Shown here one piece after another: positions 1 through 64,000 of a stretch of 64,000 nucleotides of DNA. The stretch is from Promethearchaeota archaeon. Its GTDB lineage: Archaea; Asgardarchaeota; Lokiarchaeia; Sigyniarchaeales; SOKP01. The DNA is taken from the NCBI GenBank assembly GCA_016839705.1, contig JAEOTR010000032.1, positions 22,464 to 86,463 on the forward strand. The letters run 5' to 3'. The notes under the pieces were generated by a model. The model made no database searches. It worked only from the letters and a program-made list of their open reading frames with translations, and had not been told where the DNA came from. Numbering within the stretch: the first letter of the stretch is position 1; each line of letters begins with the position of its first letter. Both the position numbers and the translations under genes were made by a program.

Positions 1-1
1 A

Positions 2-103
2 AATAACTTCAATGATAGAGGTATAAAACTCTTTCTTCTGGAATATGGATTTTATTTAATAGGTTTTCTTATCGCAGGAATCATATTGGCAGCTTGGCCA
101 TGA
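2..103 (+). CDS. 3' end of a membrane protein, DUF1761-like (partial, starts before window)
   Basis: Frame 2 reads NNFNDRGIKLFLLEYGFYLIGFLIAGIILAAWP* (TGA 101-103), resembling the C-terminal helix of DUF1761 proteins. Confidence 0.6.
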   Translation, partial: NNFNDRGIKLFLLEYGFYLIGFLIAGIILAAWP

Positions 104-146
104 ATTTCAAATCAAACTTTATAATTAAAAAATATCTTTCTTTTTT

Positions 147-1796
147 TTATGTTGTTAGACTTTCAACAACATATAAAGGCCATTTTTTGAGAATACCTTT
201 TGATATTATTCCTTTTCTAACTTTCTCGAGCATTTCTTTTCGAGTGGCTAAAAAATCAATAGGAGTTTTATCGATTGGTATAATTTCAATATGGTTATTT
301 AAAATACTTTTTTTGAAAGCTTCATCGTTAATGCACTTAGACAATAATTCCTTGTTTTTTGATAAATTTAAACATCCCTTTTTTCCATTTGATGGAATTA
401 ACAATTTTAGTTTATCCTTACCGTCAATATTATCTTTAATTAATAGTAGCGAATCAATGTCTACATTACAATTCCGATTTATGCAATAAATTAAACCACG
501 AGGATTATAAATATCAAAACTATCGAAGTTAAAGAATTCACCTACATAAACATGGTATTTTGAAGGAATTGGGATTTCTGGAATAATATGTATCGGGTAC
601 TTTAATTGAAAGTTTGAGCGAAGAATTTTACCTTCAATTTGGGGAAGGGCTTCTGAATCAACCACATTTATGATATCTCCTATGTCTATATTACAAAAAA
701 CATTGGAATTGTTTAAACGTGAAATCAGCAAATTACCAATTTTTGATTCAGTTCGAGAAATTAATTGGAATTTTCCGTTACTCTCAATTGCAGGCAGTGT
801 TAAGGGAAATACATATAGATTTCCCGTTCTTGAGAATTCATACCCATTTTTCGTAATACTTGCCGCAAAAGGTCCTGTCTCCGAGGCAACATATAAATTT
901 ATGAATTTTTCTTCTCCTCTTTTCCAATTCATAAATTTTCGAATTAAATCCCAATCCTTTTCTGATAGAGAACTAATACTAAATACGATAGTGGCTTGAG
1001 AGAATTTTTTCGAAAGTAATTCTTGAATTTCATACGTTGCCGTTTTTATTCCCTTATTCTTTATTATTAAGAGAAGTTTTTCTAAAATGGGATCTTCATT
1101 ATCTTTAATAGATTTCATAGTTTCTTGTATTCCACGTTGTAATTTTGCAATATCCGCCCACCCTAATACAGTAATAGCTGGAGCAGAAATCGTAGAGATT
1201 TTTTCTAGTGATAAGAGCTTAGCAATGACATCCAACCTTTTAGAATCTTTATATTCAAAAAATCTATATGACTCTGGTTTAATAATTGATAACATTACTC
1301 TTTGGGAAAATTCTGAAGAATAAAGAGAAATGTATTTTTTATCTTCATAAGTTTTTAAACCATCAATATTCAATCTCGAAGGAACAAAAATAACTACACT
1401 CGAGTGAGTGCTCAACCCACCCGACTCAAAAATGGCTTGCATTCCAGGGGCCCAATAATGTTTAACGACCCAATCTGACATAGGAAACCATTTCAGTGCT
1501 GAAATTTTTGAGTTAGTTGTTCCAGAGCTATGGCATAATATTATTGGTTTCGATCCCTGAAAATTTGCTAGAAAATTATTAATATTTATTGCGAGGGCTT
1601 TTGAATCCGTCTTTTCTTTAGTAATTCTTTCAAGAATGTCGCTAATAGATGATAAACCTGAATTTTTAAGGGTAAGTTCTTCGTATTCTTCTTTCGATGA
1701 AATATCTAGCCATTTCTTCCAATTTATAGATGGTATATCAAAAAATTGTTTATTAAATATTTTTTGAATTTCTATATCAAAATCATATGCTCTCAA
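147..1796 (-). CDS. GH3/LuxE-like adenylate-forming (ANL superfamily) enzyme
   Basis: Three adenylation-type motifs in order: HSSGTT..KWFP, YVASETG, IDIGD; TTG start. Confidence 0.6.
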   Translation of the reverse strand: MRAYDFDIEIQKIFNKQFFDIPSINWKKWLDISSKEEYEELTLKNSGLSSISDILERITKEKTDSKALAININNFLANFQGSKPIILCHSSGTTNSKISALKWFPMSDWVVKHYWAPGMQAIFESGGLSTHSSVVIFVPSRLNIDGLKTYEDKKYISLYSSEFSQRVMLSIIKPESYRFFEYKDSKRLDVIAKLLSLEKISTISAPAITVLGWADIAKLQRGIQETMKSIKDNEDPILEKLLLIIKNKGIKTATYEIQELLSKKFSQATIVFSISSLSEKDWDLIRKFMNWKRGEEKFINLYVASETGPFAASITKNGYEFSRTGNLYVFPLTLPAIESNGKFQLISRTESKIGNLLISRLNNSNVFCNIDIGDIINVVDSEALPQIEGKILRSNFQLKYPIHIIPEIPIPSKYHVYVGEFFNFDSFDIYNPRGLIYCINRNCNVDIDSLLLIKDNIDGKDKLKLLIPSNGKKGCLNLSKNKELLSKCINDEAFKKSILNNHIEIIPIDKTPIDFLATRKEMLEKVRKGIISKGILKKWPLYVVESLTT

Positions 1797-1896
1797 TACA
1801 TCTATTGATTACGTATTTATTTAAGATAAAGATTATCAAAATGAATTTTTAATTCAAAAATATTTTGTATATAATAATATACTAATATATTCCCAT

Positions 1897-2442
1897 TTAT
1901 GGCGTGATTAAGGAACTCTTTGTCTTACTATATAATTCTCTTATTAGAGATTTGAATGCGTCTTCAACATTCTGACCCGTTTTCGCTGATGTATGGTAAA
2001 ATCCTGTAAAATTATTTTTTTGAACAAATTTTATGATCTTTTCATCAGTTAATCTATTATCATCAACCAAATCAACCTTATTTCCGAAAAGTGCAACAGG
2101 AATGTCTCCACAAAATTTCTTAATTTCTTTGAGCCATTGCGCAGCATGTTTAAAACTATCTTTTCCAAATTTGTTTTCCTCTATGGAGAACACAATTATA
2201 GATGCCACGCTTGACCTATAAAATGCAGGTCGTAGAAAATGAAATTCATCTTGACCAGCTATATCCCAAAAAACTAATTCACAAAGATCACCCTCAATTT
2301 CTTCCTCATATTTAGAAAATTGTGCTCCTATAGTCTTAATGTATTCCTTCTGAAAACTTCCTTGAGTGAATTTTTTTATTAAGGATGTTTTTCCTACGAA
2401 ACCATCCCCAATTACAGTAATTTTAAATTTGAATTTATTCAT
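1897..2442 (-). CDS. Rab-like small GTPase
   Basis: G1 GDGFVGKTS, G2 YIKTIG, G3 WDIAGQDEF, G4 NKVD, G5 TSAK; no C-terminal Cys prenylation motif. Confidence 0.93.
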   Translation of the reverse strand: MNKFKFKITVIGDGFVGKTSLIKKFTQGSFQKEYIKTIGAQFSKYEEEIEGDLCELVFWDIAGQDEFHFLRPAFYRSSVASIIVFSIEENKFGKDSFKHAAQWLKEIKKFCGDIPVALFGNKVDLVDDNRLTDEKIIKFVQKNNFTGFYHTSAKTGQNVEDAFKSLIRELYSKTKSSLITP

Positions 2443-2564
2443 TAAATCACTTTTTAAATAGATCTATATCCTACTTATAAATATCAATTGAAGTTTAATA
2501 AAAAACTTTTCACTGTAAAATTTAAAAAAAAGTAGTATAATTAGTTTTTTAGAGGTAAATTAGT

Positions 2565-3353
2565 ATGGTTGCGATAAAGGAAAGTAGAATGGAAGTATTA
2601 TTTGGATTTTTTGGGGCTTTATTCATTTTAGTTATGTTAATAATCTCAATAATTCTTTCTCCAGGATATTCCCCTTTAACAAGTACTATAAGTACACTTG
2701 GAGAAAGAGAAGCAAAAACGTTGTTTAGCATTGGATTTGTTGTAGCGGGTTCATTATTAATCCCTTTTTATATCTATCTGAAAAATGAATTAGTTTATCT
2801 GAAAAACCGTCTTAGAAAAATAGCGACAGGTGTAGCTATTTTTTCCAACATGTGTATTGCTTTAGTGGGAATAATTCCTGATAAGGATTACCCCGGTGCT
2901 TTTCTTGCGTTTCATGCATTTGTAGCGGGTGTGAGTTTTATAGGAACCTCTATTTATATTGTGTTATATAGCCTTTTAATGTACTTAGGTCCAAAGTCTA
3001 CCATGTATAAGGGTCCACAATTTAAAAAATATCTTTCTTACTATGGCTTTTTTGTAGGAATAGTATTTGTAGTGTGGTTAACCAACCCGATAAATCCACC
3101 TTTAGAATGGGCAGTAGCAATACTCATACTTATTTGGATTTTAATTACGGCATTACAGTGTCTTTCATTTAAATTTTCTAAAATCCCGGGGGTATATTAT
3201 AAACGATCTCAATATCCTGAAAAAATAAAACTGTTTAAAGACGCGATCCATGTTTTAGAGAATCTAGAAATGGGAGATGAGCCAATTTTGGACACATTAA
3301 AAGACAATATTGAATATATCGAAAGTCAAATGGAAAAAAACCAAAACAAATGA
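2565..3353 (+). CDS. Multi-pass membrane protein, DUF998-like
   Basis: About 6 TM helices; PGYSP..TISTLG and His-containing TM motif; overlaps the next gene by ATGA. Confidence 0.65.
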   Translation: MVAIKESRMEVLFGFFGALFILVMLIISIILSPGYSPLTSTISTLGEREAKTLFSIGFVVAGSLLIPFYIYLKNELVYLKNRLRKIATGVAIFSNMCIALVGIIPDKDYPGAFLAFHAFVAGVSFIGTSIYIVLYSLLMYLGPKSTMYKGPQFKKYLSYYGFFVGIVFVVWLTNPINPPLEWAVAILILIWILITALQCLSFKFSKIPGVYYKRSQYPEKIKLFKDAIHVLENLEMGDEPILDTLKDNIEYIESQMEKNQNK

Positions 3354-4357
3354 AAGCGGCAGTATTTGATGGAGAAGAATTGGAAATAAAAACTGTGGCA
3401 GATCCTAGAATATCAGATACAAAAGTATTAATTAACGTTAAAAGCGTTGGATTATGTGGAACCGATATAGCTATAATTAAAAAATCTTTACCTAGTCCAA
3501 CACCTATAATTTTAGGGCATGAATTTGCAGGTGATGTAGTAAAGATAGGAGATAATGTTGATCCAAAATGGCTTAATAAAAGAGTGACGTCTGAAATAAA
3601 TACTAATATTGATTTTAGCTGTTTCTACTGCAAAAAGGGGAAATATACTCAATGCGTATCAAGAAAAGCATTAGGGATAGATATTGATGGGGCCTTAGCT
3701 GAATATATAGCATTGGAATCATATTTACTTCATGAAATCCCAGATTCAATCTCATATGATGATGCCACATTCATCGAACCATTAGCAGCAGCATATCAAA
3801 TATTCGAAACAATGCCATTGGATGCAAATGATAAAGTGATGGCTATATTTGGGCTTGGGAAATTAGGATTGCTAATTACACAAATAGCATTGCTTAAAGG
3901 TCTAAAATTAATTGTTGTTGATAGTTCTCATAAAAAACTAAAATTAGCAAAAAAACTTGGTGCGCAAAAAGTACTTAACAGATTTGATGGTCCTTACGTT
4001 CCTGATTGGATAAAAAGTCTTACAAGGGGGCTAGGTGCTGATATAACTATAGACGCAACAGGCAACCCTCTAGCAATAAAAGATGTAATTGCTTCATGTA
4101 GAACCCTTGGAAAAGTACATTTAAAAAGTACGCATGGTCTTGACACTTCTATTAATTTAACTGATGCCATTGTGCGCGAGTTAACGCTCTATACTAGTAG
4201 ATGTGGACCATTTGATAAAGCTATACAAGGATTAAAAGATGGAACGATTGATGTTGAAAAATTGATTTCTAAAAAATATCCATTAAAGGACATTGATAAA
4301 GCTATAGATTTTAATAATATCTCCCAAGACCATATTAAAACAATTATTCATATATAA
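3350..4357 (+). CDS. Zn-dependent medium-chain alcohol dehydrogenase
   Basis: GLCGTD, GHEFAG, CxxC..C structural Zn site, GLGKLG Rossmann motif. Confidence 0.9.
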   Translation: MKAAVFDGEELEIKTVADPRISDTKVLINVKSVGLCGTDIAIIKKSLPSPTPIILGHEFAGDVVKIGDNVDPKWLNKRVTSEINTNIDFSCFYCKKGKYTQCVSRKALGIDIDGALAEYIALESYLLHEIPDSISYDDATFIEPLAAAYQIFETMPLDANDKVMAIFGLGKLGLLITQIALLKGLKLIVVDSSHKKLKLAKKLGAQKVLNRFDGPYVPDWIKSLTRGLGADITIDATGNPLAIKDVIASCRTLGKVHLKSTHGLDTSINLTDAIVRELTLYTSRCGPFDKAIQGLKDGTIDVEKLISKKYPLKDIDKAIDFNNISQDHIKTIIHI

Positions 4358-4502
4358 TCCTGATAAATTCATAATCTTAGACTAAATTCTTTATATCTAT
4401 TTATCTTTAAAAATTCTAAACATTGAATTTTTTAGAAAAAGAAACTTAATTATTATATATAATTTTAAAATCTTTAATTAGTGCTTTCGAGAAAACACAA
4501 TT

Positions 4503-6332
4503 ATGGTTAATGATGAAATACCAGAGCCTAAATCAGAAACCAAGAATAATTTTATACGGGAAGACATACAGTTTCAGTATTTCTGGTATTTATTCATCTT
4601 TTTTACTATTTACCTTACATCATATATTGTTCCAGCCTTTTTATTTATGAGTTATATCTTTCTCTTTTTCTTACCTAATTTTTTAGACACATCTAGTTTC
4701 ATAGCACTATTTACTGAAATAAAGCCAATTCTAGCATTAGTATCAATGCCCTTAGTTATTATAGGCTGTTATCTTATTCGATTATTTTTTGTTGGGCTAA
4801 TGACACGATTTTTTTGGAGATTGACTGAAAAAAAGTGTCCCAGTAAAGATGGAATAATACCAAGGAATTTTCCCAGTAGAACTCTTAATTATTATCATAT
4901 TCGAAGTTTCTTGATAAAATATGGAAAGAATACTTTTACTAAGGGAGCTTTCCCTTGGTTAAGCAATTGGTTATATAATTTTGTTGGTTCAAGTGTGATA
5001 GGAAAGGGATCAACATTTGAGGAAAGCATAGGCAACGAAAAGTTTGGAATTGTCGGAAAAAATTGTTATTTTGGTGCTGGTGCTGCTTTGGCGACTCATC
5101 TGGTTGACGGAACTTTTGGAAATATAAATTATTTCCATGTGAAAATTGGAGATAATGTTACCGCTGCTGCGGGAAACCTAGTTGCCGCAGGATCAGAGGC
5201 ATATGATAATTCTTATCTACTACCGATAGCTTCTGCAGGAAAACATAGCTTATTAAAAGGAAATAATTACTATTGGGGAATTCCATTAAGGAAAATATTT
5301 AGAAAAAAAACTATGGAATTTTTAGATTTAACACCAAAGGAATTAGAGATAAATGCAAATATCGTGGGATATACTGATAAAAAAGTATTGGAGAAATTAA
5401 AAAGTGAGAAATCTTTAGAGCCACCTGAGGAAATCATCCGCACCGAAACAGAAGAAAGTCTAGATAATGAGAAAGAAATTGATATAAATGATTTAAGTGA
5501 AGAAGATTTAGCCTTAGATTTCACAACAAGTAGTGCAATTTCACGAGTGAACATAAAGTTTTTAGTAGTTTACATTCCAATTTTTTGGTTGTCTGGTATG
5601 TTGGATACGATAATTTTTTATACATTTATTTCCTTGGTAAGCAATAAATTTGTAATGATATTCTTCCTTCCAACGATTATTATTATTATGTGGTTCATTT
5701 TTATATTAGGGTGTTTCTTTTTCAGCAAATTATTCCTAGTCTTAATTAACTTAATACATAAACCAAAAGAGGGAATATTTAGAGCGGAAATTGGAGATAC
5801 TGATTTTGAATTTTGGAGCTTGCGTACCGAAATAAAAAAAATAGTATTATGGCTTTTACGTAATTGGCCCCTTCCTTGGGCGGATATATTAGCATTTAAA
5901 TTTTTCGGAGTAAAAATGACCTTATCAAGTTCATTATATGATTCTTGGTGCGATAGTGAATTTATAACATTCGGGAGAAGAGTCTTAGTTGGACAGGGTG
6001 TGACGATTATGTCTTCAATGGTGATAGGTAAATACTTAATAATTAAGAATGTTATATGCGGTGATTATTCACTTATAGGAGGTCATTCCACAATCGCACC
6101 AGGTACAATTATAGGGGAGGATACTTTTGTCAGTGCTCTTTCTACATCTGTGTATTCTCAGATCCTTGAACCGGGATGGATCTATATTGGAGTCCCTTGC
6201 ATTAAACTAAAACCAAACAAATATGCTGAATCTCAAAGAGAAATATTAGTTAAAAGAGACGTAGATGAAGAGAGGAAATTTGAGATTGAACATGAAGTTA
6301 ACATTGATGAAGATAAGAAAGATCTCTTATAA
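4503..6332 (+). CDS. Membrane protein with two [2TM + left-handed beta-helix acyltransferase-like] modules (Pls/PosA terminal-region-like), paralog 1
   Basis: Two hydrophobic hairpins, each followed by hexapeptide repeats (IGKGS, VGKNC, IGDNV; IGGHSTIAPGTIIGEDT) ending YWGIP / YIGVP; close paralog of 9747-11621. Confidence 0.75.
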   Translation: MVNDEIPEPKSETKNNFIREDIQFQYFWYLFIFFTIYLTSYIVPAFLFMSYIFLFFLPNFLDTSSFIALFTEIKPILALVSMPLVIIGCYLIRLFFVGLMTRFFWRLTEKKCPSKDGIIPRNFPSRTLNYYHIRSFLIKYGKNTFTKGAFPWLSNWLYNFVGSSVIGKGSTFEESIGNEKFGIVGKNCYFGAGAALATHLVDGTFGNINYFHVKIGDNVTAAAGNLVAAGSEAYDNSYLLPIASAGKHSLLKGNNYYWGIPLRKIFRKKTMEFLDLTPKELEINANIVGYTDKKVLEKLKSEKSLEPPEEIIRTETEESLDNEKEIDINDLSEEDLALDFTTSSAISRVNIKFLVVYIPIFWLSGMLDTIIFYTFISLVSNKFVMIFFLPTIIIIMWFIFILGCFFFSKLFLVLINLIHKPKEGIFRAEIGDTDFEFWSLRTEIKKIVLWLLRNWPLPWADILAFKFFGVKMTLSSSLYDSWCDSEFITFGRRVLVGQGVTIMSSMVIGKYLIIKNVICGDYSLIGGHSTIAPGTIIGEDTFVSALSTSVYSQILEPGWIYIGVPCIKLKPNKYAESQREILVKRDVDEERKFEIEHEVNIDEDKKDLL

Positions 6333-6425
6333 ACAATTTATCGGAAAAAACGCAAAGAGCGTTGCCGCTATTACTGTTCTACGATAATATTATCATAACA
6401 TTTAAGATGGAATGTAATTAAACCA

Positions 6426-7097
6426 TCATTTTAATAATGTTCTCAAATATCTTAACCATTTATTGCGAGGCGCTTTAGCTTTATACCAATCATAATTGGA
6501 ATCATCACCAAAAGGTTGATACTCCGTGTAATAAGCTTGGTCTTCATTAATATTGTCAATCTGTTGCTCAAGTAAAGCTATAAGGTTTTTTATGTCCTCT
6601 TGATGTTGACGAGATAACATGAATTTATCTCTTTCAGTAATATTTTCACTAGGATATTTACCGTTAAAGGAAAGAGTCAAAGAATGACTATAACGTTTAA
6701 TGGTTTGTTTCAAATTCGGATGGTTTAATACGATTTCTCTCGCTCTATCTTTATATTTTGAAGTACCATCAAACATGATGTCGAGACATGTATGGTAGTC
6801 TCTCAAATCAATCATGACCGTCTCTATTAATTCATTCCATGTAATTCCATAATTATACCGACAGGCACGTTGATATATCCCTCTAAGAGCCTCTAATGAG
6901 TCGGAATTATTTATTTTTACAAGAGCATCAATGATTTGCGTATCCCTTTCCAAGTTACATAATTGGAAAAGCACTCTAACAGATTCTAAATCCCCTTTTT
7001 TTATTAATTTATTTATTTCTTTTTTCCTTGTTTTTGGGCTTGCTTGCCTTAGCTTATTAAACTTCTCTAATTTCTTGCCAGTAAAAAATCTATGCAT
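6426..7097 (-). CDS. Hypothetical helical (HEAT-like) protein
   Basis: 223-aa ATG ORF; pattern IIDALVKINNSDSLEAL is HEAT-like. Confidence 0.55.
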   Translation of the reverse strand: MHRFFTGKKLEKFNKLRQASPKTRKKEINKLIKKGDLESVRVLFQLCNLERDTQIIDALVKINNSDSLEALRGIYQRACRYNYGITWNELIETVMIDLRDYHTCLDIMFDGTSKYKDRAREIVLNHPNLKQTIKRYSHSLTLSFNGKYPSENITERDKFMLSRQHQEDIKNLIALLEQQIDNINEDQAYYTEYQPFGDDSNYDWYKAKAPRNKWLRYLRTLLK

Positions 7098-7200
7098 TGA
7101 TACTCTCTATTTCTTTGATTTTAATTTTTATATTCAATTTTAATAAACTTTAGATTAATTTAAGTATTAATGAAATATTTGGTGAAATTCAAAAATTATT

Positions 7201-7377
7201 CTAATCTAATTGGTTTCCACAATTTTCACAATATTTATTAATTTTTAAGTTTTCAGAGCCACAATAATGACAAATTATTTTTTCTGTTTCTTGTCTAGGT
7301 CTTGGCTGATATATAGGTTCTGGTTGATACACAGGTTGTGCTTGGTAAGATGGGAGTGCTGGGTTTTTTTTAAATAT
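7201..7377 (-). pseudogene. Pro/Gln-rich linker plus C-terminal zinc ribbon, probable 3' gene remnant
   Basis: Reads IFKKNPALPSYQAQPVYQPEPIYQPRPRQETEKIICHYCGSENLKINKYCENCGNQLD*; in-frame TGA just upstream (7378-7380) and no in-frame ATG. Confidence 0.55.
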
Positions 7378-7614
7378 TCATATTTAAATAAAAAATTTCA
7401 GGAATGGTAAATTCAGCGTCTGATTTCAATTTCGAATAACATTTCATATAAAATTTGATTCTTTATTTTAATTTAGAAAAAACGTAAAATATCTCATAGT
7501 GCTAAAATATTTCAAGGAAAATATTGTTCCTATAGTAAAATTTTTTTTTAAGACAACTTTTAAGAGAATATGTATCGAAAAACTTTGTATCGAAATATTG
7601 GAAGGTGAAACAAA

Positions 7615-9159
7615 ATATCTGTTAAAAATCTTCCATTAACGAGAGAAAATATACCGTTTGAACGACTTTTTAACCCACGTGCGATAGTAATAATTGGTGT
7701 TTCAAAATTAAACCCATCTGGAGCAACTCAATATGTTCATGCATTGAAGGGTGCTCAATTTCCGAATCCAATTTATCTTGTAAACCCGAAATATATTGAT
7801 GAGGATTTAATGGGATATAAGTTTTATGATTCTATATCTTCAATACCAGATGAAACACCAGTTGATCTTGCTATAATAGCGGTACCTGCACAATTAACTC
7901 CTTCGATTATTGAGCAATTAGGTAAAAAAGGAGTTTCATTTGCCCACATATTTAGTAGTGGATTCTCTGAATTAGATACTGAATTTGATAAAAAAGGTAA
8001 AAAACTAGAAGAAGAACTAATCAGAAATGCTTCAAGATATGGAATACGTATCCTCGGTCCCAATTGTATGGGCATAGTTGCTCCAAAATCAAATCTTACT
8101 TTCTTAATGTCATTTAGGTCAATGCAAGAAGCAAATAAAGAATTCGATTCAAAAAATATTGAAGGTTTAGACGATCTTGGAAATTTAATAAATAACGGGC
8201 AAGTAGCTTTTATATCACAAAGTGGGGGGATTGCATTCACCCATGGAATGCTTTCACATTCATTAGGTTATAGTTTTTCAAAAATCGTCTCCCTTGGTAA
8301 TCAAATTGATTTGGATTTACTTGATTTTCTTCGGTATTTTAAAGATGATCCAGAGACAAAAATAATATCAATGTATATTGAAAATATTAAAAGAGAGGGG
8401 AATGAGTTTGTTCGATTATTAAAAGAGACAACTGCTAAGAAGCCTGTAATTATATGGAAAGGTGGTATTTTCCAAACGGGTCATCAAGCAGTTATGAGTC
8501 ATACAGGGGGATTAGCGGGTAATTATAAAATGTGGGAATCAATGGCATGTCAAACTGGAGTAATTCTAGTAGATAATTTTGTAGAATTAACAGATATGAT
8601 ACAAACATCTCTTACTTATCCATTTCCACAAACCTTAGGTACAGCAGTACTATCTATGAGCGGGGGTACAGCGGTGGAAAGTACTGATGAAGTTGAACGG
8701 AATGGTTTACTTATGCCTCTTTTAACGCAAGAAGTGACACAAAAAATTAACCAATTTATCCCAGAAATTAACTCTAATTTAAAAAATCCGTTAGAATTCG
8801 GAGGAAAGAACAGTTTAGAACATACTGTTAAAATTATCAAGATGTTGGGAGAAGAACCTCAATTTTCCTCCATAATAATGGCAAGTTCTCCAGAATATCT
8901 TGTTTTTCGAAGAGGAAATAGCTTGGATGATTATATTAAAGCAATTTCCAATGCTTTACCTCCTCACTCGGGCAAAATACTATTGTGTGTTGCCAGCAGT
9001 ATGAATATGTTTGAGCAAGGGATAAAAATGAACCTCGAATTTAGTTCCAAATCTCTATCCAATGGATTTGTAGTATATCGTTCTACAGCAGCAGCAGCAA
9101 AATCTTGTTATCGCTGGTGGAAATACGGAAAGTATTTAGAAAAAAGAAAGATTGTTTAA
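7615..9159 (+). CDS. ADP-forming acyl-CoA synthetase alpha subunit (CoA-binding / succinyl-CoA ligase-like)
   Basis: LFNPRAIVIIGVS (upstream of the ORF-track start 7744), VDLAIIAVPA, GPNCMG, SQSGG, SLGNQID, catalytic SHTGGLAG; frame open from 7609, probable start ATA 7615. Confidence 0.85.
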   Translation: MSVKNLPLTRENIPFERLFNPRAIVIIGVSKLNPSGATQYVHALKGAQFPNPIYLVNPKYIDEDLMGYKFYDSISSIPDETPVDLAIIAVPAQLTPSIIEQLGKKGVSFAHIFSSGFSELDTEFDKKGKKLEEELIRNASRYGIRILGPNCMGIVAPKSNLTFLMSFRSMQEANKEFDSKNIEGLDDLGNLINNGQVAFISQSGGIAFTHGMLSHSLGYSFSKIVSLGNQIDLDLLDFLRYFKDDPETKIISMYIENIKREGNEFVRLLKETTAKKPVIIWKGGIFQTGHQAVMSHTGGLAGNYKMWESMACQTGVILVDNFVELTDMIQTSLTYPFPQTLGTAVLSMSGGTAVESTDEVERNGLLMPLLTQEVTQKINQFIPEINSNLKNPLEFGGKNSLEHTVKIIKMLGEEPQFSSIIMASSPEYLVFRRGNSLDDYIKAISNALPPHSGKILLCVASSMNMFEQGIKMNLEFSSKSLSNGFVVYRSTAAAAKSCYRWWKYGKYLEKRKIV

Positions 9160-9221
9160 TAAAAAAGACCACCTTTATGTATTCAATCTTACTTTTCTTT
9201 TCAGTTTTAATAATACTAATT

Positions 9222-9611
9222 TTATTGGAGTCCTAATTCTTGTTTTAAAAATCTCGATAAATCTTCGCATGTTTCTTTTAATTCAGTTTCATCCTGATAA
9301 AATAGATGAGGTCTAGGACAATCATTATCATAAATACAATTATTTTCTTGAAAATTATAAATTAATGGGTAAAATCTACATCCTTGAGGGCGATATTCAT
9401 ATATTTTACATTCCTTTGAAAGAGAGTCTAAGAAAATGCAGTGATCCTCATTATTTTTTAATTGAAAAAACCCATCTCTATTTTTAAATACGAAATCATT
9501 TTTTTGTAGATTTTTAGTGGAATTTTTCATAATTCTATTAATATCACTCTCAGAAAGAATCATTTCAGTTCTTAAACAACATTCTCCGCAATTTTCACAC
9601 TTATTTTTCAT
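9222..9611 (-). CDS. YkgJ-family cysteine-cluster (CxxCxxCC) protein
   Basis: CENCGECC, HCIFL, CKIYEYRPQGCRFYP. Confidence 0.88.
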   Translation of the reverse strand: MKNKCENCGECCLRTEMILSESDINRIMKNSTKNLQKNDFVFKNRDGFFQLKNNEDHCIFLDSLSKECKIYEYRPQGCRFYPLIYNFQENNCIYDNDCPRPHLFYQDETELKETCEDLSRFLKQELGLQ

Positions 9612-9746
9612 ATATTTTTATTAAAAGTATTAATCATAAATTTAAAGGGATAATAAATATCTTATAAAGTATATTAAGAATCAATTGCTTTTTAATTGAG
9701 TAAATGTTAATGAGTTGCATAGTATAACAATTTTCAATGAAAACTT

Positions 9747-11621
9747 ATGGTAACAATGAGCGAACAAGTTGACGAAAGCGAACCATCGAATTTGGATACT
9801 CCTGAAAATCAAGTTTTAAAAGAAGAGGTTAAACTTCAATTTTATTTGTATATTCTTATCTTTAGTTTTATTTTTTATAGTTCATGGGTTATCCCTGGTG
9901 TCTTCTTTTTTTGGTACGTTCTTCAAGTTTTTCTTCCTAATTTCTTAGAAATTTCTAATTTTATATTACTTTTTACAGAGCCTAACTCTTTAATTGCATT
10001 CCTCTTGATGCCCATCGTTCTCATCGGATGTTACCTACTTCATCTAATCATTTTGGGGATATCAACTAAAATTTGTTGGAAAATTTCTGAAAAGATTTCC
10101 CCATCTAAGCCCGGAGTAATACCCAGGAACATTCGAAGTAAAGCCGTCAATTATTATCATATTAGAAGCTTTATGATCAAATATGGCAAAAATTCATTTA
10201 CAAAAGGTGTTTTTCCGTGGTTAAGTAATTGGTTCTTTAATACTGTAGGCTCAAACAAAATTGGTAAAGGCACAACTCTAGAAGAATCTGTAGGAATGGA
10301 TAAATTTATTGAAATTAAAAAAAATTGTTATATTGGAGTTAATAGTACTCTAGCCAGTCATCTTATTCAAGGAATTTTTGGAAATATCTCCTATTTTAAA
10401 ATTAAAGTAGGGGATAATGTTACAGCAGCCGCTATGAGTCAAATTGGACCAGGCTCTGAAATAAATAATGATTCGTTCCTACTCCCCCTAGCTTCTGCAA
10501 CTAAACATAGTGTCTTAAAAGGAAAAAACTATTATTGGGGAATTCCCTTAAGAAAAATATTTAGAAAGAAAACTATAGAATATTTAGACCTTACTCCAAC
10601 AGATTTGCAAAAAAATGAGAATATTTTGGGGTATACAGATAAAAAACTTCTAAAACAACTAAAGGCAAAAGAGATTCAAGAAACGTTGACTAACGAAGCT
10701 GTTAAAATAGAACAGGAAATTTCTAACTTGGATGAGAAAAGAATTGATGTTATTAAATTAGAAAAACAAGATTTAGCAATTGATTTCACTACTAGCTCTG
10801 CTATCAGTAGAGTTAATTTAAAATTTTTAGCAGTCTATTTACCAATTTTCTGGTTAGCAGGCTTATTAATCTCAATATTATGGTATTGGTATTTGCTTGA
10901 TCAAAAGTGGATACCTATTTTATCATTTCTACCTCTTATTTTGTTTGGCTCAATATATCTTTTCATTTTAGCATGCATACTTTTCAGCAAATTACTCTTA
11001 ATTCTTATAAATTTAATACATAAACCAAAAGAAGGTATTTTTAAAGCAGAGATTGGGGATACCGACTTTGAATTTTGGACTTTAAGAACTGAATTGAAAA
11101 AAATCGCATTGTGGTTTATGCGAAATTCACCACTTCCATGGACTGACGTAGTATCATTAAGATTATTTGGTGTGGACATGGATGCTTCAAGTCATCTAAA
11201 TGATGCATGGTGTGATGCCGAGTTTATTAAGTTTGGGAGAAAAAACTTAATCGGACAAGGAGCTACGATTATGTCGTCCATGGTGGTAGGCCGATATTTG
11301 ATTATAAAAAAAGTTGTATGTGATGATTATATCATGATTGGTGGTCATACTACGATTGCACCGGGGACGATCATGGGTAAAGAATCCGTGATCGGTGCTA
11401 TTTCTTCTACTACAGTAAATCAGGTGTTAGAACCAAATTGGGTATATTTTGGAATTCCTGCTATTAAATTAAAAGAAAATAAGTATGCAGAAGAGAGGAG
11501 AGATGTAATTTTAAAGCGTGATGTGGATGAGGCAAAAAAATTTGAGATAGAACATGAAGTAAATATAGATGATGATAAAAAAGATTTAATTAAAAAAGAA
11601 AAAGAGGTAAAAGAAGTATGA
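9747..11621 (+). CDS. Membrane protein with two [2TM + LbH] modules, paralog 2
   Basis: Shares identical stretches with 4503-6332 (NYYHIRSF, YYWGIPLRKIFRKKT, DFTTSSAISRVN); overlaps the next gene by ATGA. Confidence 0.75.
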   Translation: MVTMSEQVDESEPSNLDTPENQVLKEEVKLQFYLYILIFSFIFYSSWVIPGVFFFWYVLQVFLPNFLEISNFILLFTEPNSLIAFLLMPIVLIGCYLLHLIILGISTKICWKISEKISPSKPGVIPRNIRSKAVNYYHIRSFMIKYGKNSFTKGVFPWLSNWFFNTVGSNKIGKGTTLEESVGMDKFIEIKKNCYIGVNSTLASHLIQGIFGNISYFKIKVGDNVTAAAMSQIGPGSEINNDSFLLPLASATKHSVLKGKNYYWGIPLRKIFRKKTIEYLDLTPTDLQKNENILGYTDKKLLKQLKAKEIQETLTNEAVKIEQEISNLDEKRIDVIKLEKQDLAIDFTTSSAISRVNLKFLAVYLPIFWLAGLLISILWYWYLLDQKWIPILSFLPLILFGSIYLFILACILFSKLLLILINLIHKPKEGIFKAEIGDTDFEFWTLRTELKKIALWFMRNSPLPWTDVVSLRLFGVDMDASSHLNDAWCDAEFIKFGRKNLIGQGATIMSSMVVGRYLIIKKVVCDDYIMIGGHTTIAPGTIMGKESVIGAISSTTVNQVLEPNWVYFGIPAIKLKENKYAEERRDVILKRDVDEAKKFEIEHEVNIDDDKKDLIKKEKEVKEV

Positions 11622-12526
11622 GTGTTCCTAATACAATGCGTGTTGGTCCTTTTACACCAACAATATTGGCAAAAAAAAGATATTTAATATTATACATTTT
11701 CCTTATTTGGGCGAGTATAATTCCACTATTATTAGAGTTTTGGATTTATTGGCGTTTTTTATGGTATTTACCAAGTCCAGTTCATTTTTATACTTATCTA
11801 CCTCTGTTAATATTTTTGATGTATGTTACGATTGTATTTTCAGCAATATTTTTTACCAAGATACTTTTGGTAATAATCAACGCTATTCATAAACCAAAAG
11901 AGGGGACATTTTTAAGGATCCCTGCAGATAAAGATTTTCGATATTGGAGTCTGCGGAATACAATTAAACGGTGGCCAGTTTGGCTTGCACATAGATTTCC
12001 TTTTCCAGGGATTTTAGATAATATATGTTTTAAAGCTTTCGGGGTTAAAACTAAAATCTCAAATTCTTTATTCGAAGGATGGGTTGACACAGAATTTATT
12101 GAATTTGGAAAAGATGTTGTGGTGGGACAAGGAGCAATCGTTCAATCAGCAGTAATTATTGGGAATCTTCTGATTATTAGAAAGACAGTTATTGAAGATA
12201 ATATAAGAATAGGTTCCCATGCTATAGTTATGCCAGGCACCCATATTGGGCATAACTGTATCTTAGCTGCCAATAGTGTAACTACGGTTGGGCAAGTGCT
12301 AGAGCATGATTGGATTTATGTTGGCATTCCTGCTAAAAAATTCAAAGTTAATTATTTCTTTGAAGATGGTCTTGAAGATAAATTAGGCGATGTGGAAGAT
12401 GTAGAGGCATTAAGAAAGCGATATGAAGAAATATATACAAAACGCTATGATGAGCTCACCCATAAAGAACGAAAAGAATTAAAGAAAGAGAAGAAAGAAG
12501 AAGAAAAAAAGAGATGGGAACCTTAG
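11618..12526 (+). CDS. Membrane protein with one [2TM + LbH] module
   Basis: IHKPKEG..FRYWSLR motif shared with module 2 of the paralogs; hexapeptide repeats VVGQGA, IGSHAIVMPGTHIGHNC, YVGIPA. Confidence 0.75.
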   Translation: MSVPNTMRVGPFTPTILAKKRYLILYIFLIWASIIPLLLEFWIYWRFLWYLPSPVHFYTYLPLLIFLMYVTIVFSAIFFTKILLVIINAIHKPKEGTFLRIPADKDFRYWSLRNTIKRWPVWLAHRFPFPGILDNICFKAFGVKTKISNSLFEGWVDTEFIEFGKDVVVGQGAIVQSAVIIGNLLIIRKTVIEDNIRIGSHAIVMPGTHIGHNCILAANSVTTVGQVLEHDWIYVGIPAKKFKVNYFFEDGLEDKLGDVEDVEALRKRYEEIYTKRYDELTHKERKELKKEKKEEEKKRWEP

Positions 12527-12564
12527 TTTTTAATGCTTATAACAAAAAACTTCTAACTTAAGAT

Positions 12565-12996
12565 CTAATATTCAAGGACTCCTGTTTGCATAATCATTTT
12601 CCATTCATTTTCTACCTTTGAAAACACTTTACAAACTCTACCTTTCCAATGGTTTTTATTCTCCTTAGAATCTATCCATAAGGTATCAATATCTACCACT
12701 GCAAAAGCTCCATCTCCTTCCTTCGAAATTACGATTTTCCGTATTTCTCGTTTATTAAGGACTAATCTATGCGTATTAAAAAGATCTAACCAACCCTTTC
12801 TCCAACGATCATAATTATATCTTCCCCATTCTAAAACCCAGTCAATGGGATCGTGAGATTGTGGTGTTTTAGGCCATGGCCATACCATATCTTGATGAAA
12901 AACCGTCATCAGGAGATCCACGTTTTGAGTATCCCAAGCTTTAGTTTCCCGGTTGACGATTTCTACAATCTCTTTTCTAACCTTATTATCGGACAT
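12565..12996 (-). CDS. SnoaL/NTF2-like protein
   Basis: 143 aa; AWDTQNVD N-terminal helix and KVFSKVENEWKMI C-terminal strand pattern. Confidence 0.75.
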   Translation of the reverse strand: MSDNKVRKEIVEIVNRETKAWDTQNVDLLMTVFHQDMVWPWPKTPQSHDPIDWVLEWGRYNYDRWRKGWLDLFNTHRLVLNKREIRKIVISKEGDGAFAVVDIDTLWIDSKENKNHWKGRVCKVFSKVENEWKMIMQTGVLEY

Positions 12997-13048
12997 AAAT
13001 ATAGTGAAGATCGACTTGTACTAAATGGAATTGAATAACTGATTAAAT

Positions 13049-14878
13049 TCAAAAATTGTATTCATGATTTAATATTTTCTTATAGATGTCTTCTGTTAAC
13101 GGCGTGTATTCTGACTTATTTGGAAGCATGACAAATAAAGCGTCATCAATTTTTTGAAGATTAATTCCTTCTTCTTTAAGTTCAATCTTTTTAAATTTAA
13201 AAGTATGTGTTGTTGAGAGACCTGACTTAAATCTAAGAAAAACAGGTATAGCATACGGAGCGAGATTGGCAAAAAAAAGCCCTTCCAGCTTCTTGAAGTC
13301 AAAATCATTAACACTAGATGTTGATACAATCGCTGCCATTCCTGCGCGTCCATCGGTAGCCGGTAATCTAACTCCATAAACGCATGACATTGAAATTTGA
13401 TCAAAAGTATTGAGGACCTCTTCTATTTCTGTAGTTGAAACATTATGTCCTTTCCATCGGAAAGTATCTCCGAGACGATCAACAAATTGAGCATGGTTAC
13501 AACCTTGATCCCGCATTAGATCACCAGTATTAAACCATACATCTCCTTCTTTAAAGACATTACGAAGTAATTTCGCTTCAGTTGCTTTTTCATCAGTATA
13601 TCCCCTAAATTTAGTAGTTTCTGTGCTTTCGAATAGGAGTAAGCCAACCTCGCCAGTACGTACTTTTTTCGAAAAACCTCTTTTGTTCTTTATAAGTTCA
13701 TCGTTCTCATGGTCATATCGTACAATAGCATAACCCCCCGTTGAATATCCGCAGGTGCAATCAAAGTTTAGTACATTAGCAAATGCACCGTTTCCTTCTG
13801 AAGAACCATAAAATTCACCAATATAGGGGATATCAAATCTCTTTTTAAAATCCTGCCATATGTCTGGACGAAGACCATTCCCAATCACTGCTCTTACAGG
13901 ATTATCCGAATCATCCGGTTTAGGAGGTTGATTCATTAAATAACGACATATCTCACCAACATAACTAAAGCAAGTAGCATTATATCTCCGAACATCATCC
14001 CAAAAATGACTAACGCTGAACTTACGAGCGATTGCTAAAGCGCTACCATTAACAAGAGCAGATGGCCAACCCGTCATTAGAGCTGTGCCATGAAAAAAGG
14101 GAAGTGAAATATATATTGTATCATCCGAGGTAAATTGTGCAATCATAGTCCCAAAAACATATCCCCCGAGAGTCACTCTAGCATGAGTTAAGAGTGCTGC
14201 TTTAGGTAATCCCGTTGTACCAGAAGTATAAATATAGGCAATAACATCTTGAGGTGTGATACTAGTCGTAGTTGTTGGATTTTCTACAGGAAGATTTAAA
14301 ACAGCTTTTGGGAGGTCGGTAAATCCCTCAGGAAGGTCCATCTCACCACTATCATGTACAAAACAGAGTTGTTTAGCATCTGATAAGTTGATATCTGATT
14401 TGATCTCATTGAAAGTGTCAAAACATTCTTCACCAACAACAATAATTTTGCCCGGAGTAAGGTTTAAACTATATACTAAGGTTTTTTTCCGCAGATCAGT
14501 ATTGATTAATGAAGATATTGACCCAATTTTAGCATTTGCACTATATAATAATAATAGTTCTATTCGGTTTTTTACTAAAACCTTTACAACATCACCCTTT
14601 TTCAAACCTAAAGAAATGAAGTAATTTGCATACTGGTTTACTTTATCATTAAATTCTTGATATGTAAGAACATTATCTTCAAATTTAATAGCGGGATTAT
14701 TAGGGAATTCTACGGCATTTTTTTCTAGAATTGATCCCCATGAAGTTTTATTTTCTGCAGATATTTTACCAATCTCTAGGATGAGTGGAGCATGTTTTTT
14801 AGTCCACTCTAGAAATCTTTTATTAAATTCTTCACTGTCAATAAGGTCTGAATTATTCTGTTTTGATATATCTAACAT
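13049..14878 (-). CDS. Long-chain acyl-CoA synthetase (FATP-like)
   Basis: YIYTSGTTGLPKAA, YVGEICRYL, EFYGSSEG, WFNTGDL, DRLGDTFRWKGHNVST. Confidence 0.93.
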   Translation of the reverse strand: MLDISKQNNSDLIDSEEFNKRFLEWTKKHAPLILEIGKISAENKTSWGSILEKNAVEFPNNPAIKFEDNVLTYQEFNDKVNQYANYFISLGLKKGDVVKVLVKNRIELLLLYSANAKIGSISSLINTDLRKKTLVYSLNLTPGKIIVVGEECFDTFNEIKSDINLSDAKQLCFVHDSGEMDLPEGFTDLPKAVLNLPVENPTTTTSITPQDVIAYIYTSGTTGLPKAALLTHARVTLGGYVFGTMIAQFTSDDTIYISLPFFHGTALMTGWPSALVNGSALAIARKFSVSHFWDDVRRYNATCFSYVGEICRYLMNQPPKPDDSDNPVRAVIGNGLRPDIWQDFKKRFDIPYIGEFYGSSEGNGAFANVLNFDCTCGYSTGGYAIVRYDHENDELIKNKRGFSKKVRTGEVGLLLFESTETTKFRGYTDEKATEAKLLRNVFKEGDVWFNTGDLMRDQGCNHAQFVDRLGDTFRWKGHNVSTTEIEEVLNTFDQISMSCVYGVRLPATDGRAGMAAIVSTSSVNDFDFKKLEGLFFANLAPYAIPVFLRFKSGLSTTHTFKFKKIELKEEGINLQKIDDALFVMLPNKSEYTPLTEDIYKKILNHEYNF

Positions 14879-15163
14879 TTGAGTCCATTTTTCTTTTTTA
14901 GTTGAAAATAAATCTAAATTTAGAAAAAAAAATCTATAGACTTATTAGATCTTTTCAGATTATAAATCTATCAATATATCAAAAATTTCTAGAAAAAATT
15001 ACTCAAAAAATTAAAAAAAAGAGATATATAGAAATGGAGGAATTTTTCAAGAAGCCGACAAATTTTTTTAAAAAAAAGAAAGAGAAAAAGAGGAAAAGGT
15101 GTTTACTGATCCTCTATTTTCTATTTTTATAGTGTAAATATATAGAAATGAAAATTTAGTTTG

Positions 15164-16480
15164 TTAAAATTTGAGGAAAGATTGAAGAAATTCCCTCTTC
15201 TGTTCCATTGCTTCTTGGATTTCTGGACCTGGGGGATTACCTAGCATATTATTCATTCCAACTATGAGATTATTGGTACCCTTGAAATCCAGCACGTTCA
15301 TCTTTGTAGACCCTCCAACAATTACACATTCGCTTGACCTCAACAAGGCAATATGAACCCAGGAGGCATCAACATTTTGGACATTGTTGCCAAGAATCAA
15401 ATTGTTATAGGCAAAAAAACATCCAATACCATAATCTCCTGTACCACGAATTATGTTGTTAGAGATAAAAGCATCCTGCAACCCCTCTGTCCAAATTCCG
15501 CCATATATTGTATCTTCTAAAATAATTTTATTATGAGAGACAACTGCTTCGAGTGATTTGATTGGTGTATGATCCCATAAACCTATACCATCGGCAGAAT
15601 TTGACACCTTTAAATTATTATGAGTGATAAGCCACTGGGAAGGGGATAAAGATGGAGTTAAATCTCCTATTTGCCATACCCAAATACCATTTAAAAATTC
15701 TGTCTGGATATCATTACGAGAAATCTCAAATTTTGAATAGCTATTATCCATGTTAACTATTCCAAAAGTACCTCCTTTAAATGAATTTGACTTAATTTTC
15801 ATTTCAGCATTCATTAACACGTAAGCAGAAATACCTCCCCAAAGTGAGTCAAAGTTGCATTTAGTAATAATATGTCTCCCAGTTCCATAATTACATTCAA
15901 TTCCTAATCTAATATTAAAACTTTTAATATAAGGAAAAGGGGGAAATGTGCCTTCATGACCAGTACATTTAATACTTTCAATTCGGGAATTTATATCTCC
16001 TGTTATTAAGATAAGTGATACCAAATCGTAGGCTGGGTCAGGGTCGTACCATAGTTCAGCAGGTTTTTCAGGTGTAATATCAAAACTTAAATCAGAAATA
16101 CATACTTCTCCTCCTGCAAACGTAAACAAACTAGGTCCATAAGGACCAAGTACTCCTGGTGCTTCAGGATCTAATCCTCTAGGAACATCAATTTTGGTAA
16201 GATCCATGCCTGCCCCCATAAATGTACCATAGAAATTTTCAGCTAAAATTGCATTAGTATAAAATTGACCTAGAGTTAATTGAACAATGCTTCCTGGACC
16301 TGCTGCAATGGCATCATCGAATGCTGCTTGGATGTTTGCAGTATCATCTACACCTGTTGGAGATACAGTAAAAGTAGGTGAATCAGCGCGGACTAGTCCG
16401 ATTATCATAGTAAAAGTTCCAAATATCATTGCTAATGTAAAAATTCCGATTATTAGACTTGATTTTGTTTTCATTTTCAT
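15164..16480 (-). CDS. Secreted right-handed parallel beta-helix protein
   Basis: N-terminal signal/TM segment, DDTANIQAAFD motif, Asn-ladder repeats (ISRNDI, ITHNNL, ISNNII). Confidence 0.75.
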   Translation of the reverse strand: MKMKTKSSLIIGIFTLAMIFGTFTMIIGLVRADSPTFTVSPTGVDDTANIQAAFDDAIAAGPGSIVQLTLGQFYTNAILAENFYGTFMGAGMDLTKIDVPRGLDPEAPGVLGPYGPSLFTFAGGEVCISDLSFDITPEKPAELWYDPDPAYDLVSLILITGDINSRIESIKCTGHEGTFPPFPYIKSFNIRLGIECNYGTGRHIITKCNFDSLWGGISAYVLMNAEMKIKSNSFKGGTFGIVNMDNSYSKFEISRNDIQTEFLNGIWVWQIGDLTPSLSPSQWLITHNNLKVSNSADGIGLWDHTPIKSLEAVVSHNKIILEDTIYGGIWTEGLQDAFISNNIIRGTGDYGIGCFFAYNNLILGNNVQNVDASWVHIALLRSSECVIVGGSTKMNVLDFKGTNNLIVGMNNMLGNPPGPEIQEAMEQKREFLQSFLKF

Positions 16481-16557
16481 TTTTTTTCACTCCATTTTTC
16501 TAATTTCTATTTTATTTCACTTTTTTTTCTAAAAAAATGATTAAATTTTATTTTTCG

Positions 16558-16644
16558 ACCTCTTTTTGTTAGATTGTTGTTATTGATGTCACTCTCGCAA
16601 TTTTATTTTTAGATTTGGCTTCGGAATATTGTGTAAAGGTCGAA
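16558..16644 (-). promoter_or_regulatory. Bipartite conserved upstream element, copy A
   Basis: Reverse strand contains CAATATTCCGAAGCCAAATCTAAAA (16607-16631) and AATAACAACAATCTAACAAAAAGAGGT; aligns without gaps to 18171-18257. Confidence 0.65.
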
Positions 16645-16782
16645 GTTTAAAGAATTTTGAATTAATATATAATGCAGATTTAAAATGAACTTTTTTTAAA
16701 AAAAGAATATAAGTACATTTAGCATATTTTTAAATGAATATCTTAAGATAGGTTAATAACACTATTAAAGTAATATTCTATA

Positions 16783-18159
16783 TTGAAAATAAGAGTTCCG
16801 TGGTGTTTTCATAAGATTTGTGCTAAAAAACTAAATTATCCTCCTCAAGAAATAATTATCTCTTCAGGGATTGAGAAAAAAGATTTTGAATATATTATTT
16901 TATGGATGCTTAATAATAATGAAGAATGCAATTGGTCTGACTTTTTAGACAATCCCTTAGGATTTAGTCTTGCCACCTTATCAAAATATATGAATCTATT
17001 AATGACAAATGGATTTGTTGAAAAGAAAGAGAAGGGTCTATACATGATTACACCTGAAGGAAAAAAAAGATATTTTGATTTAAGGTTTAAAGATTCTTTT
17101 GATAGAAAATTAAGATATCCTCCAGAAATAATTCTAAATAAGCGAAATTATGACCACATAATTCTCTGGATGCTACATAATAATGAATATTGCAAATGGA
17201 AAGATTTTCTTGAAAAACCACTCTCTATCAATAATAATTCTCTCTCAAAAAATTTAAATCTTTTAAGAGAAAAAGGTTATGTGAAGGTCGAAGATATGGA
17301 ATATCAGATTACTAAAACTGGTGAATCTCAATATTCAAAAATTTTAAAAAAATATGATTTAGATTATCAGACAATTTTTAAGGAAGAAATTAAAAGAATT
17401 GAAGATATTAAAGAAAAAACAAAGAAATTCCTTGATAAGTATGAAATTGAAGATGATAAGGTTAAGATCATATTCTTAGATTTACTTAATCATTTAGATT
17501 ATTCTAAATCTGAAAATTTATTATCATCAAAGGAAGATTATTATAAGATTCTATTATTCTTTTCTTTTAATCATCCATCAATGTATCCAAATTTTATATC
17601 ACCTGAGGAATTTTCTCTTAAATTTGATATTAAATTAACTACACTTAATTTTTTTATACAGAACATTGTGGAAGAGAATTTATATGAAATAAAATTCTTT
17701 AATTTGAGATTTGGGGGAAAAGAAAATTATTTTTTCCGAGTAGACAAAAAATTTGAGAAGATGTTAAATTTAATCATCGATGAAAACATAACGAAATTTA
17801 GCTTTCTCCATAAACTGCAGCAAAATACTCCAAAAGACGAAAAAAATCTGCAAACTATAAGTTTAGTTGAAAACATTATAGAAGATATCTATAATAACAT
17901 GTTTGATCAAAAAGTAAAGCCGTATATTTTAAAGTTTCTACCAGATTATGTCAAATATCTATACGCGAATTTTAAGAGAAAAAATTATTCCGATAATGTA
18001 ATAGAAACTTTCAAGGGCATGATCTATCAAAATATTATTACTTTAGATATGGAATACTATAAAGAAATGATAGTAAAGAGAGAATTAGTATCGTTTCTCT
18101 TGAAAGACTTTCCAAAATACACCATTTTAGATGAAATAAAGAAAAAATGGATTAAATAA
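16783..18159 (+). CDS. Tandem winged-helix DNA-binding protein with helical C-terminal domain
   Basis: Two internal ~90-aa repeats (KLxYPP..IILWMLxNNExCxWxDFL..LSKxxNLL..GxV..YxITxxG). Confidence 0.7.
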   Translation: MKIRVPWCFHKICAKKLNYPPQEIIISSGIEKKDFEYIILWMLNNNEECNWSDFLDNPLGFSLATLSKYMNLLMTNGFVEKKEKGLYMITPEGKKRYFDLRFKDSFDRKLRYPPEIILNKRNYDHIILWMLHNNEYCKWKDFLEKPLSINNNSLSKNLNLLREKGYVKVEDMEYQITKTGESQYSKILKKYDLDYQTIFKEEIKRIEDIKEKTKKFLDKYEIEDDKVKIIFLDLLNHLDYSKSENLLSSKEDYYKILLFFSFNHPSMYPNFISPEEFSLKFDIKLTTLNFFIQNIVEENLYEIKFFNLRFGGKENYFFRVDKKFEKMLNLIIDENITKFSFLHKLQQNTPKDEKNLQTISLVENIIEDIYNNMFDQKVKPYILKFLPDYVKYLYANFKRKNYSDNVIETFKGMIYQNIITLDMEYYKEMIVKRELVSFLLKDFPKYTILDEIKKKWIK

Positions 18160-18170
18160 TAAAATTGTAA

Positions 18171-18257
18171 TTCGCACTTTGTTCAATATTCCGAAGCAAA
18201 ATCTAAAATAATTCGGTGAAACAAATAGAGAATAATAAAAATCTATAAAAAAGAGGT
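18171..18257 (+). promoter_or_regulatory. Bipartite conserved upstream element, copy B
   Basis: CAATATTCCGAAGCAAAATCTAAAA (18184-18208) and AATAATAAAAATCTATAAAAAAGAGGT; ends 9 nt before ATG 18267. Confidence 0.65.
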
Positions 18258-18266
18258 TAATTAAAA

Positions 18267-18950
18267 ATGAAGAAATCGAACTTAGGAAAATTTTTCCTTG
18301 CATTAATAACTTTTTTAATTGTCTTTTCACACTTTCTAGCAATTGGGTATTCGAATGCGGTAGGAATACCAAATGGACTTCAAGTTAAACATAATTATAG
18401 CACCAACGTAATGTCGGGAATAACTCCTTCCACAATGACATTTACTAAATCATCGAGTGACACTATTCATATCACTAATTACTTGGGAGGTGATATTGAT
18501 GATACAGGTTCTTGGGACACTAACACCAACACTAGAATTATATCAAACCAAGTAAATTTTGGGCCTTTTAATGGTGACCATTCTGTCTTTTGGATTTATA
18601 CTAATATTTCCTTGGATGATCAATTATTAATGTGTAATATATGGAAGGGCGTCCATAATGGCCTTACAAATGGTGATGCTACGTTCAATGTTACTGGTGA
18701 GGCTATGCATGGTACCATGGAGGTTTGGATTTTAAAAGATGCTCATGGGAGTGAGATGTGGTATGAAAAAGCGAGAGGATTTCTCGTAAATGGTACATTA
18801 AAACACTCCACGGATTATAATACATATGAATTTGTAAGTGTTGGAGTTACAGGTCTTCCAGGTGTTTCCGGATACAGTTTATTTTTGATAATTTGTGTTA
18901 CAGCCATGATCTCATTTGTCATAATACAGAGAAAGAAAATTAAGAATTAA
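18267..18950 (+). CDS. Secreted/surface protein with C-terminal anchor (Loki-CTERM-like)
   Basis: N-terminal signal peptide; C-terminal PGVSGY + TM helix + RKKIKN; several N-X-S/T sequons. Confidence 0.7.
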   Translation: MKKSNLGKFFLALITFLIVFSHFLAIGYSNAVGIPNGLQVKHNYSTNVMSGITPSTMTFTKSSSDTIHITNYLGGDIDDTGSWDTNTNTRIISNQVNFGPFNGDHSVFWIYTNISLDDQLLMCNIWKGVHNGLTNGDATFNVTGEAMHGTMEVWILKDAHGSEMWYEKARGFLVNGTLKHSTDYNTYEFVSVGVTGLPGVSGYSLFLIICVTAMISFVIIQRKKIKN

Positions 18951-18962
18951 ATAATAGTTTCA

Positions 18963-18976
18963 TTTTTTTTTTTTTT
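18963..18976 (+). terminator. Oligo-T archaeal-type terminator candidate
   Basis: Run of 14 T starting 13 nt after the stop of 18267-18950. Confidence 0.45.
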
Positions 18977-19013
18977 AAGTTTGAAGTTTGATTACCTTTG
19001 AACTCTTAAAAAA

Positions 19014-19035
19014 ATTCCGAAGTAAAATCTAAAAA
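19014..19035 (+). promoter_or_regulatory. Third copy of the conserved core motif
   Basis: ATTCCGAAGTAAAATCTAAAAA, about 95 nt upstream of the ubiquitin-like gene. Confidence 0.6.
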
Positions 19036-19127
19036 TGTTTAGCACACTATGATTTATTTAATAATTATTATGATATAGTAACAATTTTTTATTACTGCTT
19101 GAATTAATCAAAAAGACTTGACAAAAA

Positions 19128-19382
19128 ATGATAATATCGGTTGAAGATTCAAGAGCAGGCAAAATAATTAAATTAGATGTTAATAAAAAGCATTTAATCG
19201 AAAGTATTATAACTATTGTTGTTAAACATATGAATGTCATTGTCGCAGAACAACGTTCTTTTGCTTTAATTTATAAAGGTAAAGAACTACCTAATTCAAT
19301 AACTGTTGGAGACGTTGTTCAAAATTATGGTTTAAAAGAAAATGACAAACTAGAACTATGGGCAAAAGTAATAGGGGGTTAA
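19128..19382 (+). CDS. Ubiquitin-like protein with exposed C-terminal GG
   Basis: 84 aa; beta-grasp pattern (KIIKLDV, LIYKGKEL, YGLKENDKLEL); ends VIGG*. Confidence 0.85.
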   Translation: MIISVEDSRAGKIIKLDVNKKHLIESIITIVVKHMNVIVAEQRSFALIYKGKELPNSITVGDVVQNYGLKENDKLELWAKVIGG

Positions 19383-19394
19383 TTAATCAAGTTT

Positions 19395-20447
19395 TCAAGT
19401 TTTTTTAAGAACCTTTATATATTTTTCAAATGATGAAGAAGTAACTAAAGCCCATTCTACCTCTTTTTCGAATCCTCCTTGCTTGTATAATTTAGCCATT
19501 TTATTAAACATTTCTTTAATTTTTAAGGTATTATCTGTATTAATGCTCGTTTTATCCGATTTTTCGATTTCCATTACTAAGTTTAGAACTTTACAAAACT
19601 CTGAATTTCCTAATGTTAATAACTTTAATTTATTATCAGGAATAATTTCACTAGCTTGAATAAAGTGATTTGAGGCTTCTAAGAACTTTTTTGGCTCCAT
19701 TTTTTCTTGAGCGTATGACATAAACTCCCATGCTTTACTTAAATGATATAATCCTTCAACTTCTTCTCTATCATGTGTGAGAGCTATCTTTGAGGAAAGT
19801 CTTTTGAACTGAGATGCTGCATTTGAAAAACATTCTATTGCTTTAATCCTATCTCCCTGTGTTTCAAAAATTTTTGCGTTCTCAATTTTTGACCAGATAT
19901 CACTATATATAGAGATTAATTGCCTTTTTTCTTTTTTTTCTTGAATTGATCTTACTATGATTTCTTCAATGATTGAATATATCCTTTCTTTGGAATCTTT
20001 CTGGACTGCAGAATACTCAAATGTTTTTACCCCTATTAGTTCTTCAATTTTATCCACTTTTAGAGTATCTTTTTTTCTATCTTGAAAATTAGCAATAACA
20101 TAGAAATCAACATCAAGAACTTTTTTCTTTAGAAATAATAATAAATTTTGATTATATTTTAAATTCTCCATGCTTGAATTTGACACTACACATATAATGT
20201 CGATAGATTCTAATAAATCTTTAAATAAATTAAAATTTCTAACCAATTCTTTTGACTCAATAACTCGTAATACACAATGTTCAATCTTTTCTAATGTGGG
20301 TATTTCAATAGATTTTTTAAAAATCTCATTTAAATTTATATCAATTTCTAGAATAGTCTCGCTTGGAAATAATTTTAAAATTGTAGATTTTCCGACCCCT
20401 TCTTCTCCGATTAAAAGAATTTGAATAGAAATTGACTTAGCACCAAT
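19395..20447 (-). CDS. Degenerate small-GTPase domain fused to a TPR/SNAP-like helical domain
   Basis: Frame stays open upstream of the ORF-track start 20246 and encodes IQILLIGEEGVGKST; G4-like ANFQD, G5-like YSAV; no DxxG; start uncertain (ATT 20447 proposed). Confidence 0.7.
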   Translation of the reverse strand: MGAKSISIQILLIGEEGVGKSTILKLFPSETILEIDINLNEIFKKSIEIPTLEKIEHCVLRVIESKELVRNFNLFKDLLESIDIICVVSNSSMENLKYNQNLLLFLKKKVLDVDFYVIANFQDRKKDTLKVDKIEELIGVKTFEYSAVQKDSKERIYSIIEEIIVRSIQEKKEKRQLISIYSDIWSKIENAKIFETQGDRIKAIECFSNAASQFKRLSSKIALTHDREEVEGLYHLSKAWEFMSYAQEKMEPKKFLEASNHFIQASEIIPDNKLKLLTLGNSEFCKVLNLVMEIEKSDKTSINTDNTLKIKEMFNKMAKLYKQGGFEKEVEWALVTSSSFEKYIKVLKKT

Positions 20448-20568
20448 AAAGCTTTGTTTTATATTAATAATTAATTTATTTATGGATTTTAATGTTAATT
20501 AAGATCTTAGAATTATAATTTAAATCTAAATATTTTTTCGTTAAGAACTTAAAGAAAGACATTTTCAG

Positions 20569-20766
20569 TTATTCTCGATATTTAATGTATAATATAAATC
20601 CCAATATAAAAGGGATTAGCCATATAATTAAAATCCATAAGAAAATATTTGATTCCCTTTTTTTAGCGTCTGTGTATACCCATATAGATAAAGCGATTGA
20701 AACCAGAAATGTTATTACTAAAAAGATTATTAATATTAAAAAAATAAATTCAATCATTACCCTCAA
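20569..20766 (-). CDS. Small two-TM protein (PLDc_N-like)
   Basis: WVYTDAKKR..LWILIIWLIPFILGFILY pattern; ATG at 20757 is the likelier start. Confidence 0.7.
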   Translation of the reverse strand: MRVMIEFIFLILIIFLVITFLVSIALSIWVYTDAKKRESNIFLWILIIWLIPFILGFILYIKYRE

Positions 20767-20812
20767 TTTTTTAGATTTTGATACCTATTTATCTATTTTA
20801 TTAATTATTTTA

Positions 20813-21793
20813 TTAAAGATTTTTTATTGGTTTAAACTTCGTGAAAGCTGTTTCACACCCCCAACAAGCATTTTCTATCTCAGATAAAGCTTTATAACAA
20901 TTCAGACAATACCAAGCTTGACATTTCGGACAAACGTATGTAAAACCAGAAATTTTATTTTTACACACTAAACAATATCCTTTTTCTTTACTATATTTAA
21001 CATCTTCTACACTAAATTTTAGAGGTTTAGTAAAGGTTTTTAAAGTATCTTGGAGTTCTTCTTCTTTAATAACACGTTCTCCACTTTTAACATAAAAATA
21101 AATTATATAACTAATAATTAAAATCAGCATAGAAAGTGCTATCCCGATTATAATTAAAAAAATACTTGCTAATTGAAGATTTAAGAGCAGTATTGTGGTT
21201 ATAAATATTACAAGTAAACATATTACTATTACAATAAACAGTTTAACAATTTTTTTAGAAAATAATTCAAAATGACCTATTAATGGAGATGTTACGATTG
21301 AAATACCCATTATCATAAATACTGGACTTAAGGCAGGGGTAAATAATTTTGAATTTTTTACTATTATTGAATCAAAGCCCCAACCAATTAAAAATGTAGC
21401 AAATCCAACGGTTATGGCTGAGGAAATAGCTTGAAACTCACGTGTTGATTTGAAAGAAGACCAAGTGAACAGGATTATTACAATTGTGGCAATAACAAAA
21501 ATATAGTTATATAGATATAAGTAGAAGTATAAAAAAAGATAATTTATAACGTCATAAGTTAGAATAATAACATATAAATCTCCTATATAAGTTCCTTCTA
21601 AAATATAATCACTAATAAAAAAGAATAATCGTGTTAAAGCAATAAAAAACCAAAAAGCTCCAAACCCAACCATAAGGATTTTTTCATTCTTATCATGTTT
21701 TTTAAATCCTTTAGAGAAGTAAAAAAGCCCACAGAAAAATATTATAAAAATTGCCATACTTGACAAAAAGCGCTCTAAAGGATCGAAAATCAT
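20813..21793 (-). CDS. Polytopic membrane protein with C-terminal C4C4 RING-like zinc finger
   Basis: About 7 TM segments, then CLVC-x10-CPKC-x4-CLNC-x10-CWGC. Confidence 0.7.
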   Translation of the reverse strand: MIFDPLERFLSSMAIFIIFFCGLFYFSKGFKKHDKNEKILMVGFGAFWFFIALTRLFFFISDYILEGTYIGDLYVIILTYDVINYLFLYFYLYLYNYIFVIATIVIILFTWSSFKSTREFQAISSAITVGFATFLIGWGFDSIIVKNSKLFTPALSPVFMIMGISIVTSPLIGHFELFSKKIVKLFIVIVICLLVIFITTILLLNLQLASIFLIIIGIALSMLILIISYIIYFYVKSGERVIKEEELQDTLKTFTKPLKFSVEDVKYSKEKGYCLVCKNKISGFTYVCPKCQAWYCLNCYKALSEIENACWGCETAFTKFKPIKNL

Positions 21794-21973
21794 AACTTAT
21801 ACTAAATGGAATTAATCAATACATATCTAATAAGAAATTTCAGTATTAATAAATTTTGATGTTCTCGAACATTAGAATTAGAGTTTTTATCGCACCTTAG
21901 TTAGTATATAATTTAAATATTAAACTTTCTGTTTAAATACTTAAAGTAGCTATTATTACTTCAAATCTTTTAA

Positions 21974-22957
21974 ATGGAGAAAAAATTCAAAACTTTATTT
22001 TTTATATATCTAATCTTTGTATTTTCAATAGTAACTATTCCGAGTATCATCATTTTTGCGGAATTTGCAAGTTTTAATAGGATTGATGAATCTCTTACAT
22101 ATAAATATTCATCTAACACCCCACCACTTGAAAAAGAACTGAATATAATTACTGATATCGGTATAATCGATATAAAATATGTTTCTCCCTCAGTAGATTA
22201 TCTTGTTAAAATAGATGTAGATATTGAAATGGCAGGTCCTAACTTAGGAAGTAAATCATACTTGGATTTTTATAGAATAGGGTGGGAAAACTTAACATCT
22301 CCATTAAATTTTACATTTGCATTAATTCCTGAGATGTTCGAAGATTTTTCAAGCTTACACATTACAAATACTCATATTAATATTCAGCTACGAGCAGATA
22401 TTGTTTTTAGCATAAATGCTTCTGTAAGTGAAGGGACTGTAAAACTTTCTGCTCTAGGAATTACTGTTAATGATTTATTCTTAAATGTGATTAATGGTGA
22501 TATAATTTATGATTTAACTAATTGTAAAGTTGAAGGTAATATATCTGGAACTGTTACTAATGGGAATATTACATTAAAAACTCATAATAATCAATATAAT
22601 CATAATAGTCTTTTGACTATTAAAAATGACGTTGGATATATTCTTTTTGATATTACCCAATTTGAAGAAATGGGAGCCAATGTTACAGGAACGGGAATAA
22701 CAAAAACGGGAAATATCTCAATAATCTATAAAGATTTTTCATCTAATATTGGAGCTCGATTTGTATTATATAATAAAACCACTCACGGTCTTGAAGGACA
22801 AAATTCATGGATAGGATTCGAAAGGGATCTTTTACCATTAAGTGCAGGACAATATTATAATTCCACAGATTTTCCTTCTCAAAATAATTATATTTTCTCT
22901 CTATTTAAATGGGATAGCGGTGATTATCTGTGGAATCTTTATAGCATCCCAACTTAA
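21974..22957 (+). CDS. Membrane-anchored beta-solenoid (DUF4097/adhesin-like) protein
   Basis: N-terminal TM; repeated xxG.I.L strands (TDIGII, SEGTVKL, INGDII, TNGNITL, KTGNISI); distant paralog of 33947-35038. Confidence 0.6.
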   Translation: MEKKFKTLFFIYLIFVFSIVTIPSIIIFAEFASFNRIDESLTYKYSSNTPPLEKELNIITDIGIIDIKYVSPSVDYLVKIDVDIEMAGPNLGSKSYLDFYRIGWENLTSPLNFTFALIPEMFEDFSSLHITNTHINIQLRADIVFSINASVSEGTVKLSALGITVNDLFLNVINGDIIYDLTNCKVEGNISGTVTNGNITLKTHNNQYNHNSLLTIKNDVGYILFDITQFEEMGANVTGTGITKTGNISIIYKDFSSNIGARFVLYNKTTHGLEGQNSWIGFERDLLPLSAGQYYNSTDFPSQNNYIFSLFKWDSGDYLWNLYSIPT

Positions 22958-22959
22958 CA

Positions 22960-24708
22960 TTACTTGGCTAGATAAGCAAATTTTAAAATTACTTTTAAAG
23001 GAGCACCATCAATTGGAATCCCTTTTACATCTGAATCCCAAATTTCATAGTTTATAGGAAAAGTCAGCCAAACAACTGGATTAAGCTGCATAAGATGCTG
23101 CTGAATATCAAAGTATAATTGTTCTCTAGCAAATTCATCAAATTCTTGAAGAGCATCTTCCATCCATAGTTGTACTTGTGTATCATTGAAATTTATATAG
23201 TTACCTACTCCATCAAAGTTACTTGAATATAATGGGTTAATAATATCGACAGGATCTATATAACTAACTCCCCAACTCAGAGTAACAATATCGAAGTCAC
23301 CTGTATTTAATTTATACTCTAATTCTAATGATCCTATTGAATCAAGATTTATTTTTAATCCAATTTGTTTAAGATTTTCGATTGTGAGATTGGCTGCTAA
23401 TTCAAAAAATGGGTTACTACTTGAAAAATTATAAACTTCAAGAGGTGAGGGGCTATTTGCCAATGTCTCCCATTCATTTCCAGCTGATATATTATCGTTT
23501 GCTGTTAAACCACTTGTACCAGGCCAACTTACATTTATTAAGATTTGTCTTGCTCTCGTAATATTATAATATGGTACATCAAAATCTTCCCAATTAGAAT
23601 ATCGAACCTTTTTTGAAAGAGGAGATTTTGCTCTCTCAGCATGCCCGTTCCATACTTCATTAAGATAACGATTATAATCAAAAGCATATGAGATTGCCTT
23701 TCTCATTGTTACATTTATAATATTGTTATTCATTCCAAGATACCAGAAACCAAGGACTTTTTTTGGTACTACTGTAGTTCCGCGATTTGTTTTGAAAATA
23801 TCGAGTGTTTCATTATCACGATACCACATGATATATGAAAGCTCTCCGGAGAGTATTCTTTCCTTTCTTTCTGTAGAACTTAAATATAGGAAAACTAGTT
23901 TGTTAATTGATGGTATTCCACCCCAATAATCTGGATTAGCATGCATATATGTTTCCAAACTATAACCCCTATAATCTACCTGACATGAATCGAAAATGTA
24001 AGGACCTGTTCCAACTAATCTTCCAGTTCTAATATCAATGAATTCATCTTCTGGAGTTAAAGTTGGCGAAAGTATATAAGAGTTCCAAAGAGATAATAGA
24101 TCCCTTATAGGAACATAAGGTTGATTTAACACAAACCTTACAGTATATTCGTTTAATACTTCTGTATGGTTTATAATTGGCTTACCTTCTGAATTTAGAT
24201 AAGTATAATCCCAAGCCCATATATCAGATTCAGGCATTATGCAAATAAATCTATATATTCGATCAAAATTCCATTTAACAGCTGCAGCGTTAAATGGTGT
24301 TCCATCATGAAAACTTATATTTGTTCTGAGTGAACAAGTAAAATTTAGGTGGTCAGGGCTCCAAGTTCCATTTAACGCAAGATTAGGAACAATGGGTGTA
24401 TTGGTTTGGTTTTGGTCATAAGCAAATAAACCTTCGGCAATTTGATCAATTATTATTAGATTTACATATTTTGGAACTGGATTTTTAAGTGGATCGATTG
24501 AATCGGGAGCATCATTCAAACCACACTTGAATATAGGCTCTGATATTTCTTGTAATTCAAAAAAAAAGTAAAATCCACTAAAAACTGCAGCAACTGTTAT
24601 AATACTCGTAGTTCCTAAGCCAATTTTTTGTCTTTTATTTAGAGTTTTAAATTTTTTTTTTTTCCTTTTTGTGATTAATTTCCTTTTCTGCCATAAGGGA
24701 ATCCACAA
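22960..24708 (-). CDS. ABC transporter substrate-binding protein, family 5 (DppA/OppA-like)
   Basis: LRTNISFHDGTPFNAAAVKWNFDR, VGTGPY, NPDYWG, RKAISYAFD; N-terminal TM. Confidence 0.9.
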   Translation of the reverse strand: MWIPLWQKRKLITKRKKKKFKTLNKRQKIGLGTTSIITVAAVFSGFYFFFELQEISEPIFKCGLNDAPDSIDPLKNPVPKYVNLIIIDQIAEGLFAYDQNQTNTPIVPNLALNGTWSPDHLNFTCSLRTNISFHDGTPFNAAAVKWNFDRIYRFICIMPESDIWAWDYTYLNSEGKPIINHTEVLNEYTVRFVLNQPYVPIRDLLSLWNSYILSPTLTPEDEFIDIRTGRLVGTGPYIFDSCQVDYRGYSLETYMHANPDYWGGIPSINKLVFLYLSSTERKERILSGELSYIMWYRDNETLDIFKTNRGTTVVPKKVLGFWYLGMNNNIINVTMRKAISYAFDYNRYLNEVWNGHAERAKSPLSKKVRYSNWEDFDVPYYNITRARQILINVSWPGTSGLTANDNISAGNEWETLANSPSPLEVYNFSSSNPFFELAANLTIENLKQIGLKINLDSIGSLELEYKLNTGDFDIVTLSWGVSYIDPVDIINPLYSSNFDGVGNYINFNDTQVQLWMEDALQEFDEFAREQLYFDIQQHLMQLNPVVWLTFPINYEIWDSDVKGIPIDGAPLKVILKFAYLAK

Positions 24709-24943
24709 TATTATTTTTACTTTTTTTGGTTTTTACCCTAAATTTAGGATTTTTAAATTAATATTTACCTATTATGTAAAATAAAATTAGATTGACATAT
24801 TTATAATAATTACTACTTTTTTGTATATTTCCTTATCTTAAGGTTTTTCTGAGTGGTAAAGCTTTTAAGGTTCAAAGCTTTATGTCAATTTCATTATTAA
24901 GGCTTTCCTACAATATGATAAGATAATGGGTGAAGTTTCTATT

Positions 24944-25651
24944 TTATTTCAGCACAAAATACATTCTTCTGTTATTCTTACCTTTATTTACGGTTTTAGT
25001 CAACTCAATTGTACCGATTTCCTTTAGATTGTTGACATGAGTTCCCCCATCTACTTGAATATCGACATCCCCTATTTTTACAATGCGAAATTCTTTAATA
25101 TTCTCTGGTAAACCTACAGCTAAACGGGCTAATTCTGGTTTTCCTAAAACATCTTGTCGGGACATATATTCTATAGTAATAAGTAAATCTTGTTGGATAA
25201 TCGAATTTGCTTCATCAACATAAGCTTGTAATTTTTCAGGGGAGTAATCTATCATTGAAAAATCCATTCGGGTTTTATCCATTTCTATTTGGTTTCCAGT
25301 AATTTTCGCATTAGCTCTATTGTACAGAATGTTAGAAATTAGATGGGAAGCAGTGTGATATCGCATAAAGGTATATCTTCGTTCCCAGTCTAGTTCACAT
25401 GAAACAATATCTCCAACTTTTAGCCCTGATATTTCTACCTCATGACTGATTTCCCCTGAGAATTTACCGACATAAACAACTCTAAATTTCTCATTATTCT
25501 TAATTATATACCCCTCATCCCAGGGTTGGCCACCACCTTTAGGATAGAATGCAGTGTTATCAAGAGTAATATACTTTTCATCTTTGACGCTTGAAACTTT
25601 AGCATTCCACCTCTTAAGATAGGAGTCATCCATATATAATGCTCTTGCCAT
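24944..25651 (-). CDS. alaXM: Alanyl-tRNA editing protein AlaX-M
   Basis: TAFYPKGGGQPWD, RYHTASHL, DGGTHV, KGKNNRR. Confidence 0.9.
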   Translation of the reverse strand: MARALYMDDSYLKRWNAKVSSVKDEKYITLDNTAFYPKGGGQPWDEGYIIKNNEKFRVVYVGKFSGEISHEVEISGLKVGDIVSCELDWERRYTFMRYHTASHLISNILYNRANAKITGNQIEMDKTRMDFSMIDYSPEKLQAYVDEANSIIQQDLLITIEYMSRQDVLGKPELARLAVGLPENIKEFRIVKIGDVDIQVDGGTHVNNLKEIGTIELTKTVNKGKNNRRMYFVLK

Positions 25652-25689
25652 AAAAAGAAGAAAAGTAAGTAAACTTAAATTTTTAACTT

Positions 25690-25848
25690 TTAGTCATTCT
25701 CATGAATTTCTGACGGCTTCACTCCATCAAACAATTCTAGTTTTAAGAATCTCTTTTCTTTATTACAATTGGGGCAGAAGTAAATACCTGGTTCTCTATT
25801 CCTAAAACTATAACCACAGTCCTTACAAACAGCGTAAAACAAAGACAT
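25690..25848 (-). CDS. 52-aa C4 zinc-ribbon microprotein
   Basis: MSLFYAVCKDCGYSFRNREPGIYFCPNCNKEKRFLKLELFDGVKPSEIHEND*; paralog of 25876-26028. Confidence 0.8.
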   Translation of the reverse strand: MSLFYAVCKDCGYSFRNREPGIYFCPNCNKEKRFLKLELFDGVKPSEIHEND

Positions 25849-25875
25849 ATAGTAAAAATAAATAAGGGTAACTAT

Positions 25876-26028
25876 TTAATTTACCTCATGAAGCTCATTT
25901 GGTTTTGCACCACAATATGCTTCGAATTTAAAAAATTTCATTTCTTTAGAACAATTGGGGCAGAAATATTTACCGGGGTCCTTATTTTCAAAAGAATATC
26001 CACATTCCTTGCAAACTATTGCTTTCAT
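25876..26028 (-). CDS. 50-aa C4 zinc-ribbon microprotein
   Basis: MKAIVCKECGYSFENKDPGKYFCPNCSKEMKFFKFEAYCGAKPNELHEVN*. Confidence 0.8.
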   Translation of the reverse strand: MKAIVCKECGYSFENKDPGKYFCPNCSKEMKFFKFEAYCGAKPNELHEVN

Positions 26029-26210
26029 AGTTAAATATTCTAAATAGAGTTTTAATAGGTTCTTTTTATGAAATAGAAAGAAATTAGATAGGAATTATAG
26101 ATTCGATAAGTTTTTTGAAATGAAAATGAATAAATTAAAAATATTTTATAATTAATTTATATCTGATTAAAGATATTACTAATAAATACAATCTTAACAC
26201 ATTATACCAA

Positions 26211-27257
26211 GTGATTTTGATGAAAACTGTAGAATTAGCAGGCACCAAATTTGAAGCTAGGAATGGCTTTCTTGATTTGGGTCTTTTAGAAATCAAAGAT
26301 ATCGATGAGATCATAGGTTTAGACAAACTTAAAGATTTAACACATCTTGAACTTAGTTCTAATGAAATCATTGTTATAAAAAGATTAGACAATTTAATTG
26401 ATTTAAAAATTTTAAATTTAGGAAGTAATAAGATAATTGAAATAGAAGGCTTAGAAAATTTACAGAATCTTGAAGTTTTACATTTAATAAGTAACAAAAT
26501 AAGAAAAATAAAAGGGCTTGAGAATTTAACCAATCTGAAAGAGCTTTATCTTCGGGGAAATCAAATTGAAAAATTAGAAGGCTTAGAAAATTTAACATCT
26601 CTTCAAAGATTAGATTTATCATGGAATAATATCTCTAAAGTAGAAGGACTTGATAACTTGAGAAACCTTGAGGTTTTATGGGTTGCTGGAAATCAATTAA
26701 AAAAAATCGAAAATTTGGAAAATCAGACAAATTTAGAGATATTAAACATTGCGGGGAATCAAATATCACATATCCAAGGGTTAAAAAATATAAAGAAATT
26801 AAAAAGTCTTTATCTAAATAATAATTCAATCGAAAAAATAGAAAATCTTGAATCATTAGAACAACTTGAAACTTTATGGTTAAATTCCAATCAGATCTCA
26901 GAAATTAAGGGATTAGATGGGTGTAAGGAATTAAAAATATTGAATTTAAAACAAAATAAGATTAGTCATATTAGAGGTTTATACTCATTAACTCAATTAG
27001 AAAATCTTTTCCTATCAGAAAATAATATTGGTGAAATTAAAGGAATTGAACCTTTAACAAAACTAGAAACGCTTGATTTGGGTCAAAATCGAATAATTCA
27101 AGTTAAAGGTTTAGAGTCTCTAATGAATTTAAAGGATTTATGGTTAGCGGATAATTTAATTCCACAAAAAATAATAGAACAATTGGGTGGTTTAGATTCA
27201 GGTGGTTGCGCAAATGATCCTTTACAATTTGTTCAATACTGTCTTATTAATCTTTAG
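26211..27257 (+). CDS. Leucine-rich repeat protein (Sds22-like)
   Basis: About 12-13 repeats of 22 aa, LxxLxLxxNxIxxIxGLxxL. Confidence 0.92.
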   Translation: MILMKTVELAGTKFEARNGFLDLGLLEIKDIDEIIGLDKLKDLTHLELSSNEIIVIKRLDNLIDLKILNLGSNKIIEIEGLENLQNLEVLHLISNKIRKIKGLENLTNLKELYLRGNQIEKLEGLENLTSLQRLDLSWNNISKVEGLDNLRNLEVLWVAGNQLKKIENLENQTNLEILNIAGNQISHIQGLKNIKKLKSLYLNNNSIEKIENLESLEQLETLWLNSNQISEIKGLDGCKELKILNLKQNKISHIRGLYSLTQLENLFLSENNIGEIKGIEPLTKLETLDLGQNRIIQVKGLESLMNLKDLWLADNLIPQKIIEQLGGLDSGGCANDPLQFVQYCLINL

Positions 27258-27397
27258 AGATTTAAAAAAAATATTATGGTAATATCATTTGAACCTAAGT
27301 CATATTTAAGTATGGTTTGTCTTTACATAGATAAAATATATTTGATAAATTGTATTAATTAGATTATATTGGAATTAACATATTAGAGTTTAAGTAA

Positions 27398-28651
27398 ATG
27401 TTAGATATTAACCCTTTTGAAAGTGCGAAAAAAAAACTCGATATCGCTGCGGAAGTAATTGGTTTAGATGCAAATACTGTGAAATATCTAAAGAAAGTAG
27501 AACGTAGTTTAATAGTTTCTATACCTGTAATTATGGATGATGGTTCTCTCCAAATTTTTGAGGGTTACAGAGTTCACCATTCTACCTTGCGTGGACCAGC
27601 TAAAGGTGGGTTAAGATATTCCCCAGATGTAACTCTTGATGAAATTAAAGCATTAGCTTTTTTGATGACTTTCAAAACGAGTTTACTAGAATTACCTTTA
27701 GGCGGTTCAAAAGGCGGAGTTCGCGTTGAGAAAAAGAATTTATCTATAAATGAATTAAGAAAACTCACAAGAAGATATACTTCAGAAATATTAAACATGA
27801 TTGGCCCTGATATTGATATCCTCGCACCAGATTTGAATACTGGAGAACAGGAAATGGCCTGGATTATGGATACGTATTCCATGAATAAAGGCAGATCTTG
27901 TCCAGGTGTAGTCACAGGAAAACCCATTGACATTGGTGGAACAGTTGGACGCACCGATGCACCTGGAACGGGAATGTTTTATATTCTTGAAGCTTTATGT
28001 GAAATAGAGAATTTCAGCATATCCTCTAGTAAAGTCGCTATTCAAGGTTTCGGAAAAGTCGGGAGTATAGTTGCTCAGATTTTAAGTAGTGTTGGATGTA
28101 AAATAATTGCTGTTACAGATTCTAAAGGTGGAATTTATTCTGATAAAGGTTTAAATATTAATAAGCTAATCAGTTGGAAGCAAAAAGGTAACTTTCTAAG
28201 CGATTATAATGAAAGTGATATAAAAATCATATCTAATGAAGAGTTATTATCTACAGAATGTGATATACTCATTCCCGCAGCTATAGAGAATCAAATTTAT
28301 AGCGGGAATGCAGATAATGTTAACTGTAAAATAATACTGGAGGGAGCAAATAGCCCTACAACTTCTCAAGCGGACGAAATCCTGAATGAAAAAAGAATCA
28401 TTGTGATCCCAGATATTCTTGCTAACGCAGGTGGTTTGTGTGTATCTTATTTTGAATATATTCAAGATATACATTCATACTTTTGGGACCTTGAAAGAGT
28501 GAATAGGGAGATGAAACGAATTTTACTTAGAGCTTTCGAATTTGTTCTAAATTTATCACAAGAGAAAGAAATAACATATAGAACAGCGGCTTATGCTATA
28601 GGGGCAGAAAGATTAGGAAGAGCACATGAGTTAAGAGGGCTATTCCCATGA
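27398..28651 (+). CDS. Glu/Leu/Phe/Val dehydrogenase (glutamate dehydrogenase-like), divergent copy
   Basis: GPAKGG, GGSKGG, APD, IQGFGKVG, EGANSPT, PDILANAGG. Confidence 0.9.
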   Translation: MLDINPFESAKKKLDIAAEVIGLDANTVKYLKKVERSLIVSIPVIMDDGSLQIFEGYRVHHSTLRGPAKGGLRYSPDVTLDEIKALAFLMTFKTSLLELPLGGSKGGVRVEKKNLSINELRKLTRRYTSEILNMIGPDIDILAPDLNTGEQEMAWIMDTYSMNKGRSCPGVVTGKPIDIGGTVGRTDAPGTGMFYILEALCEIENFSISSSKVAIQGFGKVGSIVAQILSSVGCKIIAVTDSKGGIYSDKGLNINKLISWKQKGNFLSDYNESDIKIISNEELLSTECDILIPAAIENQIYSGNADNVNCKIILEGANSPTTSQADEILNEKRIIVIPDILANAGGLCVSYFEYIQDIHSYFWDLERVNREMKRILLRAFEFVLNLSQEKEITYRTAAYAIGAERLGRAHELRGLFP

Positions 28652-28681
28652 TTAAAAAAAATATAAATTAAGTGAAAAAGT

Positions 28682-29932
28682 TTGGAATTAAATCCGTATG
28701 AAGTAGCGAAAGAACAAATTGATATAGTTGCAAAAGAAATGGGATTAGATCCCAATGTGACAAGATATCTCAAGAGAATTGAGAGAGCCCTAATCGTATC
28801 TATCCCAATAATGATGGATGACGGCTCACTTCAGATTTTTGAAGGTTACCGCGTTCATCATTCGACTGTTCGAGGTCCAGGAAAAGGAGGTATAAGATTT
28901 GCCCCAAATGTAAATCTTGATGAAGTAAAAGCTTTGGCAACTTGGATGACTTGGAAATGTAGCCTACTAAAACTACCATTAGGGGGTGCTAAAGGAGGAA
29001 TTTGTGTGAATCCAAGAGAGTTATCAAAAAAAGAATTGGAAAAACTTACTAGGAGATATGCTACAGCGATTATTAATTTTATTGGCCCTGACATCGATGT
29101 CCCAGCTCCAGATGTAAACACAAATGCACAAATAATGGCCTGGATCATGGATACCTATAGTATGAACAAAGGAATGGCTGTACCCGGAGTTGTTACTGGA
29201 AAGCCAATTGAAATTGGTGGATCAGTCGGTAGAAATTCTGCAACTGGGATGGGTTTGTACTTTGTTATCGATGCAATGTGTGAAAAATTAGAAATGAAAT
29301 TAGAAACGCAAAAAATTATTGTCCAAGGATTTGGTAATGTAGGGGGTTGGATTGCCAAGTTATTATACGATCGTGGTTGTAAAATTTTGGCAGTTTCGGA
29401 TATTTCTGGTGGACTTTATTATTCTGAAGGCTTGGAAATTGAAAAATTGCTTGAGTGGACACGCCAAGGAAACTATTTAAAAGACTATAATGATAAGCGT
29501 TATAAGCTAATAACAAATGAGGAATTACTTACAACCGGATGCGATATATTAATCCCAGCGGCTCTTGAAAATCAAATAACCAAAGATAATGTAAATGATA
29601 TTAAATGTAAAATCGTACTAGAAGGGGCAAATGGACCTACAAGTCCTGAAGCAGATCAAATATTGTTTAAAAAAGGAATACATGTTATTCCAGATATTCT
29701 TGCTAATGCTGGTGGTGTCTGTGTTTCATATTTTGAGTACGTTCAAGATATTCACGCTTATTTTTGGGATTTAGATCGAATAAATAAAGAATTAAAAAGG
29801 ATTCTTATTGAAGCTTTTGAGGATGTGTATGAAATTTATAAGGAAAGAGCTATTCCACTTCGCACAGCAGCTTATATAATCGCTGTATCTCGAATTGCAA
29901 AGGCCTTTGATTTAAGAGGGATTTTTCCATAA
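28682..29932 (+). CDS. gdhA: Glutamate dehydrogenase
   Basis: GPGKGGIRF, WMTWKC, GGAKGG, VPAPD, GRNSATG, QGFGNVG, EGANGPT. Confidence 0.9.
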   Translation: MELNPYEVAKEQIDIVAKEMGLDPNVTRYLKRIERALIVSIPIMMDDGSLQIFEGYRVHHSTVRGPGKGGIRFAPNVNLDEVKALATWMTWKCSLLKLPLGGAKGGICVNPRELSKKELEKLTRRYATAIINFIGPDIDVPAPDVNTNAQIMAWIMDTYSMNKGMAVPGVVTGKPIEIGGSVGRNSATGMGLYFVIDAMCEKLEMKLETQKIIVQGFGNVGGWIAKLLYDRGCKILAVSDISGGLYYSEGLEIEKLLEWTRQGNYLKDYNDKRYKLITNEELLTTGCDILIPAALENQITKDNVNDIKCKIVLEGANGPTSPEADQILFKKGIHVIPDILANAGGVCVSYFEYVQDIHAYFWDLDRINKELKRILIEAFEDVYEIYKERAIPLRTAAYIIAVSRIAKAFDLRGIFP

Positions 29933-29964
29933 ATTTTTCAATTTTGTAATATTGTTAGTTTATT

Positions 29965-30372
29965 TTGAATAGCAATTCAGATGAGGAAGGTTTATTTCGT
30001 AAAGTAGATTGTATTCGTGTTCCTCTACCAAGTATACAAGAAGGATTAAAATTTTATAGAGAATTGCTTGGACACCAATTAATTTGGCGAACTGATTCTG
30101 CTGTTGGATTGAATATTCCAGAAAGTGAAGCAGAATTGGTAATCCATGTAGAAACAGATGAATCCGAGACAGATATAAAGGTAAATTCTGTAGAAATCGC
30201 AGCTTTACGTTTTAAAAAGGCTGGGGGATCAATCTTAAAAGATCCATTCGATATTCCAATAGGGAAGTGCTGTGTAGTCATGGATCCATGGAGTAATAAG
30301 TTTGTGTTATTAGATTCATCGAAAGGTGTTTTCGTTACTGATTCAAATAGAAATATATTAGGTTTGAAATAA
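29965..30372 (+). CDS. VOC/glyoxalase-family protein
   Basis: FYRELLG, AGGSILKDPFDIPIG, DPWSN. Confidence 0.85.
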   Translation: MNSNSDEEGLFRKVDCIRVPLPSIQEGLKFYRELLGHQLIWRTDSAVGLNIPESEAELVIHVETDESETDIKVNSVEIAALRFKKAGGSILKDPFDIPIGKCCVVMDPWSNKFVLLDSSKGVFVTDSNRNILGLK

Positions 30373-30466
30373 GAAAATCGCATTAAGCAAAATTCTTAAT
30401 TTAACCTGTTCATAATTTATTAATTGTCAGTTTAAATTTTTTCTACTTTCATTTTACTATGAAGTC

Positions 30467-31768
30467 TTGATTAGATTTTATCTAGGTATTTATAAAATGA
30501 CTAATATTGAACCTGTAGGGATTGAGTTTTTCTCACCATTTAATATGAATAAATGTACTATATGTGGAGAATGTTTTCATAAATGTCCCGTAATGAAGCT
30601 ATCTGAAAAGGAATCTATTGAAGAGATGAAAAAGCTTATTAAAGGAGAAAAAACTATTAAGGTTTTAACTGAATGCCAAAGTTGCTTTTCATGTAATTTT
30701 TTTTGCCCTGAAGATGCCCATCCTACAAGCTTAATCCTACAAAGATGGAATGAACAATATAGCAATGAAGGATTGAGGAAACGGGGAAAATATTATATGA
30801 CTCTCTATCCTCATTATCCAAATTTTCGATCTTATGTTATGGAACGTCTTCCGAAGAAGACAAAAGAATTGGTTAGAAAATGGGCATCTTTAGAACCATT
30901 AGAAAATGAAACTTTAACATATCCAGGTTGTAATATTATAACATTCGCAGAACTAACTCAAGCAAGTTTTTTTAAAGAATTAGACATAAGAGGACGTTTA
31001 GAATATTGTTGTGGGGAAACGTTATTTCGTACAGGTTATCGTGATGAGTTATTTCAGGTTACAAAAAGATTGGATAAATGGTTTAAAACACTAAATCCGA
31101 AGAAATTATTAGTTATGTGTACCGCAGGAACAAATGTGTTCAAGAATGTTCTTCCACATTACGGACTTACCTACAAGTTTGAAGAGATTAAATCTTATAT
31201 ACAATATCTATGGGAAAAAATTGAAAGTGGGAAAATCCAAGTAAAATATAAGCTTAACATGTCTGTAACAGTCCAAGATTCATGTTATGCAAAAATGTTT
31301 GGTGAAGAATATATGGATTTACCGAGGAGAATACTTTCTGCAATTGGGATTAATATCGTAGAAATTGATGCATGTAGAGAAAATATGCGATGTTGTGGAA
31401 TCGGTGCGGGATTTTCTGTAGATTCTTCTTATCAACCATTTAAAATTAAATCAGCAGCTTTCAGAAATTTTAAAGAGTTTAAGACATCTAAAGCTGAAGC
31501 TGTATGTGTATATTGTGCTGGGTGCTTAGCAACATTTACAGCAAATAAAAAATTATATCCAAGAAAACTAAAAGTTTATCATATAATTGAATTATTACAA
31601 TTAGCAATAGGGGAAAAACCTTCTCTTACAAATAACGCAAAGAAAAAGCGTTCGAAGCATTTTTTCTGGGGGACCATTTGGAAACAAGTTCCAAAAATAT
31701 TTTCAAAAAAGACATTTCGATTAACTGAAATACCTGAAGATCCACCAGAATATGGAGATGCATGGTAA
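30467..31768 (+). CDS. Fe-S oxidoreductase (GlpC/HdrD-like; ferredoxin motifs + CCG domains)
   Basis: CxxCxxCxxxCP twice; YCCGE and RCCGIG; YCAGC; ATG at 30497 possible. Confidence 0.85.
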   Translation: MIRFYLGIYKMTNIEPVGIEFFSPFNMNKCTICGECFHKCPVMKLSEKESIEEMKKLIKGEKTIKVLTECQSCFSCNFFCPEDAHPTSLILQRWNEQYSNEGLRKRGKYYMTLYPHYPNFRSYVMERLPKKTKELVRKWASLEPLENETLTYPGCNIITFAELTQASFFKELDIRGRLEYCCGETLFRTGYRDELFQVTKRLDKWFKTLNPKKLLVMCTAGTNVFKNVLPHYGLTYKFEEIKSYIQYLWEKIESGKIQVKYKLNMSVTVQDSCYAKMFGEEYMDLPRRILSAIGINIVEIDACRENMRCCGIGAGFSVDSSYQPFKIKSAAFRNFKEFKTSKAEAVCVYCAGCLATFTANKKLYPRKLKVYHIIELLQLAIGEKPSLTNNAKKKRSKHFFWGTIWKQVPKIFSKKTFRLTEIPEDPPEYGDAW

Positions 31769-33132
31769 GTATGACTATTGGTAAAAGGATTTCGGCTTTT
31801 AATGAAGAAAAGTGTGATTTATGTGGACAATGCTTTCATTTATGTCCCGTTTTACAATTATCTTTAGAAGAATCAAAAAAAGAAATTAAAAGCTTAATTG
31901 AAGGTAAAGAATCTAAATATGTACTTTCTAAATGCAATACGTGTTTTTCATGTAATTTATACTGTCCTCAAAAAGCTAACCCTTATCAATTAATTCTTGA
32001 GAGATGGAATGATTTATACAAGAAACGTGGAGCACCTCCATTATATAAATTTGTTTGCCCAACAGAATTACCCAATATTTGGCAATTGATTAATTTATTT
32101 CTATCTGATCAAGAACAGAAGTGGATTTCTAATTGGATGAATTATTCTCCTAAACCTGAAGATACAATCCTGATCATAGGGAATTACACCCATTTGTTTC
32201 CTTTTATAATAGGAGGAAGTAATTTATTAGATTTTTTCAAACCAATTGATCTAATCGATCAATGGGAAGGTGGAGCTTATTTATATCAGGGAGGATATCT
32301 AGACGTTGTTGCTAAAATTGCTGAAAAATGCAAAGCTGATTTTGATAAATGGGATGTTAAAAATATTGCTCATACTTTAGACGCAGTACAATTTATCTTT
32401 TCAGAGATTCATCCAAAGGAAATGGGAGTTACCCATAATCGAAATTTTATTAATTTTAATGATTGGATATTAGATAGTCTTAAATCTGGGGAATTACCGA
32501 TCACAAAGAAATTAAAATTTAGTGTAACTATTCATGATAATTGTTATTCAAAAGCTTTAAATGGAATTTATTGGGATCCTCCACGAAAAATCTTAGAATT
32601 ATGTGGATGTGAAATTAAGGAAATGGAACATATCAAAAAAGATTCTCTCTGCTGTGGATTTGGGGCAGGAGCTTCTTGGGTAAGAAATATTTCAATTCCC
32701 TTTGATATTATTTCAGAAGGATGCAAGAAATTTAAAGAAGCAGAAGAAACAGGGGCAAATGCGCTAATTTCTTATTGTAGTGGTTGCTTATATTTATTAT
32801 GGGCAACTCGTGAACTTGTTGGTAGTAAAATTGATTTGTATCATATTTTAGAAATAGTAAGGATGGCTATGGGAGAACAATTACAATACCCCAAAATTCA
32901 TATAAAACGAGCTTGGGATATAATTGCGATTATAACCTATCAATTACTAATTTCAGTATTGCAAAACAATTTCTTCATTAAGCGTATTAGTTATGATAAA
33001 AATAGGAGTACATTCAAACCAAAAAATTACTTTTTATTAAGAATAATTAGGAACTTATTTCGGATTAGGATTATCAGAAAGATTTTCAGAAAATTATTCC
33101 TATTCCAAATGAAGATAATGAAAACAAGATAG
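31762..33132 (+). CDS. Fe-S oxidoreductase, tandem paralog
   Basis: CxxCxxCxxxCP twice; HDNC, LCCGFG, YCSGC; first CCG motif degenerate. Confidence 0.85.
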   Translation: MVSMTIGKRISAFNEEKCDLCGQCFHLCPVLQLSLEESKKEIKSLIEGKESKYVLSKCNTCFSCNLYCPQKANPYQLILERWNDLYKKRGAPPLYKFVCPTELPNIWQLINLFLSDQEQKWISNWMNYSPKPEDTILIIGNYTHLFPFIIGGSNLLDFFKPIDLIDQWEGGAYLYQGGYLDVVAKIAEKCKADFDKWDVKNIAHTLDAVQFIFSEIHPKEMGVTHNRNFINFNDWILDSLKSGELPITKKLKFSVTIHDNCYSKALNGIYWDPPRKILELCGCEIKEMEHIKKDSLCCGFGAGASWVRNISIPFDIISEGCKKFKEAEETGANALISYCSGCLYLLWATRELVGSKIDLYHILEIVRMAMGEQLQYPKIHIKRAWDIIAIITYQLLISVLQNNFFIKRISYDKNRSTFKPKNYFLLRIIRNLFRIRIIRKIFRKLFLFQMKIMKTR

Positions 33133-33276
33133 GTGTATATTAGTAACTGGATGAATTATAAAGATTTTGAATATTTAAGTCGAAGTGCAAATTTTAGATA
33201 ATTTTTTATAATATAATCTTTAATAAGGTAAACAAGATTATCTTTTCTACTAAGACCAATTTTTAAGGCGTTTAGA

Positions 33277-33864
33277 TTGAGTAATGAACTTGATAAAATA
33301 ATAAATTTTATGAAACTAAAAAGAGAACCTGTAGAAGAAACGATTAAAGACACCAATTCTACCAATTTTGCACTATATTTAATAACAATTTCAATCATAT
33401 TAGGTGCAATACAAACTCTATTACAAAACTTACTGGCTCAAGATTTATATGAATGGATAATAAGCATATTTGGTGTTGCTCGTCCCAGTGTTACGAGAAT
33501 TATAATGGATGCCGTTGCTAACAATATAATTTTTCCAGTTTTTGCGATTATCCTTGTATTCTACATAGGAAATGCCATCAAAGGAGAAGCAGACTCATTT
33601 AACCATGTCATAAGAGCTATTGGATATTCAACTCCGCCATTGATAATAAGCACATTATTTTCATTCTTGTCATTGATTCCACACATAGCAATAGATATAC
33701 TAGTAGGATTTGCTAATTTCGCTTTTGGAATTTGGTTCGTGCTTGTATTAATTTTTGCTCTTATGTTAACCTTTAAAAAGGGAGCCTTAACAGCTATTGG
33801 TGCGCTTATAATCTCAGCAATAATTGCTGGAATAGCAACATCATGGACTGTCTTCATTCCTTAA
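33277..33864 (+). CDS. Yip1-domain membrane protein
   Basis: 5 TM; KGEADSFNHVIRAIGYSTPP motif. Confidence 0.75.
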   Translation: MSNELDKIINFMKLKREPVEETIKDTNSTNFALYLITISIILGAIQTLLQNLLAQDLYEWIISIFGVARPSVTRIIMDAVANNIIFPVFAIILVFYIGNAIKGEADSFNHVIRAIGYSTPPLIISTLFSFLSLIPHIAIDILVGFANFAFGIWFVLVLIFALMLTFKKGALTAIGALIISAIIAGIATSWTVFIP

Positions 33865-33946
33865 CTTTATTTTTTTTAAAATATCACTTGCTAATTTTAT
33901 TCAGAAGTTGATTTTATATTCAAAATTAAAAAAAAAGGATTATAAT

Positions 33947-35038
33947 TTAAGAGCTTGTACCATCAACATTAATTCCACCGGTGGTTGTTGTCAAACTAAG
34001 TGTGTATGTACTATTTGCTGTTCCATAATCAAGAGATTCAAAGGGATTTGAGCTTATAGCAGAAAAGCCACCACTATTAGTACGTGCATAACTACCAGTC
34101 GTTGTTGCTCCTAAAAAACTAGCACCAACAATTGCTTGATTATCTTTATATGTAACTCCAATGCCCCCCGTTGTTGTAACCAGAGAGCCAGTAATATTAA
34201 CACCCATATCGATATATTGATAAATGTTCGCAATAACCTCACCGGTAGTTGACACCAAATTCAATACGCTGTTTTGAGAGTATACCATGTTATAACTATT
34301 TAGAGTTATTTTACCTGTTGTACTTGTTCCACTTATATCATTTCCCATAACACAATTAGTAAAATTCAATGTGAGTAAACCTGTTGTTGATGTTGTTGTT
34401 AATCCTTGTGAAAAATTAACGTTTTTAGCAAAAATGTCAACTTTACCGGTGGTTCCCCCTGCTTGGACATTTCCACTAAAGGTGACATTTTCATTTGCAT
34501 TCAATGTGATGGAACCAGTTGTTGAATGCAAAATTGTATTATTCAAATCCATATTATCAGGAATATCCAGGTTTATTAAGCCTGTGGTTGATGCAGCAGC
34601 AATATCATAGTTTACATCAGTTCTAAGTGTAACATCAATTGTAATTATTTGAATAATAGGGAAGATAAACCATGTTATTGGGTTATTCTCAAGACTAAAA
34701 GTAGTTACCGGCTCGCTCACATTTGCCCATATAATAGGTTTGAAAAAATCTGAAAAAGATTTACCAGCTACAAAACCACCACTGACTTTAATATCTAATT
34801 CTAATTTTACAGCATAATTGGTTGGTGTGGAATTGTATTTTATGTTAATACTTCCTACATCACTAGAAAAGCTAACTTTTTCCCATGATGAGGGAACGCC
34901 AGGATCATAATAATAGTTATTAGAATATGCGAATTCACCCCAAGTGGCAACTACTACTATCCCAAAAGCAACTCCCCCACTCACAAGTAGTCCAGCTATA
35001 ATTAGGAAAACTATGTTTCTTCTTATCATATTTACCAT
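33947..35038 (-). CDS. Membrane-anchored beta-solenoid (DUF4097/adhesin-like) protein
   Basis: N-terminal TM; regularly repeated [S/T]TTG-x-hydrophobic motif; Thr/Asn-rich. Confidence 0.65.
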   Translation of the reverse strand: MVNMIRRNIVFLIIAGLLVSGGVAFGIVVVATWGEFAYSNNYYYDPGVPSSWEKVSFSSDVGSINIKYNSTPTNYAVKLELDIKVSGGFVAGKSFSDFFKPIIWANVSEPVTTFSLENNPITWFIFPIIQIITIDVTLRTDVNYDIAAASTTGLINLDIPDNMDLNNTILHSTTGSITLNANENVTFSGNVQAGGTTGKVDIFAKNVNFSQGLTTTSTTGLLTLNFTNCVMGNDISGTSTTGKITLNSYNMVYSQNSVLNLVSTTGEVIANIYQYIDMGVNITGSLVTTTGGIGVTYKDNQAIVGASFLGATTTGSYARTNSGGFSAISSNPFESLDYGTANSTYTLSLTTTTGGINVDGTSS

Positions 35039-35161
35039 TTTGATTAAATTAGTTTTGATGTTAAAATAGAATTATCCTTATTATTATATAAATAAAACTT
35101 AGACTAATTATTGAGATTAACATCTTCTTTGAAAAAAAAATTATGATTAAAAGTTTTAAAA

Positions 35162-35683
35162 TTACAATTTTTGGATCACAGAATGAGCAAATTTTTTAGC
35201 ATTTTCAAGGTCTTCTGCATTCGGCCTCCCCTTTAACCACTGTTGATGTTCTTCAGCTTCCTTTCGTTTTTCTGGAGGTAATTTTTCTAGCATAGAGTTA
35301 CGTATTGCTTCAGGAACACCAATATTATCACCACAGCAATCAAATTCATTAATTATTTCTGACTTTTCTCCCATTTTTTCTTTAACAACTCTGAAGCCAT
35401 CTTGATAAGGTACCCTACTCGCATGAGTGTTAAAGAATACGAATTTAGGCGGTAATTCTGTGGCAGCATCTATTAAATCAGCTAAAGATTTGTTTACTCT
35501 ACTCGCATAAATTCCTGATCCTAAAAACACCAATTCATAATCACCCAGAGTAGAAGGATCTACTTCTTTAATTGGTTTTATTTCTACTTCTTTCCCTTCA
35601 CAACCCTTATATATACTCTGAGCAATTTTTTCTGTATTTCCAGTTTGTGAATAATATGTTATTAAAATTTTCAAAATATACAC
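35162..35683 (-). CDS. Flavodoxin-family protein
   Basis: YYSQTGNTEKIA, LGSGIY, GRPNAEDLENAKKFA. Confidence 0.88.
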   Translation of the reverse strand: MYILKILITYYSQTGNTEKIAQSIYKGCEGKEVEIKPIKEVDPSTLGDYELVFLGSGIYASRVNKSLADLIDAATELPPKFVFFNTHASRVPYQDGFRVVKEKMGEKSEIINEFDCCGDNIGVPEAIRNSMLEKLPPEKRKEAEEHQQWLKGRPNAEDLENAKKFAHSVIQKL

Positions 35684-35726
35684 CGATTAAAATAATGTGG
35701 AAGTAGTATTAAATGTAAGTAAATCC

Positions 35727-36638
35727 TTAGAAGTCTTCAATTTTTAAAGTAAAAAATTTTATAGCATTCTCAACTGTTTTCTCACTAACTAAGTTTTGCG
35801 GAACATTATGAGAAAACGCTATAGCTGCAATTGAATATCTCACATTTGAAGGAACATTTATTGGACCTCTTTTAAAAGGATGTTGATAGTAAGAATCTGT
35901 CTCAGTAACTAATGAGCCTAAAGGGGAAAACTTAGTAACCTTTCTCCATCTATTAAATCCATAGGCACTACTAGGAACAGAAAGCATAAATCCTTGACTC
36001 GGTAATGTTCTCCCATAGTCCTCTGGACCAGAAAAACAATGCCACATAATTTTTTGTGGATTTAAATTGAAATCGTTTATTATTTTTAGAATTTCGTTAT
36101 TAACACCATCTCTTTTATTAAACCGATGTTTTGGATTTTGTCTATCAAACTCGTTTTCCCCCGCATTTCGAACATGTAGTATATAAGGTTTGTTATAATC
36201 TTTAGTTATGTCTAAAATTTGCTTGAAAACTTCTATTTGTTTATTTCTTTTCTCTAAGGTCTTCGCATGATGAAAATCAAGACCAATTTCTCCAATAGCT
36301 AAATATTTTTCTTGATTATTCTTTATGAAATCTACCCATTTTTTCCAATCAGAGTTATACTTATCTTTCGGGGTGTATGTAACTGTTTGGGGTGCCCAAC
36401 CACATGTAAATCCAAAATTCTTATTTACTTCTTTTATAAAATTGAGTGTGATATTTAATGTATTGATATCTATAGTGCTTGTTATTAAATACTGTCCGCC
36501 CATTTTAAAATAATTTAAATATTGTTCTCGATTAGTAGGTAAGTGGTCATTTTTAGGTCGTGGAAAGGGCATATGGCAATGAACATCAATGAATTTAAGA
36601 TTTTCCTCCGGTTCGGGTATATTAATCTTTTGTGGCAT
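35727..36638 (-). CDS. tatD: TatD-family nuclease
   Basis: DVHCH, GEIGLDF, LHVR, HCFSG, ETDS. Confidence 0.88.
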   Translation of the reverse strand: MPQKINIPEPEENLKFIDVHCHMPFPRPKNDHLPTNREQYLNYFKMGGQYLITSTIDINTLNITLNFIKEVNKNFGFTCGWAPQTVTYTPKDKYNSDWKKWVDFIKNNQEKYLAIGEIGLDFHHAKTLEKRNKQIEVFKQILDITKDYNKPYILHVRNAGENEFDRQNPKHRFNKRDGVNNEILKIINDFNLNPQKIMWHCFSGPEDYGRTLPSQGFMLSVPSSAYGFNRWRKVTKFSPLGSLVTETDSYYQHPFKRGPINVPSNVRYSIAAIAFSHNVPQNLVSEKTVENAIKFFTLKIEDF

Positions 36639-36806
36639 AATAATTACTGAGATATGTCAGGTGCTATGGATACTTGAAATAATTTTAAAGATATAATTTT
36701 TATCTAATTGTTGCTAAAATGTTTAATCCTGAAGATTTAATAGATTCTTACATTCTAATTGAAATTGAACTAATTCTTTAAATAAAGTCGTTTATTTAGA
36801 AGTAAC

Positions 36807-37220
36807 ATGTTAAGCCATTTAAACTCGAAACTTGAAGAGTTAGAATTAAAAAAGAAGGGTATGCAGCCAAAAATTGATGAAATAAATCTGAAACGAGATG
36901 AAGAAATCCAAACAATTAATAAAAAATATGACCATATGATTTATGAATTAAATTATGAGATCCAGAAGGTTGAAGATAGTATTCACAACGAGATGATTCA
37001 AACTTTTATAGATATAACATCAAAAGAATTAGATTTCAAACGAAGTACGACTTTATATTCCGTTTCAGATGATCTCAAAGAATTAAAAGAAAAGATAGCA
37101 AGATTTGAGTCTTTTCCTGAAGAATTAGTGAATAAATTGCATAAAGTAATAAATGGAGATCCAATAGAAAATATCATTTATGAACTCGATGATATTAAAA
37201 AGAAGTATTTAAGGAAATAA
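36807..37220 (+). CDS. Hypothetical coiled-coil protein
   Basis: 137-aa ATG ORF, charged heptad pattern. Confidence 0.65.
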   Translation: MLSHLNSKLEELELKKKGMQPKIDEINLKRDEEIQTINKKYDHMIYELNYEIQKVEDSIHNEMIQTFIDITSKELDFKRSTTLYSVSDDLKELKEKIARFESFPEELVNKLHKVINGDPIENIIYELDDIKKKYLRK

Positions 37221-37323
37221 ATTATATTATTTTCAATCTCATTAGGAAACTTTATGCATATTCTGAACGTATTATTTAGATATTACACAGATAAATATGT
37301 TCATTTGAATCTTATGGAATATA

Positions 37324-37491
37324 ATGAATGTCGAAGGTAATCATGATATGGAACTGTTTGAAGAGGAAGTTGAAATGTACAATTCAAAGATGCGATTACT
37401 GAATTGGCTATATGATGAAATCAGAATTCACCCGGAAATATCCAAGGATATGGTTAATGAAAAAGGCCAAAAACTTCCACTTAATTTCTAA
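37324..37491 (+). CDS. 55-aa hypothetical small protein
   Basis: MNVEGNHDMELFEEEVEMYNSKMRLLNWLYDEIRIHPEISKDMVNEKGQKLPLNF*; fills an otherwise empty gap and ends 5 nt before a convergent gene. Confidence 0.5.
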   Translation: MNVEGNHDMELFEEEVEMYNSKMRLLNWLYDEIRIHPEISKDMVNEKGQKLPLNF

Positions 37492-37496
37492 ATCAT

Positions 37497-38066
37497 TTAA
37501 TTCATATCAGGATGAATAGATACTATTGTCCTAATTAATTTATCTATTACTTCAATACCTTTATTTAATTCTACTTTATACGGAATATGGATAAAAACAA
37601 TTAGATATTTTTTTTCTGATAGAAGCAGAGACCAATAATAAATATAATTACATAAGTATATACCTGGATAATTTGAAAAGGTAATTTGTTTTTTGTCTTT
37701 TAGGTGTAAATTAGAATATAATTTGTTAATATTTAAGGTGGTTTTCAATAATAAGGGGCTCTTATATCGAATCAAACCAAACTTAAATTTACCATTCATA
37801 TCTTTGCCAAAAACAAAGTTCCATCCGTACTTTTCTATAATGAATTTTTTACCTTCATGAATACCTAAGTGGATTACTAATTTTAGATCTGAATAACCCT
37901 GAGTTAGTAGCTTATTAAGGGAATTCAGACTTAAGTCCCAAATTACGGGGAATACTTTCTTCTTAATGGGTAAATTTAAATTCGATAAATCAAGTTTTTC
38001 TACAATTTTGGCGCTAAGATTGAAAGATCTTCTTCCATATGGCCCAAAACCAGTCAAAATTATCAA
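37497..38066 (-). CDS. pcp: Pyroglutamyl-peptidase I (peptidase C15)
   Basis: LTGFGPY..NLS, IHLG, GIYLCNYIYY, FIHIP. Confidence 0.8.
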   Translation of the reverse strand: MIILTGFGPYGRRSFNLSAKIVEKLDLSNLNLPIKKKVFPVIWDLSLNSLNKLLTQGYSDLKLVIHLGIHEGKKFIIEKYGWNFVFGKDMNGKFKFGLIRYKSPLLLKTTLNINKLYSNLHLKDKKQITFSNYPGIYLCNYIYYWSLLLSEKKYLIVFIHIPYKVELNKGIEVIDKLIRTIVSIHPDMN

Positions 38067-38127
38067 GATTAAAACCTAATACATCTTCGAATCAAAATAA
38101 TTTGGAAATGAAAAAAATTAAAAAAAA

Positions 38128-38553
38128 TTAATACTCTTCTGATTCTGCTTCTTTTGCTTTCGCTTTTTCTAAATTACTCAATTCTTTTTTTAAAGCGTTT
38201 ATTTCTTTTTGAATATCTTTAATTTTCTTTTTCTTTTCAGATTCAATTGACTTTAACTTGTCATTTAAAGCTTTTTCTTTATCACTTTTCAATTTTGAGA
38301 GTTTTTTGCTTTCATCTTTAGCAGCAGCAATTTTTTCTTTCTTCTTTTCCGACCATTCTGCTGCTTTTTCAATTGCTTCATCCCTAAGTTGTTCTTCTTC
38401 TTCCAGTTTTACTTTTACTTCATTAATCTTAGCATCAAACTCATCTTCAATTTCTTTCTCTGCAGACCCATCCTGTTTAGAAGCTTCTTCCTCTATTCTA
38501 GTGATATCATCTTCTTTCGCAGAGATCTGACTTCTAATTTCTTCCTCAGACAT
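38128..38553 (-). CDS. Highly charged coiled-coil protein
   Basis: 141 aa dominated by E/K/A. Confidence 0.7.
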   Translation of the reverse strand: MSEEEIRSQISAKEDDITRIEEEASKQDGSAEKEIEDEFDAKINEVKVKLEEEEQLRDEAIEKAAEWSEKKKEKIAAAKDESKKLSKLKSDKEKALNDKLKSIESEKKKKIKDIQKEINALKKELSNLEKAKAKEAESEEY

Positions 38554-38767
38554 AATAATTCAATTTTGATAAATAATTTAGTATTTTTGATATTTTTGTT
38601 AGTAGTTCAAATGTTATAAATTATTGGTTAGTTCTACTACGATTACTTTCACCTATTTTTAAATTTTTTAGAAAAATTTATTATCATTATCCTTTGTATC
38701 TACTTATACAAAGATTAAGATATCGTTAACTTTTGGTTAAAAAGCAAAGATTAAAAGGTTGTATATA

Positions 38768-40696
38768 ATGGGAAAAACTTTAACTGAAAAAATTTTAGAA
38801 CAACATCTAGTTGAAGGAAAATTAGAAAAAGGTACTGACATTGCCATTAAGATTGATCAAACACTAACTCAAGATGCTACTGGGACGATGGCTTATTTAC
38901 AATTTGAATCAATGGGCATTTCTCGTGTTCAAACAGAACTATCAGTGAGTTATGTGGATCATAACACATTACAAACAGATTTTAAAAATCCTGATGATCA
39001 TAGATATCTTCAGAGTATTGCTGCAAGATATGGTTTATATTTTTCTCGTCCTGGCAATGGTATTTGTCACCAAGTCCATCTTGAGCGTTTTGCTCGTCCA
39101 GGTAGAACATTATTAGGGAGTGATAGCCATACACCTACAGGAGGAGGTGTAGGGTCGATAGCAATAGGGGCAGGTGGACTTGATGTCGCTGCTGCAATGG
39201 CTGGTGAATCTTTCCACTTAAAAATGCCTCAAATTGTTAATGTATATGTTACGGGAAAACTACCAGATTTTGTTTCTGCAAAAGATGTAATTTTAGAGAT
39301 ATTACGAAGAATTGGCGTAAAAGGAGGGGTTAATAAAGTTTTAGAATATACTGGTCCAGGGATAAAAACTCTCACAGTCCCAGAACGAGGTACTATTACA
39401 AATATGGGAACTGAAACTGGAGCAACAACTTCAATTTTTCCATCTGATGAGATTACTAAAGAATTTTTAGAAGCTCAAGAAAGGGGAGATCAATGGACTC
39501 ATTTAGAACCAGATGAGGATGCTGTATATGATGAAAGAATTGAAATCAAGTTAGGTGAACTTGAACCACTCATCGCTGAACCACATAGCCCTGGAAATGT
39601 AAAAACTGTGAAAGAAATTGAAGGCTTTAAAGTAGACCAAGTCTGTATAGGAAGTTGTACTAATTCATCTTTAAAAGATCTAAAAGCTGTTGCTAGCATT
39701 TTAAAAGGAAACACTATTGATGAAGGTACAGTATTAACTGTATCGGCTGGCTCACGACAAGTAGTTGAACATATGATCCATTCTGGTGATATGGTAGATT
39801 TACTAAAATCCGGAGCAAGGATCCTTGAAAACGCTTGTGGACCATGCATTGGCATGGGATTAGCGCCTAAATCCAATGCGGTATCGTTAAGAACTTTCAA
39901 TAGAAATTTTTTGGGTCGATCTGGTACAAAAAGTGCCCAAGCTTATCTTGTAAGTCCAGAAACTGCAGCAATATCTGCTATTAAAGGAAAGTTAACAGAT
40001 CCTCGATCTTTAGGTTCCCTTCCAGAAATAAAAATGCCAGATAAATTTTATGTAAATGACAATATGATAATTCCACCGTTATCCCCTGAAAAAGCAAAGG
40101 AAGTAGAAATCGTAAGAGGACCAAATATTATACCTTTACCCGAATTTAATCCATTACCTGATAAATTATCCGGAACAGTTCTATTGAAAGTAGAAGATGA
40201 TATTACTACCGATCATATTATGCCCGCAGGAGCAAAAATTTTACCTTTAAGAAGCAATATCCCCGAAATTAGCAAGTTTGTATTTAATGTTCTTGATGAA
40301 ACATTTCCTGATAGGTCATTAGAGAAAGGTGGTGGTTTTGTAGTAGGAGGAGAAAACTATGGTCAAGGATCAAGCAGAGAACATGCCGCAATTGCTCCTA
40401 AGTATTTAGGACTCAAAGCTGTAATTGTCAAATCCTTTGCTCGAATTCATCTAGCAAACCTCGTTAATTTTGGTATTGTACCCTTGACATTTGTAAACAA
40501 AGAGGACTATAACACGGTGGAACAGGGTGATATGTTTGAAATCGATCTTACAACACTCAATACGGGAGAAGTTATTTTAAAAAATCTTACCAAGAACTCT
40601 GAGATTCCGTTGTCTCATTCTCTAGGTGACACAGAAATAGAATTATTAAAAGCTGGTGGAAAGCTCACTTTCATCAAACAAAAACACACAATTTAG
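38768..40696 (+). CDS. Aconitate hydratase, short (~640 aa) type
   Basis: QDATG, DHN, GICHQ, GSDSHT, GSCTN, CGPCIG, FNRNF, TTDHI, NYGQGSSREHA. Confidence 0.9.
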   Translation: MGKTLTEKILEQHLVEGKLEKGTDIAIKIDQTLTQDATGTMAYLQFESMGISRVQTELSVSYVDHNTLQTDFKNPDDHRYLQSIAARYGLYFSRPGNGICHQVHLERFARPGRTLLGSDSHTPTGGGVGSIAIGAGGLDVAAAMAGESFHLKMPQIVNVYVTGKLPDFVSAKDVILEILRRIGVKGGVNKVLEYTGPGIKTLTVPERGTITNMGTETGATTSIFPSDEITKEFLEAQERGDQWTHLEPDEDAVYDERIEIKLGELEPLIAEPHSPGNVKTVKEIEGFKVDQVCIGSCTNSSLKDLKAVASILKGNTIDEGTVLTVSAGSRQVVEHMIHSGDMVDLLKSGARILENACGPCIGMGLAPKSNAVSLRTFNRNFLGRSGTKSAQAYLVSPETAAISAIKGKLTDPRSLGSLPEIKMPDKFYVNDNMIIPPLSPEKAKEVEIVRGPNIIPLPEFNPLPDKLSGTVLLKVEDDITTDHIMPAGAKILPLRSNIPEISKFVFNVLDETFPDRSLEKGGGFVVGGENYGQGSSREHAAIAPKYLGLKAVIVKSFARIHLANLVNFGIVPLTFVNKEDYNTVEQGDMFEIDLTTLNTGEVILKNLTKNSEIPLSHSLGDTEIELLKAGGKLTFIKQKHTI

Positions 40697-40972
40697 AAAT
40701 ATAAAAAAATTTTTTATTCTTTTTGTTTTTATTTATTTGAATTTTATGAGTAGTAGAAGATATTTGATTGATCCAAAAAAGCGCCTTTCTTCAAATTTTG
40801 AGACATAAAAATTCCAACAAACTAGTTTGTAATTATTTAGTCTAAAAATATCCTTTTAAACATTTACAATAAGATAGGTTTAGTACGATGACAGAGAACT
40901 TACTTTAACTTTATAATATATAGAGTTTTAATAAATGATATTAAAAAAATAAAAAAAACTTGGGAATTAAAA

Positions 40973-41485
40973 GTGCCAATAATATCAATTGAAGTTAAAG
41001 GGGAGGTTAAAACACCAAAAATAGATCCTTCATCATGGGTTTCTGAATCCGCTTGGGTTATTGGTGATGTTACAATTGGCCCTGAAAACGTGATTTATCA
41101 AGGAGTAATAATTCGTGGGGATTTTGCTAAAGTAGAGATTGGGGCTAAGAATGTTTTTCAAGACGCCTGTATCATAAATACTGCAGAGGGGTTTAAAACT
41201 ACGATAGGGGATAATAATTTAATAGGATTTGGTGCCATAGTCCATGGTGCTACTATCAAAAATAATACAGTAATAGGCATCCAGTCAGTGGTAATGATTA
41301 CCGTAATTGTTGAAGATGACTCCATGGTTGGAGCTACTTCTTTTGTAGGAATGGGAAAGAAAGTACCAACTGGAAAAAAATGGATTGGTCGTGAAATAAA
41401 AGGCGATAATAATCAAGGGAAAATGTGGGAAGCAGGAAGACAATCATGGCGTAAAATGGGACTTGCTATGAAGGTTCAGAAATAA
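40973..41485 (+). CDS. Gamma-carbonic-anhydrase-like LbH protein
   Basis: VIGDVTIG, IRGD, NVFQD, VHGA; only one of three Zn-ligand His present. Confidence 0.8.
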   Translation: MPIISIEVKGEVKTPKIDPSSWVSESAWVIGDVTIGPENVIYQGVIIRGDFAKVEIGAKNVFQDACIINTAEGFKTTIGDNNLIGFGAIVHGATIKNNTVIGIQSVVMITVIVEDDSMVGATSFVGMGKKVPTGKKWIGREIKGDNNQGKMWEAGRQSWRKMGLAMKVQK

Positions 41486-41654
41486 AAACCTTAATCTTTT
41501 TTTTATTCATTAAAATTATCCTAATTATTATTTCAAATAATAATAATAATAATAAGACCATTAGAACTATTGCTGATAATTCAAATTATAGTTAAGTTTT
41601 ATTAATAATTTGAAAACGTAAAATTTTAGTTTGGTAATTTATTAAAATTATTAA

Positions 41655-42755
41655 ATGAGTGAAGGAAAAGAACGTACTTTTTTAGTGGGAATTTTTGGGG
41701 ATAATTTCGAACAAAGAAAACTATTAGGACAGGCTTTAGGTGCCCCAGGAACAAGTTCAGATATACAATTTTATAATAGATTAGATTCTCAATTGGGACA
41801 CGTATTTACCGCTTTGACTCCAATCGACTATCCCGAAAAACTTAAGCCCTTATTACAAACACTAATACTAACTAATATCCATATTTTAGTAATTGATATC
41901 GAGGTTGGTTTAAATGCATCTGTAGGAGAGATTTTAGTGGGAATGGATTTATCCCAAAAGATGTCTAACACAAAATCAATAATTGTGCTTTCTGGGATTA
42001 CATCTAAGACAGAATGGAAGCTACAGGATATTAAGAAAAAGATAGACAATGTACTAAATAATACCACTCTTCAAGGAATCGATATTATTGAAATAAGACA
42101 GAAAGAAGAATACAACTCATTAAAAAAAAAAATTATAGAACTAGCCAGCGAAATACCCAGAAATGATTTAGAAACTTCAACGTACTCAAAAGTATTAATA
42201 GATCATGCATTTTCAGTAAAAGGAATTGGTACTGTTATCCTCGGAATCGTTAAAAAAGGGACAATACATTCAAACCAAATGCTAGAATTAACAGGAAATC
42301 ACGGAACAATCAAAAAAATTATTATCAGAAGTATCCAAAAACATGATAGGGTTTTTAAAGAAGCCTATGAAGGAGATAGAGTAGGGTTAGCATTAAAGGG
42401 AAATGTATCCCCAGATGAAATTAGTAGAGACAACATAATTACATCTCAAGGCACCTTTAAAGGAGAGGAAGAAGTAACCGCTAAAATTTACATAAACCAA
42501 TTCTATAAACCTAAAGGTGGAGTTATCATCCCAGGGGATTTAACAGAATATCATGGTATAGTCGAAATTAAAAGCACTCCCTTGAAGATAATCGAAGGGG
42601 ATCAATTAAATCCAGGAGACTCTGGAATAGTAAATTTGAGGTTTAGTAAACCATTATATCATGATGGAAGTGGTATAAAGGGATTAATTTGTGAATTAAA
42701 CCGTTTTCAAAATAAATTAAGAATAATTGGACATTTTAAACAATTATCAAATTAA
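41655..42755 (+). CDS. SelB-like / EF-Tu domain II protein with degenerate G domain
   Basis: IDHAFSVKGIGTVILG, IRSIQKHD, GDRVGLALKG; no GxxxxGK[ST]. Confidence 0.8.
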   Translation: MSEGKERTFLVGIFGDNFEQRKLLGQALGAPGTSSDIQFYNRLDSQLGHVFTALTPIDYPEKLKPLLQTLILTNIHILVIDIEVGLNASVGEILVGMDLSQKMSNTKSIIVLSGITSKTEWKLQDIKKKIDNVLNNTTLQGIDIIEIRQKEEYNSLKKKIIELASEIPRNDLETSTYSKVLIDHAFSVKGIGTVILGIVKKGTIHSNQMLELTGNHGTIKKIIIRSIQKHDRVFKEAYEGDRVGLALKGNVSPDEISRDNIITSQGTFKGEEEVTAKIYINQFYKPKGGVIIPGDLTEYHGIVEIKSTPLKIIEGDQLNPGDSGIVNLRFSKPLYHDGSGIKGLICELNRFQNKLRIIGHFKQLSN

Positions 42756-42812
42756 TCGTAATTCTTGTTTTACATTTAAGTGAATTAAGAAAATTAGTAA
42801 AACTAGTGGATC

Positions 42813-45503
42813 TCAATTCTTTAGCATATTTCTTAAAACGGTATGTAAGATTCCACCATTTCGGTAATATTGAATGTCAATCGGACTGTCCAATCTTACT
42901 ATTGCCTTGAATTTTACCTCATTGCGATCATTTTTTTTAGCTGTTATCTCAACTTCAGAAAAAGGTTGAATATCTTTAATTCCAACTATATCATACTTTT
43001 CAGTACCGTCTAAACCTAAAATTTCAGAATTCTCACCTTGTTTGAATTGTAAAGGTATAACACCCATCCCTACTAGATTACTTCTATGGATACGTTCAAA
43101 CGATTCAGCAATAACTGCTTTGACACCCAGTAGTTGAGTACCCTTGGCTGCCCAATCTCTAGAACTACCCATCCCATAATCTTTACCAGCTATGACGACT
43201 AATGGAATTTCTTTTGAGATATAATCCATAGCAGCATCAAAAATAGGAACTGTTTCCTGAGAAATGAAATTTTTAGTCCATCCACCTTCTTTATCTACTA
43301 ACTTATTTCTAATTCTAATATTCCCAAAAGTACCCCGCATCATGACTTCATGATTTCCGCGTCGGGAACCATAAGAGTTGAAGTTTTTCACTTCAATCCC
43401 TTGTGACATGAGATACTTTCCTGCAGGCATATCTTCTGGGATATTACCCGCGGGTGAGATATGATCAGTGGTTACACTCTCTCCCACAATGGCAAGAACT
43501 CGTGCTCCTTCTATATCTGGAAGAATTGGTTTTTCCAAAGGAAAATCTATGAAGAACGGTGGTTCTCTTATATAAGTCGAAGTATCTTCCCATTGATAGA
43601 CTTTTTCTTTTGGGGGTTTTAATTCATTCCATAAGTCCCAACCTTTAAAGATCTCGCTGTATTCTTTAATAAATAATTGAGGCTTAACAAATTTAGCACT
43701 TAACTCAGCAATTTTTTTTGAGTTTGGCCAAATATCCTTCAAAAAAACAGGATTCCCATCGGGATCATATCCTAATGGCTCTTTATCCATGTTTATTGCG
43801 ACAGTACCAGCCAAAGCAAAAGCTATAACTAAAGGGGGGGAAGCAAGATAATTTACTCTTGTGTGTGGATTAATTCTTCCTTCAAAATTTCGATTTCCGC
43901 TGAGAACTGATGCTACTACTAAATTTTTTTTCTGAATTTCAGCAACAACCTCATTTTTTAGTGGACCACTATTTCCAATACAAGTTGTACAACCAAATCC
44001 CACTAAGTAGAAACCTAATTCTTCTAGATAATGGAATAATCCTGCTTCTTTTAAATAATCAATAACAACTCGAGATCCTGGAGCAAAACTAGTTTTAACA
44101 AAACTTTTCACTTTTAAACCTTTTTCTATTGCATTTCTCGCTAGAAGCGCAGCTCCGATCATTACAGATGGGTTTGATGTATTAGTACAAGAAGTAATGG
44201 CAGCAATTACAACGGAACTATGATTTAAGCTATTCCCATCTGATATTTTTTCAAGTTCATCACTCTTACCAAGTGTTGTTTTCATATGTTCTACAAAGCT
44301 TATCTTCATCTGACGTAATGGAATACGATCTTGAGGACGTGTTGGACCTGCTAAACTTGGTTCGATTTCACTAAGGTTGATCTCTAAATCCTCACTATAA
44401 TTTGGTAAGGGTGTATCATCGGTATAGTAAAGCCCAACTCTCCTTGCATATTGTTCAACAAAATCAACATATTCTTCTTTTCTTCCACTATTTCTTAAAT
44501 AATTCAATGTTTCTTCCGTAATGGGAAAGTATCCCATTGTTGCACCATATTCGGGAGACATGTTTGCAATGGTTGCTCTATCTGCAAGGCGTAAATTATT
44601 TAATCCTGAACCGTAAAATTCAACAAACTTACCGACTACTCCATGATTTCTAAGAGTTTGTGTAATAGCTAATACGATATCCGTAGCAGTTATACCTTCT
44701 TTAACCTCCCCTGTCAGTTTCACCCCCACAACTTTGGGAACATTCATATAAATAGGTTGTCCTAAAATGACAGCTTCAGCCTCTATACCTCCTACACCCC
44801 ATCCAAAAACAGATAAAGCATTTATCATTGTTGTATGGGAATCTGTCCCAACTAAAGTATCGGGATATCCATTTAATTCACCATTTTTTTCTCTGATATG
44901 AACAACCGATGCCAAATACTCTAAATTAACTTGATGACAAATTCCTCTACTCGTAGGTACAACCCTAAAATTTTTAAATTCAGCTTGTGCCCATTTTAGA
45001 AATTTATAACGTTCTTGATTACGATCCATTTCTACTTTTTCATTTAATTCCCTAGCGTCTTTGGATCCATAATAATCAACTTGAACTGAATGATCAATAA
45101 CCAGATCTACGGGTATTTTAGGATTGATATCTGAAGGTTCCCCACCTGCTCTCTTGATTGCTGATCTCAGAGCCGTTAAATCCACTACTGAGGGAACTCC
45201 GGTAAAATCTTGTAATAATACTCTTGATGGAATATAGGGTACTTCACTTATTATATCACTTTTAGAATCCCATTGACATATTGTGAGTAAATGATCCATT
45301 TTCACACGTTTACCATCTAAATGTCTTAAAAGATTCTCTAATAATATCCTAAGGGAATATGGTAATTTGTTTGGATCACCTAATTGTAAATCCTTTAATT
45401 TCTGAATATTGTAAATCAAAACTTCTCCTACTTTGGATTTAATTATTTCTTTAACCTTGGATTTAATTTCTTTCTCATCCATAATTCTCACACTGTAATC
45501 CAA
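42813..45503 (-). CDS. acnA: Aconitate hydratase A
   Basis: LPYSLRILLEN, QDFTGVP, DHSVQVD, GTDSHT, SCTNTSNP, GCTTCIGNSG, SGNRNFEGR, TTDHISPAG; ATG 45482 is an alternative start. Confidence 0.96.
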   Translation of the reverse strand: MDYSVRIMDEKEIKSKVKEIIKSKVGEVLIYNIQKLKDLQLGDPNKLPYSLRILLENLLRHLDGKRVKMDHLLTICQWDSKSDIISEVPYIPSRVLLQDFTGVPSVVDLTALRSAIKRAGGEPSDINPKIPVDLVIDHSVQVDYYGSKDARELNEKVEMDRNQERYKFLKWAQAEFKNFRVVPTSRGICHQVNLEYLASVVHIREKNGELNGYPDTLVGTDSHTTMINALSVFGWGVGGIEAEAVILGQPIYMNVPKVVGVKLTGEVKEGITATDIVLAITQTLRNHGVVGKFVEFYGSGLNNLRLADRATIANMSPEYGATMGYFPITEETLNYLRNSGRKEEYVDFVEQYARRVGLYYTDDTPLPNYSEDLEINLSEIEPSLAGPTRPQDRIPLRQMKISFVEHMKTTLGKSDELEKISDGNSLNHSSVVIAAITSCTNTSNPSVMIGAALLARNAIEKGLKVKSFVKTSFAPGSRVVIDYLKEAGLFHYLEELGFYLVGFGCTTCIGNSGPLKNEVVAEIQKKNLVVASVLSGNRNFEGRINPHTRVNYLASPPLVIAFALAGTVAINMDKEPLGYDPDGNPVFLKDIWPNSKKIAELSAKFVKPQLFIKEYSEIFKGWDLWNELKPPKEKVYQWEDTSTYIREPPFFIDFPLEKPILPDIEGARVLAIVGESVTTDHISPAGNIPEDMPAGKYLMSQGIEVKNFNSYGSRRGNHEVMMRGTFGNIRIRNKLVDKEGGWTKNFISQETVPIFDAAMDYISKEIPLVVIAGKDYGMGSSRDWAAKGTQLLGVKAVIAESFERIHRSNLVGMGVIPLQFKQGENSEILGLDGTEKYDIVGIKDIQPFSEVEITAKKNDRNEVKFKAIVRLDSPIDIQYYRNGGILHTVLRNMLKN

Positions 45504-45506
45504 ATA

Positions 45507-46769
45507 CTATCGGTTGTCAATATTCTCATATTTTTTATCTAATTCACCTATGTATCTAAGTCGGGGTCTTATAAGTTTATTGTCTGAAAGTTGTTCAATA
45601 GCATGTGCAACCCACCCAGCGCTACGAGAAGCAGCAAAAAGCGGTGTAAATAACGCTGTTGGTATACCTAATGCGTGTAAAGCCCCCGCAGAATATAGGT
45701 CAACATTTGGATAAATGTTTTTTGTCTTAATCATAAAATCTGTAAGGATTTCTGTCATTTCATAGATATTGTCTATTTCACCTTTATGTTCCTCATGCTG
45801 TATATCTGGAATCTTCTCTACGACATCAAGGTTACTCCATAAGTCCTTAGATATTTCACGTAAGATTTTAGCACGGGGATCCCACGTCTTATAAACTCGA
45901 TGTCCAAAACCCATTATTTTTTCTTTTTTTTCCAACTTAGATTGTGCCCAAGGGATTACATTTTCCTTATTCTTAACTTCTCCTAACATTGCGTTCATTA
46001 CTCTTTCATTGGCACCTCCATGAAGAGGTCCTCGAAGTGTTCCAATAGCACTTGTAATACCACTATAGATGTCTGATAAGGTTGAGACAGTAACCCTGCA
46101 AGAGAAAGTACTACTGTTGATCGAGTGGTCCATATGACAAATTAATATTTTATCAAAATATCTAGTAAAATCATTATTAGGCACTTCTCCTGTCATCATA
46201 TAGTAATAATTACATGCATGAGAAAGATCTTCTGAAGGCTCTATTAGAGGTAGATTACCTTGGATTCTGTGAGAAAAAGCTAAAACCGTTGGTATTTTCG
46301 CAATAATTCTTATTCCTTTTCTTATATTTGCTTCCTCTGAAAAGTCATAATCATCTGGATCATAAAGAGATAATGCCGAAACTGAAGTCCTTAATAACTC
46401 TATTCTAGTAGTATTTCTTGGAAAGCTTTTTAAAATTGTTAAAATATTATCAGGAATATTTCTTTCCTTAATCATTTCATCATTAAAAGCTTTTAATTCT
46501 AATTTCGAAGGTAGTTTTCCATATATTAATAAATATGCGACTTCTTCAAATGAAGAATTATTAACTAAATCTTGTAAAGGATAACCTCGATAGTACAGTT
46601 CTCCTCTTATACCATCTATGTATGTAATATAGCTTTCATCCACATAGATCCCAATTAATCCTTTATAGGTCTTAGCCTGGTCAAGTTCACACATTTTAGG
46701 CTCTTCTTCTTTGTAATCCTCGCACGCAAATGAGTCTGTTGTCTCACAAATTTCTAATTCGCGATCCAT
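45507..46769 (-). CDS. Citrate (or 2-methylcitrate) synthase
   Basis: YRGY, DHSINSSTF, GPLHGGANE, GFGHRVY, YPNVDLYS. Confidence 0.93.
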   Translation of the reverse strand: MDRELEICETTDSFACEDYKEEEPKMCELDQAKTYKGLIGIYVDESYITYIDGIRGELYYRGYPLQDLVNNSSFEEVAYLLIYGKLPSKLELKAFNDEMIKERNIPDNILTILKSFPRNTTRIELLRTSVSALSLYDPDDYDFSEEANIRKGIRIIAKIPTVLAFSHRIQGNLPLIEPSEDLSHACNYYYMMTGEVPNNDFTRYFDKILICHMDHSINSSTFSCRVTVSTLSDIYSGITSAIGTLRGPLHGGANERVMNAMLGEVKNKENVIPWAQSKLEKKEKIMGFGHRVYKTWDPRAKILREISKDLWSNLDVVEKIPDIQHEEHKGEIDNIYEMTEILTDFMIKTKNIYPNVDLYSAGALHALGIPTALFTPLFAASRSAGWVAHAIEQLSDNKLIRPRLRYIGELDKKYENIDNR

Positions 46770-46915
46770 TTATTTTCCCTTATGTTTGTAACCTTAAAAT
46801 TACCTTAATGTAAATTAAGCAAATATTTAATTCTTAGGCTTTTAAAACATTAATCTCAAGTGTTTATGATTTATTAGGAAATCCTTTAAGTTTAGGAAAG
46901 ATATCTATTTTAATT

Positions 46916-47430
46916 ATGACTGAAATACATATTTCGACGCCAAACAAGGGATTAACATTAGGGATTAGAGCACCCATGATTGATACAGAAGACATTGATG
47001 GAGATAAGATTAATTTATCTGAATTATTAAAGAAGCACAATGGTGTTTTACTTGATTTGTTTAGAGGGAGTTGGTGAATTCATTGCAAAAGGCACCTCAA
47101 ATATTTAACTGAGAACCTGTCAGTTTTAAAGAAATACAATGTCAAATTAATATCTATCGGGATAGATCTACCCGATAAACTAATAAAAATGAAATATAAA
47201 AACAATTTCAGGATACAATTTATAACAGATCGAGCAGGTAGAATTAGTAAAGCTTATAATGTATTTTTGGATAGAAAGAGTGCTGGACATGACGGTTTAC
47301 AAATAAGCCATGCGATACCATCAAATTTCTTATTAACACAGAAGGAAATATAGTATGGCAATATATTGGAACAAAAACAGACAGACCTACAATAGAATTA
47401 ATTGTAGAAGCAATCGAAAAATATCTATAA
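46916..47430 (+). CDS. Selenocysteine-containing peroxiredoxin-like (AhpC/TSA, redoxin) protein; Sec at TGA 47075-47077; -1 frameshift near 47323-47329
   Basis: Reads through TGA as LDLFRGSW-U-IHC (UxxC); continues ISIGID, FITDRAGRISKAYNV, HAIPS; -1 frame gives FLINTEGNIVWQYIG..DRPT..IEKYL*; SECIS follows the stop. Confidence 0.88.
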
Positions 47431-47435
47431 TTTAA

Positions 47436-47499
47436 AATCCCGTTAAGGATGAATTATGTGCATAAATGATTGGCATATAATGACAACCTCGCAAGGATT
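47436..47499 (+). ncRNA. Eukaryote-like SECIS element (3' UTR)
   Basis: ATGA (47449-52), stem ATTATGTGC/GCATATAAT, loop containing AAA, GA (47482-83); lower helix AATCC/GGATT and AGG/CCT. Confidence 0.85.
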
Positions 47500-47537
47500 C
47501 TGGGAAGTTACTTGGTTTTTTTTACAATTTTAAAAAT

Positions 47538-48362
47538 TTATTTATGTCCTTTAAGTAAATTTTTGATCATTTTCAATAATTTATCATATTCTAAAGGAAT
47601 TGGTTCACGAAGGCGTGTGGCAAATATTGCAAGATCCCATTTCTTGATCTCTTCCATAGAAGTATCAGACAGTTCTAAATAATGCTTAAGGTAAATGTTA
47701 GCAAAACGAGATCTTATTGCATTGAGAAAGAATCTAGTTATAAAATTCTTTTTTTTATCATAGGGACTTGTTCCGTATTTTAAGACATAATAAGTTCTGG
47801 CAACATCACTATTTGGATTACCTGAATATGCATTAGACCAATCAAGTATGTATAAATTATTTTTCGAGATGATGATATTATCAGGATGATAATCTCCGTG
47901 GCAAATTTTTTTCCCCTCAGGTAATTTCTCAACATAATTAATAATCTCTTGTTTTTGATCATCATCTAACAGATTCGTTTGACGAATCATTAGTTTAAAA
48001 AAATCTACAAGAGTGTTTATATCATGTATTTCATGTTTATGCATCTCAACGTGAACTTCTGCCAGTTTTCTAAGAACATTCCCTATAATTTTTTTATTTT
48101 TTCGCATTAATTCCATCAAAGTTACTCCTTCTATATATTCGTAAAGGATACCTATTCTACCGTTTTCTTCGATTTTCTCGTAAGTTTTGGGACAATGATT
48201 TGGAAACACATTACCAATCAATGTATCTACTTTAAATTGATAATCTATTATATGCCCTGGAAAATCCTTGTAGAATAGTTTTAAAACTCTGTTATTATCC
48301 CAATATAGTACTTCTGCAGCCCTTCCTTTCCCAATAAGGTCTCCTTTTTCCATTTTTACCAC
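47538..48362 (-). CDS. Aminoglycoside/choline phosphotransferase-family kinase
   Basis: IGKGRAAEV, CHGDYHPDNII, LDWS, DVA. Confidence 0.88.
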   Translation of the reverse strand: MVKMEKGDLIGKGRAAEVLYWDNNRVLKLFYKDFPGHIIDYQFKVDTLIGNVFPNHCPKTYEKIEENGRIGILYEYIEGVTLMELMRKNKKIIGNVLRKLAEVHVEMHKHEIHDINTLVDFFKLMIRQTNLLDDDQKQEIINYVEKLPEGKKICHGDYHPDNIIISKNNLYILDWSNAYSGNPNSDVARTYYVLKYGTSPYDKKKNFITRFFLNAIRSRFANIYLKHYLELSDTSMEEIKKWDLAIFATRLREPIPLEYDKLLKMIKNLLKGHK

Positions 48363-48514
48363 TGAAATTAAGTGTTATTTAGTGAAAGCACTTTCAAAAA
48401 GATAGAATTAACCATATTTTAATAATCTTTAATCTAATATATGTGAAGAGACATTTCTCAATCTCTTACAATTCGGTGTTTAAAATATTAAGATTTAAAA
48501 ATAAATAAAACTTA

Positions 48515-48811
48515 ATGATTAGCAATTCAACTTTAAAGGTAAGTGTAAATAATATGGATAAAATAGTAAAAATTGAATTGGCAAAAAAAGCTTTGCTTTT
48601 TATCTTTGTATTAATAGCTACATTCAGCTTGTTCATGCTTTTCGGTAGTTATTTCATCAGTGAACTTTCTAGCATTTTCTCTACTAGCACTTCTTTCATC
48701 TTAGTGTTCGTAATGATTATATTTGCGATTGTAGTAAAATATATAGGAGACATTATAATTGTAGCGTTAGATAGAGATAGATTAAATGAGAAAAAACTTG
48801 TATCCGATTAA
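48515..48811 (+). CDS. Small two-TM membrane protein
   Basis: Two hydrophobic helices; start may be the later ATG (MDKIVK). Confidence 0.55.
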   Translation: MISNSTLKVSVNNMDKIVKIELAKKALLFIFVLIATFSLFMLFGSYFISELSSIFSTSTSFILVFVMIIFAIVVKYIGDIIIVALDRDRLNEKKLVSD

Positions 48812-48824
48812 AAAATAATTATTT

Positions 48825-49886
48825 TTAATAAGTTTCATATAAAATATCTGAAGAAACATCGTTCAAAGTCATACAATTCGTCATCCTCATTGCTTTTTGA
48901 AGGGTTTTTTGCATATATTCCATATGAATTTTTACACCCTCAGCACCCGCACCTACTGCGGCTCGAATAATATCTCGTCCAATTAGAACAGATTCAGCAC
49001 CGAGAGCAAGCATTTTAAGAACATCATAACCTGTACGAATACCACCATCTACTATAATTTTTATCTTACCATTAATTTGTAAGGAAATTTCTTTGAGAAC
49101 ATCTGCTGTTCCTGGAGTATGATCTAATACACGACCACCATGATTAGATACGACTATAGCTGCCGCTCCTACATCTACTGCTTTTAATGCATCTTCAGCA
49201 CACATTACACCTTTAATTATGACTGGTAAGCTAGTAGCAGAGACTAATTCCTTGAGACTTTTCAATGATTTTTTGAACACTGGTTTGTTATGAGTAGCCA
49301 TTGCGTATGATCCACAACCATCTATATCTACACCTACAGCAACGCATCCAACTTCTTCAGCTTTTTTAAAAAACTTAATTATTGTCTCTTGTTTTCTAGG
49401 TTTTACAATTTTAACTCCAAATCCATCAGCTTCAGCAATAGCATTAATACCATATGAATTTTCAAGAGAATAGGTATAAGTATCCCCCCTCCATCCTAAA
49501 GTCCCGGCAGCTTTACATCCCTGAACAACAGCATGGCAAAATCCTGATTCAGTTATAACACTATCACCCCCAAAACTATTTACTCCTGCAACACTAGCAG
49601 CCATAATAGGCATCGTAAGGTTCATCCCAAAGAAATCATAAAAAGTATTGGGATGAATGTCTTTTTCAATCAATTCCATTTTAAGATTGTGCTTTCTTAG
49701 GGCTAAGAAATTGTTATGAAAACTAGTTCCACTTCCAATACCTCCAATACCCAAAGCCCTCCCATAGCTCTGCCCTTGACAGAGCCTACGTGGATCACCA
49801 TCACAATCTTTATATACACCACAAATTCCTTTTAACTTCTCTCTAGCAATATTTCGAACATCTTCTAATGTTTTAATCTCACTCAA
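48825..49886 (-). CDS. FMN-dependent alpha-hydroxy acid dehydrogenase
   Basis: IIKGV, VSNHGGRVLD, VDGGIRTGYDVLKMLALGA, IGR; N-terminal Cys cluster. Confidence 0.9.
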   Translation of the reverse strand: MSEIKTLEDVRNIAREKLKGICGVYKDCDGDPRRLCQGQSYGRALGIGGIGSGTSFHNNFLALRKHNLKMELIEKDIHPNTFYDFFGMNLTMPIMAASVAGVNSFGGDSVITESGFCHAVVQGCKAAGTLGWRGDTYTYSLENSYGINAIAEADGFGVKIVKPRKQETIIKFFKKAEEVGCVAVGVDIDGCGSYAMATHNKPVFKKSLKSLKELVSATSLPVIIKGVMCAEDALKAVDVGAAAIVVSNHGGRVLDHTPGTADVLKEISLQINGKIKIIVDGGIRTGYDVLKMLALGAESVLIGRDIIRAAVGAGAEGVKIHMEYMQKTLQKAMRMTNCMTLNDVSSDILYETY

Positions 49887-49904
49887 TTAGGCTCACTCCT
49901 AAAG

Positions 49905-51284
49905 TTACACCATATTTCTAGGATCTAATAATTCATCTAAATTATCTATTTTTAGACCCATTTCTTTTATTATTTTTTTGCACGTTTTTCCTTCTTTATA
50001 TGCCTTTTGTGCAATCTCAGAACATTTATCATACCCAATTATAGGTGTTAGATTTGTGATAATCATGATCATCTCTTCTAGTTGAGTACTAATATGGTCT
50101 TTATTTGCCTTCAAATTTATTAAACAATGATCGATAAAAGAATTTATTCCCCCAATAAGGATATCAATAGATTCAAGCAAATTTACAATCATAACAGGTT
50201 TACACACATTTAAATCTAAAATGCTGCCATATGCTTCTCCAAAAGAGATTACGGAATCATTTCCTAAAACTTGAAGACATACTTGAATTAAAGCTTCTGA
50301 TTGAGTTGGATTAACTTTTCCAGGCATTATGGAAGAACCAGGCTCATTTTGCGGTATTATCAATTCTGATAATCCTGCTCGAGGTCCACTACCCATCCAA
50401 CGAATGTCATTTGCCATTTTTAAAAGAGATAAAGATAATAATCTTAAAATACCACTAACATTAACAATGGTATTATGTGAAGCAATTCCTTCTGCGTTTA
50501 TAGGATTATTCTTAAAAGGCAAATTCGTAATTTTCGAAAGGTTAATTACGGTAAGTTTAGCAAAGTCTTTGTGGGCATTTAATCCTGTTCCTAATGCTGT
50601 TCCTCCTATAGGAATATAATATAATTCATTGCAAGCGTTTCGTAATCTTTCGATGTTAGTCTCGATTTGTTTTTTATACACTTCGAATTCTAAAGATAAA
50701 GGTATAGGAACAGCATCTTGTAGATGAGTCCTTCCTACTTTTACGATTCCGTTATACTCGGTGATTTTGGTCTCCAAGGATTTTGCAAGCCTTTCTAACG
50801 TTGGGAGGAGTCTTTGAATCATATGCAAAGCAGATACATGCATAGTACTAGGAATAACATCATTAGATGATTGACCCTTATTTACATGGTCATTAGGATG
50901 AACAGGGTGTTTTTTACCCATAGGAAAACCTAAAATCTCATTCGCCCTATTAGCTAAGACTTCATTCATATTCATGTTAGTTTGAGTTCCAGATCCCGTT
51001 TGAAACATATCAATAGGAAATTGGTCAAGGTACATATTTTCTTCTAATATTTCATTTAAAGCATTATCAATGGCATTTCCATTATTTTTTTCAATCAGTC
51101 CCAATTCCATATTTGCCAATAGACAAGCCTTCTTCAACTGAGCTAAAGATCTAATAAAAATCTCAGGAAATTTTTTACCGCTTATTTCAAAGTTTTTTAT
51201 TGCTCTTTGTGTATTTATACCCCAATAAGCATCAGTAGGAACTTCTAATTCCCCTAAAATATCTTTTTCAATACGAAATTTCAA
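49905..51284 (-). CDS. fumC: Class II fumarate hydratase
   Basis: QTGSGTQTNMN, GQSSND, GRTHLQDA, GSSIMPGKVNP. Confidence 0.95.
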   Translation of the reverse strand: MKFRIEKDILGELEVPTDAYWGINTQRAIKNFEISGKKFPEIFIRSLAQLKKACLLANMELGLIEKNNGNAIDNALNEILEENMYLDQFPIDMFQTGSGTQTNMNMNEVLANRANEILGFPMGKKHPVHPNDHVNKGQSSNDVIPSTMHVSALHMIQRLLPTLERLAKSLETKITEYNGIVKVGRTHLQDAVPIPLSLEFEVYKKQIETNIERLRNACNELYYIPIGGTALGTGLNAHKDFAKLTVINLSKITNLPFKNNPINAEGIASHNTIVNVSGILRLLSLSLLKMANDIRWMGSGPRAGLSELIIPQNEPGSSIMPGKVNPTQSEALIQVCLQVLGNDSVISFGEAYGSILDLNVCKPVMIVNLLESIDILIGGINSFIDHCLINLKANKDHISTQLEEMIMIITNLTPIIGYDKCSEIAQKAYKEGKTCKKIIKEMGLKIDNLDELLDPRNMV

Positions 51285-51423
51285 AATTCATTTCATCTTT
51301 CAATTGAATTCTTATAAACTTATTAGAATAGCAATGATAAAAAAAGTTTATATTAATATATAATAAATAATGAATAAAATCCGATAACTAAGCTTTAGAA
51401 TTTAGAAGAGATCACTTAGGAAT

Positions 51424-52353
51424 TTACAATATGAAATCCCTAATCAGAGAATTAATTTTATCTGGTTGTTCATTTACAACCCAATGTGAACCTTCAGGAA
51501 TGCGTTTAATGGTTAAATCTGGGATAAATTCATCAAGTCCTTTAAGGTTATGAACTGTTAATGCTGTGTCTTTTTCACCCCAAATAACCAACGTAGGCAT
51601 ATTTATCATTACGGGATTAACTTCTAATTGTTCACTTGCTAACTCTGATATGTCTTCTCCTTGTGTTGGAGGTCGTAATCCTCCAGCACGGTAATAATTC
51701 AAACCTCCAGTTAAAGCTCCGGGTTCAGACCATGCATTTTTATAGATCTGGTGATCATCTTCATCAAAATCCATTTCAGAGTTGACAACAATATCGAACA
51801 AGGGTTTATAGTCATTTGCAGACAACACTCCCTCAGCTATATATCCCTTTTCATTTTTTGCTCGGAAAAATAATACATATTGACTTGATGTTTGTTGATC
51901 TTTATTATTTGATATCAACCTACCAAAGGTGTTTGGATGTGGTGCATTTATGATAATTAACTTTTCAACTAACTCTGGATGCATGTTGGCAAATGGAAAA
52001 GCAACGACACCTCCCCAATCATGACCCACTAATATAAATTTTTTACGTCCAAAATGGTCTTCTACTAATGCTCTTATATCCTCAACCATATGTTGCGGTT
52101 GATATTGTTCTATTTCTTCGGGTTTGGATGATGTATTATATCCTCTCATATCAGGAGCTACCGCTAGATAATCTTTCGATAGGTCTAAAAGCTGATCTCG
52201 CCACATATACCAAAATTGGGGAAAACCATGCAAGAAAATAATCAATTTTCCATCTTCTGGACCCGCCTTAACATAATGAAGTTTGATATTGTTAACTTCG
52301 GCAAATTCACTCTTAAATTGAGGGTATTTTTTCTTAATAATATCTTCGGACAT
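51424..52353 (-). CDS. Epoxide hydrolase-like alpha/beta hydrolase
   Basis: HGFP, DMRGY, GHDWGG, WGEKD, SHWV. Confidence 0.9.
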   Translation of the reverse strand: MSEDIIKKKYPQFKSEFAEVNNIKLHYVKAGPEDGKLIIFLHGFPQFWYMWRDQLLDLSKDYLAVAPDMRGYNTSSKPEEIEQYQPQHMVEDIRALVEDHFGRKKFILVGHDWGGVVAFPFANMHPELVEKLIIINAPHPNTFGRLISNNKDQQTSSQYVLFFRAKNEKGYIAEGVLSANDYKPLFDIVVNSEMDFDEDDHQIYKNAWSEPGALTGGLNYYRAGGLRPPTQGEDISELASEQLEVNPVMINMPTLVIWGEKDTALTVHNLKGLDEFIPDLTIKRIPEGSHWVVNEQPDKINSLIRDFIL

Positions 52354-52481
52354 TTTAGGTTACCTCTATTATATCAACTTAGACTATTTTGTATAAAGAA
52401 TTCTTAACAAAAATTAATTAATTTACATTTAATTTTAATTTCTAATATGTTTCAAATATTAAAAATTCTTAGTGAAGCTTT

Positions 52482-54674
52482 ATGAATCACAATAATTCTA
52501 ATGAAGAAAAACCATTATATTTAGATTATACTAAACCTTTTGAAGAAAGGGTAGATGATCTAATCTCAAGGATGACCCTTGAAGAAAAAATATCCCAGAT
52601 GTTTAATACTGCCGCAGGAATTCCTCGTTTGAATATTCCAGAATACAACTGGTGGAATGAGTGTTTACACGGTATTCTTGTAGTGGAAGATCATGCTACT
52701 GTATTTCCACAAGTAATTGCCCTTGCAGCTACGTGGAATGTAGATCTGATTAATGATGTTGCGAAAGCCATTTCAGACGAAGCAAGAGCGAAACACCATG
52801 AATCTGTAAGAAACAATGAAAGGGGGCTTTTTGAAGGACTAACCTTTTGGTCACCTAATGTAAATTTATTCAGGGACCCCAGGTGGGGTCGTGGTCAAGA
52901 GACTTATGGAGAAGATCCTTTTCTATCATCTAGGATGGCAGTCAGTTTTATAAAGGGCCTTCAAGGAGATGATCCCAAATATTTAAAATTAGTTGCAACT
53001 CCCAAGCACTATGTAGTTCATAGTGGTCCAGAACCTATAAGGCATGAATTTAATGTTCATGTCTCGGATAGAGATCTATGGGAATCATACCTCCCTGCTT
53101 TTGAAGCAGCTATTAAAGAAGCTAAAGCTTTTTCTATAATGTGCGCGTATAATAGAACAAATAATGATCCTTGCTGTTCAAGCAAAATATTACTGCAAGA
53201 AATCTTAAGAGATAATTGGGGATTTGAGGGCTACGTCGTTTCTGATTGTGGTGCTATTGCTGATATTTATAGAGGTCATAAAGTAGCTAAAACAATAGGA
53301 GAAGCTACCGCATTATCAATTAATGCCGGATGTGATCTATTTTGTAATGTGATGGAAGCAGATATAGAAAAAAAGAAGGAATTTTGGCAATGGATGAAAG
53401 ACGCTATAGCAATGGATGCTTTAACAGAAAACACAATAGATAAAGCTTTACGACGCCTATTTATGGCACGATTTAAGTTAGGTATGTTTGATCCTCCCGA
53501 ATTAGTTCAATATCAACAGATTCCATACGAAGTAAATGATTGTGAGGAACATCGGCAATTAGCTTTAAATACTTCTAGGGAATCGATTGTTCTTTTAAAA
53601 AATGAAGGAAACTTACTACCTTTAAAGAAAGATCTTAAATCGATTGCAGTAATTGGGCCTAATGCGGACACATTATCAGTACTAGTTGGGAATTATGCAA
53701 GCCTTCCTTCTCGATTCATCACATTTCTTAACGGTATTAAAAATAAAGTTTCATCTGAAACCAAGGTAACTTACACTATAGGGTGTCCACGTGTAGAAAA
53801 ATCTAAAGAAGGTTTTAATAAGGCGATTGAAATAGCAGAAAAATCTGATATTGTGATAATGGTCCTTGGTATTTCCAAAAGATATGAAGGAGAAGAGGGA
53901 TCTGCAACACAAACCGAAGCTGGTGGAGATCGTCCGCATATATATCTGCCAGGGCTTCAAGAAGACTTATTAAAAACAATCCACAAAACTGGGAAACCAA
54001 TAGTGTTAATTTTAACGAGTGGAAGTGCTTTGGCGGTAAATTATGCAGAAGAGCATATTCCTGCAATAATTCAAGCTTGGTATCCCGGAGAAGAAGGTGG
54101 TAATGCCGTTGCTGATGTTATTTTTGGGGATTATAACCCCGCAGGGAAACTACCTATAACAATTTACAAATCACTTGATCAATTACCTCCATTTGAGGAT
54201 TACAGCATGGAAAATAGAACTTATCGATATTTTAAGGATGAACCACTATATCCTTTTGGATACGGGTTAAGCTATACTAAATTCAAATATAGCAATCTTC
54301 AAGTTTCTAAACCTAAAATAAAAGTTGGAGAAGATCTACTAATAAGTGCTGATGTTGAAAACATTGGAGAAGTAGATGGAGATGAAATTATTCAGCTTTA
54401 TCTGAGTAAATCTGCTCCCAACCTAAACTTACCAATTCGAGAACTCCAAGGATTTAAAAGGTTAACCCTTAAAAAAGGAGAAATTACAACTATATCATTC
54501 ACAATAACACCAAAAAATCTTTTTCACGTTAATAATGAAGGAAAGCGTATTATTGAACCTGGGATGGTAAACTTATCTGTTGGAGGGTGTCAATCAGGAT
54601 TTAGTGATGATAAAATTAATTTACTTGAAAGTAGTTTTGAAATTATAGGAGAACGTCAAGAATTCAAATTATAA
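52482..54674 (+). CDS. Glycoside hydrolase family 3 (beta-xylosidase/glucosidase), cytoplasmic
   Basis: WWNECLHG, RDPRWGRGQETYGEDP, KHY, VVSDCGA, AWYPGEEGG, C-terminal Fn3-like domain. Confidence 0.93.
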   Translation: MNHNNSNEEKPLYLDYTKPFEERVDDLISRMTLEEKISQMFNTAAGIPRLNIPEYNWWNECLHGILVVEDHATVFPQVIALAATWNVDLINDVAKAISDEARAKHHESVRNNERGLFEGLTFWSPNVNLFRDPRWGRGQETYGEDPFLSSRMAVSFIKGLQGDDPKYLKLVATPKHYVVHSGPEPIRHEFNVHVSDRDLWESYLPAFEAAIKEAKAFSIMCAYNRTNNDPCCSSKILLQEILRDNWGFEGYVVSDCGAIADIYRGHKVAKTIGEATALSINAGCDLFCNVMEADIEKKKEFWQWMKDAIAMDALTENTIDKALRRLFMARFKLGMFDPPELVQYQQIPYEVNDCEEHRQLALNTSRESIVLLKNEGNLLPLKKDLKSIAVIGPNADTLSVLVGNYASLPSRFITFLNGIKNKVSSETKVTYTIGCPRVEKSKEGFNKAIEIAEKSDIVIMVLGISKRYEGEEGSATQTEAGGDRPHIYLPGLQEDLLKTIHKTGKPIVLILTSGSALAVNYAEEHIPAIIQAWYPGEEGGNAVADVIFGDYNPAGKLPITIYKSLDQLPPFEDYSMENRTYRYFKDEPLYPFGYGLSYTKFKYSNLQVSKPKIKVGEDLLISADVENIGEVDGDEIIQLYLSKSAPNLNLPIRELQGFKRLTLKKGEITTISFTITPKNLFHVNNEGKRIIEPGMVNLSVGGCQSGFSDDKINLLESSFEIIGERQEFKL

Positions 54675-54840
54675 CTTATAGTTTAGACAGATCCCGATAA
54701 AATATCAGCTTCTACTAAAAAAGTTGATTAAATTTAAGGAGATAAAATGACACCTTCAATTATCGAGAAAATTTTCCTGAATTATCATAAAATAGTTAAT
54801 TTTTCTCTCAATTATATTATTATGGATGTGAGAAAATCAT

Positions 54841-56115
54841 ATGGAAAAGAAAATTTTTGAAGATAAGCTGGAAGGGAGTTATATAGCGGAAATAATTAAG
54901 GAACTATGCGCGAAAATAGAGAAATATTATATCTTCCCTGATAAATCGAAAAAGATCTCGCAGTATATCTTAAATAAGTTAGAACAAGGTTCATACATTA
55001 ATATAACTGATCCTGTTGCTTTCGAAAGGGTAATTTCTAATGATCTGGTTGAAATTTCTAATGATCATCATTTTTACTTTGAATACGAACCAAAAATGGC
55101 TCGAGAGTCGCTACAAAATGGATACGAAGTTACAGAGGAAAGTGATGATGAATTCCCAGAATTAAAGAATCGTCTAAAATATGAGCGATATAAAAATTTC
55201 AGCATTATTAAAGCAGAACGTCTCCCTGGTAATATTGGATATGTTAAATTAAATGATGTTCCCCCCGCAGAATTTGCAGGTGAAATTATTGTTGGTGTTT
55301 TTCAATTTTTAGCTAACACTGATGCCCTTATTTTTGATCTTCGAAACAATGGTGGTGGGTATCCTTCGATGGTTGCATTAATATCAAGCTATTTAATGAA
55401 ACCTGGTACTAAACTTCTTACCAGCATTTTTGAAACCACAAAAGAAGAACCTTTTCAATCACGAACTTTACCTTATGTTCCTGGAATTCGTTTTCCCCAT
55501 AAACCAGTCTATATACTTATCAGCCGTAGGACAGCATCGGGAGCGGAAGAGCTCGCCTATGTGTTAAAGATGTTAAAAAGAGCAACCCTTATAGGGGAAA
55601 CTACACGTGGAGCAGCACATCCCGTAGAAATATTCCCTATTTCCGATAAATTTGTCATCTGGTTACCTATTGGTCGTCCTATCAATCCAATCTCAAAGGA
55701 AAATTGGGAAGCGAAAGGGGTATCACCCCATATCAATGTCCCACAAGAAAAAGCTTTAGAAAAAGCCCATATATTAGCATTAAATGAGCTGATAAACAAA
55801 GACTCAGATCGGGAAATTAAAAAAATGAGAGAATTCGAGCTTGAATATACTGAATCTAAGTATAACTCAATAGAAATTAATCTTAACATACTAAACGATT
55901 TCCAGGGGCAATATGAAAGATATAAAATATTCATTCAAGACAATCAGGTCTTCTTTGAGCGATCAAATTTAAAGCAGCAATTAATTACTAAAGACAATAA
56001 AGTTTTTTACGCAAATGAAACAGTCAAACTGTGGTTCGAGGAAGAAAATCAAGCAAAATTTCTTATACTTGAACGAAGGGACTTTCCTAACTTATTACGA
56101 TTAAAAAAATCTTAA
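54841..56115 (+). CDS. Peptidase S41 (IRBP-like)
   Basis: GNIGYVKL, DLRNNGGG, TASGAEE, GETTRG, WEAKGVSP. Confidence 0.9.
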   Translation: MEKKIFEDKLEGSYIAEIIKELCAKIEKYYIFPDKSKKISQYILNKLEQGSYINITDPVAFERVISNDLVEISNDHHFYFEYEPKMARESLQNGYEVTEESDDEFPELKNRLKYERYKNFSIIKAERLPGNIGYVKLNDVPPAEFAGEIIVGVFQFLANTDALIFDLRNNGGGYPSMVALISSYLMKPGTKLLTSIFETTKEEPFQSRTLPYVPGIRFPHKPVYILISRRTASGAEELAYVLKMLKRATLIGETTRGAAHPVEIFPISDKFVIWLPIGRPINPISKENWEAKGVSPHINVPQEKALEKAHILALNELINKDSDREIKKMREFELEYTESKYNSIEINLNILNDFQGQYERYKIFIQDNQVFFERSNLKQQLITKDNKVFYANETVKLWFEEENQAKFLILERRDFPNLLRLKKS

Positions 56116-56254
56116 AAAAATTTAGTAAAAAAATTTCCTCTAGAGTATCTTCGACTCTTTACTAAGATATTATCACAAGCAACCCTTCCTCTTACTGAGG
56201 AAAAAATTAAAAAAATAGAAAATTCGTTATAATTTTTAGTTTCAAAATTTCTTT

Positions 56255-56677
56255 CTATTCTTGATCTGTTAATTCTTGTTCAATAAGCCTTAATAACATG
56301 AAGAAGATAACAGCTTGTGTATTGTCACCTTCAATTTTGAACCTATCTGATACCATGAACGGGTAAAGTCTTCCGGAGATAACTCCTGTAAGAGAGTCTC
56401 TATCAGCAGTTATGATAGAATCAGGGGAATCCGCATCCCCATAATCTATAACTAGTTTAGGGTGTTCAGTAAATTGAGCATCAGTTTTCAAATAAAAATT
56501 TTCCGAATCTCTTAATTTAATTTGAACAATTTTCTCCCATCCGTAAAGTTCATCTTCAGCATATTCAGATTTATTTGTTAAATATTTAAATACTTCCAGA
56601 AAGGATTCAAGATCTTCGTCTAAGAGATTCCTATCCTCCAATTTCTTGAAGATTTCTAAAGCTTTATTACCAATCAA
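56255..56677 (-). CDS. SCP2 sterol/lipid-carrier-like protein
   Basis: PDSIITADRDSLTGVISG..FKIEGD pattern. Confidence 0.65.
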   Translation of the reverse strand: MIGNKALEIFKKLEDRNLLDEDLESFLEVFKYLTNKSEYAEDELYGWEKIVQIKLRDSENFYLKTDAQFTEHPKLVIDYGDADSPDSIITADRDSLTGVISGRLYPFMVSDRFKIEGDNTQAVIFFMLLRLIEQELTDQE

Positions 56678-56679
56678 TT

Positions 56680-58749
56680 TTATTTAGCACCTTTAGGACT
56701 TATTAAAAATTGAATAGGATTACTAGCTTTTAATTCAATCCAAAGTATAATTTTATTTTCCTCAAGACCATGCTCTATTCCATATCGAAATCTCTCACTG
56801 CGAGGAATTTCTTTTCCGTTGATCTTTAGACTAACTTCAGTATCTAAATTTTGGATGACAAGTGCAAGATTCATTATCGGTTTTTCTTCACTTGCGTTTA
56901 TCATGAATTCAAGCGGTGCTTTTAAAATTGGATCTTTACTTTTGAAGTAATAGGCACGTTCATGAGGTATATATCTTCCACCATCATATGCATCTGTTTT
57001 CAACTCTATCTCAGGTGCTCTAAGCCAAGATTTTGCCAAGATCACCACACCTTCCTTATTTTTCTTATCCCAAACGCCATGAAGCATGATCCTCCTCCTC
57101 ATTTCTGGTCCTATCTCATAGTCTGCCCATTCTGCCTCTGTTGAGACGTTTGTATGTGAGGGACGATCTGAAACTGAAGTAAATCTTCCATCAGTAGGAA
57201 TATTCGCGACAGGCCAAGAATTCCACCAAGGAAAATGAGCTCCACTATTTATAAAAGGGGAATATGGTTGGAAGTATGGGTTGCGACGTTTCTTTCCGTT
57301 AAATTTTTTTCCCGCAACGATACATGGACCGTCTGGAACAATTAAAAATGGAACATTCTCAGATTTTACATTAATAATTTCAATATTTTTGTTTTTTGGT
57401 GCAGTAAAGAATTTTGGAGCGTCCTTCTCCCAACTATATGTATGAGATTCACCTTTCATGTTGAAAAGAGTTACTGCTTCTAAATCATAGGCATCTTCAG
57501 GATGCATCCCCTCCCCTAAAATTACAATAGACTCTTGAAATTCGTGAGGTTCCATTGGTTGAGAACTGTGAAGTGTAACATCCCTAATCCCTACGCCATC
57601 TGGGTATATAACATAATATTCATCTGACCAGTCACCCCATCCTGTGAGTGGGTCGACTCGTGCTTGCCTATAATGCGTATCTACAAGAGAATAACGCCAA
57701 TGTACGATAGCTCGAGCATCATTTGATTCAATTATTCTCACATGAGATGTGCGGCATTGCTTATCAGACATCGGTTCAGCACATCCATTTATATCAGGAT
57801 CAAATTTATCTGCCCATGTTTCATTAAATTCATTTGTATACCAAATCCCATTTCCGGTCACCCATGCAGAAATATAATTTAATCCCCTCCAAAATACATA
57901 TTTTACAGGCTTCTGATCAAAAAGAACGACTATATCTGCGTGGTCTTTAACTCTCCAAAGACGATCCCATTCTTTATAATATTTAAGGGTGGTATAATAT
58001 GCTCCAAACTTATTTGGACCATCGGGAAGTATTGGGAGTCCTCGCCTTTCTAAGGGAGGATCTGGAATATCATGTATACTTCTGAAGCTTTCTTGAATTT
58101 GATCTTTAGACAGCGATTTATCGAAAAATTCAAGCTCATCAATAACTGCGTCAAGATACATTGAACAAGGAAAATGACCGCCATTATTTACCCCATGTAC
58201 CGGTCGAACATCTTTTGCAGCCTTACCTATATAAAACGAATCATTTGGAATGATTAACTTTTCTATTTGGTCTTTAATATCTAACGAGTCAACCAATTCA
58301 TCGTTTATGTAAAGATTCATACCTTGAGCTGCATTAAACACGCTTGTAACTTTCATCCATCTAAAAAGGGGTGTTTTTTGTTCAGATTCGACCTTAAAAG
58401 ATTCACCTTTGATTATTACTTTGAATCGTATTCTCCCTGTAGCAGTCACACCAAGAAAGAATCCATTTTTTTCATCATAATTTTCGATAATAGGGCTTTC
58501 ATTCCATGAATAAGCACCATTAGCAATCCAAGTGCTAATCGTAAATTGTTCAAATGATTCAGGAAATCTGTTCTTAGAGATTGTTAGATGAGTTGTATAA
58601 CCATCAAAACGTAGTGCATTCCCTTTGATCCCCTCCAAAAGATCTACATATCCAACAATGGGGTCTTTTTCCTTTGATACAGAATCGATAACTACATTGC
58701 TTTCAATAATCTCATCAAAATTCCAATGAGAAATTAAATTATCTTGCAT
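56680..58749 (-). CDS. LamG/concanavalin-domain protein with large uncharacterised C-terminal domain
   Basis: HWNFDE, GIKGNALRFDG, FTISTW, LYIND, IDEL; Trp/His/Glu-rich C-terminal region. Confidence 0.7.
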   Translation of the reverse strand: MQDNLISHWNFDEIIESNVVIDSVSKEKDPIVGYVDLLEGIKGNALRFDGYTTHLTISKNRFPESFEQFTISTWIANGAYSWNESPIIENYDEKNGFFLGVTATGRIRFKVIIKGESFKVESEQKTPLFRWMKVTSVFNAAQGMNLYINDELVDSLDIKDQIEKLIIPNDSFYIGKAAKDVRPVHGVNNGGHFPCSMYLDAVIDELEFFDKSLSKDQIQESFRSIHDIPDPPLERRGLPILPDGPNKFGAYYTTLKYYKEWDRLWRVKDHADIVVLFDQKPVKYVFWRGLNYISAWVTGNGIWYTNEFNETWADKFDPDINGCAEPMSDKQCRTSHVRIIESNDARAIVHWRYSLVDTHYRQARVDPLTGWGDWSDEYYVIYPDGVGIRDVTLHSSQPMEPHEFQESIVILGEGMHPEDAYDLEAVTLFNMKGESHTYSWEKDAPKFFTAPKNKNIEIINVKSENVPFLIVPDGPCIVAGKKFNGKKRRNPYFQPYSPFINSGAHFPWWNSWPVANIPTDGRFTSVSDRPSHTNVSTEAEWADYEIGPEMRRRIMLHGVWDKKNKEGVVILAKSWLRAPEIELKTDAYDGGRYIPHERAYYFKSKDPILKAPLEFMINASEEKPIMNLALVIQNLDTEVSLKINGKEIPRSERFRYGIEHGLEENKIILWIELKASNPIQFLISPKGAK

Positions 58750-58816
58750 TTTTTTTTACCTCATTTCAAATCCAAAAAATGATTATTAATAATTGTTAAA
58801 GATCTTTGGGTTTTTC

Positions 58817-60286
58817 TCAGCTCCAGCTGATTTTAAAAGTTATAGCATAATCGCATGGTTTTTGATCGGGAACTTCGATATGGAGCCCATCATCATCTAC
58901 CGTCCATTTAAGATCTCTTTCTACACCTAACATTTTAATTGACCTGATATCTTCTTCTCTGATTAAATGGAACGAATTTGGATCATCTGATACTGTCATA
59001 TTAATCCAAGATGTTCTAATTGTTTTAATAGTCAATCTTGGTCTTATTGGCCATCCTAATACAATAGTATAAAGGGAATTATCCTTTACTGTGAATCTCA
59101 TATCTTCTGGAGTATAAGGTCTATCCCCTCGTTCAGAAAACATACCTCCTTCTCCCAACTTTGTGGGACCTTCCTCAGCTATCGACCATGGAGTACTTCC
59201 ATAAATCGCTTCTCCGTTAAGCTTCAACCATTTACCCATTTCGAGTATTGCTTCTTGGTGAAGATCAGGTATTGTGCCGTCCGATTTTGGACCAACATTT
59301 ATTACTAAATAACCATGTTTAGCCACACGATCTACAAAATTGTGTACAAGAATTCTGGGTGATTTGGTGCCGGCTTCTCGAGCATAACCCCAGGCAGTAC
59401 TCTGAGCATTGAAGTCTATAGAAGTGTCCGTTATCCATTTATAATAGGTTAATTTATTAGCACGTCCAACTTCATAATCAACAACTCCAAAACCAGGAGG
59501 AATATTATTATTCTTATATAATATTTCGACTTCTCTACCCCACTCTTCAGCCTTATTGAAATAATATGCTAAGACTTCTTTTTTATAATTTTCTTTAATC
59601 CTACCTAAACCAAAATCCCACCATATTAAATCGGGTTTATATTTATCAATTACCTCAATTACTATGGCTTTCCACCAGTCAAGAAACTCTTTATTTGGCC
59701 AGATCTGATATCGTTTATACTTCCCGTGATACCTAATTCCATATAATCCTGCAAATTCGGGATTATAAGTGTCAAATTCAGGATCTGACTGAGGAAAAAA
59801 ATGCCAGTTTGCAGCATGATGGAATGCAACCATGAATTTCATGCCCTGTTTTCTAATCGCTTTTTCCATTTCACCAACAGTATCCCGTTTTGGTCCCATA
59901 TTAGCAGCATTCCACTTGGTCACTTGACTATCCCACATGGCAAAAGAATCATGATGGATTGCAACAGGACCAGCGAATTTAGCACCCGCATCCTTAAATA
60001 ATTTAGCCCATTCATCAGGATTAAACTTTTCCGCTTTGAATAGAGGGATAAGATCTTTATAACCAAAATCAGTTGGATTGCCGTAATGCTGGACGTGATA
60101 TTCATATTGTGGTGATCCTTTTCTGTACATCCAAAATGGGTACCAACTGACATTAGGTCCACAAGCGGGAACAGAATATATACCCCAATGATAATAAATT
60201 CCAAATTTGGCATCATCAAGCCATTCTGGAGTTCTATGCCTTTTTAGGGAATTCCATGTTGGTTTGTATTTTTCTTCAGAATTCAT
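58817..60286 (-). CDS. Alpha-L-fucosidase (GH29)
   Basis: DAKFGIYYHWG, FNPDEWA, HHD, PDLIWWD, NVGPKSDG, NGEAIYGS. Confidence 0.93.
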   Translation of the reverse strand: MNSEEKYKPTWNSLKRHRTPEWLDDAKFGIYYHWGIYSVPACGPNVSWYPFWMYRKGSPQYEYHVQHYGNPTDFGYKDLIPLFKAEKFNPDEWAKLFKDAGAKFAGPVAIHHDSFAMWDSQVTKWNAANMGPKRDTVGEMEKAIRKQGMKFMVAFHHAANWHFFPQSDPEFDTYNPEFAGLYGIRYHGKYKRYQIWPNKEFLDWWKAIVIEVIDKYKPDLIWWDFGLGRIKENYKKEVLAYYFNKAEEWGREVEILYKNNNIPPGFGVVDYEVGRANKLTYYKWITDTSIDFNAQSTAWGYAREAGTKSPRILVHNFVDRVAKHGYLVINVGPKSDGTIPDLHQEAILEMGKWLKLNGEAIYGSTPWSIAEEGPTKLGEGGMFSERGDRPYTPEDMRFTVKDNSLYTIVLGWPIRPRLTIKTIRTSWINMTVSDDPNSFHLIREEDIRSIKMLGVERDLKWTVDDDGLHIEVPDQKPCDYAITFKISWS

Positions 60287-60727
60287 ATTTATTCTAATTT
60301 CTTTTAGTTAAAATTTTTTCCTTAGTAAATTAAAAGTAGTCTAAATTATCTAATAAATCCATACTGTTGGTGTATGTGATTTCTCAATTAAAAAAGATCC
60401 GTTGGAAATTTCAAACTTTACAATTTTAACTCTCGTTATCAATAACGTTTTAAATGTTTTATTATATTTCTGAAATTTGGTAACAGATGCAGTACAAAAA
60501 GACGGGTACATTTCTCAAGCGTCTAACTCATATTCTTTCATGAAATTTCAATGAAAATTAAATTTTCGTTTAAATTTCTGATAAATTCTGAATTCTAAAA
60601 GTTAATTTAAACAATTTTATTTATTACATATTTTGTCGGAAGGCATAAAGTTTTTAATCTGAATTTTTATGGGAAAACTGGGATAAGAATATTTTTAAGA
60701 ATAAATATATTAGCAGGATTTTTTAAC

Positions 60728-61003
60728 ATGGAAGTTTTAAAAACTTTGCTTAATAAGCGAGGAGTATATAATACATTTCAAGTGCTCTCTCTATTTGACA
60801 ATTTTAGAGCGGGTAAATATACATTTTACAAGAAACTCAATGAATTTAGTTATTATAATTCATTTCTTCGAATAAAAGATGATCTTATAAAAAATGGATT
60901 ACTTAACGTTGACAATCATAATAAATCGTGCTTTTATGAACTTACGTCTAAAGGGAAAGAAGTGTTTTTCCTTTTAAAAAAATTAGATAAGTTATTGGAA
61001 TGA
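60728..61003 (+). CDS. Small winged-helix protein
   Basis: 91 aa; LIKNGLL..YELTSKGKEV wing motif. Confidence 0.75.
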   Translation: MEVLKTLLNKRGVYNTFQVLSLFDNFRAGKYTFYKKLNEFSYYNSFLRIKDDLIKNGLLNVDNHNKSCFYELTSKGKEVFFLLKKLDKLLE

Positions 61004-61320
61004 CGGAATTGGAATCCTTATAACGATTCTTTATTAAGTGAATTAAGATATCCAATCCAATAAAGATTTTGCCTATTAAATAACATGAACTTTCAAAATC
61101 TTTTTCAATGAGATATTTAAGAGTGTTTAATTTATTTCAAATCCAAATTTAATTTGACAGAATTTTTTTCATTTTTGTTAAAAAAAGATAAAACTTTTTA
61201 TATTTTAGTATAATTTAGAATAATTGTTTTGAATATAGACGACAATAAAACGATTCCACCCGTTTTTGAAATTCATTAATTAAATTAGAAGAATTAGATT
61301 ACTAGAAAAGCGAAATTTTC

Positions 61321-64000
61321 ATGTTTTTTGTATATGAATCATTATTTTTATTAATTGGATTTTTAGGATTATATTTTTTTACAAGCAAGAAATTCAGAAA
61401 AAAGTTTTATTATTTATTAATAGTTTTGTTTGGTTTTTTTTTATGTATTAGTTGTCCTTTATATATTGGTGATAACACTAATGATAATGAGAATCAAATT
61501 GAAGTTGATACCATTAGTCCTAAGGAATCAGGATATTGGTTGATAGATCACATTGAAATTGATCAAAATAATGCCTTACTAACTTGGGAGGTAACGAATC
61601 AGACCAATTTATGGTGTACTGGTAGTGGAACTAGTGATGATCCCTTTATAATTGAGAATGTGTCTATTAATGCTAATAACTATGATATAGGGATCTCCAT
61701 AAACGGTTCAAAGGGAATTTATTTTATTATTAAAAATTGTCAGGTTTCTAATGCTAGTATTGGTATCTACTTAGATACTACTGATGATGGGTCTATTATT
61801 AATAATAGTATATCAAACAATAATGAAACAGGTATATTTATTCACAATTGTAAAAGCAATAATATTATCGGAAATATTATTCAAAATAATTCTCAACATG
61901 GGGTATTATTAAATGGTCCCAATAGCCAGAGAAATAATTTTTATAGAAATGAATTTATTGAAAATGGTAAGCATGCATTAGATGATAGTAAAGAAGGTAA
62001 AAATTCATGGTATAACTCATCAATTGGTAATTATTGGGATAATTACACAGGCAAAGACGCTAATGATGATAATATTGGAGATATACCATATAATTATATC
62101 TATGGTGGTGCTAATAGTCAAGATATTTATCCAATTTGGTGGGATGCTCCTTCTTTCTCTATTGTTTACCCATTAAATTATTCTACATATGGAAAATTTG
62201 CTGCCGACTTTAAACTTATTATAGAAGAGGGAAAAGGTGACTCGTTTTGGTATGAAATAGCAAGTAGAAATTCTTCATTTTTATCGTTATCAGGAGTAAT
62301 AGATGAAGAAATTATTGATGTTTTCGAACAAGATTTATGGGATAATTTATCCAATGGGACACATAGAATTAGGTTTTATGTAAATGATTCAAAAGGATAT
62401 ATTGGCATTGAAGACATTGTAATTAAGGTAATTATACCATCACTCAGCAATTGGTGGAATTCGTCTTATACATATCGAGTACCATTAAAATTAGTCAATA
62501 CGCATACAAAGGATCTAGCCAAAGGTTATTCTGTAAATGTTTCAATAAATACGGCCAACTTAATTTCAGCAGGAAAACTCAGAAATGATGGGAAGGATCT
62601 TCGCATTATATGGTATAACTATACTAGTGATATATGGGTAGAACTAGATCGTGTAAATACAACAAATTTTAATACAATTGACACCAGATTATGGTTTAAA
62701 ACTCAATCTTCAGTTAATCCTAACACTTATGATGGGAGTTACTACCTCTATTATGGGTATAATGATTGTGATGATCCCCCAATAAATGAAAGTAAAATTT
62801 ATGATTTTTTTGATGATTTCACCCAAACTGATGGACCTGCAAACGGTTGGACTGACATTAATGGTTCTTGGTCAGTAAATAATAGCATATATATCGAAAA
62901 CTTATTAGAAGTAGATGGTAGAACTTTATTAAATTCATATACAGTTGAAAACGCCTCAATAGAAGTAAGAGTAAATAGTAGTGCGGGAAATTTTGGAGCA
63001 GGAGTAATGTTCCGCCATCTTGATAATAATAATTTCTATACAGCAGGTATAGGTTTTTGGGAGTATGAAGTTGCTATTGGGAAATGGACTGATAATATCC
63101 CAACTCCACTTGACAATACTTCAGATAGTGAAACTGTATTGAATGCAGGCCAATGGTATGATTTGAAAATAGAGGTTTTGGGCTCCCAATATTTAGTTTA
63201 TTTAAATGGAATTTTGAAGAACAATATAACTGATACCGATCACCTAAATGATGGGCAGATTGGATTAATGACATGGACCAATGAATCAACGTCATATTTT
63301 GATGATTTGAAAATTAGATTATTAGTCCATAAAGAACCATTAATATTACTTGGTATTGAAGACACTTTTAGGCTTTCAATAGAAAGTATCGATTCTCCTT
63401 CTGCTGGAGCGTGGTTTAGTAGCATCCCTCCAAGTTATAGTCTTTCCATTATCGACGCGAATTTGGATGAAATTTGGTATACACTTGACGGTGGAACGAC
63501 AAATTATACAGGAGCTTTGAGCGGCACCATCGATTCTACGGCATGGAGTAATGCTGGTCAAGGAGCCGTTACAATCACATTCTATATAAACGATTCCGCG
63601 GGTAATTGGGACTCTGCGAGTGTAGGAATAAATAGAGATACAGTCGATCCTTCTCTAGATAGTATTGATTCACCCTCACCTGGAGCATGGTTTAACAGCA
63701 CTCCTCCAAGTTATAGCCTTTCTATCACCGAGTCGAATATAGATAAGATTTGGTACACTATCGATAGTGGTGTAAACAACTACACAGGAGCTTTGAGTGG
63801 GACCATCGATCCTACGGCATGGAGTAATGCCGGTCAAGGAGGTGTTACAATCACATTCTATGTGAACGATTCGGCAGGTAGCTGGGATTCTGCGAGTGTA
63901 GGAGTTAATAGAGATACGATTAATCCTTCGCTAGACAGTATCGATTCACCCTCACCTGGAGCATGGTTTAAGAGCACTCCTCCAAGTTATAGCCTTTCTA
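61321..64000 (+). CDS. Giant surface glycoprotein (NosD/CASH beta-helix, Ig-like, DUF2341-like, ConA-like, tandem Ig-like repeats); truncated by window end
   Basis: Open from ATG 61321 to 64000; N-terminal TMs; GSGTSDDPFIIEN, GNYWDNY..IGDIPY, WWNSSYTYR..DLRI..YYLYYG, YDFFDDF; absent from the ORF track because no stop falls in the window. Confidence 0.85.
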   Translation, partial: MFFVYESLFLLIGFLGLYFFTSKKFRKKFYYLLIVLFGFFLCISCPLYIGDNTNDNENQIEVDTISPKESGYWLIDHIEIDQNNALLTWEVTNQTNLWCTGSGTSDDPFIIENVSINANNYDIGISINGSKGIYFIIKNCQVSNASIGIYLDTTDDGSIINNSISNNNETGIFIHNCKSNNIIGNIIQNNSQHGVLLNGPNSQRNNFYRNEFIENGKHALDDSKEGKNSWYNSSIGNYWDNYTGKDANDDNIGDIPYNYIYGGANSQDIYPIWWDAPSFSIVYPLNYSTYGKFAADFKLIIEEGKGDSFWYEIASRNSSFLSLSGVIDEEIIDVFEQDLWDNLSNGTHRIRFYVNDSKGYIGIEDIVIKVIIPSLSNWWNSSYTYRVPLKLVNTHTKDLAKGYSVNVSINTANLISAGKLRNDGKDLRIIWYNYTSDIWVELDRVNTTNFNTIDTRLWFKTQSSVNPNTYDGSYYLYYGYNDCDDPPINESKIYDFFDDFTQTDGPANGWTDINGSWSVNNSIYIENLLEVDGRTLLNSYTVENASIEVRVNSSAGNFGAGVMFRHLDNNNFYTAGIGFWEYEVAIGKWTDNIPTPLDNTSDSETVLNAGQWYDLKIEVLGSQYLVYLNGILKNNITDTDHLNDGQIGLMTWTNESTSYFDDLKIRLLVHKEPLILLGIEDTFRLSIESIDSPSAGAWFSSIPPSYSLSIIDANLDEIWYTLDGGTTNYTGALSGTIDSTAWSNAGQGAVTITFYINDSAGNWDSASVGINRDTVDPSLDSIDSPSPGAWFNSTPPSYSLSITESNIDKIWYTIDSGVNNYTGALSGTIDPTAWSNAGQGGVTITFYVNDSAGSWDSASVGVNRDTINPSLDSIDSPSPGAWFKSTPPSYSLS
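63385..64000 (+). repeat. 276-bp (92-aa) tandem coding repeats
   Basis: Equivalent I-D-S-P-S-x-G-A-W-F codons start at 63388, 63664 and 63940. Confidence 0.9.

Follow-up and report, generated by a model that had tools for sequence, protein, structure and literature searches.

What does an archaeon make with a membrane acyltransferase-like machine whose three left-handed beta-helix (LbH) modules are divided between two overlapping genes? We addressed this question in a window of 64,000 nucleotides, the whole stretch of Asgard DNA that was analyzed. The larger gene of the pair (positions 9747 to 11621, + strand) encodes P0002, a 624-aa protein with two modules, and the smaller gene (11618 to 12526, + strand) encodes P0003, a 302-aa protein with one. 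The initial annotation divided the three modules between these genes in the same way, and the open reading frames, their translations, the transmembrane (TM) hairpins, and the hexapeptide repeats agree with it. The ATGA stop/start overlap that it noted is also real: read directly from the sequence, it occupies positions 11618 to 11621 on the + strand, has GAGGT 10 nt upstream, and suggests translational coupling. We found more than 400 homologs of P0002, including hundreds at 60 to 89% identity in Asgard MAGs, and dN/dS values for the module genes are approximately 0.07 to 0.18, with dS saturated; these data indicate that the genes are not chance open reading frames. P0003 is 78 to 83% identical to its orthologs in the genus, a greater conservation than that of the large subunits.

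In each module, a pair of long hydrophobic helices precedes the hexapeptide repeats, as judged by a hydropathy scan, matches to PF00132, and the secondary structure of an AF2 model. The PF00132 scores exceed the gathering cut-off of 27 bits in P0002 (38.2), in P0003 (38.6), and in P0001 (32.2), a second two-module protein encoded in the window. The hydropathy scan places two TM hairpins in P0002, and its AF2 model (pLDDT 79, pTM 0.74) contains two repeats of the series TM-TM-strand-helix-helix-LbH. Together, P0002 and P0003 have three modules that each combine a TM pair with an LbH, so the count of six TM helices and three tandem modules is reached at the level of the operon, not within a single polypeptide. 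The AF2 model and Foldseek both point to the LbH fold, with acetyl-CoA-dependent GAT, MAT, and AntD as the top Foldseek matches (probability 1.0, E about 5e-6).

LbH enzymes are normally homotrimers, and the hexapeptide acyltransferases among them have their active site at the subunit interface and use a pantetheine thioester. The Asgard modules have hexapeptide repeats and an LbH fold in common with LacA, Maa, AntD, and WcaF-like enzymes, and by analogy we would expect an active site at a subunit interface and a pantetheine thioester as substrate here as well. However, each of LacA, Maa, AntD, and the WcaF-like enzymes forms a soluble homotrimer whose three active sites are identical, whereas the Asgard set comprises three different membrane-anchored modules and apparently only one active site.

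The evidence for a single active site comes from one histidine. Module typing divides P0002 into a His-bearing module, M1 (about residues 1 to 335), and a second module, M2 (about residues 336 to 624); P0003 is a single M3 module. The putative general base, His205 of P0002 (motif LASHL), is encoded at 10359 to 10361 on the + strand, and pairwise and module alignments identify His199 of P0001 (motif LATHL, codon at 5097 to 5099, + strand) as its equivalent. This histidine is invariant across 89 two-module homologs and 17 M1-type modules. A profile search against the PDB (E 1.6e-5) aligned it with His115, the catalytic residue of the E. coli galactoside acetyltransferase LacA, which is the first histidine in the GHPVHH motif of 1KQA. 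The motif at the catalytic column is ATHL or ASHL in module 1, MSSM in module 2, and QSAV in module 3; the residue opposite the His is Ser or Ala in M2 and M3, and an equivalent of the general-base His is confined to M1. The module alignments therefore bear out both the motif pattern first described for this locus and the presence of one His-bearing module per triad. Pls and PosA follow the same pattern, with the His in exactly one module of three, C3 by alignment, and in bacterial stand-alone triads the single His-bearing module is C2.

The same alignment bears on the possibility that the set has no enzymatic activity and acts as an LbH scaffold or channel in the membrane, comparable to the gamma-carbonic-anhydrase-like heterotrimer on respiratory complex I; the His would then be structural or metal binding. 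Such a role fits the weak matches to complex-I CA/CAL subunits and gamma-carbonic-anhydrase families, as well as the catalytic degeneracy of two modules of the three. However, the gamma-carbonic-anhydrase model NF050158, with a cut-off of 250 bits, gives only 17 to 29, the counterpart of the invariant His is an acyltransferase general base, acetyl-CoA-dependent transferases lead the fold matches, and no respiratory-complex genes are conserved nearby in 22 loci. We give this explanation almost no weight. On the basis of the low NF050158 scores and the alignment with LacA His115, we also rejected a gamma-carbonic-anhydrase identity for the modules.

If M1 alone is catalytic, the other two modules require an explanation, and comparative data suggest that they are partners of M1. 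The modules fall into three types, with 47 to 63% identity within types and 20 to 39% between types, and M1 and M2 each form a clade with 99% support in the tree. Across 22 loci in 18 Asgard genomes, the order of modules is always cyclic 1-2-3, and the loci take the forms [1][2][3], [1-2][3], [3][1-2], and [3-1][2], where a hyphen joins modules in one chain. We also found M3-M1 fusions of about 540 aa and a single 797-aa chain, P0124, with the order 3-1-2. An AF2 model of P0124, built from an alignment (A2) of P0124, two 3-1-2 chains, and [1-2] rows, has three TM-TM-strand-helix-helix-LbH repeats (pTM 0.64, with a thin MSA over the M3 part). An M3 gene adjoins 10 of the 13 [1-2] genes, in agreement with the expectation that the one-module gene is conserved beside the two-module gene, and the other three are genus-specific second copies within about 3.5 kb of a [1-2]/M3 pair. 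At the genomic level, these fusions and circular permutations argue strongly for one M1-M2-M3 ring. Overall, the 2+1 hetero-pseudotrimer proposed in the initial annotation has strong comparative support from type-specific orthology, cyclic gene order, and fusions at different junctions.

These data can be set against a simpler scenario, in which each gene encodes its own membrane-anchored LbH acetyltransferase, a homotrimer independent of the others, and the genes lie side by side because of tandem duplication. Homotrimers are the norm for LbH enzymes, other Asgard families contain dispersed single-module genes, and P0001 is encoded by an orphan two-module gene (4503 to 6332) with no adjacent M3. 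However, the catalytic His is missing from M2 and M3 in all homologs, so homotrimers of either type would have no general base, and a two-module chain alone is unable to close a three-fold LbH bundle. In addition, the three types stay together in a fixed cyclic order through fissions, fusions, and circular permutation, and the ATGA coupling suggests cotranslation. Given this evidence, we judge independent homotrimers to be very unlikely.

We compared the ring suggested by these data with the three-module region of Pls and PosA, nonribosomal peptide synthetases whose products are isopeptide-linked homopoly(amino acids). Both groups have three modules of two TM helices, two further helices, and an LbH, with a His at the catalytic column in just one. 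The PosA model has been described with the elements TM-TM-strand-helix-helix-LbH (PMC10522769), which the predicted secondary-structure elements of P0002 and P0124 match. Using hhalign to compare an Asgard module profile with a Pls module profile, we detected homology from TM2 to the C-terminal end of the LbH (99.5%, E 3e-22, 182 columns). The model for this region, TIGR02353, recognizes P0001, P0002, and P0003 at only 32.3, 48.7, and 35.2 bits, respectively, which is below its cut-off of 423.1 and sets the Asgard proteins apart from Pls/PosA. Because TIGR02353 gives sub-cut-off matches in 13 of 14 control genomes, we rejected these weak matches as specific evidence. The similarity to the Pls terminal region that was originally proposed is thus upheld as profile-level homology, whereas TIGR02353 scores of 32 to 49 bits are by themselves unspecific.

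Other differences from Pls/PosA concern the domains that surround the modules and the way the modules are packaged. Pfam identifies only hexapeptide families in P0001 to P0003, with no N-terminal adenylation (A) domain and no PF00550 carrier domain, and a search for longer relatives of P0002 yielded none fused to A and T domains, although this is weak evidence. PF00550 is likewise absent from the whole 93%-complete genome, whereas 11 of 14 control genomes are positive. The earlier statement that no fused A/T domain or carrier is visible therefore holds for all three proteins and, for the carrier domain, extends to the genome. Unlike Pls/PosA, the Asgard modules are split into 2+1 or 1+1+1 chains, have circularly permuted relatives, and occur in an archaeal host whose genome carries several sets. 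PDB searches returned no solved structure of a Pls-type polymerization domain, and we found no established catalytic mechanism for it in the literature searched.

Carrier-less triads also occur in bacteria. These stand-alone fused proteins include P0205, P0207 from a Planctomycetales MAG, an Omnitrophota relative 71% identical to P0207, and P0222, which carries an N-terminal SDR. Like the Asgard triads, they have three modules, one of which bears the His, and hhalign relates the two groups at 99.6%. They differ in comprising a single chain, in carrying the His in the central module, in scoring 168 to 184 bits with TIGR02353, and in forming a separate clade. In the module tree, Pls, bacterial stand-alone, and Asgard modules are three separate clades with 98 to 99% SH-aLRT support. 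Modules group by lineage and not with C1, C2, or C3, which rules out a one-to-one orthology of M1 to M3 with C1 to C3 and suggests that the triplication was independent; from these sequence relationships, the Asgard and Pls triplications appear to have arisen separately. One bacterial fused triad shares an operon with glycosyltransferase and dTDP-sugar genes in a single genome, a context that is absent around the Omnitrophota relative of P0207.

The relationship with Pls raises the possibility that the Asgard set is a carrier-less homopoly(amino acid) or polyamide synthase, which would receive its donor in trans as an aminoacyl-CoA, -AMP, or -tRNA and thread its product through the six-helix bundle. 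The profile-level homology to Pls/PosA polymerization modules, which includes TM2 and the linker, and the shared layout of one His in three modules are consistent with this function, and two carboxylate-activating enzymes are encoded within 3 kb: an ADP-forming acyl-CoA synthetase alpha-like gene (7744 to 9159) and an AMP-forming gene convergent with the 2+1 operon (13049 to 14878, - strand). The AMP-forming enzyme, however, is by score an ordinary long-chain acyl-CoA synthetase (NF006134, 717 bits against a cut-off of 625), and no homolog is present beside triads in the other 20 loci; for both reasons, we rejected it as an A domain acting in trans. The lack of a fused A/T domain, the absence of PP-binding domains from the genome, the separation of the three lineages into clades in which Asgard modules are not orthologous to C1 to C3, and the occurrence of the closest fused bacterial relative among sugar-modifying genes also count against a polyamide synthase. 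Overall, we consider this function unlikely.

The remaining neighbors give little indication of a substrate. A 129-aa CxxCxxCC protein (PF03692 by Pfam; 9222 to 9611, - strand) is encoded divergently from the M1-M2 gene. Such a gene lies beside the triad in 11 of the 22 loci; because these 11 belong to a single taxonomic family, the association may only reflect close kinship. A 335-aa protein of the Zn-dependent alcohol dehydrogenase family (3350 to 4357, + strand; Pfam and NCBIfam) has counterparts at 10 of the 22 triad loci and is a conserved neighbor within the taxonomic family. Our neighbor survey found no recurrent partner gene around eight more distant Asgard triads, and across these and the 22 loci no conserved functional neighbor points to a substrate.

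Given these results, our preferred reading, to which we assign a probability of roughly 0.65, is that P0002 and P0003 constitute a membrane acyl-transfer ring with one active site, a Pls-like architecture lacking A and T domains, and an acyl-CoA donor. The M1-M2 and M3 chains would form one pseudo-threefold complex, with six bent TM helices in the membrane and three different LbHs packed next to one another on the cytoplasmic side. Such a complex would resemble the C1-C2-C3 polymerization domain of Pls/PosA split over two chains, without the A/T domain. Because only M1 keeps the general-base His, we predict one active site per ring, at an M1 interface, with M2 and M3 as degenerate partners that would supply the rest of the binding cleft and of the TM bundle. 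An acceptor positioned at the membrane surface would have a hydroxyl or an amino group activated by His205 and would then attack a thioester, most likely acyl-CoA, which has the same pantetheine arm as a carrier protein. The most likely function is acyl-CoA-dependent acylation of a membrane-proximal acceptor; NRPS-like polymerization is less likely because no carrier domain is encoded in the genome and the neighborhood lacks a conserved activating enzyme.

The acyl-transfer ring may be assembled in more than one version. The gene at 4503 to 6332 (+ strand) encodes P0001, a 609-aa M1-M2 protein without an M3 gene of its own. P0001 is 57% identical to P0002 over its full length, is the sister of P0002 in both modules in the tree, retains every invariant column of the 89-sequence alignment, and has dN/dS of 0.13 to 0.17; it is thus an intact second copy under selection, as initially annotated, and probably a genus-specific duplicate of the large-subunit gene. 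A locus with one M3 gene and two [1-2] genes also occurs in two genomes of the same genus (G132 and G049), making three genomes in all. This conserved layout and the purifying selection on both [1-2] copies make the earlier proposal of two alternative large subunits plausible, with P0001 as a candidate to replace P0002 beside the M3 subunit. Most likely, P0001 would pair with P0003, or with A3 of an upstream triad, to give a second enzyme variant. That triad is a fully split M1+M2+M3 operon (A1 to A3) located 2.7 to 5.4 kb upstream of the window start (G000:C13:17089-19759), and its A3 is 57% identical to P0003.

The conserved combination of two genes for the large subunit with a single gene for the small one provides a testable case of subunit sharing, and if two M1-M2 genes do share one M3, the result would be combinatorial enzymes. 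The split natural version is also a convenient dissection kit for asking what each module contributes, because its subunits are differentiated, one module bears the His, and circularly permuted fusions fix the order of the ring. The Asgard family probably modifies lipids or surface polymers. We see only a slim chance of the broader scenario, in which the triads are a carrier-independent Pls polymerization machine, a minimal and self-contained membrane enzyme with exchangeable large subunits that either builds or exports a polymer or else adds acyl groups to surface glycans or archaeal lipids. In this scenario, the expansion of the family in one Asgard order, to three or four sets in each genome, may contribute to the unusual cell envelope of that order.

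The family represents an abundant, lineage-expanded, and wholly uncharacterized group of predicted membrane enzymes, found in each of the 27 genomes that were sampled from one order and reaching 11 to 12 modules per genome. A third, divergent set in the same genome as P0002 retains the His in both E1 and D1, so the pattern of one His per ring is not universal. Other Asgard families include some dispersed single-module genes.

The description that fits the system best is an archaeal version, split and carrier-less, of the Pls-type triad of transmembrane (TM) and left-handed beta-helix (LbH) modules, and the overall observation made in the initial annotation was correct. All three open reading frames (ORFs) were found exactly where it had placed them: P0001 (4503-6332, 609 aa) and P0002 (9747-11621, 624 aa), with two modules each, and P0003 (11618-12526, 302 aa), with one. 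The sequence contains the ATGA overlap between the P0002 and P0003 genes, with GAGGT 10 nt upstream, and a hydropathy scan located a pair of long hydrophobic (TM) helices for each module, two pairs in P0001, two in P0002, and one in P0003. Each protein exceeded the Pfam hexapeptide gathering score. P0001 is a second intact two-module copy, 57% identical to P0002 from end to end. There are more than 400 homologs, many of them 60 to 89% identical, from metagenome-assembled genomes (MAGs) under the NCBI label Promethearchaeota (Asgard), some carrying the labels Loki-, Hod-, Hermod-, Thor-, or Odinarchaeota. Within the genus, dN/dS was approximately 0.07 to 0.18, with dS saturated. Judged from these sequences, the three genes are real and constrained.

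We split every copy in the source genome, G000, into single modules and compared these with one another. Three types resulted, with 47 to 63% identity within types and 20 to 39% between them: M1 (the first halves of P0002 and P0001, and A1), M2 (their second halves, and A2), and M3 (P0003 and A3). A1, A2, and A3 (303, 301, and 284 aa) are encoded by consecutive single-module genes that overlap or abut (G000:C13:17089-19759; L009 9090-11760), 2.7 to 5.4 kb upstream of the window start, flanked by a DUF1295 membrane protein gene upstream and by carbon-nitrogen hydrolase and UvdE genes downstream. In total, the genome carries 11 modules: this split triad, the 2+1 triad, the orphan M1-M2 gene (P0001), and a divergent set consisting of the adjacent D1 and D2 genes on contig 81 (L010:5802-7388; G000:C81) and the unlinked, M1-like E1 on contig 46 (L011:5671-6432; G000:C46). 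A 531-aa metallophosphoesterase follows D1/D2, and a RagA/Gtr1-like GTPase, a typical Asgard eukaryote-like signature protein, is encoded nearby (L010:9528-10472); E1 neighbors two GDPD genes and an MFS transporter. P0198 (602 aa), encoded elsewhere, is a fusion of E1-type and D1-type modules.

The claim that a conserved His is limited to the first module of the large proteins held up: LASHL or LATHL occurs only in M1-type modules and in D1 and E1, both of which retain the His, and the column reads MSSM in M2 and QSAV or QSSI in M3. This His is invariant in 89 two-module homologs and also in 17 M1 modules. When the M1 profile was compared with 1KQA (E. coli galactoside acetyltransferase; E 1.6e-5), the invariant His aligned with the first His of GHPVHH, which we take to be His115, the enzyme's general base. 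Pls/PosA, the bacterial poly(amino acid) synthetases in which A and T domains precede modules C1 to C3, have the catalytic-column His in C3 only (QTHLFEDR), and bacterial fused triads lacking A and T domains (P0205, P0207, and P0222) have it in the middle module only. By alignment, one His per triad is common to the Asgard, Pls/PosA, and bacterial A/T-less lineages.

We typed every module at 20 further loci in 17 Asgard genomes. Along the direction of transcription, module order was always cyclic 1-2-3, with the arrangements (brackets enclosing one gene) [1][2][3], [1-2][3], [3][1-2], and [3-1] followed by an M2-clade gene; one locus, from the sister family, showed two modules only. An exhaustive search with P0003 also recovered M3-M1 fusions of approximately 540 aa and P0124 (Asgard, 797 aa), whose order, M3-M1-M2, is a circular permutation of M1-M2-M3. 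In the module tree, the M1 and M2 clades each have 99% support, and the M2 clade emerges from within M3-like modules. A closed M1-M2-M3 ring predicts differentiated units kept together, in cyclic order, with fusion at any of the three junctions, which is the pattern we observed. If the modules instead formed independent homotrimers, the joint retention of three differentiated types, their cyclic order, and their fusion at any junction would be hard to reconcile. This comparative genomic evidence of cyclic order, fusions, and permutation lends good support to the proposed hetero-pseudotrimer and its single active site. The AF2 model of P0002 (89-sequence alignment; pLDDT 79, pTM 0.74) shows each module as a pair of long helices followed by a strand, two more helices, and a beta-helix, and that of the natural fusion P0124 (pLDDT 73.8, pTM 0.64) has three helix/strand/beta-helix repeats as in P0002; three-fold packing and an interface location of the His are inferred. 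The [3][1-2] arrangement comes from G132, of the same genus as G000 (L012:9541-12370, 38-nt gap), and would be one fusion step from the [3-1] proteins found elsewhere. In the split triad of G040 (L021:8643-8913), the M2 ORF is called at 216 aa within an open frame of 311 aa, after a 270-nt gap following M1; the short call could reflect a start codon outside the canonical set or a small insertion close to the 5' end.

Across the phylum sample, 44 of 151 genomes were positive at E <= 1e-10, among them 25 of 25 sampled from the window's family and 2 of 2 from its sister family in the same order, with as many as 12 matches in one genome; three other families had dispersed single-module genes only. 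P0001 is sister to P0002 in both modules, retains all invariant columns, and is under purifying selection. G132 and G049, both of the same genus, share this locus layout of two [1-2] genes with one M3, the order being rearranged in one of them; typed loci of other genera have a single [1-2] gene only. M3 is more conserved (78 to 83% identity) than either large subunit (61 to 69%), which would fit a small subunit shared by both large ones, though it is not proof.

As to the suggested similarity to the Pls terminal region, TIGR02353, the terminal-domain model, was the first or second NCBIfam match for all three proteins but scored 32 to 49 bits against a cut-off of 423. Because 13 of 14 control genomes also have sub-threshold matches, these alone carry little weight. 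The bacterial A/T-less triads scored 168 to 184 bits. Profile comparisons, together with the His pattern given above, are stronger evidence: an Asgard module HMM recovered all three modules in 18 annotated Pls/PosA synthetases, and hhalign matched the Asgard and Pls module profiles with 99.5% probability (E 3e-22, 182 columns) across TM2, the linker helices, and the LbH to its end. The Asgard proteins resemble Pls/PosA in this profile-level module homology and in having one His-bearing module per triad; however, they have no fused A or T domain, as the initial annotation stated and a Pfam search of P0001 to P0003 confirmed. The module tree groups modules by lineage (Asgard, Pls/PosA, bacterial A/T-less), not by position, such that triplication and differentiation seem to have been independent in each lineage, or homogenized. 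All Foldseek matches were soluble acetyltransferases of the GAT, MAT, and AntD types (TMq <=0.2), with no solved TM+LbH triad in a PDB copy to April 2026, in agreement with PDB sequence searches. The literature we searched held no earlier description of such a split archaeal triad.

No PP-binding domain was detectable anywhere in the G000 genome (93% complete). NRPS-like polymerization by the triad, for which the module homology to the synthetases might speak, appears less likely, and its most likely role would be that of an acyl-CoA-dependent acyltransferase acting on a membrane-proximal acceptor. An AMP-binding gene overlooked in the initial annotation (13049-14878), convergent with the 2+1 operon, is an ordinary long-chain acyl-CoA synthetase by score (717 bits, cut-off 625), and no counterpart lies beside triads in the other surveyed loci. 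An ADP-forming acyl-CoA synthetase-like gene (7744-9159, + strand) recurs near just one other triad. This alpha-like ORF has a TTG start as called, its CoA-binding domain match starts at profile position 29-34, and translation probably begins further upstream, before any canonical start codon. Within the window's family, a conserved block comprises a ~549-aa protein of unknown function, a Ras-like GTPase, Zn-ADH, a divergent CxxCxxCC gene, [1-2], and [3]. The genomes sharing this block are all closely related, and the neighbors of triads farther afield are unrelated, which makes the triad look self-contained. The A/T-less P0207, from a Planctomycetales MAG, lies in an apparent operon (L032:7971-16407) with a GT1-type glycosyltransferase, a GMC oxidoreductase, an SDR, and RmlA/RmlD/RmlB-like genes, and P0222 carries a fused SDR; this context hints that carrier-less triads may acylate a sugar or glycolipid. 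An Omnitrophota relative does not share these surroundings.

Beside the conserved block, a Ras-family small GTPase is encoded at 1897-2442 (- strand), another typical Asgard eukaryote-like signature protein. The split triad in G030 has directly upstream a gene for a 1600-aa B12-dependent ribonucleotide reductase (L025:1255-6057) that bears intein, HNH, and LAGLIDADG domains. The 438-aa product of 15164-16480 (- strand) has right-handed beta-helix/NosD-like repeats unrelated to the LbH modules and is probably a surface protein.
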